Shown here in pieces: positions 1 to 26,009 of a stretch of 26,009 nucleotides of DNA (within the stretch, counting starts at the first letter, position 1; every line of letters starts with the position of its first letter). The stretch is from Vitrella brassicaformis CCMP3155 (lineage: Eukaryota; Protista; Chromerida), in contig CDMY01000737.1 of the NCBI GenBank assembly GCA_001179505.1, forward strand, positions 1 to 26,009, written 5' to 3'. The notes beneath the pieces are model-generated. The model was not told where the DNA came from and made no database searches. It saw only the letters and a program-made list of their open reading frames with translations. A program made the translations under genes and the position numbers.

Positions 1-486
1 GTGATTCCGGCAGTCACATCGTCGGCTGCATGTGGACAGCGCAGACGTCCCTTTCTCGTTGCATGCGCAACAGGGGGGCCCGCCGCCGTCTCGCGGGATG
101 AGGGTGGGTGATTGAAAGCATAAAGGGTCGGGGCAGGGGTGAAGGCAGTTTATGAGCACGATTTCTATAGTGATGTACCATCATGTCCGTCAATGTGGTA
201 TTCCTGTATTTTAATACACACAGATACACACACACTTTGTCGCTGTGAATGTTCTGCAGGGGCACTTACCCGGAAGCCTAGTTGAAGCACGTACTGATCC
301 GCCCCGCCGTAAAGGAACCTAAATGGGTATGTAGTATACGTATTTGCTCCCCTTTTTTAACGTATTCATTCAGGGGGGTCGATATGTGTCAGTGTACATC
401 GGTTGGCTTGAGTTTGTGTATATGAGAATGCAGAAATGCAGCGACTTATTAACTTTTTTCTTCCATGCCTAAAGGTTCAGGAGCCT

Positions 487-590
487 CTGTGCGCAGGCGT
501 GCGCAGAGAAAGTGCAACTACAGGCATGGGGAGAGAAACGTTCATTACATACACGTGTGCTGTCCAACTGCAGGTCTGCAAACAGCGTGC
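487..590 (+). repeat. Solo/degenerate copy of the ~59-bp GCGCAGGYGTGCGCA repeat family
   Basis: tgtgcgcaggcgtgcgcagaga...aaacgttcattacatacacgtgtgctgtccaactgcagg resembles the units at 2636-2805 and 3393-3825. Confidence 0.55.
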
Positions 591-939
591 GCACAATCGA
601 TGACGTCCTCGTACTTACGGACGAGCACAAAGGAGGCAAAGAGCTACTTCGTAACGCTCTTTCGTTTGAGAGAAAGGCCCTCTCAGACCTAGGGAGAAGG
701 CGAATTGCAGAGCGCGGAATTCTTCAAAGAAACATCCATAATACACACATCCATCCGTGCAGAACCAACAGCGATGGCAAACGCTGAAAGACAGAGTCAA
801 AGCTAGACCGAAGGCACCAATACGGACGCCGCCGAACCCAAACAGGACCTCTGGCCAGACGAACGCGATAAGCCCAGATCTCTTGCCTTTTGGCAAAGAG
901 GGACCAATGACAGGAGGGGTACAACATAGCTCTACTATC

Positions 940-1404
940 CTTTTCGAGATCTAGAGGTGCAGCGATGAGAGGCGGCATAGCACAAAGTCAGCCTAGCTTC
1001 GAAGGCTGCAAGTATCTGCTGCGAGCCTTACTGGGCAGTCAATCATCCGCCCTCCCATTGAGGATGAGTCTCATATTTTTGCATCCTGTCCACTGTATCG
1101 GTCTCTTCGTGACACACTGCACACAGTTATCGGCCAGCATGGCGTGACTGCCCCTGATGCCTCTAGTTATCGTCGGTGGCGCAGGTCACATCCGATTGTG
1201 TTCACCTGTTGTGTGCTGCAATCGGACAAACTGCCGGTGCTTTCTACAGCGGCCGACTTTCTTCTGTCAGCACAGGCAACACGCACTGAGTGGCTTGCGC
1301 TTAATCCATTCTTGCCAGACAGTCAGACAGGGGCAGGCGACGACTTGCTGTACGAACAGCATGTATTAGATCAGTGGGCGCTCGACGTCGAGCTCTCTGA
1401 CTAG
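940..1404 (+). mobile_element. Probable decayed LINE (non-LTR retrotransposon) ORF2 C-terminal remnant
   Basis: The frame open from about 997 to the stop at 1404 reads PPIEDESHIFASCPLYRSLRDTL..., resembling the (CxxC)...EDExHxxxxCPxYxxLR zinc-knuckle end of LINE ORF2 proteins. The upstream GCKYL (possible CxxC remnant) is in another frame. Confidence 0.45.
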
Positions 1405-2437
1405 CCTCTGCGCGTCATGCCTATGTCTGCCTGTCCTCTCCTACATGCGCAGCCGGGGTTCATAGTGATTTTTCTGACCATCATAGGGCTGGCATGTGCA
1501 TGTCGAGTGAGTGGGATTGGGAGTGGGCTGGGTAGATAGGACGTGTGCATGCTTCCATGCATGTGCATGTTGCTAGTTCAGTGCGTGAGACAACAGGATC
1601 CCTCCGGGGTTACAGACACGAGTCTCGTTAAACACACTAACCAACCAACCAAGCCCATAATGCAATGGCACAGAGTGGTAGAGACAGCACGACACAACTC
1701 CATTATGCTTTCCGAAACTGGAGGGAAGGGGGGATAAATGAATGAGCATGATTCTGTGATGATCACATAGCCCTGTGGCATAGTATTCATAATCAGATAT
1801 ATTCATGTATATCAAGAAATATGTCATGTTCATCATTCCTTGCTCAATACTTCAGCGCACATGTTGCCGTTTCTCGGTACAAACGCCTTCACAGGCCTGC
1901 ATTGGGACTATCTGTCGAATTTGCTGAGCCCGCAATTGAAAAGAAAGCAAGAATTCCAGCTGCCTGGAGGCCGAATTTACGATCAATCAAAGACTCAGAC
2001 ACAGATGAGCTAGCAAGTCAATTCAGCTTGGCCTGACGTTTTTGCTGTGGCTCGCCCGTTGGGCAAGAAGCGTCCGATCCGGGTGCGTTACTATCCATTG
2101 TTCTGCCTGAGCTTCCAAGCGCCATGTAGCTTGTGACAGCAGCTAGGCCAGTCAGTACAGTCAGCAGGTTGTACGGGAGAGATTCCCATACGCAAAAGCG
2201 CTCACCGCGCCCATTGACTTTGTGTACCTCTGAGTGGCCCTCGCTGACCCTGACTGCTGACTGCTACGTGAATGATGGATGGGATCGTGCTTGAGATCGG
2301 AAGAGCCACCTCGAGATCCGCTGACAACGCGACTGCAACGACGTCTTGACGTTCCCAAGCAGAACCGTGTCGGAAACAGCTACAGAAAGCTGTCCTGGAG
2401 GGCGTCAATTAGCCAATAGTTTGATGAGGTGAGTATC

Positions 2438-2805
2438 ATGAACGCTTCTCTGTACATACCTGCGTACGCACGCCGGTACCTGCAATTGGATGTATCGAGT
2501 GAATGATCCTGTATGCGCACGCCTGCGGATAAACGTCGATAGTTGGATGGGGTGTGTGTTGTGATGCCTCTGTGCGCATACCTGCGTATGGACGCCGCCA
2601 GCCAGTAGCACATACGCACCAGCCATCCGACTTCAGGTATGCGCAGGTGTGCGCACGAAGACATTCATTATATATTCCCTCCAACTACATACACAGGGTG
2701 TGTGCAGGCGTATGCAGAGAGGCTCCGGCTACAGATATGCGCAGACGTGCGCATAAAGACGCTCATTGTATGTGTCATCCAACTATAGTTGTATAGTTGT
2801 GCGCA
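2438..2805. repeat. Fold-back arrangement of the ~59-bp repeat family: ~3 reverse units (2438-2592) facing ~3 forward units (2636-2805)
   Basis: The reverse complement of cctctgtgcgcatacctgcgta (~2568) is tacgcaggtatgcgcacagagg, which matches forward tatgcgcaggtgtgcgcacgaagac (~2638). Similar matches occur at ~2511 and ~2442. Confidence 0.7.
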
Positions 2806-3032
2806 GCTCAGCGCTATTCCGTGCCAACTATCCCGCCCTTTGTGCGTCGTCGTTTGAACCTCTGGTTGACGGCCACTTCCCCAGGGGCCTCATTTCCGCA
2901 CCCACCATTGCCGAGCATCACGTGCACGACATCTCCCACCAGCCCACGAGCTCAGCGCTATTCCGTGCCAACTATCCCGCCCTTTGTGCGTCGTCGTTTG
3001 AACCTCTGGTTGACGGCCACTTCCCCAGGGGC
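2805..3032 (+). repeat. Perfect 84-bp direct repeat (2805-2888 and 2949-3032) with a 60-bp spacer
   Basis: agctcagcgctattccgtgccaactatcccg...cacttccccaggggc occurs twice with period 144. The ORF track also shows SSALFRANYPALCASSFEPLVDGHFPRG twice. Confidence 0.95.
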
Positions 3033-3392
3033 ATCACTTATGTGCACTCTATATGTCAAGGGTTGATGATCTATGACGGACTCGGTGGGTGGTCGGGCAG
3101 AGGGTTACATTTGGCATGCTTGCAGTGATTGAATGGAAGGGACAGCTAGCTAGTTTTTAGTTTGCATTCTTGATGGACTCCTCGTGCTGACGCGCTTTCC
3201 GTTAATCTCGTGCACCCATAGTTGTGCGCAGGCGTGCGCAGAGACACATTCTTCCATTACTGATGTCTTTAGTGGCAATGAATGCCAGCGAGAATCGTTC
3301 TGACCGACCTGAGAATGCATCACCTTCCTCGTTTGCTTGACGATCCTCCCTCAGTCTGGTCAATCAATGTATTGGATATGATGAATGCGGTG

Positions 3393-3825
3393 AATGATCG
3401 ATAGAGACACTTTCCATACACACACTCCAAGCACACACTGCAAGTGGACGCGTGACATTTATCATGTACACACGCTCCAAGTCCAATAAACGTGCATGCG
3501 CAGGTGTGCGCACACAGACATTCATTGTACACACACACCAAGTCCAAACGTGCATGTGCAGGTGTGCGCACAGACACGTTCCTTATATACGCACCCTCCA
3601 AGTCGACGCGTGCATATGCAGGCGTGGCACAGAGACATTTATCATATACACACACTCCAAGTCGACGCATGTATGCACAGGTGTGCGCACAGAGACGTCT
3701 TTCATACACACACTCTGAGTGGGCGTGTGCATGCGCAGGTGTGCGCACAGACACATTCCTCATACACAGGTGTGCGCACAGAAACATTGTCATACACATA
3801 CACTCCAAGTCCAAACGTGTGAGTG
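3393..3825 (+). repeat. Minisatellite array, ~59-bp degenerate unit (caggtgtgcgcacagaNacatt..atacacacactccaagtc.aNcgtgcatgNg), about 7 units, some truncated
   Basis: caggtgtgcgcac-type starts recur at about 3500, 3559, 3618, 3678 and 3735, then as shorter units. A partial unit lies at ~3220-3262. Confidence 0.9.
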
Positions 3826-4078
3826 GCTGTGCCGGGCCTCGGCGCCTATTGATGGGTCTGTCATCCTAAGAGCCGACTGCGGCTCATGCACAAGTGCCTC
3901 GGCGCCTCGCTGAGCAGCATCGCCTTCGACAGGCTGTTGTCCGCCTGTGCGTATGTGGACCGTCAGGTGTGCACCAAAAGGGCCTTGTGTGTGTGAACTC
4001 CTATCGTATCAACGAACGTTGACCATCGTCAGTCAGATCCTGCCGATTACTCAACCATCAACCACTCAACACTGCCAT

Positions 4079-4189
4079 CTTCTCAGCAAGAAGCTGCTCC
4101 GCTCGTTCGGCATTCCCAAACACGCGGGACTCATGAAGGCCTCCATCAATGTCGTCCATGAAAGCGCCTGCAAAATCGTCTGGGAACTC
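4079..4189 (-). mobile_element. Distal fragment of the older (host) CRE-like element: RT catalytic region
   Basis: The minus strand translates EFPDDFAGAFMDDIDGGLHESRVFGNAERAEQLLAEK, homologous to EFPDDFVGAFMDDIDGGLDETRATRYVDRAEQLLAEK of the 4391-6394 ORF. Confidence 0.8.
4178..4189 (+). other. Target-site duplication, left copy (GTCTGGGAACTC)
   Basis: Identical 12-mer at 4178-4189 and 6283-6294 flanking the 4190-6282 insertion. Confidence 0.85.
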
Positions 4190-4208
4190 TTTGTATTTAA
4201 GGTAGATA

Positions 4209-4235
4209 CATGAACGGGCGACGAAGTTCGTCTAA
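4209..4235 (-). promoter_or_regulatory. Conserved 3'-terminal motif of the CRE-like family (hairpin GACGA-ACT-TCGTC)
   Basis: catgaacgggcgacgaagttcgtctaa is 26/27 identical to 7269-7295, while the rest of the two 3' UTRs shows no evident similarity. Confidence 0.7.
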
Positions 4236-4390
4236 GCATCAGTTCGTATCAAGCAATCAAAGGGGAACAAAACATGCAAAGCCAATGAACAACGCTCATT
4301 GACTGCAAACAAATACATACATCTCACGCTTAGCGTGAGACATGCATCACGATACACACATTCACAAAATCCAGATCCAGCCAGCTAACC

Positions 4391-6282
4391 TCACCCCAGC
4401 CCCGAAGCGGGGCTGGTGTGTGGCCTATATGGCCCGCGGCTGACGAAGTCCTCGGGAAACGCGCCGGGTCTCCGTGGCCCTCTGGCGGCCGCAGCGCGTT
4501 GTGCACGACTCGCCACTTGAAACGCGTTGTGCTTCATCAGCTCGACGGACAGAAGCTGGCTCCAGTGGTTGATGATGCTCTCTCGGAAGGCTGCGTCCTC
4601 CTCCGTGGGAATGGAGGTAGGGCGGGGCTTCCGCTTGGCGAGCATCTTGAGAAAATCCATGGTCTTCTCTGCCCACCTGCCGAATGTCTCCGCAGCGAGA
4701 GGCACAAAGCGGAAGCCGGCTGCTTGGGCGGTTGGTCCATACTTGTCGATCTTGTCTTTCACCGCAAGCTGCGCCGTCTTGCCACCTGGAAGTTGTGCGC
4801 TACGCCGGTTGACTGTCCGGTGGAAGGGGATAGGGGAGTCGTCAGGACGGCAGGGGTGAGCGATGGTGACATCGAGCAAGTAATCACTGCCGTCGATCAC
4901 GCAATAGATGTCCATGCGCTGGTTATTGGGGTTGTCGTCGGGTGGGGTGATGCCGAGGCTGTGCAGAGGCACCTCCACATTACAAGGAACATCCGCCTCA
5001 GCCAGGATGCGAACAAACAAGTTGCGCATATTGTTGTGTCTCGTGACCCGCTCACGGCCGGTGTGACACACGTAGAAGTGATCGCCAAACTTGTCAACCT
5101 CCCCGCCGCAGATGCATCGCTGCAAGACGGTTGCGTGCGGGAGGGCAATGCCGAGACACCCGGCGACGGCATGGCGATACTGGAAGTTGTTCAGTGTCTT
5201 GCTGTCGCTGGAAGGGATTGCTGACAGCCAACCAGACGAGAGAGGCCCTTGGCAGCTCAAGAGACGGGCGCGGGCTCTGCTGTCCGGCGGAAGAGAGTTG
5301 AAGAGCTCGTTGAACCGAAACTTGTGCAGCTGATCGGTCAGGCGCTGCTGCAGCCGGACCTGCGGTCTCGAGACAAGGTCCTGGAGGGAGGGGAGGGAGA
5401 AGGAGGGACCGACCACCTCAGAGACGGCAGCGAGGGCAGGGACTGCAGCTTGGAGCCAGGGCAGGTCCAATAGGGCAGCGGGCCCACCTTGAGGCATCCA
5501 TGGGGCTCCACGGAACCGGCTAAAGACATCAGATGCCGTCACGCCGATCAAGCCCAAAAAAGCCGCACGGGCAATCGTGGTTGCAGAGACAAGGCCGAAT
5601 CCTCCCAGCCGGATGGGCAGCTGCACTTGCGCGGAAACCGAGTCAGGGAAGTCGCCGGGAAAGCGGAACATGCGCCTGAATGCCGTGATAATGGCGGCGT
5701 CATGTCGCTCGGCGGCTGGCAGGGAGACATCGGATTTCGGGGGGAGGAGGCGCAGCCAATAGTTTAGCCGGGGGGATGCACAATAGCGGAGGAGAAGGCC
5801 AGAGCCCTGCAAGCCCATCTGAGCAAAGGTCACGATTGCCTCGAGCAGCGGCTGGTGGCCGGTGGTGATCTTCTCGAGGCTGCGCTGGATGAAAGGGTTG
5901 GCGCCAAGCGGGCAGCCGAGGACAGTGATGCCTTCAGTGGAGCACTTCACGCCGGAAGCGGCGATGTCCGCCGGGATGTCGGAGTCTTGTTGCCAGCGGG
6001 GGCTCCATGCAGCACTCTTGTCTCTCCACAGCTTCAGCTTCTTCTCGGCCAGAAGCTGCTCAGCCCTGTCCACATACCGCGTCGCACGTGTCTCGTCCAA
6101 TCCACCATCGATGTCGTCCATGAACGCACCAACGAAGTCGTCGGGGAACTCCTCTTGCAGCTTGACGAGGGCGGGGTAGAGGCCCAGGCAGAAGAGGAAA
6201 GGGCCCGCCGCGTCGCCTTGCTGGGTGCCCTCCTGACTGAGGATGGTCTCCGTGCGTCCGTCCTCCATGCGATACCACAGTT
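4391..6282 (-). CDS. 5'-truncated RT plus restriction-like endonuclease ORF, ~630 codons without stop
   Basis: Motifs: EGTQQGDAAGP (RT), FMDD (YxDD-type catalytic), VLGCPLG, LPIRLGGFGL (thumb), CICGGEVDKFGDHFYVC (CCHC), RHNNMRN and E...RMDI...LLDVT (RLE PD..D-type). The ORF-finder start at 6394 is a read-through from the host element. Confidence 0.88.
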
Positions 6283-6294
6283 GTCTGGGAACTC
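6283..6294 (+). other. Target-site duplication, right copy (GTCTGGGAACTC)
   Basis: Identical to 4178-4189. Confidence 0.85.
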
Positions 6295-7250
6295 CTCCTG
6301 CAGCTTGAGGAGAGCGGGTGGAGGCCAAGACAGAAAAGGAAGGGCCCAGCAGCGTCGCCCTGCTGATCCTCACCTGGCTCAGGATAGTCTTCACGTGACC
6401 ATCCTCTATGCGATACCACAGTTCGGCCGCGTTGCCGTAGAACTGCCAAAAGAAGTCGGTTAGGGAGGGCCACTTGCGCCGAGCTCGTCGAGGATCGCCT
6501 GGCGGTCGATGGAGTTGAAGGCGTTCTTACAATTCAGAGTGACCAGCACACGGCGGGCTGAAGGGTCCCTCTGTGTGTCGATGAGGGTTTGGGGGGCCCC
6601 AAAAAAGCTGCTCTCCCCTGATCGAGGTGCTCACAGCGAATTGAAAAAGTCATCTTCGAAAGCCAACTTGTTCTCCATGCAGACCGCCTTTGTCACCCAA
6701 CGACGAAGCACGTCGCCCACGGCGATGGGCCGAAGTCCTCCACTGTCCCTTCACCAAGGCGAAGAGACATGCAGCGGCGATGATCTTGGTGCAGCCTTCC
6801 GGCACGTCTCCCTCCCCCGCGAGCATCCGTTGGACAAGAGAGGGCAGAGGGATGCTCTGGTCATTCGCTTAGCGTCGCCCTCCCCCATACAGCGGTGAAA
6901 TGCTCGTATCGCCGCCCCGTTGGGCCCCCCGCCGATCCTCGTGGAGCCGTCTTAAGGGCGGCAAGCAAGACAGCAGGCGAAATGGTGAGCGGCCCCTGCC
7001 GTTCGTCCGTGGAGTTCTGGGGCTGTGGTCGAGTAGGCAGGGGGCCGTTCGGGTACTGTTCATTCTCGTATTTGTTGCGTTTATATGTGGGTGAGACTCG
7101 CGTGGGTGTAGAGCTACCGAGAGTTTGGGTGAACAGCTGCCCGCCTAAATGTCCAGCCGGCTGGATGACCTTGAAGCTTCACAGGTTGGCGAAATCAAGC
7201 CTCTTGCGATTGTGGTCCCCGCGTCGCAGCCTTTGGGAAGCGGGTAAAAG
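6283..7250 (-). mobile_element. Proximal part of the older, frameshifted host CRE-like element (N-terminal RT domains)
   Basis: Minus-strand fragments in changing frames: LKTAPRGSAGGPTGRRYEH, CTKIIAAACLFALVK, VGDVLRRWVTKAVC, LNCKNAFNSIDRQAILDEL, KWPSLTDFFWQFYGNAAELWYR, QQGDAAGPFLFCLGLH and LQEEFPD. Confidence 0.82.
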
Positions 7251-7268
7251 TATTCCTTAAAAAAAACG

Positions 7269-7295
7269 CATGAAAGGGCGACGAAGTTCGTCTAA
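7269..7295 (-). promoter_or_regulatory. Conserved 3'-terminal motif of the CRE-like family, second copy
   Basis: catgaaagggcgacgaagttcgtctaa, next to an A/T tract at 7257-7266. Confidence 0.7.
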
Positions 7296-9756
7296 TCCCC
7301 ACAGACAAACAACCAGATCAAAGAGATGAGCAAGAAACAAACCAAGACAACCGAAAACGAAAGTCACACAGCAACCGAAAAACAAACAACATCGAATCAC
7401 TCCAAATGCACGACACACAGTCACCCAGACAAACAGTGCAAACACACAAAGCATACAGACACTGCCGTGCCCAGACACATAGCACAATGCGCACGGCATT
7501 CCTCCACAGCAATCCGCCAGTCCACAGCGTTGGCTGGTGTGGGGGCTGTACGGCCTGATGAAGTCTTCTGGGAAAGCGTTGGCCCTCCGGGGTCCTCTGG
7601 CGGCAGCTGCTCGCTGTGCACGGCTGGACATCTGGAAGGCGTTGTGCTTCATCAGCTCCATAGACAAGAGCTGGCTCCAATGATTGATGGCGCTCTCACG
7701 GAAGACTCCATCCTCGACAGCAGGGATCGCCGCCGGGCGGGGCTTGCGCTTGGCGAGCATCTTCAGGAAGTCCAGGGTCTTCTCTCTCCACCTTCCGAAT
7801 GTCTCTGCAGCAAGGGGGACAAAGCGAAAGCCTGCCGCTCGCGCGGCAGGGCCATACTTGTCGATCTTGTCCTTCTCCGCGGGCGCTGCAGCTTTGCCAC
7901 TGCCCGCCGTGCCGATTCACCGTCCGGTGGAAAGGGATATTGGAGGCGTCAGGGCGGCAGGGGTGGGTGATGGTGATGTCGAGCAGGTAATCACTGCCGT
8001 CGATCACACAGTAAATGTCCATGCGCTGACTGTTGGGGTCGCTGTCGGGCGGCGTAATGCCGAGGCTGTGCAGGGGCACTTCAACGTTGGCGGGGATGTC
8101 CGCCTCCGCCAGGATCCGGACAAACAGGTTGCGCATGTTGTTGTGTCTCAGAATCCGCTCGCGACTAGTGTGGCAGACGAAGTAGTGATCGCCAAAGTCG
8201 TCAACCTCCCCGCCGCAGGTGCTTCGCTGCGTGACGGTTGCGTGCGGGAGGGCAATGCCGAGACACTCGGCGACGGCGCGGCGATACTAAAAGTTGTTCA
8301 GCGTCTTGTGCTCGCTGGAGGGGATGGCAGACAGCCAGCCAGATGAGAGAGGGCCTTTGCAGCTCAGCAGGCGGCTGCGGGCTCTGCTGTCCGGTGGAAG
8401 AGAGTTGAAGAGCTCATTGAAGCGGAACTTGTGCAGCTGATCAGTCAGGCGTTGCTGCAGCCGTACCTGCGGTCGAGAGACCAGGTCTTGAAGGGAGGGG
8501 AGGGAAAATGTGGGGCCAACCAACGCTGACAAGGCGTTGAGAGCAGGGGCTGCCGCTTGGATCTAGGGTAGGTCAAAGGCTAGGCCGTAGGCCCGCTTTG
8601 AGGCATCCACGGGGCAGCTCGGAAGCGGTTGAGGACGTCGGCTGCCGTCATTCCGACCAAACCCACAAAGGCTGCACGCGCAATCGTCACTGCCGAGATA
8701 ATGGCGGCGTCATGTCGCTCGGCGGCTGCCAGGGAGAGATCGGGGTCCGGGGGAAGGAGGCGCAGCCAATAGTTCAATCGGGGTGATGCACAATAGCGGA
8801 GGAGTAGGCCCGGTCCTTGCAGACCCATCTGAGCGAACGTCACGATAGCCTCAAGCAGTGGCTTGTGGCCGTCGAGTATCTTATCGAGGCCGCGCCGGAC
8901 GAAAGGGGTGGTGCCAAGGGGACAGCCGAGGACGGTGATGCCTTCGGCAGAGCACTTGACACCAGACCTGGCGATCTCGACAGGGATGTCGGACGGTTGC
9001 AGCCAGTGAGGGCTCCAGGCAGCGCTCTTATCCCGCCGCAGCTTCAGCTTCTTCTCCGCCCGGAGCTCCTCCGCTCTGTCCACGTATCTCGTCACACGTG
9101 TCTCGAGTAATCCACCGTCGATGTCGTCCATGAAAGCGCCCACAAAGCCGTCCGGGAACTCCTCCTGCAGCTTGACGAGGGCAGGGTGGAGACCGAGAAA
9201 GAAGAGAAGCGGCCCCGCGGCGTCGCCCTGCTGGGTCCCTTCCTGACTGAGAATGGTCTCGGCGCTACCGTCCTCCATACGGTACCACAGCTCAGCCGGG
9301 GTGCCTTAGGACTGCAAGAAGAAGTCGACGAGCGAAGGCCACTTTGTGTCGAGCTCGTCCAGAATCGCCTGGCGATCGAGTTGAAGGCATCCTTATGATC
9401 CACAGTCACCAGCACACGCCGACCAGAAGCAGTTGTGTCTCTGTGAAGGTCTGGCAGGCCCGAAACAGCTTCTCACCGCCTGCCGAGGTGCCCACAGCAA
9501 ACTGCAAAGGAGAGAAGTCGTCTTCGAAGGCAAGCTTGTTGTCCATGCACACCGCCTTCGTCATCCATCGCCGCAGCACGTCGCCGACAGCAATCGGCCA
9601 GACCCCCCCCGTTGTCCTTGACTAGCGCAAAGAGACAAGCAGCAGAGATGACCTTGGTGCAGCACTCGGGCATGTCTCCGGTGAGCATTCTGCTGACGAG
9701 GGAGGACAGCGGGGACTGGTCCTGCGCTGTCGCATCCCCCTACCGCGTAAAGTGTA

Positions 9757-9828
9757 CCGCTGCTTCCTGATAAGGTGACCTCGAAGCTTCTCCGCTGCTT
9801 CCTGATAAGGTGACCTCGAAGCTTCTCC
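9757..9828 (+). repeat. Perfect 35-bp tandem duplication (ccgctgcttcctgataaggtgacctcgaagcttct x2)
   Basis: Units start at 9757 and 9792. Confidence 0.95.
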
Positions 9829-10229
9829 AGTGGGTGAAACAGCCAGACAGCTCTGAGTGACGTTGGAGCTTCCCCCCTTTAGGTTGGGCCACGCTTCCAT
9901 TACGTTTCCACCAAGCCTTCATTCGTTAAGGGAGCTGTCGAGCCGTATTGACCAAGAGAGCGCCTCAGCATGCCATTGGTTCGGACAGTGGGCCAAGCTG
10001 TAGACAGACTTTGGGAGAAGGGATCCCTCGGCATCAGGTCCTCCAGAGTGAAGACGAAGACGACCCTTCTCGGCCTCGTCGAAAGCGGCTATGAGTCATT
10101 GGATATCCCGTCCGATGACAATGCAATGGAGAGAAAGCAAGCAAGCTCCAAGGGGCAGTTTCTACGTCGTCGCATTGTATCGGCTTTCTTGGAGCTTCAA
10201 ATCATGCTAATCGGCTTCGCTGTGTGTAG

Positions 10230-10426
10230 CTTCACTATCAAGCCTACTACGACATCACAGAAGTCAATGGGATCAGCGGCCAATGGCTCACGTATGTGTT
10301 CGTGTCTGCCGTGGGTCTGTTCGTCGCAACAGCATTCTTCTTGCAGTTAGCCCTTCATGTATGCGCGTACACCGCTTTGCTAAGGACGAGGGTGGGGATG
10401 ACGATGAAGATGAGGAAGATGCATAG
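10230..10426 (+). pseudogene. Possible terminal exon(s) of a membrane-protein gene or pseudogene
   Basis: After tgtgtgtag, the frame reads LHYQAYYDITEVNGISGQWLTYVFVSAVGLFVATAFFLQLALH (TM-like). An acidic tail DEGGDDDEDEEDA* follows in another frame, joined only by a 26-nt GT..AG gap or a frameshift. Confidence 0.3.
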
Positions 10427-13400
10427 CCTTACTCATCCTGCTATCTAAGCACTGGATCCGTGTACATGTTCGTGGTGTAAGATATATATCAGTGGATTTG
10501 CAGTGAGGCAGGTAAAGGCCGAAGCCTCATTCATGCGTGGAGTGGGCGGTCTATGGTTGAACAGTAGCCGGCGTCATAGAAAAGATAGTACGGAACAATG
10601 TACGTGTGCGGCTACTTTGCTTGCGTAGCTAGCGGTAAAGCAGCCGTTGCAATAATAGGGAGATGTCTATACTTCGGTATGCATGAAGAAAGACTCCAGG
10701 ACCATCTTGCCTCGGTTCTCATGTATTGAAAGTGAAAGCCTTTCTTATGCTCATATCTCTCACCTTGATCCATCTCGGTGTCGGGTAGGATTGTTTTCGA
10801 GCAGGCATGATTTCTTCTTTGAAAGGGTCGTCACGTGCATCACAGGTGCGTTGACGAGCGTCAATCTGGATTAGACCAGCGAAGATTGATGTCACGCTAA
10901 AGTCAATTCAACTTTTTGCTCACCTTCCGAAGATGCGTGGGAATTTCGTCTTTGGTATTTCTCTGGTGCGGTCCTGCCATGAGCCAAGCAAGACACACAG
11001 ATGTTCGACTGGCCAACAGTTACCACGTTTCTCACTGCGACTCACAAGTATGCAAACTCATCCCCAATCGATGTTAAGCAACACTTGCAATGTCGGTGTT
11101 GTGTCCTCGACCATCATTACGGTCGCCTGTTTGTCATGCAACAAGGTCTCTTCTCGCGCAAACGCAGCAATCACGCTAGCCACCGACCTCAGAGCTCTGA
11201 GTCGTGCGGCACGCACAGAGAGTCTGACCGCTTTCGTGTCTTCGTGTCTCCCTTTGGTGATAGAAGTGCACCCCTTGAGAGGGAGAGCATGTAAGAGATA
11301 GACGCTTGCATGAGGAATGATGTACCTATGTACCTTGTCATCAACGTCCCTTGCAAATGAAAGAAGACACCTTTGGGGAGATTCTTCATCTTGCTGTCAG
11401 GAATCACCTGTCGATCCCTCCGCCTTGAGAAGGAAGCTGGCTGAAGCCTTGAATCAACACCGTGACTTCTTTATTCTTGCACTTACACACGCATAGACGA
11501 AGAGCACACGTGACGACAAGCCATTTTTGTGTACTTCTTTGCGCCTGCTTATACCAGATCGGACATATAGGGCCATTTGAAGAGTTACACTCTCAGTCGG
11601 GTCCGCCGCGTGTTTAGGAGCACAGGCCTATTGAATTTGTGGGCATCTCTCTTTACGTCTGTCGAGAGGCAGATCGATCAACGATAGATGCTTAGGGAAT
11701 CCACACCTCGCTACACACAAGCAGGCACACAAAAGGTAGCCTTCTGGCCTCAGATCGCTTATGTCTTACTTGATCACCACGACAGCATGGTCCTTCCTTG
11801 GTGCGCCCAGCGCTCTAGCATACAGGTGCTACCAAATACGCCGACGCATGGGCAGCGAGTAAAGAGACACCTTTAGCAAGAGAGAGAGAGACTTGCAGAG
11901 CCAAGCATCCAACCGTGAGGAATTCGCTTAGAGCTTATTCGTTCATCTCCAAAAGCCTGACTATTTCGAGAGAGCACAATATGTCCACCTAAAGCACTAC
12001 CTGCAGAGAGAGAGAAACATGCATACAGTCACGTATCATCTTGTTTACCTCTCCTACGAGTTTTCTGTTCTGTGTGTTATAGAGCTGAACCTTTGCTGCC
12101 CATGCCATTCTGCTCCGTCTGACGTAGACATAGGACTCATCAATTGATTCGTCTCACGCACCAGCTTTGCGCACCGGGCACCTCAGCCAGATCCACCCAG
12201 GAGATGAGCAAAGACAGGCAATACCTTCGGTGCTTGTATACTCTGTCCCTAAAACTCTTCTAGGTCTTGAGCCATGCTTTTCACGCAACATGGCCGTCCT
12301 CTTCAGTATCGAGCCGGTTTCTGTCCCAGCATGGCCATTTGAGCTTCAAACTGCTGCAAGTCAATACACAAAACACCAGGTCCATCGGTGCTGTCCGTCT
12401 GTCATGCAACCTGTCTTCTCTTTAGTCGTGTAGAAAAATGCCTCAGCTTTCAGTCGTGAGGACGGAGAGACATAGGAATGGCCTTATTCTGTAGCATGAA
12501 GAGCTCCAGATTCCATTCCTGGCGAGTAACATCATCGAAATGCGAGACACACCAGTTCTGCCGACGGCCAAGAATGATAGTGCGATTATCACACTCCGGT
12601 TACTGATCAGCAGGCGAAACTCGTGTGTGGCAATCGAGGGTCAGGTTGACAACTCCGGTCATCTCCTAATGCTTTCACGCACCTAAAGCTGCGACAAATT
12701 GATGCTTAATGTGATGATCGAATGGCTTTCACACTCACCTTATACACAGTGACATTGACGTAGTTTTCGGCTGGACGTCATCTGACGTGCGAGCCTTCTG
12801 GGCGCGAAGAGACAAGACCCGACTGGTTGTCGAGGGACTTCGTCACTTGATACACGACAGGGACATAAGCCATAGTGCTTCTTCTGTTAAAATCACCAGC
12901 TGGACGGATCGCTGGGTCTCTCGGGAGGCAGCGCTTTCTGACACAAGAAAAGGAACCATGCATGCTCCCAATGAGTGTGTCTCTCAGCCTGCATGCCTTG
13001 TGACTTTGTTTTCCAGCTTGGTTGTGGCCCTCCCAAGGAGATCGTCAGCGGATGGAATGTCTTTACTGGGGTACACGATTAATAACCCAAGGACCGGTGT
13101 TGGAGACGCAGATATAGGCAAGCGACAAAGACTGCAAGGAATTTGAGGGGTCTCCAGGCCTGCACGGGCTGTCTCAGCCATCGAGCTGATTCTCTCTTCA
13201 GAAAGCGAGAGATCTTGTCAAAGTAAGCCACACGGCCTCTTAGTAGAGTTGGATAGCCTCCTTGGCAAGCTGAAGGCTGCTGTCAAGGCGTGTCTCCTCC
13301 TCTGCTGACCAATGATCAGCACGGTAATTGTCACCGATTCTAGAAAGCGATATTACAATGACGTGTGCGGCTGTCTCAGAAGAGGTGAGACATCGTTCAA

Positions 13401-16400
13401 GTCGAAGAGGCCGGTCTTGTCGCCGAGAGAGAGGATCTTCTCGGTTTGCCGGCCGAGAGCGACTTCGCAAACATCAGGCTCAGAAGTGCTTAAGGCGCCG
13501 AAGAGTGGGGTCCACAGGGGTATCGCCAACGATGGCAGGGGTTTGTCAGAGATGCCTTGCCAGCATAGGCAGGGGTCATTAATGATACAGGAGAGAAGTT
13601 ACCCTCTGTGCACCCTTTTTTGCACGCATTCGAGGTACCTGCACGTACTAGCTAAGTAGTAAAGATGGAACGAGAAAGGAGAGGGACAGAATAATGGACG
13701 AACTCATAAGCGAGACACTTTTTTAGACGGCAGGCTTGCGGGCTCGTTAAACGACATAACGAACGAACGAAGGGGAGGTGTCCACTCAAGCGGGCCTACA
13801 GCGAGCGAACGAGGAAAAAACGAAACCCGTCCGACATACATACACACACAGAAAATCAGGCCATTGTGTCCGAGTGCATGTACCTGCATGCATGCATTCA
13901 GCAAATTCACGGAAGACTTCTCCCCTTCTTTCCGTCGCCCTTCGTTCAACATGTCCCCGTGTGTTGTCAAGACCGTGCGCTGAGTGACAAGTGACGGACC
14001 AATTGACAGCGTCCAAAGGCCAGGTCCGCTCCAACGTCTCATTCCTGTCCGCTGAGGGCCCGCGTGAGGCCATTTGTGTACGACGGGGCCTGGGCAAAGT
14101 CACGGCCCCATCGTTTCAGATCGTGATCTCCAAAGTCGCATTGATCGCGCTACAGCCCCACGCAGTTTTTTCCGTGCCTCTTGTCGTTCTCGTCTTCTCT
14201 CTGGTCAGGGTTCGGCACAAGTCAACTCAAGTGTGCGACTCGAGAGTGATTGAACGAATGTCAGGCGTGAAGGTCCGTCACGTAGTGCCGGTTTCCAGAC
14301 GACCGGCAAAAGCAAAGAACACGCCTGAGGACATTGCAGACTGCGCACCGAAAAGTATTTGCAGACTGCGGGCTTCCAGGCGCCAACACGACGAGGTAGA
14401 TGAGTGCGAAAGCGAAAAAGCAACCTGACATGACCGACACACAACACGCCAACACCGACAGCACGGAAACGCACGTGAGGACATGTTACTATGCCCACTC
14501 CCGTGTCCACCGTGTGCATGCGTACCAGAGAGTTACAGCGGCCGCGATGTACTGGTCTGCCCCGACCCCTACCCCCGGGCAAAGCACATGAATAAGGTCA
14601 TTGTCGATGGTGTGTCGCTGTGCGCTAGCAAGAGCCAAGTCAGCCAGATTCAGCTAGCAACATCAACAATGTGCCTACCTTTCCATGACCATCGCCTAGA
14701 CAGACACACAGAGACATGGGAAGAGGGTGGGGGTTCAATGATGGGAAGGATGCATGGATAAGGCAAGAGACGTGGGTGCCATAGTGGGGCATCACCCGCT
14801 TCGTAGCTAGGGCGGACTTCAATAGAGCAGTAAGTAGTGCAATTGTGTCCTCGCCGGCAAGGTGCATGTCTGAGTAGTCGCTCCACTCGTCCCGATTTAT
14901 GGATCACTTTGGGCCCGTGTCATGTGTGCGGTGTGTGAGTGAGTTTGACTAAGGGCGGTCTGTCGATCGCCGAGCTAGTCAGCCAGACAGGCACAGTGCA
15001 TGCCTCTGCTTACGCACTGGTGGGTTGTTGGGTTGTTTAAACGTCGCTTTGCACGAGAGGGAACAGCCGGACAATGCTCTGTGTGCCATTTCTTCCTATA
15101 TCTGCCAGCCGCCTTTCGCTGACCACACTCTCAGAAGTTGGTTCTCCATATGCTTTCACAAACGGCACGACGATGAGTACATCCAAAACGTTCCGTCAGC
15201 GGTCGACACTTGCACACAGTTCTCGACTTCTCCAGGATCCGGATTATTATCATCATAATCGCTACGTTGAGGGAGCTGACTGGCATCCGCAACCTGACTG
15301 AATGCAGAAAGAAAAAGAACGAACTTGATCCTTTATCTCATTCATTCGGCTCACCCGTCAATTGCGGCGATGATGTAGGCCGAAGGACCCGGGATGCTGT
15401 TTGTTGCTACGAGAATCGCCTCAAAACCTGTGTTCCTCGCGAAGACCTTCAGCATAGTAAGACAGATCAACCTGTAAATCGGAACAAGAAACAGACACTT
15501 ATGCCATCACCATATCGGCAGCTATGAAGTGAGTTCTTCCGCTCTCAATCAGGTTGGGTGCCGAGACGGGAGAATTCCCAAAAAGATGGCAAATTGAAAA
15601 GTGCCTAGAATCAGCGGCGCTAGAAAACCTCTTCCTCCTTTCAAGCGGCAGGAGAATACAAGAACAAGAGCACAGCGCAGCTGCAGGATAGCTGACGATC
15701 ATGTCGTATACTCTTGCTTTTTGACTTCGCTGCCCTTTGGATATATACATGCAGATACACACGCAGTGTCTCACGAGGCTCCATTTTAGCATTTTCTTCT
15801 AGGCTCTGTAAAGCTCCGTTGAGCCTGGAAGACGGCGATTTTGGGAGAATTCTTGTCATGGTAGCATAGGATTAGAGTCCAATTGGATTCATGTGAGATA
15901 CATAGCCGAGGAAGCGCACTTGGCTTCGGGGCTCGTTTTCGCACTGTGCAGGAGAACATCACTCAGCAGCCAACTTCGAGGCAGCTCTACATGTAATTAG
16001 GCTTTTTCGTTTCCCAACTAGCCAGCAGACGCAGAGAGAATCCGCATTCAGACCGCTGAGAAGTGGTTTCATGAAGGCATATAGTGTAGTTAACAGCTAG
16101 GGTGCACATTGAAGATCTGAACGCAGTTATCGGGGTAACGGATAATTTGGCTCAAGAGGTCCCGTGGATCCGTTTGCTGCAAAGCCCGCTCAAAAACTAT
16201 CGACAGAACTGTGCAACGCTTTACTGACATGAAACATCGAAAGAGAAGGTCCCCAACAGACAAGGAATAACGAGAGTGGTCGGTCGTCTGTCTGCACAGC
16301 TTCTCACCAAAGACACTGTCTCTAACCACATCGCTGGGGCACAAACACAAAACACCGAGCCGAACTGATGACTTTAAGAAGTAGAGGGTCTGTCAGTTGA

Positions 16401-16609
16401 GGGAGGCGAGCCTTCACAGCATGTGCCTCGGGTTGCACATAGAAAGGAAGGTGCACTCACTCTCTTTAAGGTACTGACCAGGCAGACCAATCACACAAAA
16501 GAAGAGGCAAGACAGAGCACATTAAGAGTCCCCACTCCCCAGGCAAGGCAGACGCCAGAACTAGAAGGGTGCGAGAAAAAAGAGCCCCCTCAGTAGAGAA
16601 CTGTTCTGC

Positions 16610-17030
16610 ATACCTGCCCATATAGGGACAGAGGGGTGGCAGGCAAGCCAGAGGATGGGGGACTGAGGGAAAGGGCACCAGAGAAAGGCCACATTGTCAT
16701 GTATCCATGCATCCATCCAATGCGAACACCCTACGGTCCCACCGCTGAGAACACTGTATTTATAGACACCGACCACACAGAGGCAGAGAAGGGGTAGAAG
16801 GTAGGCTAGAGGAGGAGGGAATGAAGGAAAGGCCATCACAGAGAGGGAGGCTGCAGCAATCAATCACCGGCTGAGTCCACACTGCTCTGAGTCCACACTG
16901 CTCTGTCTCCGTACAATGCGAGCCTTCTAGGCTTCAACAGCAGAAAAAAATACACATACCGACCATGCAGGTGCAGAGAAGGGGTAGAAGGCAAGCCAGA
17001 GTAGGATGGAACGGAGAAAGGCCACTACGA
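16610..17030 (+). repeat. Three degenerate purine-rich repeats (accgacc..cagagaaggggtagaaggcaagccagag...gaaaggcca)
   Basis: Similar blocks near 16610-16690, 16766-16836 and 16957-17024. Confidence 0.65.
16871..16905 (+). repeat. 16-bp tandem duplication (ctgagtccacactgct x2)
   Basis: Direct inspection. Confidence 0.9.
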
Positions 17031-17037
17031 GACAAGG

Positions 17038-17471
17038 TGGCAGAAAAGAGCAAGGTCAGTGCGTTCGACCATTGAGTTCCTGAATACTGCAGGCTGCGGT
17101 GTTCATACTTACTCACGCGCTCAAGCTATCAAAAAGGACCCCCACATACACTTTATAAAGGGAAAAAGAGTGAGACAGCCACGTACAGAAAATCACCACC
17201 CGGCCAAGAAGGTCAGGTGGGTCAAAGAGGACGCGTTCACTTACACCTGTGTCATGGCAGAAAAGAGCAAGGTCAGTGCGTTCGACCAATGGGTTCCTGA
17301 ATACTGCAGGCTGCGGTGTTCATACTTACTCACGCGCTTAAGCTATCAAAAAGGACCCCCACATACACTTTATAAAGGGAAAGAGAGTGAGACAGCCACG
17401 TACAGAAAATCACCACCCGGCCAAGAAGGTCAGGTGGGTCAAAGAGGATGCGTTCACTTACACCTGTGTCA
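17038..17471 (+). repeat. 217-bp tandem duplication (17038-17254 / 17255-17471), about five substitutions
   Basis: tggcagaaaagagcaaggtcagtgcgttcgacc...ttcacttacacctgtgtca occurs twice. Confidence 0.97.
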
Positions 17472-17620
17472 GGTCACATGAAACTTCATGCCTCAACATC
17501 ATCCTCACACTCCCTTCCATTCTCTCAGTGCCCTCCTCAGTTCGTCTGAAGCTCCCATCTCCCCCTCTTTAGCCGCCGGTCTCGCTTCGATAGATTCCCT
17601 TCGCTTCAACAGGCTCTGCA

Positions 17621-19195
17621 TCATGCCGATGCTGTTTGCAATAAAAAATGGGCTGCCTCTCTGATCTCCTCGGCGGATATCTTGGCTTGCTCCGCCGTCT
17701 GCTTTACTACATCGGGCAACTTGTTCAGAGCTGCAGTGTTAGAAATCGTATGCTTAACCTGCACATACACACATCGACACTCCATTAGCACTCCTTCAGA
17801 TCGGCTCCTTCCTCACGTATGCGAGTGTGAGCATATGAGTGCATGCCAAGAAAGGTTGGTATGTGTTTGCGGGCTTTACCGCGGCGATTGCGTCGCAGAA
17901 ACCGAGGCCGGCGGCCCCTTGCGCAGCGTCCTTGGCTTTGCCCGGGAACTCTTTTGCGGCGTCGATCAAGACCCGAACCTCCTCTGCCAACCTGCATACA
18001 TTGATATAAGACAGCATTCGCCTGGAAAGCGTCCTTTGACCTGTTGCATTTACGTGCCATAGGCAGGTGTGTGATCGATTGTTTACGGGTCTTACGCGGG
18101 GATTTCTCTGATGGCGGTAGCGGACGCGTTAAGAGAAGGTCTCGAGGGCATCAATCGCGCTGATGATGCCACGATCGGCGTTGGTCGCATTGATTTTCAG
18201 CGCGCTTGAGGTCCACATCGAGTTTCACATTCTTGCGAATAGCCTCATCTAAACAAAGAGACAGCATCCTTCTGTTCTAGTAAAACAGGCAACGAGAAGA
18301 AACAATGCCTGTTCTCAGTGGGTGAGTCGTGCGTCTGTGAATGGGGTGGATTTCGGGTTTACCCTTCAGGTTCTTGATGGCGTCCTTAATAGTTTTGCAC
18401 CTCCTGCCCCCAAACTCGCAAGCCACCTTCAGTGCCTCTGAACCTTCATCCATCTTATTACGGAGGTTGACGCACGTATTCTGAGGGTCAGCCGCCTTGT
18501 CGAACAAATCGTCAAACTCTGCGCAGCCAAACAGGAAAACCAGCTGGGACACAGTTGGTCGACCACAACAAAGTGAAGGACAGTGCGCGGGCTAATACAA
18601 GGTGAGGGCTACCCGTTCATATATATGGACACTGGATAGGTACGCGTGTGGGTGGGTCTTTGAAAACGTTTTACGCACGTACCGGGAATTTGGGTTTTCT
18701 TCATTGGAAAGAAATCCACGTTGTCGGGGAAGAGCTTGCTCACCATCGCCGTTTCGTTCTCGCCCCAACGCTCACTGGCAGCCAACCCCTAGAAATCGAA
18801 CATACACATGACACAGAAGTTATAGAGAGCGTCACTCTATTAGAAAGCGCCACATACAGTGCTACATCCAGCAGGTGAGAATGTGGTGCAATCGTAAGGT
18901 ATAATCCATGCATATTTCTTCTTTTTCAGTATCTTCCACTATCAGTTACCATGGCCCATTGGCGCAGCTCCATCCGCTCCCTCTTCGCGGTCCACTCGGC
19001 ATCCTCCGTTTTGTACTTCTTGGTGAGCGCTTCGACTTCTTTCAAGGCCTTGTCCTTGTCCACGTTGCCGTTCTGGTCCTGAGCACGCTTGTTGCACAGG
19101 AGTCCGAGCGCCTCTTGGAAATTGGTAGCCTTCAGATGCTGGCTCTCGCTCGGACCCCAACACGTTGGAGGAATCTTGCTGAAGCAGACACCCAT
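17621..19195 (-). pseudogene. Six-exon gene (~300 aa, alpha-helical, N-terminal MGVCFSK), frameshifted in exon 4. Exons: 19195-18950, 18788-18683, 18518-18363, 18248-18096, 17991-17880, 17758-17621
   Basis: All five introns are GT-AG with compatible phases. The spliced product reads MGVCFSK...RQWAM|GLAASERW...FPMKKTQIP|EFDDLFDKAADPQNT...KNLK|DEAIRKNVKLDVDLK..[fs]..LNASATAIREIP|ALAEEVRVLIDAAKEFPGKAKDAA...DAIAA|VKHTISNTAALNKLPDVVK...QTASA*. Exon sum is 911 nt (not divisible by 3). Confidence 0.8.
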
Positions 19196-19513
19196 GAAAA
19201 TGAAGAAGGGAAGAGAAAGGCACCCACGGAGCGATGCAAAACGCACTCGCAGCGACCACAGAACCCACCCAAGGGGCTCCTATCGTCACTTTGCGTCACA
19301 GAGCATACTGAAAAGTCTTTCATGTCCCACAGGTACTGGGACACCGATCGAGGAAGCGATGAGGACAGCGTTTGTGAGGAATCGTCTGACAGTGCAGAGA
19401 ACCGCTGGCAGTGCCTGCGAATGCAGATCAAATGTACGAGGGACGAATTTGTCTCAGCCAGCCAGCAAGCCGAATGAAAGGAATGCGAGCTGGGTGCGGT
19501 GCGAGCTAGAGAT

Positions 19514-19679
19514 AGTTGGAGTATCAGCAGTAGCTCGGGGTAGCGAGTAGGAATGTGACGAAGCCGGAAGAAGCATTCAGTGACGACGGAGGTCTCATGG
19601 ACACGCAAGCTTGGGTCCACAACCATCGCAAGTCATGTCTCGTAGATCTCGCCCGTATAACTCGGTCTCCGCTCTAACT
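19514..19679 (-). repeat. 3' LTR (166 bp)
   Basis: Identical to 22541-22706, with termini AGTT..AACT. Confidence 0.95.
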
Positions 19680-19688
19680 CCCCCTCTC
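19680..19688 (-). other. Polypurine tract (GAGAGGGGG) immediately upstream of the 3' LTR
   Basis: Plus strand ccccctctc directly abuts the LTR. Confidence 0.8.
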
Positions 19689-19729
19689 GCTCGTCAGCTT
19701 TTGCTTGTCGTTGCTGCCGAGCGCTCATC

Positions 19730-20506
19730 ATGAGGTGTTGGCGGTCAGCGAGATCATCGAAAAAGAAACAGACGAGGTGCTTTTTCGGCTGTTTGTCAGC
19801 TCACAGCAGCTCGTCAAGCCATGCGGATGACGCTTGGAGAGATGGGAGGCATCTTGTGCTCTTACTACCACCTCCGCATCACCACGCGGCTTGGCACGGC
19901 ACTCACATGCACATCATGAACATGTAAGTGTGCCTTTTGTTGTTCTGACTGGCTGTCTGCCTTATCTGTCTGCCTTTCCTGCCTGTCTGTCCTTTTCTAG
20001 GTCCAGACTCGGCTGCAGCAGAAGATACACACACACGTAAGCATGTGTCAATGTGAATTGTGTTTGTTTCTTTTGTTGGCCTCAGGGCTTGTGACGAAGC
20101 GCCACGCAAACATCCTGAAGACCATGGTGCTGATGTGTCTGCAGCCTGAGCTGACCATTCTTGGGTCGCTCTGCTGTCACAGACATCAGCTACTTACCTG
20201 ACGGTCGATAGCGCCTTTATTTCTATTGCTTACCTTTTCTCGGTGCCTTTTGTGTTTGCCTTTTTCGCTCTTTTTCTTGTCTATACGTATGCGGTCACTG
20301 ATGGTGGGTTTGCTTGCCTGTGTTGGCTTGTCTGTCTCCCCCTCTTGACCGTATAGGTGAGCGAGGCATTAGAAGCACATGACGTGGCAAACATGCATGC
20401 CAGCTTGCTGAGTCAGATAGAACAGCCCTACATGAGAACTGCTCTGTGTCAGTTTCTCGAATCACAAGAGAGACTGCAGGCCATGCGGATATTCACGGCC
20501 ACGTGA
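19730..20506 (+). other. Antisense, intron-containing passenger region inside the LTR element
   Basis: Intron-like 19924-20000 (gtaagt...ccttttctag) and 20037-20085 (gtaagc...ggcctcag), plus an acceptor at 20356 followed by 49 open codons (VSEALEAHDVANMHASLLSQIEQPYMRTALCQFLESQERLQAMRIFTAT*). Confidence 0.45.
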
Positions 20507-21524
20507 GGGTGTACAGTCCTCACGAGTCGTGATGTCCGTGCACACGTGGCGGCTTTCAATCTTCCCATCTTCTAGATAGGTGGCTCTCGCCTCACACAGT
20601 ACTTCTGTGAGTGTCTGTGGCGATTCTGAGGGCTATCTCAGTCGTCCCTCGCTTTTGCCATTGCATCGCTCTGTGCCTTGTGTGTCTATAAACACACAGT
20701 GGCATCGGCATGCAATGGGTAAGTCAGACACATTTGTTTTGTTAGACATCTGTGATGTCTTTCTGGTGTGCTGCTCGACCTAGCTATCTGTCTTTGATGC
20801 AGCGAGCAGGCACACACATGTGTCTAGACGAGCTGAGACCGCATCAGGCCAGCTGCGCTATTTGTGCGCTGTGCTGTTATTGCTTTGCCTAATGCCCCCT
20901 CTGAGCTCAATGCCCAAGGAGTGAGCCAGCAATTGAGAGTCAGGCTAGGTTTTCGATGAACCCACTTAGGACGCAGAGCATCATCAATGCATTTTATGTA
21001 TGCATGCGACGCTCCACCGTGCGCTGGTCCGTGACTCAATGCTGTACATGTTTGATTTTGCGTGAGGGACATCTGGACTTTGAAATAGAGGTGACGAATC
21101 ACTTGGTGCAGCCATTGCACATGCTCTTTGACTGCATCTGAGCAATCACATCACTCTCTAAGTCCTTTCCCTCTCACACGCACTGTCAATGTGTTCCTTG
21201 ATCAAAAATATGACTGCACGCAGACCAATTCCTCATGGAATCGATCAACAGCGGATCACTTCTCTCTCTGTCAGTTCTTTCTCAGCCCTCATCAATCAAT
21301 GCACACTTGTCATCGATCGATCAACCAGCCGGCAGACCAATCGACCAACAGACGGCAAGATAGCACTGAGTGAGTGACGAGAAGACGAGAGAAAGAAATA
21401 CTTCGTACATATACAGACGTGCATGACGTCCATGTATACGTACACACAGCGTCACTTGTACCAGCCCCCTCTGTCTTCGTGAGCTCTTGGGTGGCCAGCT
21501 AGTGCGCTGTAGTCTTGTAGAGCC

Positions 21525-22409
21525 TCATTCGTCTGGCTCAGATCCATCGTCACTGTCTCGCATCTCTTGCAGCATACGGCCGAGCACTCGACATTCATCT
21601 GTCGTGTGATTGAACAGCGGACGTTCTCGTCGTGTCGGGCAGAGACGGCAGAATAGTTGCCGGCGCTCTTGGGTGGCACCAGCAACGGGCAATGATATCA
21701 CAGTCGATGCTCCCTGTCCTGTATTGCGTCCAGACAGGGTGTGCGAGTCAGATGGACCATGCGTACCGTCACCGAGCTCCGCAGGAATGCGGGCGGCCAT
21801 ACGGCGCATCTTTTCGTAAGTGAAGTCCACCTGCCCGATGAACACACTCCACAGAAAAGCACACATTGGGTTCGCTCTGTGAGCACCCAGACGCACGATC
21901 ATCTTCTGTACGACGTCGTCTTTTGTGCGCCTTTCTGTACCATACGCCTTGTTGACGGCAAGTGAGAGACGGTCAAGGTCTCCAAGATTATCCATGAAGC
22001 CCTTGCTCTCATCGTAATCCCACCTGTCGTATTCGACGTTTATCTGTGAACGCCTCTGCTCGATGCTCGGCTCATATCTGCGACGCAGAGCCAACAGAGA
22101 CACACACCCATCGTGTGTTGTGGTTGCCTCCTGGACCGTTCCTTGACAGTCCTTGCCCTCTGTGGCCCTGTCCAGTGCTCTCCACAACATCCATCTCTCC
22201 ATCCTCATGTTGCGGCGTTGGACATCTGTGAGCGACTCGTCAGCGAACTTCACCGACAGCTCGTCATCAGTTGACGGATGAAAGTACTTGGCCATGCCAT
22301 CGATGCCATAGAACATGCCAGCGAACGACTGACGCCAGCTGTGGTAGTCGCTCTCTTTGCCGCTGAAGCGAGGAGGGTTGGTGGCGATGCCATCAGCCAT
22401 CTGTACCAC
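21525..22409 (-). CDS. gag: Copia-type Gag (UBN2/Retrotran_gag-like) with an atypical C-terminal zinc knuckle, 294 aa
   Basis: PPRFSGKESDYHSWR N-terminus, LLALRRRYEP central motif, CRLC-X10-H-X4-C, and position directly downstream of the PBS. Confidence 0.85.
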   Translation of the reverse strand: MVQMADGIATNPPRFSGKESDYHSWRQSFAGMFYGIDGMAKYFHPSTDDELSVKFADESLTDVQRRNMRMERWMLWRALDRATEGKDCQGTVQEATTTHDGCVSLLALRRRYEPSIEQRRSQINVEYDRWDYDESKGFMDNLGDLDRLSLAVNKAYGTERRTKDDVVQKMIVRLGAHRANPMCAFLWSVFIGQVDFTYEKMRRMAARIPAELGDGTHGPSDSHTLSGRNTGQGASTVISLPVAGATQERRQLFCRLCPTRRERPLFNHTTDECRVLGRMLQEMRDSDDGSEPDE

Positions 22410-22530
22410 AACTCACTGTGTGGCACTTGTTGGATGACGTCACGTTGCTCGGTCATCATCACCGGGAGATGGTGTCTCGTCAGATGGTGAGGGAAGGCAC
22501 GCCAAATGGCTCATCACACCCGAGGTGGGC

Positions 22531-22540
22531 GTTCATAACC
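22531..22540 (-). other. Primer-binding site GGTTATGAAC
   Basis: Directly follows the 5' LTR. GGTTATGA is complementary to UCAUAACC of a tRNA-Met anticodon arm, the priming mode known from Drosophila copia and yeast Ty5. Confidence 0.75.
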
Positions 22541-22706
22541 AGTTGGAGTATCAGCAGTAGCTCGGGGTAGCGAGTAGGAATGTGACGAAGCCGGAAGAAG
22601 CATTCAGTGACGACGGAGGTCTCATGGACACGCAAGCTTGGGTCCACAACCATCGCAAGTCATGTCTCGTAGATCTCGCCCGTATAACTCGGTCTCCGCT
22701 CTAACT
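22541..22706 (-). repeat. 5' LTR (166 bp)
   Basis: Identical to 19514-19679. Confidence 0.95.
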
Positions 22707-22829
22707 GAGATGGCCACGGGCTATTGGCCACAGGTAGGCCACAGGTTCATGTATGACTGCGTGAATGCATGTCCATGAACGATAGGCAGTGCAGAGCGTT
22801 TTGTTCAACCATCATCGAACTCAGAGCCA

Positions 22830-23041
22830 TGTTGACCAGTCCTGATGATGCTTCAAATGGACAAGACCATCGTATGACTGGTCTCACTGAAGTGACAACA
22901 CTCTGCCTCTAGGACTCACCGCCCAATAGATCCTCAGCTACTTCACTGATTCGGCAGCTCCTCACCGGCCTTTCCGCACACCGGCGCAGCGATGTGGTGC
23001 TAGCGCTAAAGCATATATCCGCCCACTGATATATCGTAACA
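22830..23041 (+). repeat. Candidate 5' LTR of the downstream copia element (TGTT..AACA)
   Basis: tgttgacc at 22830 and gtaaca|gg at 23041, about 150 bp upstream of gag. The partner LTR is outside the window, so this is unverified. Confidence 0.25.
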
Positions 23042-23100
23042 GGTCTGTCAGCTTCTCGCTCTAATTCGACTGAGAGCGCCTCCTTGCGCAGCGGACAATA

Positions 23101-23193
23101 GCAGCAGCAGCAGGAAGCAACTGCTAGTCTTATCTGAAGAAAGACGACGACGACAACAACAACAACAAAACACAACAACACAACAGACAACAG
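23101..23193 (+). repeat. Compound triplet microsatellite (CAG)n..(GAC)n(AAC)n in the copia leader
   Basis: gcagcagcagcag...gacgacgacgacaacaacaacaacaaaacacaacaac. Confidence 0.8.
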
Positions 23194-23195
23194 AT

Positions 23196-25720
23196 ATGGG
23201 GTCACTCAATCTCGAAAGGAAAGCCACCTTTCTCGTCTCTACCGGCAGGAGTGGTGAAAATGAGATCAAGTGGCACGAATGGGACTTTACCCTGAGAGCC
23301 CATCTATCAGCAAGAGGGATGGATGTGTCGGTCTGCCTACCAACGAAAGATGAGGACGTCCCCCCGCTGAAGATACGCGTGCTGCAAACAGATGCCAACG
23401 ATCAGCCCATGACTCATGATGGACAGCCAATCGTCGTCGAGCAGGGCAATCCTAATGCGAAGAACATTCGATGGCTGTTCGGCTTCCTCGCCCTACAGAC
23501 AGCAGACAAGGGGAAGCGACTGATCCAAGAAGCATACCAGAAGCATGGCGAGAACGGTGCACGGGCCCATCTGGAGGTGCGGAAACGATTCATACCTGAT
23601 CGAGCAGTCTGCAAGCATGAGCTCTTGCAGAGATTCTTCAACTAGAAGATGGTCAAGGACAACCTTGATGACGCCCTTGGTGACTTCAGCTATCTCGTCG
23701 GCCGCCTCCACGACATCGGACCAACAGTGCCTGACGAGACGATGATCGCCGTCATGCTGTCAGCATTACCTGAGAGATTCGACATGTTCAGGGCAACGAT
23801 GAGCGCATGAGTCAGCATTTCGCGCGTTTCGTGGGGAGCCACTCACCTGGCCTCAGTTTGAAGAAGCCCTGCGCAGCGAGACCGCCAAAACTAGCAGACG
23901 GGTCGCCCATTCGACCGGCAGCACGAGCGCCAAGACCACCTCAATAAGCAGCATATTCTGATAACGACAGGAAGGGATGGACAGACAGGCGACCTGACAA
24001 TAGACAGCAGAACAACACAAACAGGAGCAAAAAATAGCTATAATTGTAGGAATCAGCCCGACGACACCAACAGGCAGAGCAGCAACTAATATGCGCACCC
24101 TCCCTAGCACACCAGGGATTATGAATGTGGGCAGCAGCAAGGACGAGGAGAACAACAGCAACAAGGGTAGCGAGCCACAGACCGTCGCGACAACGATGTC
24201 GATGTCATCATAAATAGTGCAAGGGCGCGGATGAACGACAACAAAAGGACCAATCGACGCAATGGCCGCCAATATGCCAACCAGCTCGACATCTACAATG
24301 AAGAGCAACAGCAATATGACAGCAATGAGGACTATGCAACGATTGGAGCAATCGAGATAGAAGAGCTAGCGGAAGAGGTCGCGTATGTCAACGGTGCATG
24401 CTCATCTTCACCTACAGCAATGATGGTGGACCCTGGAGCGGCGCAGTCATGCTGGTTCAAGAAGTAGCTCGTTAGCGACATCAAGCCGCTTGAACGAGAC
24501 ATCAATGTCATCAGGGCGAATGGAACGAAAGCCCAAGTTGTGGGTGTCGGCTGTATCAAACTCACCTATAGAGAAGTCAACAAGGACAAGAAGAATGTCA
24601 TGGTGGATAACGTGCTGTTCGTTCCCAAGCTTCAACCTGCTCTCCCTCGCACACCTACCTGGTCGACGACTACAGCCCGAAGCTTGAGATTGATCATGGT
24701 GCTGCATTCTTGAAGGCACGGAGAGGGATATGTATCCATTGATGTGAGAAGGGCGGTTCTGCTATATCCACATCCACAAGAACCCCTCTGACTGCCCAAG
24801 TGCTACCGATGAGCCAGTGGTTGATGTTAGAGCAGCCGCAGACGCCACTGGTGGACGACAGCAATAGAGAGTCGGCAGATGTGATGACAGCAGACATACT
24901 GGTCGCAGAGGTAGTCATTCGAGAGCGATTGCATCAGTGATCCGCCCATATCAACGAATCTTACCTCAAGAAGTCACCTACATTGACAAGACACGCACCA
25001 GCAACTAAGAACGACAACACTGAAGCGCCAAGTGTAGAGAAGGCTAAGTGTGAGGTGTGTTTGAAGGCCAAGATAAAGCGCCAGCCTTACGTGGCTGATG
25101 CGTATCGACATCAAAATGCAACCATCTCACACGTCGACCTGTCGCAAATCAAGCAGCCCAGCGAGAGAGGATACAAGTACCTGACGGTGATTGTTGTCGA
25201 GGCATCAAGGTAGCTGCAAGCTTACTTCCTCAAGGACAAATCTGAGGCGCCCGGAGCATCATCAACCACCACACCGCAATCCACATGTCTAAGGTTGTGA
25301 CAACGGATGGTCGGGCAGAGCTCATCTCAGGCAGATGGAAGGAGCTCTAGGAGACGCATCAGATACGACAGGAGAGAGGTTTGACATATCATCATCGCAG
25401 ATGGAGTGACTGAGCGGACTATCGGTGTGATTTGTGGGATGGCACGAGCCCTGCTCTTCACTGCTGGCCTGCCAGCGTCCTACTGGTACTATGCGATAGC
25501 GACAGCAGCGTACATCAAGAGCCGCACGCCAACAGCAGCCAATGAGGGGATGAAGACACCACATGAGCTCTTCATTGGCTATCCGTCTACCATCAGCCAT
25601 GTCCACACATTCGGCTGCCAGGCACACTTCAACCAAACGAATGAGACGATCAACACGGGAATTGGTGTTGTCATGTAATGTAGTGTTCGACGAAATCATA
25701 CTACCTGCACAGCAGAAGGC
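23196..25720 (+). mobile_element. Decayed Ty1/copia gag-protease-integrase with stops and frameshifts, probably continuing past the window
   Basis: Gag: KWHEWDFTLRAHL and MLSALPERFDMF. Protease: MMVDPGAAQS. IN zinc finger: LHQ*SAHINESYLKK...CEVCLKAK. Core: SHVDL...GYKYLTVIV, TDGRAE, GVTERTIG...ARALLFTAGLPASYWYYAIATAAYIKSRTP...KTPHELF...FGC. Integrase directly after protease indicates copia order. Confidence 0.92.
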
Positions 25721-26009
25721 ACCAAAAGCATCGCCAGCTATCATCCCATCTACTCACAGGGGGGGAAACTGTCATTAACCGTAACACTCGTCTGTGTGTC
25801 CGTGATACTCATACAAATACAGTCCCATCAGCACGCAGAGTCAAAGAGGCTTAACGGGAGGAGGGATCAATCCCCGCCCCATCAGCACACCCCAGTCCCG
25901 CAAACCCTCCCCTCCCTCCCCCACGCAGACAGAAGCTAGTCGCACGCGCGAGGGCGATAGACAAGCGAGAGCGAATCCATCCAGACACATGACTGAACCC
26001 CCGACCCTT

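Follow-up and report, generated by a model that had tools for sequence, protein, structure and literature searches.

The window, i.e. the whole 26,009-nt stretch of the Vitrella brassicaformis CCMP3155 genome that was analysed (contig CDMY01000737.1), contains on its minus strand a 2,093-nt, 5'-truncated non-LTR retrotransposon copy (A, from 6282 down to 4190) that splits B, an older member of its family that has decayed. The latter runs from 7055 down to 6283 and resumes from 4189 down to 4078 on the same strand. A third family copy (C, 7257–9760, 5' limit approximate), which is also 5'-truncated and decayed and is about 80% identical to A, lies in the same minus-strand orientation as B and ends 195 nt before it. 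C, at its 3' end, is separated from the 5' end of B by a terminal fragment (7056–7248, minus strand) of another repeat, X, which is at least 1.7 kb long, and the junctions of this C-X-B chain are only 0–10 nt apart. The window also contains a satellite of 59 nt and, at 19514–22706, a gag-only Copia element.

Copy A comprises a reverse transcriptase (RT) region from motif B onward, a linker, a CCHC knuckle, the endonuclease and a 3' UTR. Its open frame of 629 codons (4394–6280, minus strand, stop codon at 4391–4393) matches the Pfam family RVT_1 and includes RT motif C (FMDD, 6113–6124), whose residues D55 and D56 are invariant in the alignment of relatives. The CCHC knuckle and the core of a PD-(D/E)XK restriction-like endonuclease (RLE), both defined by invariant residues, span residues 389–531 (4688–5116). 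The 3' terminus (4190–4234) consists of a 19-mer, TAGACGAACTTCGTCGCCC (4216–4234), followed by the canonical end ...CTACCTTAA and an A-rich tail of 7 nt. In the 667-aa ORF that can be read at this place (4391–6394), the first 37 codons are an out-of-frame stretch of B and the 629 open codons come from A.

An exact 12-nt target-site duplication (TSD), GTCTGGGAACTC, is found on both sides of A, at 6283–6294 (upstream copy) and, downstream on the strand of the element, at 4178–4189. Removal of A and of one repeat joins B from 6283 upward to B from 4177 downward; the rejoined host reads ...LQEEFPDDFAGAFMDDIDGG..., is translated as LKLQEEFPDDFAGAFMDDIDGGLHESRV and aligns colinearly with A as well as with C, the junction itself being free of gaps. 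Over all of its 2,093 nt, A is about 91% identical to genomic copies on C532, C630, C839 and C381, whereas the pieces of B (6283–7055 and 4078–4189) share only about 72–76% identity with the family. The drop in identity from 91% to 72% thus coincides exactly with each junction, and the low identity of both flanking pieces indicates that they are parts of one older element. These data confirm that A is a clean 5'-truncated insertion into B with a 12-bp TSD. An earlier note on this DNA had interpreted an apparent duplication of about 140 bp as such a nested insertion, with a clean 12-bp TSD and with a host whose reading is restored by excision of the invader and one repeat, and it was right on all these points. 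The 141-nt 'duplication' itself reflects the homology (80% identity) of the 5' end of A to the part of B that immediately precedes the target, as A begins 141 nt upstream of the point that is homologous to its own target. This spacing is judged to be a coincidence, the chance of a 5' end falling within a ±150 nt window in about 3.7 kb being about 8%. The A/B junction shows end-joining and not a homology-guided join.

The 5' part of the host (6283–7055, minus strand) is what is left of an RT region that is truncated at its 5' end and has decayed to about 72% identity with the family; B contains frameshifts and stops. According to tblastn searches with the relatives P0003 and P0004, B extends to 7025–7055, and it starts at about residue 150–170 of relatives that are 970–1000 residues long, from which it was probably dead on arrival. 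The 3' part (4078–4189, 112 nt, minus strand) belongs to repeat family D5 and carries FMDD. B lacks everything 3' of 4078, and the DNA past this break (3780–4077) is unique in the genome. As B ends beside unique DNA, it is also 3'-truncated; no further element that would account for this truncation was found in 3780–4077. Since B was already truncated, no active competitor was knocked out by A, so that the proposal that such insertions serve to inactivate competitors loses its rationale. A shared 5' UTR, sought by comparing the DNA upstream of B with that upstream of C, was rejected, as the similarity is weak and confined to about 35 nt. From their coordinates, B and C together filled about 14% of the 26-kb scaffold before the arrival of A.

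The only Pfam domain found in the family is RVT_1 (E = 1.1e-14 on a long copy and 4e-06 on the truncated invader). Downstream of the RT, nine relatives have in common CCHC, RH(D/N), D-x12/13-DV, K..KY and E residues; C389, C391, H401, C405, H415, D457, D470, K510 and E531 are invariant across all nine and align with the CCHC, RHN, PD...DVTV and KY region of R2. Whereas phmmer with the invader protein alone retrieved nothing from the PDB, a profile of the relatives matched R2 proteins over a span that includes both RT and endonuclease (E = 2.6e-33), and also the RT of LINE-1 ORF2p. An AlphaFold model of the invader frame (pLDDT 78) has seven best fold matches that are all R2, the next matches, to the C-terminal part, being PD-(D/E)XK cap-snatching nucleases. 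Invariant residues, R2 profile match and R2 folds together establish, at the level of sequence and predicted structure, a layout of RT, CCHC and restriction-like endonuclease, and thereby the RLE-bearing architecture that had been proposed from the sequence alone. The family hence combines a non-LTR RT with a C-terminal CCHC followed by a PD-(D/E)XK endonuclease, as in RLE-type non-LTR elements. Homologue names, cluster members and ESM Atlas look-alikes contained no clade information. Neither zinc finger nor Myb motif was seen at the N-terminus of the longest copy, which has an assembly gap, or of P0003 and P0004, the full-length proteins closest to the family; a C2H2-like motif is present in P0014, a distant relative. 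The copy on C532 extends less far upstream than those on C381, C817 and C703.

The alignment of relatives places the beginning of A after RT motif A. A therefore lacks an estimated 520 residues or so (from the copy on C630), which comprise the N-terminal region and part of the RT, and it cannot be autonomous. Of the claim that the invader is intact, only the openness of its 629 codons stands. The differences between the frame of A and other copies are mostly synonymous (pN/pS 0.13–0.19), which points to a fairly recent insertion from a source lineage that would have been under selection.

The whole genome (72,700,666 bases in 1,064 pieces) contains 87 occurrences of the 19-mer TAGACGAACTTCGTCGCCC, against none in a reversed control, and about 80 real 3' ends of the family. 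The 19-mer is followed by about 20 nt ending in ...CTACTTAA and often by a short A-rich tail. Once duplicated flanks and false positives had been removed, 69 independent 3' flanks were available besides that of A, in a census that depends on a single 3' motif and on scaffolds assembled from short reads, whose repeats contain many gaps. The shortest copies measure about 40 nt and the longest more than 3.6 kb, all with the same 3' end. Eight other copies have TSDs of 14, 12, 12, 10, 10, about 15 (imperfect), 7 and 7 nt, which are dissimilar to each other and unrelated to that of A. No terminal repeats flank the copies. The family thus displays the hallmarks of target-primed reverse transcription (TPRT), i.e. 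a constant 3' end, variable 5' truncation, TSDs of 7–15 nt and no LTRs. Folding of the last 111 nt of the RNA revealed only a small GACGA/UCGUC hairpin (z = -0.9) and no larger structure. On C365 (locus L098), a minisatellite is built of 3' ends of the family.

The 69 independent 3' flanks have no positional consensus; past the first base that follows the canonical end, no position carries more than 0.2 bit of information. The best matches to the target 12-mer, GAGTTCCCAGAC, in these flanks have 4–7 mismatches, the same as in shuffled flanks, so that the EFPD-like targets suggested by the earlier note are not enriched. Neither Rfam families nor RNA genes were detected in 3500–10500. The unrelated flanks, which are devoid of consensus, and the unrelated TSDs suggest that the family has no sequence-specific target. 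Such flanks are the outcome that the earlier note had itself named as refuting its proposal.

Flanks with homology to the family are rare: they comprise A in B, copy C, a tail-to-tail pair of family members 30 nt apart on C855, and a same-orientation head-to-tail junction between family members on C703. The latter was considered as a second self-nested insertion and rejected, as no family sequence lies upstream of it and the region is repeated across a gap in the assembly. Among the 12 copies with assessable 5' flanks, family sequence was found only at A. No second true self-nested insertion was found, giving one self-hit in about 70 events. The matches listed for the family sum to about 70 kb, i.e. 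at least 0.1% of the genome. If insertion were uniform, the probability of one or more self-hits in 70 events would be 0.07 for a family share of 0.1% and 0.19 for 0.3%. It would rise to 0.46 at a ceiling of 0.87%, the fraction of the V. brassicaformis genome made up by all LINEs together (632,421 bp; PMC4501334 supplement). The self-hit is thus mildly unlikely under strictly uniform insertion (P about 0.07–0.19), which counts against chance, as do two head-to-tail junctions (C-X-B and C703) and the tail-to-tail pair on C855. From these adjacencies, there may be some attraction to existing copies or to their surroundings. The 3' ends are in fact strongly clustered, with 13 pairs within 10 kb against 0.85 expected (about 15-fold), which makes one self-hit in about 70 events unremarkable. 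With such clustering, and with B and C filling about 14% of the scaffold, a chance self-hit is to be expected now and then. The insertion of A into B is therefore real, and it is likely to be an ordinary nested insertion that struck by chance in a transposon-rich patch.

The following model can be proposed for the history of the locus. The family would move by TPRT, its enzymology being taken from that of R2: the endonuclease would nick the target, and the RT would copy the RNA, the cDNA starting from the conserved 3' end. An early stop of synthesis would leave a 5'-truncated copy, and a staggered second nick 7–15 bp away would generate the duplication. Copies would build up in small transposon-rich patches, owing either to an insertion preference or to selection that removes other insertions from a gene-dense genome. 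A would then have struck the dead copy B by chance, in a patch where B, C and the fragment of X already adjoined. We give this explanation as a whole (TPRT, no specific target, patchy accumulation and a chance hit) a probability of roughly 0.8.

Active regional homing is an improbable alternative, in which the family, again without sequence specificity, would be drawn to a chromatin state or to retroelement-adjacent DNA, or would build head-to-tail chains by template jumping. End-to-end template jumping has been described for the R2 RT in vitro. The roughly 15-fold clustering of 3' ends within 10 kb, the C-X-B chain with its junctions 0–10 nt apart, the head-to-tail junction on C703 and the 3'-end minisatellite on C365 would all agree with one or the other of these processes. 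However, the same clustering would be produced if selection removed insertions from a gene-dense genome, or by segmental or tandem duplication (several of the flanks occur in duplicate); most clusters contain assembly gaps, and the chains could be serial insertions. It is doubtful that the family is drawn to existing retroelement copies or builds chains, with self-nesting as the by-product of a 'safe-haven' strategy; if true, this strategy would replace the fixed-site specificity of the R2 and CRE relatives.

Self-family targeting, as raised by the earlier note, would imply that the endonuclease or the RNA has a preference for family sequence, be it the EFPD/YxDD region or another part, and thereby disables competitors. 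It could explain one clean insertion inside the RT gene of a sister element, the abutting family members on C703, on C855 and in the window, and a self-hit where uniform insertion predicts only 0.07–0.2. However, not one of the 69 other flanks resembles the target or contributes to a consensus, the TSDs of other copies are unrelated to it, and no other copy has family sequence on both sides. The junction on C703 falls elsewhere in the element (about nt 1628 of A) and lacks the upstream half of a host, the adjacencies are accounted for by strong regional clustering, and B was truncated beforehand. Self-targeting near the YxDD codons is thus contradicted by the other insertions and is very unlikely; more generally, self-targeting is not supported in this Vitrella family. 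Retrotransposons that target their own family would have represented a new way for elements to compete.

An assembly artefact or recombination chimera, due to mis-joined short reads or to recombination or template switching between copies, has hardly any chance of being correct, for although the assembly is a short-read one with 931,689 Ns, scaffolded from 4,177 contigs (PMC4501334), and shows obvious scaffolding errors in repeats on C703 and C381, 4000–7300 is free of Ns, no long word is shared at either A/B junction that could seed a mis-join, and a chimera would not put the exact continuation of B, after the same 12 nt, directly behind the 3' tail of A.

V. brassicaformis is a free-living relative of apicomplexan parasites whose transposon content is only about 2%, with only about 1.5 Mb of transposable elements reported for strain CCMP3155 (PMC4501334). 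Its genome harbours a long-lived R2-like (RLE-type) LINE family that is under purifying selection (pN/pS about 0.15) and appears to lack sequence specificity. No description of this Vitrella family was found in the literature searched.

Among known systems, nested insertions in repeat-rich islands, where a younger copy lies in an older dead one, do not differ materially from what is seen here. As in R2 (R2Bm and R2Tg; 8GH6, 9DOU and 9NL3), the RT, an alpha-helical linker, the CCHC and a C-terminal PD-(D/E)XK domain are united in one protein, and copies are 5'-truncated. R2 is the only RLE-type protein among the matching solved structures, and the family shares only about 15% sequence identity with it. 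Unlike R2, the family is found neither in 28S rDNA nor at any fixed site, and it generates duplications of 7–15 bp. CRE-clade elements insert in spliced-leader RNA genes. The family has the RLE-type non-LTR architecture of this clade (CRE1/2, SLACS and CZAR), but its flanks are unrelated to each other and no RNA gene lies at the site, so that spliced-leader specificity is not observed; the name 'CRE-like' given in the earlier note is thus a tentative one. CRE-clade elements are mostly target-specific, and HERO is the one RLE clade reported with many elements lacking target specificity (PMC4640811). The Vitrella family resembles HERO in inserting without target specificity, a likeness in behaviour only, as non-specificity is typical of HERO and does not define it. 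Most RLE clades being site-specific, the Vitrella family provides a natural contrast for work on target choice by R2-type enzymes.

A 190-nt terminal fragment of X (window 7056-7248, minus strand) lies precisely in the interval that separates the 3' end of copy C, a third and decayed copy of the R2-like family (window 7257-9760, minus strand), from the 5' end of the older host copy B. X is a repeat distinct from the family, at least 1.7 kb long, that was found on scaffolds C50, C492, C725, C917, C1050 and C901. Copy C, X and B form a head-to-tail chain in a single orientation, with junction spacings of only 0-10 nt, that could have been built either by serial insertion or by end-to-end template jumping. 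Family copies adjoin each other elsewhere in the genome: a tail-to-tail pair with 3' ends 30 nt apart lies at about 2630-2740 of C855 (L006, G000:C855:1-4170), and on C703 (L007/L043, G000:C703:6-5590) a full-length copy directly abuts, at its 3' end, a 5'-truncated family fragment in the same orientation, which begins at about nt 1628 of the invader A. As this C703 unit, full-length copy plus fragment, recurs almost identically on the other side of an N gap, its repetition suggests a scaffolding loop. Satellite-like tandem repeats with a unit of about 59 nt also adjoin family copies, in the window (2639-2790 and 3493-3767) and on C50 (L050, 1634-2660); the window further contains a 217-nt unit in two nearly identical tandem copies (17038-17471, 98% identity).

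At C899:7711-9603 (in L012, G000:C899:6211-11103) lies a copy that shares 79% identity with A and belongs to another subfamily. Its 5' truncation point falls no more than about 2 nt from the 5' end of A, and its upstream flank is unrelated. The near-coincidence of these ends may be due to chance (about 8%) or may reflect a truncation hotspot.

At the other extremity, six independent copies of one subfamily (L008, L013, L019, L072, L079 and L089) carry the canonical end ...CTACTTAA followed by CC. The upstream flank of L072 terminates in TACTTAA, which hints at priming through microhomology with the 3' end of the RNA. At L098 (G000:C365:97454-97972), a minisatellite repeats a unit of about 49 nt that comprises the 3' terminus of the element and a short A-rich tail.

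Alignment A1, which compares nine relatives of the family protein, revealed no N-terminal zinc finger in the close full-length relatives P0003 and P0004, and none is visible in the longest Vitrella copy, which contains an assembly gap; a C2H2-like motif is present in the distant relative P0014. Loss of an N-terminal DNA-binding module might accompany the loss of site specificity. The cluster of the database homologue P0009 represents another RLE-type family, which shares only about 39% identity with that of A, B and C and likewise has members annotated in Vitrella (C642 and C757). Two or more RLE-type families coexist in this genome.

Follow-up and report, generated by a model that had tools for sequence, protein, structure and literature searches.

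Retrotransposons bounded by long terminal repeats (LTRs) that encode Gag and no reverse transcriptase (RT) are known as TR-GAG elements and have been described in plants (Chaparro et al. 2015, PMC4350172); in the papers surveyed, this term is applied to plants only. Another non-autonomous element, BARE-2 of barley, is a Copia element that, as that paper reports it, depends on BARE-1 (cited in PMC4350172). Among Ty1/Copia members, copia and Ty5 are primed by a half-tRNA (PMC5371799). Transposons make up only about 1.5 Mb of the genome of the chromerid alga Vitrella brassicaformis (PMC4501334), few enough for every member of a family to be counted and tested together with its candidate helper. 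In Vitrella, 93 kb are classed as "putative TRIM/LARD" by Woo et al. (2015). Here we analyze an element in a 26,009-nucleotide contig of V. brassicaformis CCMP3155 (CDMY01000737.1, the window) for which an original prediction had proposed a TR-GAG-like identity. The core of that observation is partly confirmed: it holds at positions 19514-22706, with corrections to the reading frame of gag, to the origin of the interior and to the part assigned to Gag.

The element is oriented on the minus strand and totals 3193 bp. Its 5′ LTR (22541-22706, minus strand) and 3′ LTR (19514-19679, minus strand) are in direct orientation, each 166 bp long, and pairwise comparison finds zero differences between them (100% identity). 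They are flanked by the predicted 5-bp target-site duplication (TSD), a strandless GAGAT (plus-strand reading) at 19509-19513 on the left and 22707-22711 on the right, for which the chance of matching 5-nt flanks is about 1/1024. On the element strand the LTR tips read AGTT...AACT in every gag-only copy, and the canonical TG...CA termini, which are usual in Ty1/Copia without defining it, are absent. The anticipated polypurine tract (PPT), GAGCGAGAGGGGG (19680-19692, minus strand), abuts the upstream side of the 3′ LTR and is conserved in an autonomous relative. At the position of a primer-binding site (PBS), immediately past the 5′ LTR, lies the block GGTTATGAACGCCCACC (22524-22540, minus strand), with 13 of its 17 nucleotides common to the autonomous family. 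The PBS call thus stands as a block conserved in position and beginning TGG, its T being the final LTR base, but a tRNA scan identified no tRNA gene in the window or in eight loci, and hence no partner for the site. The start of the block, GGTTATGA, would be complementary to tRNA-Met on the side of its anticodon loop. Rfam returned no matches over the whole window.

The long open reading frame (ORF) on the minus strand (21525-22409) comprises 294 codons from a GTG, or 291 codons and a stop from the ATG at 22400 (gag ORF, 21525-22400). An exhaustive HMMER search with this ORF gave five matches only, the sole informative distant one being P0003, an MMETSP transcript product that constitutes the Gag-protease polyprotein of a V. 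brassicaformis Ty1/Copia element. Along its full length the ORF shares 47% identity with the N-terminal Gag part of P0003; the alignment spans residues 2-286, after which P0003 runs on into a Pol_BBD protease barrel. By this homology the name Gag is justified, and the ORF further carries a conserved C-terminal C-x2-C-x10-H-x4-C motif. Pfam, including the UBN2 and Retrotrans_gag models, had no match to the ORF, and a profile search against solved structures produced chance-level matches only. A single-sequence AlphaFold model was unusable (pLDDT 35), and the alignment-based model (pLDDT 58) had no Foldseek match below E 0.6; the higher-probability Foldseek rows were all capsids, none of them significant, and we do not count them as evidence. 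The proposal that gag is intact stands for the long ORF, which is open, but not for its N-terminus. Five sister copies, as well as homology to the Gag of the autonomous family, place the start of the ORF 20 codons further upstream, and a 1-nt deletion at 22403/22404 shifts these ancestral codons (22402-22459, minus strand) out of frame in the window copy, where they open an overlapping upstream ORF. In the genome annotation, four Vitrella "uncharacterized proteins" (CEM38859.1, CEL98549.1, CEM38461.1 and CEL93487.1) correspond to Gag fragments of the gag-only element.

As had been predicted, the internal ORFs, whichever strand they lie on, show no protease, integrase or RT domain, and Pfam identified no domain in 16 internal ORFs from both strands. 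The non-coding interior (19680-21524, minus strand, 1845 bp) is 94-96% conserved among family copies. It had been described as 1.85 kb of unrelated sequence replacing pol; the loss of every pol domain is borne out, but about 0.55 kb (~30%) aligns, partly rearranged, to the autonomous relative. The aligned pieces correspond to the gag-protease linker (20455-20566, minus strand, ~77% identical to L006:695-784 and out of order with respect to the next remnant), the protease/integrase junction (20844-21220, minus strand, 68% identical over 371 aligned nucleotides, with blocks of 80-90%; tblastn against the integrase N-terminus, 36% over 75 aa) and the region preceding the PPT (19680-19746, minus strand, blastn identity of 82.6% to the corresponding region of the autonomous family over positions 2982-3065 of the element, extending into the LTR). 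These correspondences point to an origin by deletion of pol. With no domain-bearing ORF and some 30% of its length traceable to dead pol, the interior does not support the cargo originally envisaged, and a captured host gene is rejected.

The V. brassicaformis CCMP3155 assembly contains at least five insertions of the pol-less element with distinct TSDs. Besides the window copy, these include a 3193-bp copy (L001) that is 95.8% identical to it, its TSD being GAGGA and its two LTRs matching each other at 98.8%; L008 and L009, with TSD TCAAG; and L010, a 1.38-kb LTR-gag-LTR derivative with TSD CTTAG and LTRs identical to each other. A further copy, permuted, comes from an environmental metagenome; a scan of metagenome DNA with the LTR-end/PBS pattern found no contig beyond one already known. 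One copy in the assembly contains an internal misjoin. The recurrence of the same structure at insertions with different TSDs, which the original prediction had named as a check, indicates a propagating non-autonomous family and rules out a one-off deletion derivative. None of the six sampled copies retains pol, so that no full-length sister is among them, and they differ from one another by 4-6%, so that the pol deletion predates the diversification of the family. The alternative outcome of a single-copy element with a decayed-pol interior is borne out only in its second half: the interior is partly dead pol, yet the element is multi-copy. In most genomic copies gag is broken, and the independent insertions L009 and L010 share a frameshifting 10-nt gag deletion. 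A broken gag has therefore not kept copies from transposing, so Gag is not needed in cis, and the suggestion that the element depends on its own Gag is not supported.

An autonomous partner sharing LTR ends and PBS had been proposed as a target for searching, and the same genome contains such a family, represented by L011, an autonomous-type Copia element on a Vitrella CCMP3155 contig, and by two metagenome relatives 93% identical to it (L006 and L012). The LTR of L011 opens with AGTTAGAGC and closes with CTCCAACT, after which comes GGTTAT..GCCCACC. The autonomous family and the gag-only element have in common their LTR tips (the autonomous relatives show AGTT or ACTT), the block following the 5′ LTR and a PPT that is nearly the same; the near-identical PPT is seen in L006, and L012 presents the same PPT-LTR junction at a contig end. 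L006 displays the domains Pol_BBD, gag_pre-integrs, rve, SH3_retrovirus and RVT_2, in Copia order. The homologous gag, the LTR tips, the PBS block and the PPT together indicate that the gag-only family is Ty1/Copia by descent. Between the two families the Gags are only 47% identical and the LTR interiors about 70%, and the pol remnants (68%) are as far from the autonomous family as gag is. Both families co-occur in one metagenome sample, and one contig (L002) joins the gag of the gag-only family to integrase sequence 98.7% identical to L011. At these Gag and LTR identities, cross-mobilisation by the L011 family is no more than plausible. The active helper that had been expected is not seen among the three sampled autonomous copies, none of which is intact: L011 carries one stop and two frameshifts, whereas in L006 and L012 a stop separates protease from integrase and the frame changes ahead of RT. 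A word search with the autonomous RT retrieved none of this family's RTs among annotated Vitrella proteins. A neighbouring Copia-like element in the window (23196-26009) was rejected as helper; its gag gives just a weak match (33% over 51 aa), its integrase is about 31% identical to that of L006, and the window contains a single LTR-end/PBS motif.

The private divergence of the window copy (1.5%) would predict about 4.9 LTR differences had it arisen after insertion; none is seen (P ~0.007), which supports the proposed recent transposition. Comparison of gag among copies, also put forward as a check, gives pairwise dN/dS values of 0.25-0.47. On the window lineage, gag and the non-coding interior have changed at an equal pace (14/876 vs 24/1624), with about 10 non-synonymous vs about 4 synonymous changes in gag, so that present constraint on Gag is not demonstrated. 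Expression, another of the proposed checks, is seen: MMETSP transcripts encode an intact 291-aa protein (P0010), and the transcript-like contig L002 matches the 5′ LTR from LTR position 52 onward.

We consider that the window element inserted recently and belongs to a non-autonomous LTR family of V. brassicaformis or a very close relative, derived from Ty1/Copia and supplied with enzymes in trans, and assign this reading a probability of roughly 0.8. An autonomous Copia ancestor would have undergone deletion and rearrangement of pol, retaining the LTRs, the primer-site block, the PPT and gag. On the minus strand of the window, the 5′ LTR would drive transcription, and Gag would be made from the resulting RNA. 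Protease, integrase and RT would come in trans from an autonomous Copia family recognising the same tips, primer site and PPT, and integration would create the 5-bp duplication. Mobilisation specifically by the L011-type family, the identity of the primer and the role of the element's own Gag are points that we infer. A bolder version, to which we give a small chance, holds that the family is an old, self-sustaining "satellite" of Copia whose diverged capsid, 47% identical to that of the helper, was retained for building or joining particles co-packaging both RNAs. Such co-packaging would explain the fusion of gag and helper integrase on L002, and the satellite would then be a capsid-encoding retrotransposon parasite in the closest photosynthetic relatives of apicomplexans.

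The same fusion contig can be read differently, with the helper as an unsampled full-length sibling of near-identical gag and LTRs and the gag-only copies as its recent internal-deletion products. The source lineage of the window copy is indeed absent from the sampled copies, the assembly annotates transposon proteins poorly and its contigs break within these elements. We nevertheless find a sibling helper rather improbable, given that the exhaustive protein search uncovered no Gag-Pol whose Gag is closely related (among longer proteins, the nearest is the one 47% identical), that a deletion shared by six of six copies at 4-6% divergence is older than their diversification, and that the pol remnants have diverged from the autonomous family as much as gag has. 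Broken gag genes in most genomic copies, defects in every sampled autonomous copy and the assembly misjoin in one copy could instead mean that the family is now immobile, its copies being relics and its identical LTRs the product of gene conversion or assembly collapse. This is very unlikely, since the window copy and L010, which inserted separately, each combine identical LTRs with intact TSDs, transcripts with intact ORFs are present, and zero LTR differences against 1.5% private divergence are not expected of an old insertion. The retained Gag might, lastly, serve less to package its own element than to restrain the autonomous one, acting as a dominant-negative or copy-number-control capsid. 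Restriction by a truncated Gag is known for Ty1 and offers a possible precedent; the independent insertion of L009 and L010 with their shared frameshift makes Gag dispensable in cis, and the older pairwise dN/dS below 1 implies that the protein mattered to something. The ORF resides, however, in a multi-copy mobile element and not at a fixed host locus, and the window lineage is without visible current constraint, leaving this role extremely unlikely.

The preferred reading, a non-autonomous Copia-derived family served in trans, places the element alongside several described systems. It is, by its structure, a putative TR-GAG-type element, a kind already known but here in a host that is not a plant, as originally proposed: like TR-GAGs (PMC4350172) it measures less than 4 kb, with direct LTRs, a PBS-position site, a PPT, a 5-bp TSD, a lone Gag ORF and no RT. 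It is likewise multi-copy and transcribed, with young insertions and a Copia-related Gag. It differs in its host, a chromerid alga (Alveolata), in a Gag unmatched by the UBN2 and Retrotrans_gag Pfam models, in an interior with recognisable pol remnants and in its AG...CT LTR tips. The TR-GAG type would extend from flowering plants to a chromerid alga, where autonomous-type, gag-only, gag-defective and 1.4-kb LTR-gag-LTR elements form a natural series for the cis needs of a retrotransposon parasite. With BARE-2 it would share the condition of a Copia derivative relying on a related autonomous family with common cis signals. BARE-2 keeps its pol region and lacks functional Gag expression, and the Vitrella element presents the reverse case, with gag kept and pol deleted. 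Like LARDs and TRIMs, the Vitrella family is LTR-bounded, devoid of pol and probably mobilised in trans, its 1.38-kb member approaching TRIM size; those elements have no coding capacity, whereas this family has a Gag ORF. It may be counted within the 93 kb of Vitrella TRIM/LARD. As in other Ty1/Copia elements, the related autonomous family is ordered Gag-PR-IN-RT with RVT_2, and, if it is complementary to tRNA-Met, the block starting GGTTATGA would match the site where the primer anneals in copia and Ty5. The Vitrella block exceeds by 2 nt what would simply pair with the initiator anticodon stem-loop, and its LTR tips, unlike those usual in Ty1/Copia, are not TG...CA.

The only long open reading frame (ORF) between the long terminal repeats (LTRs) of the element, at 21525-22409, lies on the minus strand, which gives the element a right-to-left reading direction. 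As originally predicted, the LTRs, 166 nt each and in direct orientation, are 100% identical (19514-19679 versus 22541-22706), and the same 5-bp target-site duplication (TSD), GAGAT, is present at both outer edges; the LTR tips are AGTT...AACT, not TG...CA. In element order, all on the minus strand, the 5' LTR (22706-22541) is followed directly by the block GGTTATGAACGCCCACC, a leader, gag (ATG at 22400, stop at 21525-21527, 291 codons), a 1845-bp internal region in which no ORF is convincing, the purine tract GAGCGAGAGGGGG and, immediately after it, the 3' LTR (19679-19514). Searching the window with Rfam and a tRNA scan gave no match.

The gag ORF had no match in Pfam, and a word search brought up just two near-identical proteins, of which one belongs to Vitrella brassicaformis CCMP3155. 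An exhaustive HMMER search with the protein yielded five matches among 1.84 billion representatives, the informative one being P0003, a 607-aa Gag-protease polyprotein with 47% identity over query residues 2-286. The alignment is collinear and takes in a conserved C-terminal C-x2-C-x10-H-x4-C motif, and beyond its Gag-like part P0003 carries Pol_BBD, the protease barrel of Copia polyproteins. Together with L006, a metagenome contig of the P0003 family on which gag_pre-integrs, rve, SH3_retrovirus and RVT_2 follow in Copia order, this identifies the ORF, by homology and position, as a Copia-type Gag. Structural evidence contributes little to this identification: a single-sequence model was unusable, and an alignment-based one, all-helical with a pLDDT of 58, gave no significant match in a fold search, with Copia and PNMA2 capsids among the higher-probability rows. 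Four annotated Vitrella "unnamed protein products" of 70-292 aa (CEM38859.1, CEL98549.1, CEM38461.1 and CEL93487.1) are gene models over the element's gag copies, in some of which introns are spurious or the frame changes.

Cluster look-up and contig retrieval located further Vitrella loci, giving the copies of like structure and differing TSDs that the original prediction had proposed to count. The copy at L001:1257-4449 spans 3193 bp, keeps the same layout and is 95.8% identical to the window copy, with TSD GAGGA and LTRs 98.8% identical. L010:9753-11132 is a 1.38-kb LTR-gag-LTR derivative flanked by TSD CTTAG; its LTRs show no difference over 142 nt, and both the interior and 23 nt at the start of the 3' LTR are gone. 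Its break comes after a second GAGGGG purine tract, just past the gag stop. At L009:6557-7158 the 5' end of an element lies at a contig end, flanked by TCAAG. L008:9751-13935 is split by an N gap, with halves that overlap by about 700 nt and mismatched flanks (GCGGG versus a 3' TCAAG, as at the 5' flank of L009), and the scaffold probably joins halves of two different insertions. A permuted copy from an environmental metagenome, L007, is 93-94% identical. Had the window copy been a one-off deletion derivative, full-length sisters would be expected, but pol is absent from all five of these copies, and the gag-only structure is that of a family, not a single deletion.

Gag is open in two cases, the window copy and the 5' part of L008. 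It is broken by a 4-nt deletion in L001, by a 1-nt deletion and a stop in L007, and by one common 10-nt deletion in L009 and L010. As the latter are insertions with different TSDs, the common deletion shows that RNA with a broken gag was also mobilised, and a requirement for the element's own Gag is not supported. The description of the window gag as intact stands for the 291-codon ORF, but not for the first 20 ancestral codons: these are homologous to the autonomous Gag N-terminus, in frame in five other copies, and here out of frame through a 1-nt deletion common to L002 (a transcript-like contig), which leaves an overlapping upstream ORF. Between pairs of gag copies, Nei-Gojobori dN/dS comes to 0.25-0.47 (binomial p from <0.001 to 0.043), for pairs that are non-independent and with a method that ignores transition bias. 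Past constraint on gag is likely, but in the window lineage gag changed at the same rate as the interior, with about 10 non-synonymous to 4 synonymous changes, which gives no sign of present constraint. Private to the window copy are 24 substitutions across 1624 interior columns and a further 14 in gag. Were they to post-date insertion, about 4.9 differences between the LTRs would be expected, against none observed (P about 0.007); the insertion is therefore young, in line with the predicted recent transposition, and its source lies outside the sampled copies.

As predicted, pol domains are absent from interior ORFs on both strands, which carry no other Pfam domain either, but the interior is not wholly unrelated sequence. 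On the minus strand, a protease/integrase-junction remnant (20844-21220; 68% over 371 nt, with blocks of 80-90%), an out-of-order gag-protease-linker remnant (20455-20566) and the segment before the polypurine tract (PPT; 19680-19746) align to the autonomous-type Copia family, covering about 0.55 of 1.85 kb; the remainder had no match in the sequences searched. These segments indicate that the family began when a Copia element was internally deleted and rearranged. Their divergence from the autonomous family matches that of gag and the LTRs, which makes the split an old one. A purine tract, GAGGGGGC, with some 30 well-conserved bases after it, is common to the gag-only interior (about 20890-20920, minus strand; alignment A2 columns 390-430) and the autonomous integrase region; resembling the 3' PPT, it could be a central PPT.

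A candidate for the predicted partner was found. On the Vitrella CCMP3155 contig L011, an LTR is followed by gag, then protease, then integrase running to the contig end; L003, an assembly of a public run, matches it with 100% identity over 2953 nt, and the MMETSP transcript L005 codes for this 607-aa Gag-protease without any difference. The LTR tips and the block after the 5' LTR correspond to those of the gag-only family, and the PPT is nearly identical: the L011 LTR starts with AGTTAGAGC and ends with CTCCAACT, followed by GGTTAT, four variable bases and GCCCACC, and the PPT of L006 is GAAGCGAGAGGGGG. LTR interiors have diverged between the families. The sample that yielded L007 also yielded L006 and L012, whose identity to L011 is about 93%, so the two families co-occur in two sources. 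None of the three sampled copies is intact, all carrying lesions: a stop after protease (4096-4098) and two frameshifts in L011, and, in L006 (1347-1349) and L012 (1134-1136), a stop 17 codons beyond that of L011 plus a frame change before reverse transcriptase (RT). Among annotated Vitrella proteins the search recovered no RT of this family; an intact helper would be expected. The in-frame stop near the protease/integrase boundary, present in all three copies at two positions, could reflect independent decay or mark a site of recoding. In L002 (JGI 3300017297), gag-only LTR and gag, preceded by 83 unrelated nt (1-83), are joined at about codon 250 to 77 nt of integrase region (1091-1167; 98.7% identical to L011:5066-5142) with no shared k-mer at the junction; this contig could have arisen by recombination between co-packaged RNAs or as an assembly chimera.

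Between the two families, no other non-coding stretch is as well conserved as the block after the 5' LTR, whose first eight bases are the complement of UCAUAACC in the tRNA-Met anticodon loop. Priming of copia and Ty5 involves internal cleavage of initiator tRNA-Met (PMC5371799). By analogy, tRNA-Met priming of the gag-only element is a lead only, the block being two bases longer than the simple complement; tRNA scans of the window and loci found no tRNA genes.

Other repeats occur in the window. Beside the insertion, on the plus strand, lies a degenerate Copia-like element of a different family (23196-26009), with a gag-like ORF (23196-23645), a D-x-G-A protease-like piece (24231-24467) and integrase-like pieces (24983-25213 and 25406-25678; tblastn 31.5% to L006 integrase); positions 25761-25858 match L001:1-98, upstream of its gag-only copy, at 95%. 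Two diverged copies of a GC-rich (~60%) unit on the minus strand (4391-6473 and 7555-9292; 78-84% identical, ~3.0-3.1 kb apart) have weak RVT_1-type reverse-transcriptase matches (E 4e-6 and 4.5e-4) and probably represent two non-LTR retroelement fragments in tandem. Tandem or short-range repeats occupy 2444-3811 (a 91-nt repeat at 2805/2949 and a 58-60-bp array around 3450-3810), 9757-9826 (a 35-bp repeat, twice) and 16632-17471 (a 217-bp repeat, twice, in an A-rich stretch at 17038-17471).

The Vitrella genome paper gives bulk transposon classes only, including 93 kb of "putative TRIM/LARD" (PMC4501334), and the term TR-GAG, in all 19 papers that use it among those searched, concerns plants. 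The window element has every structural feature given for TR-GAG elements (PMC4350172), tRNA complementarity of the primer-binding site aside; it is a TR-GAG-type element, a new member of an established kind, in a host lineage new to that kind.
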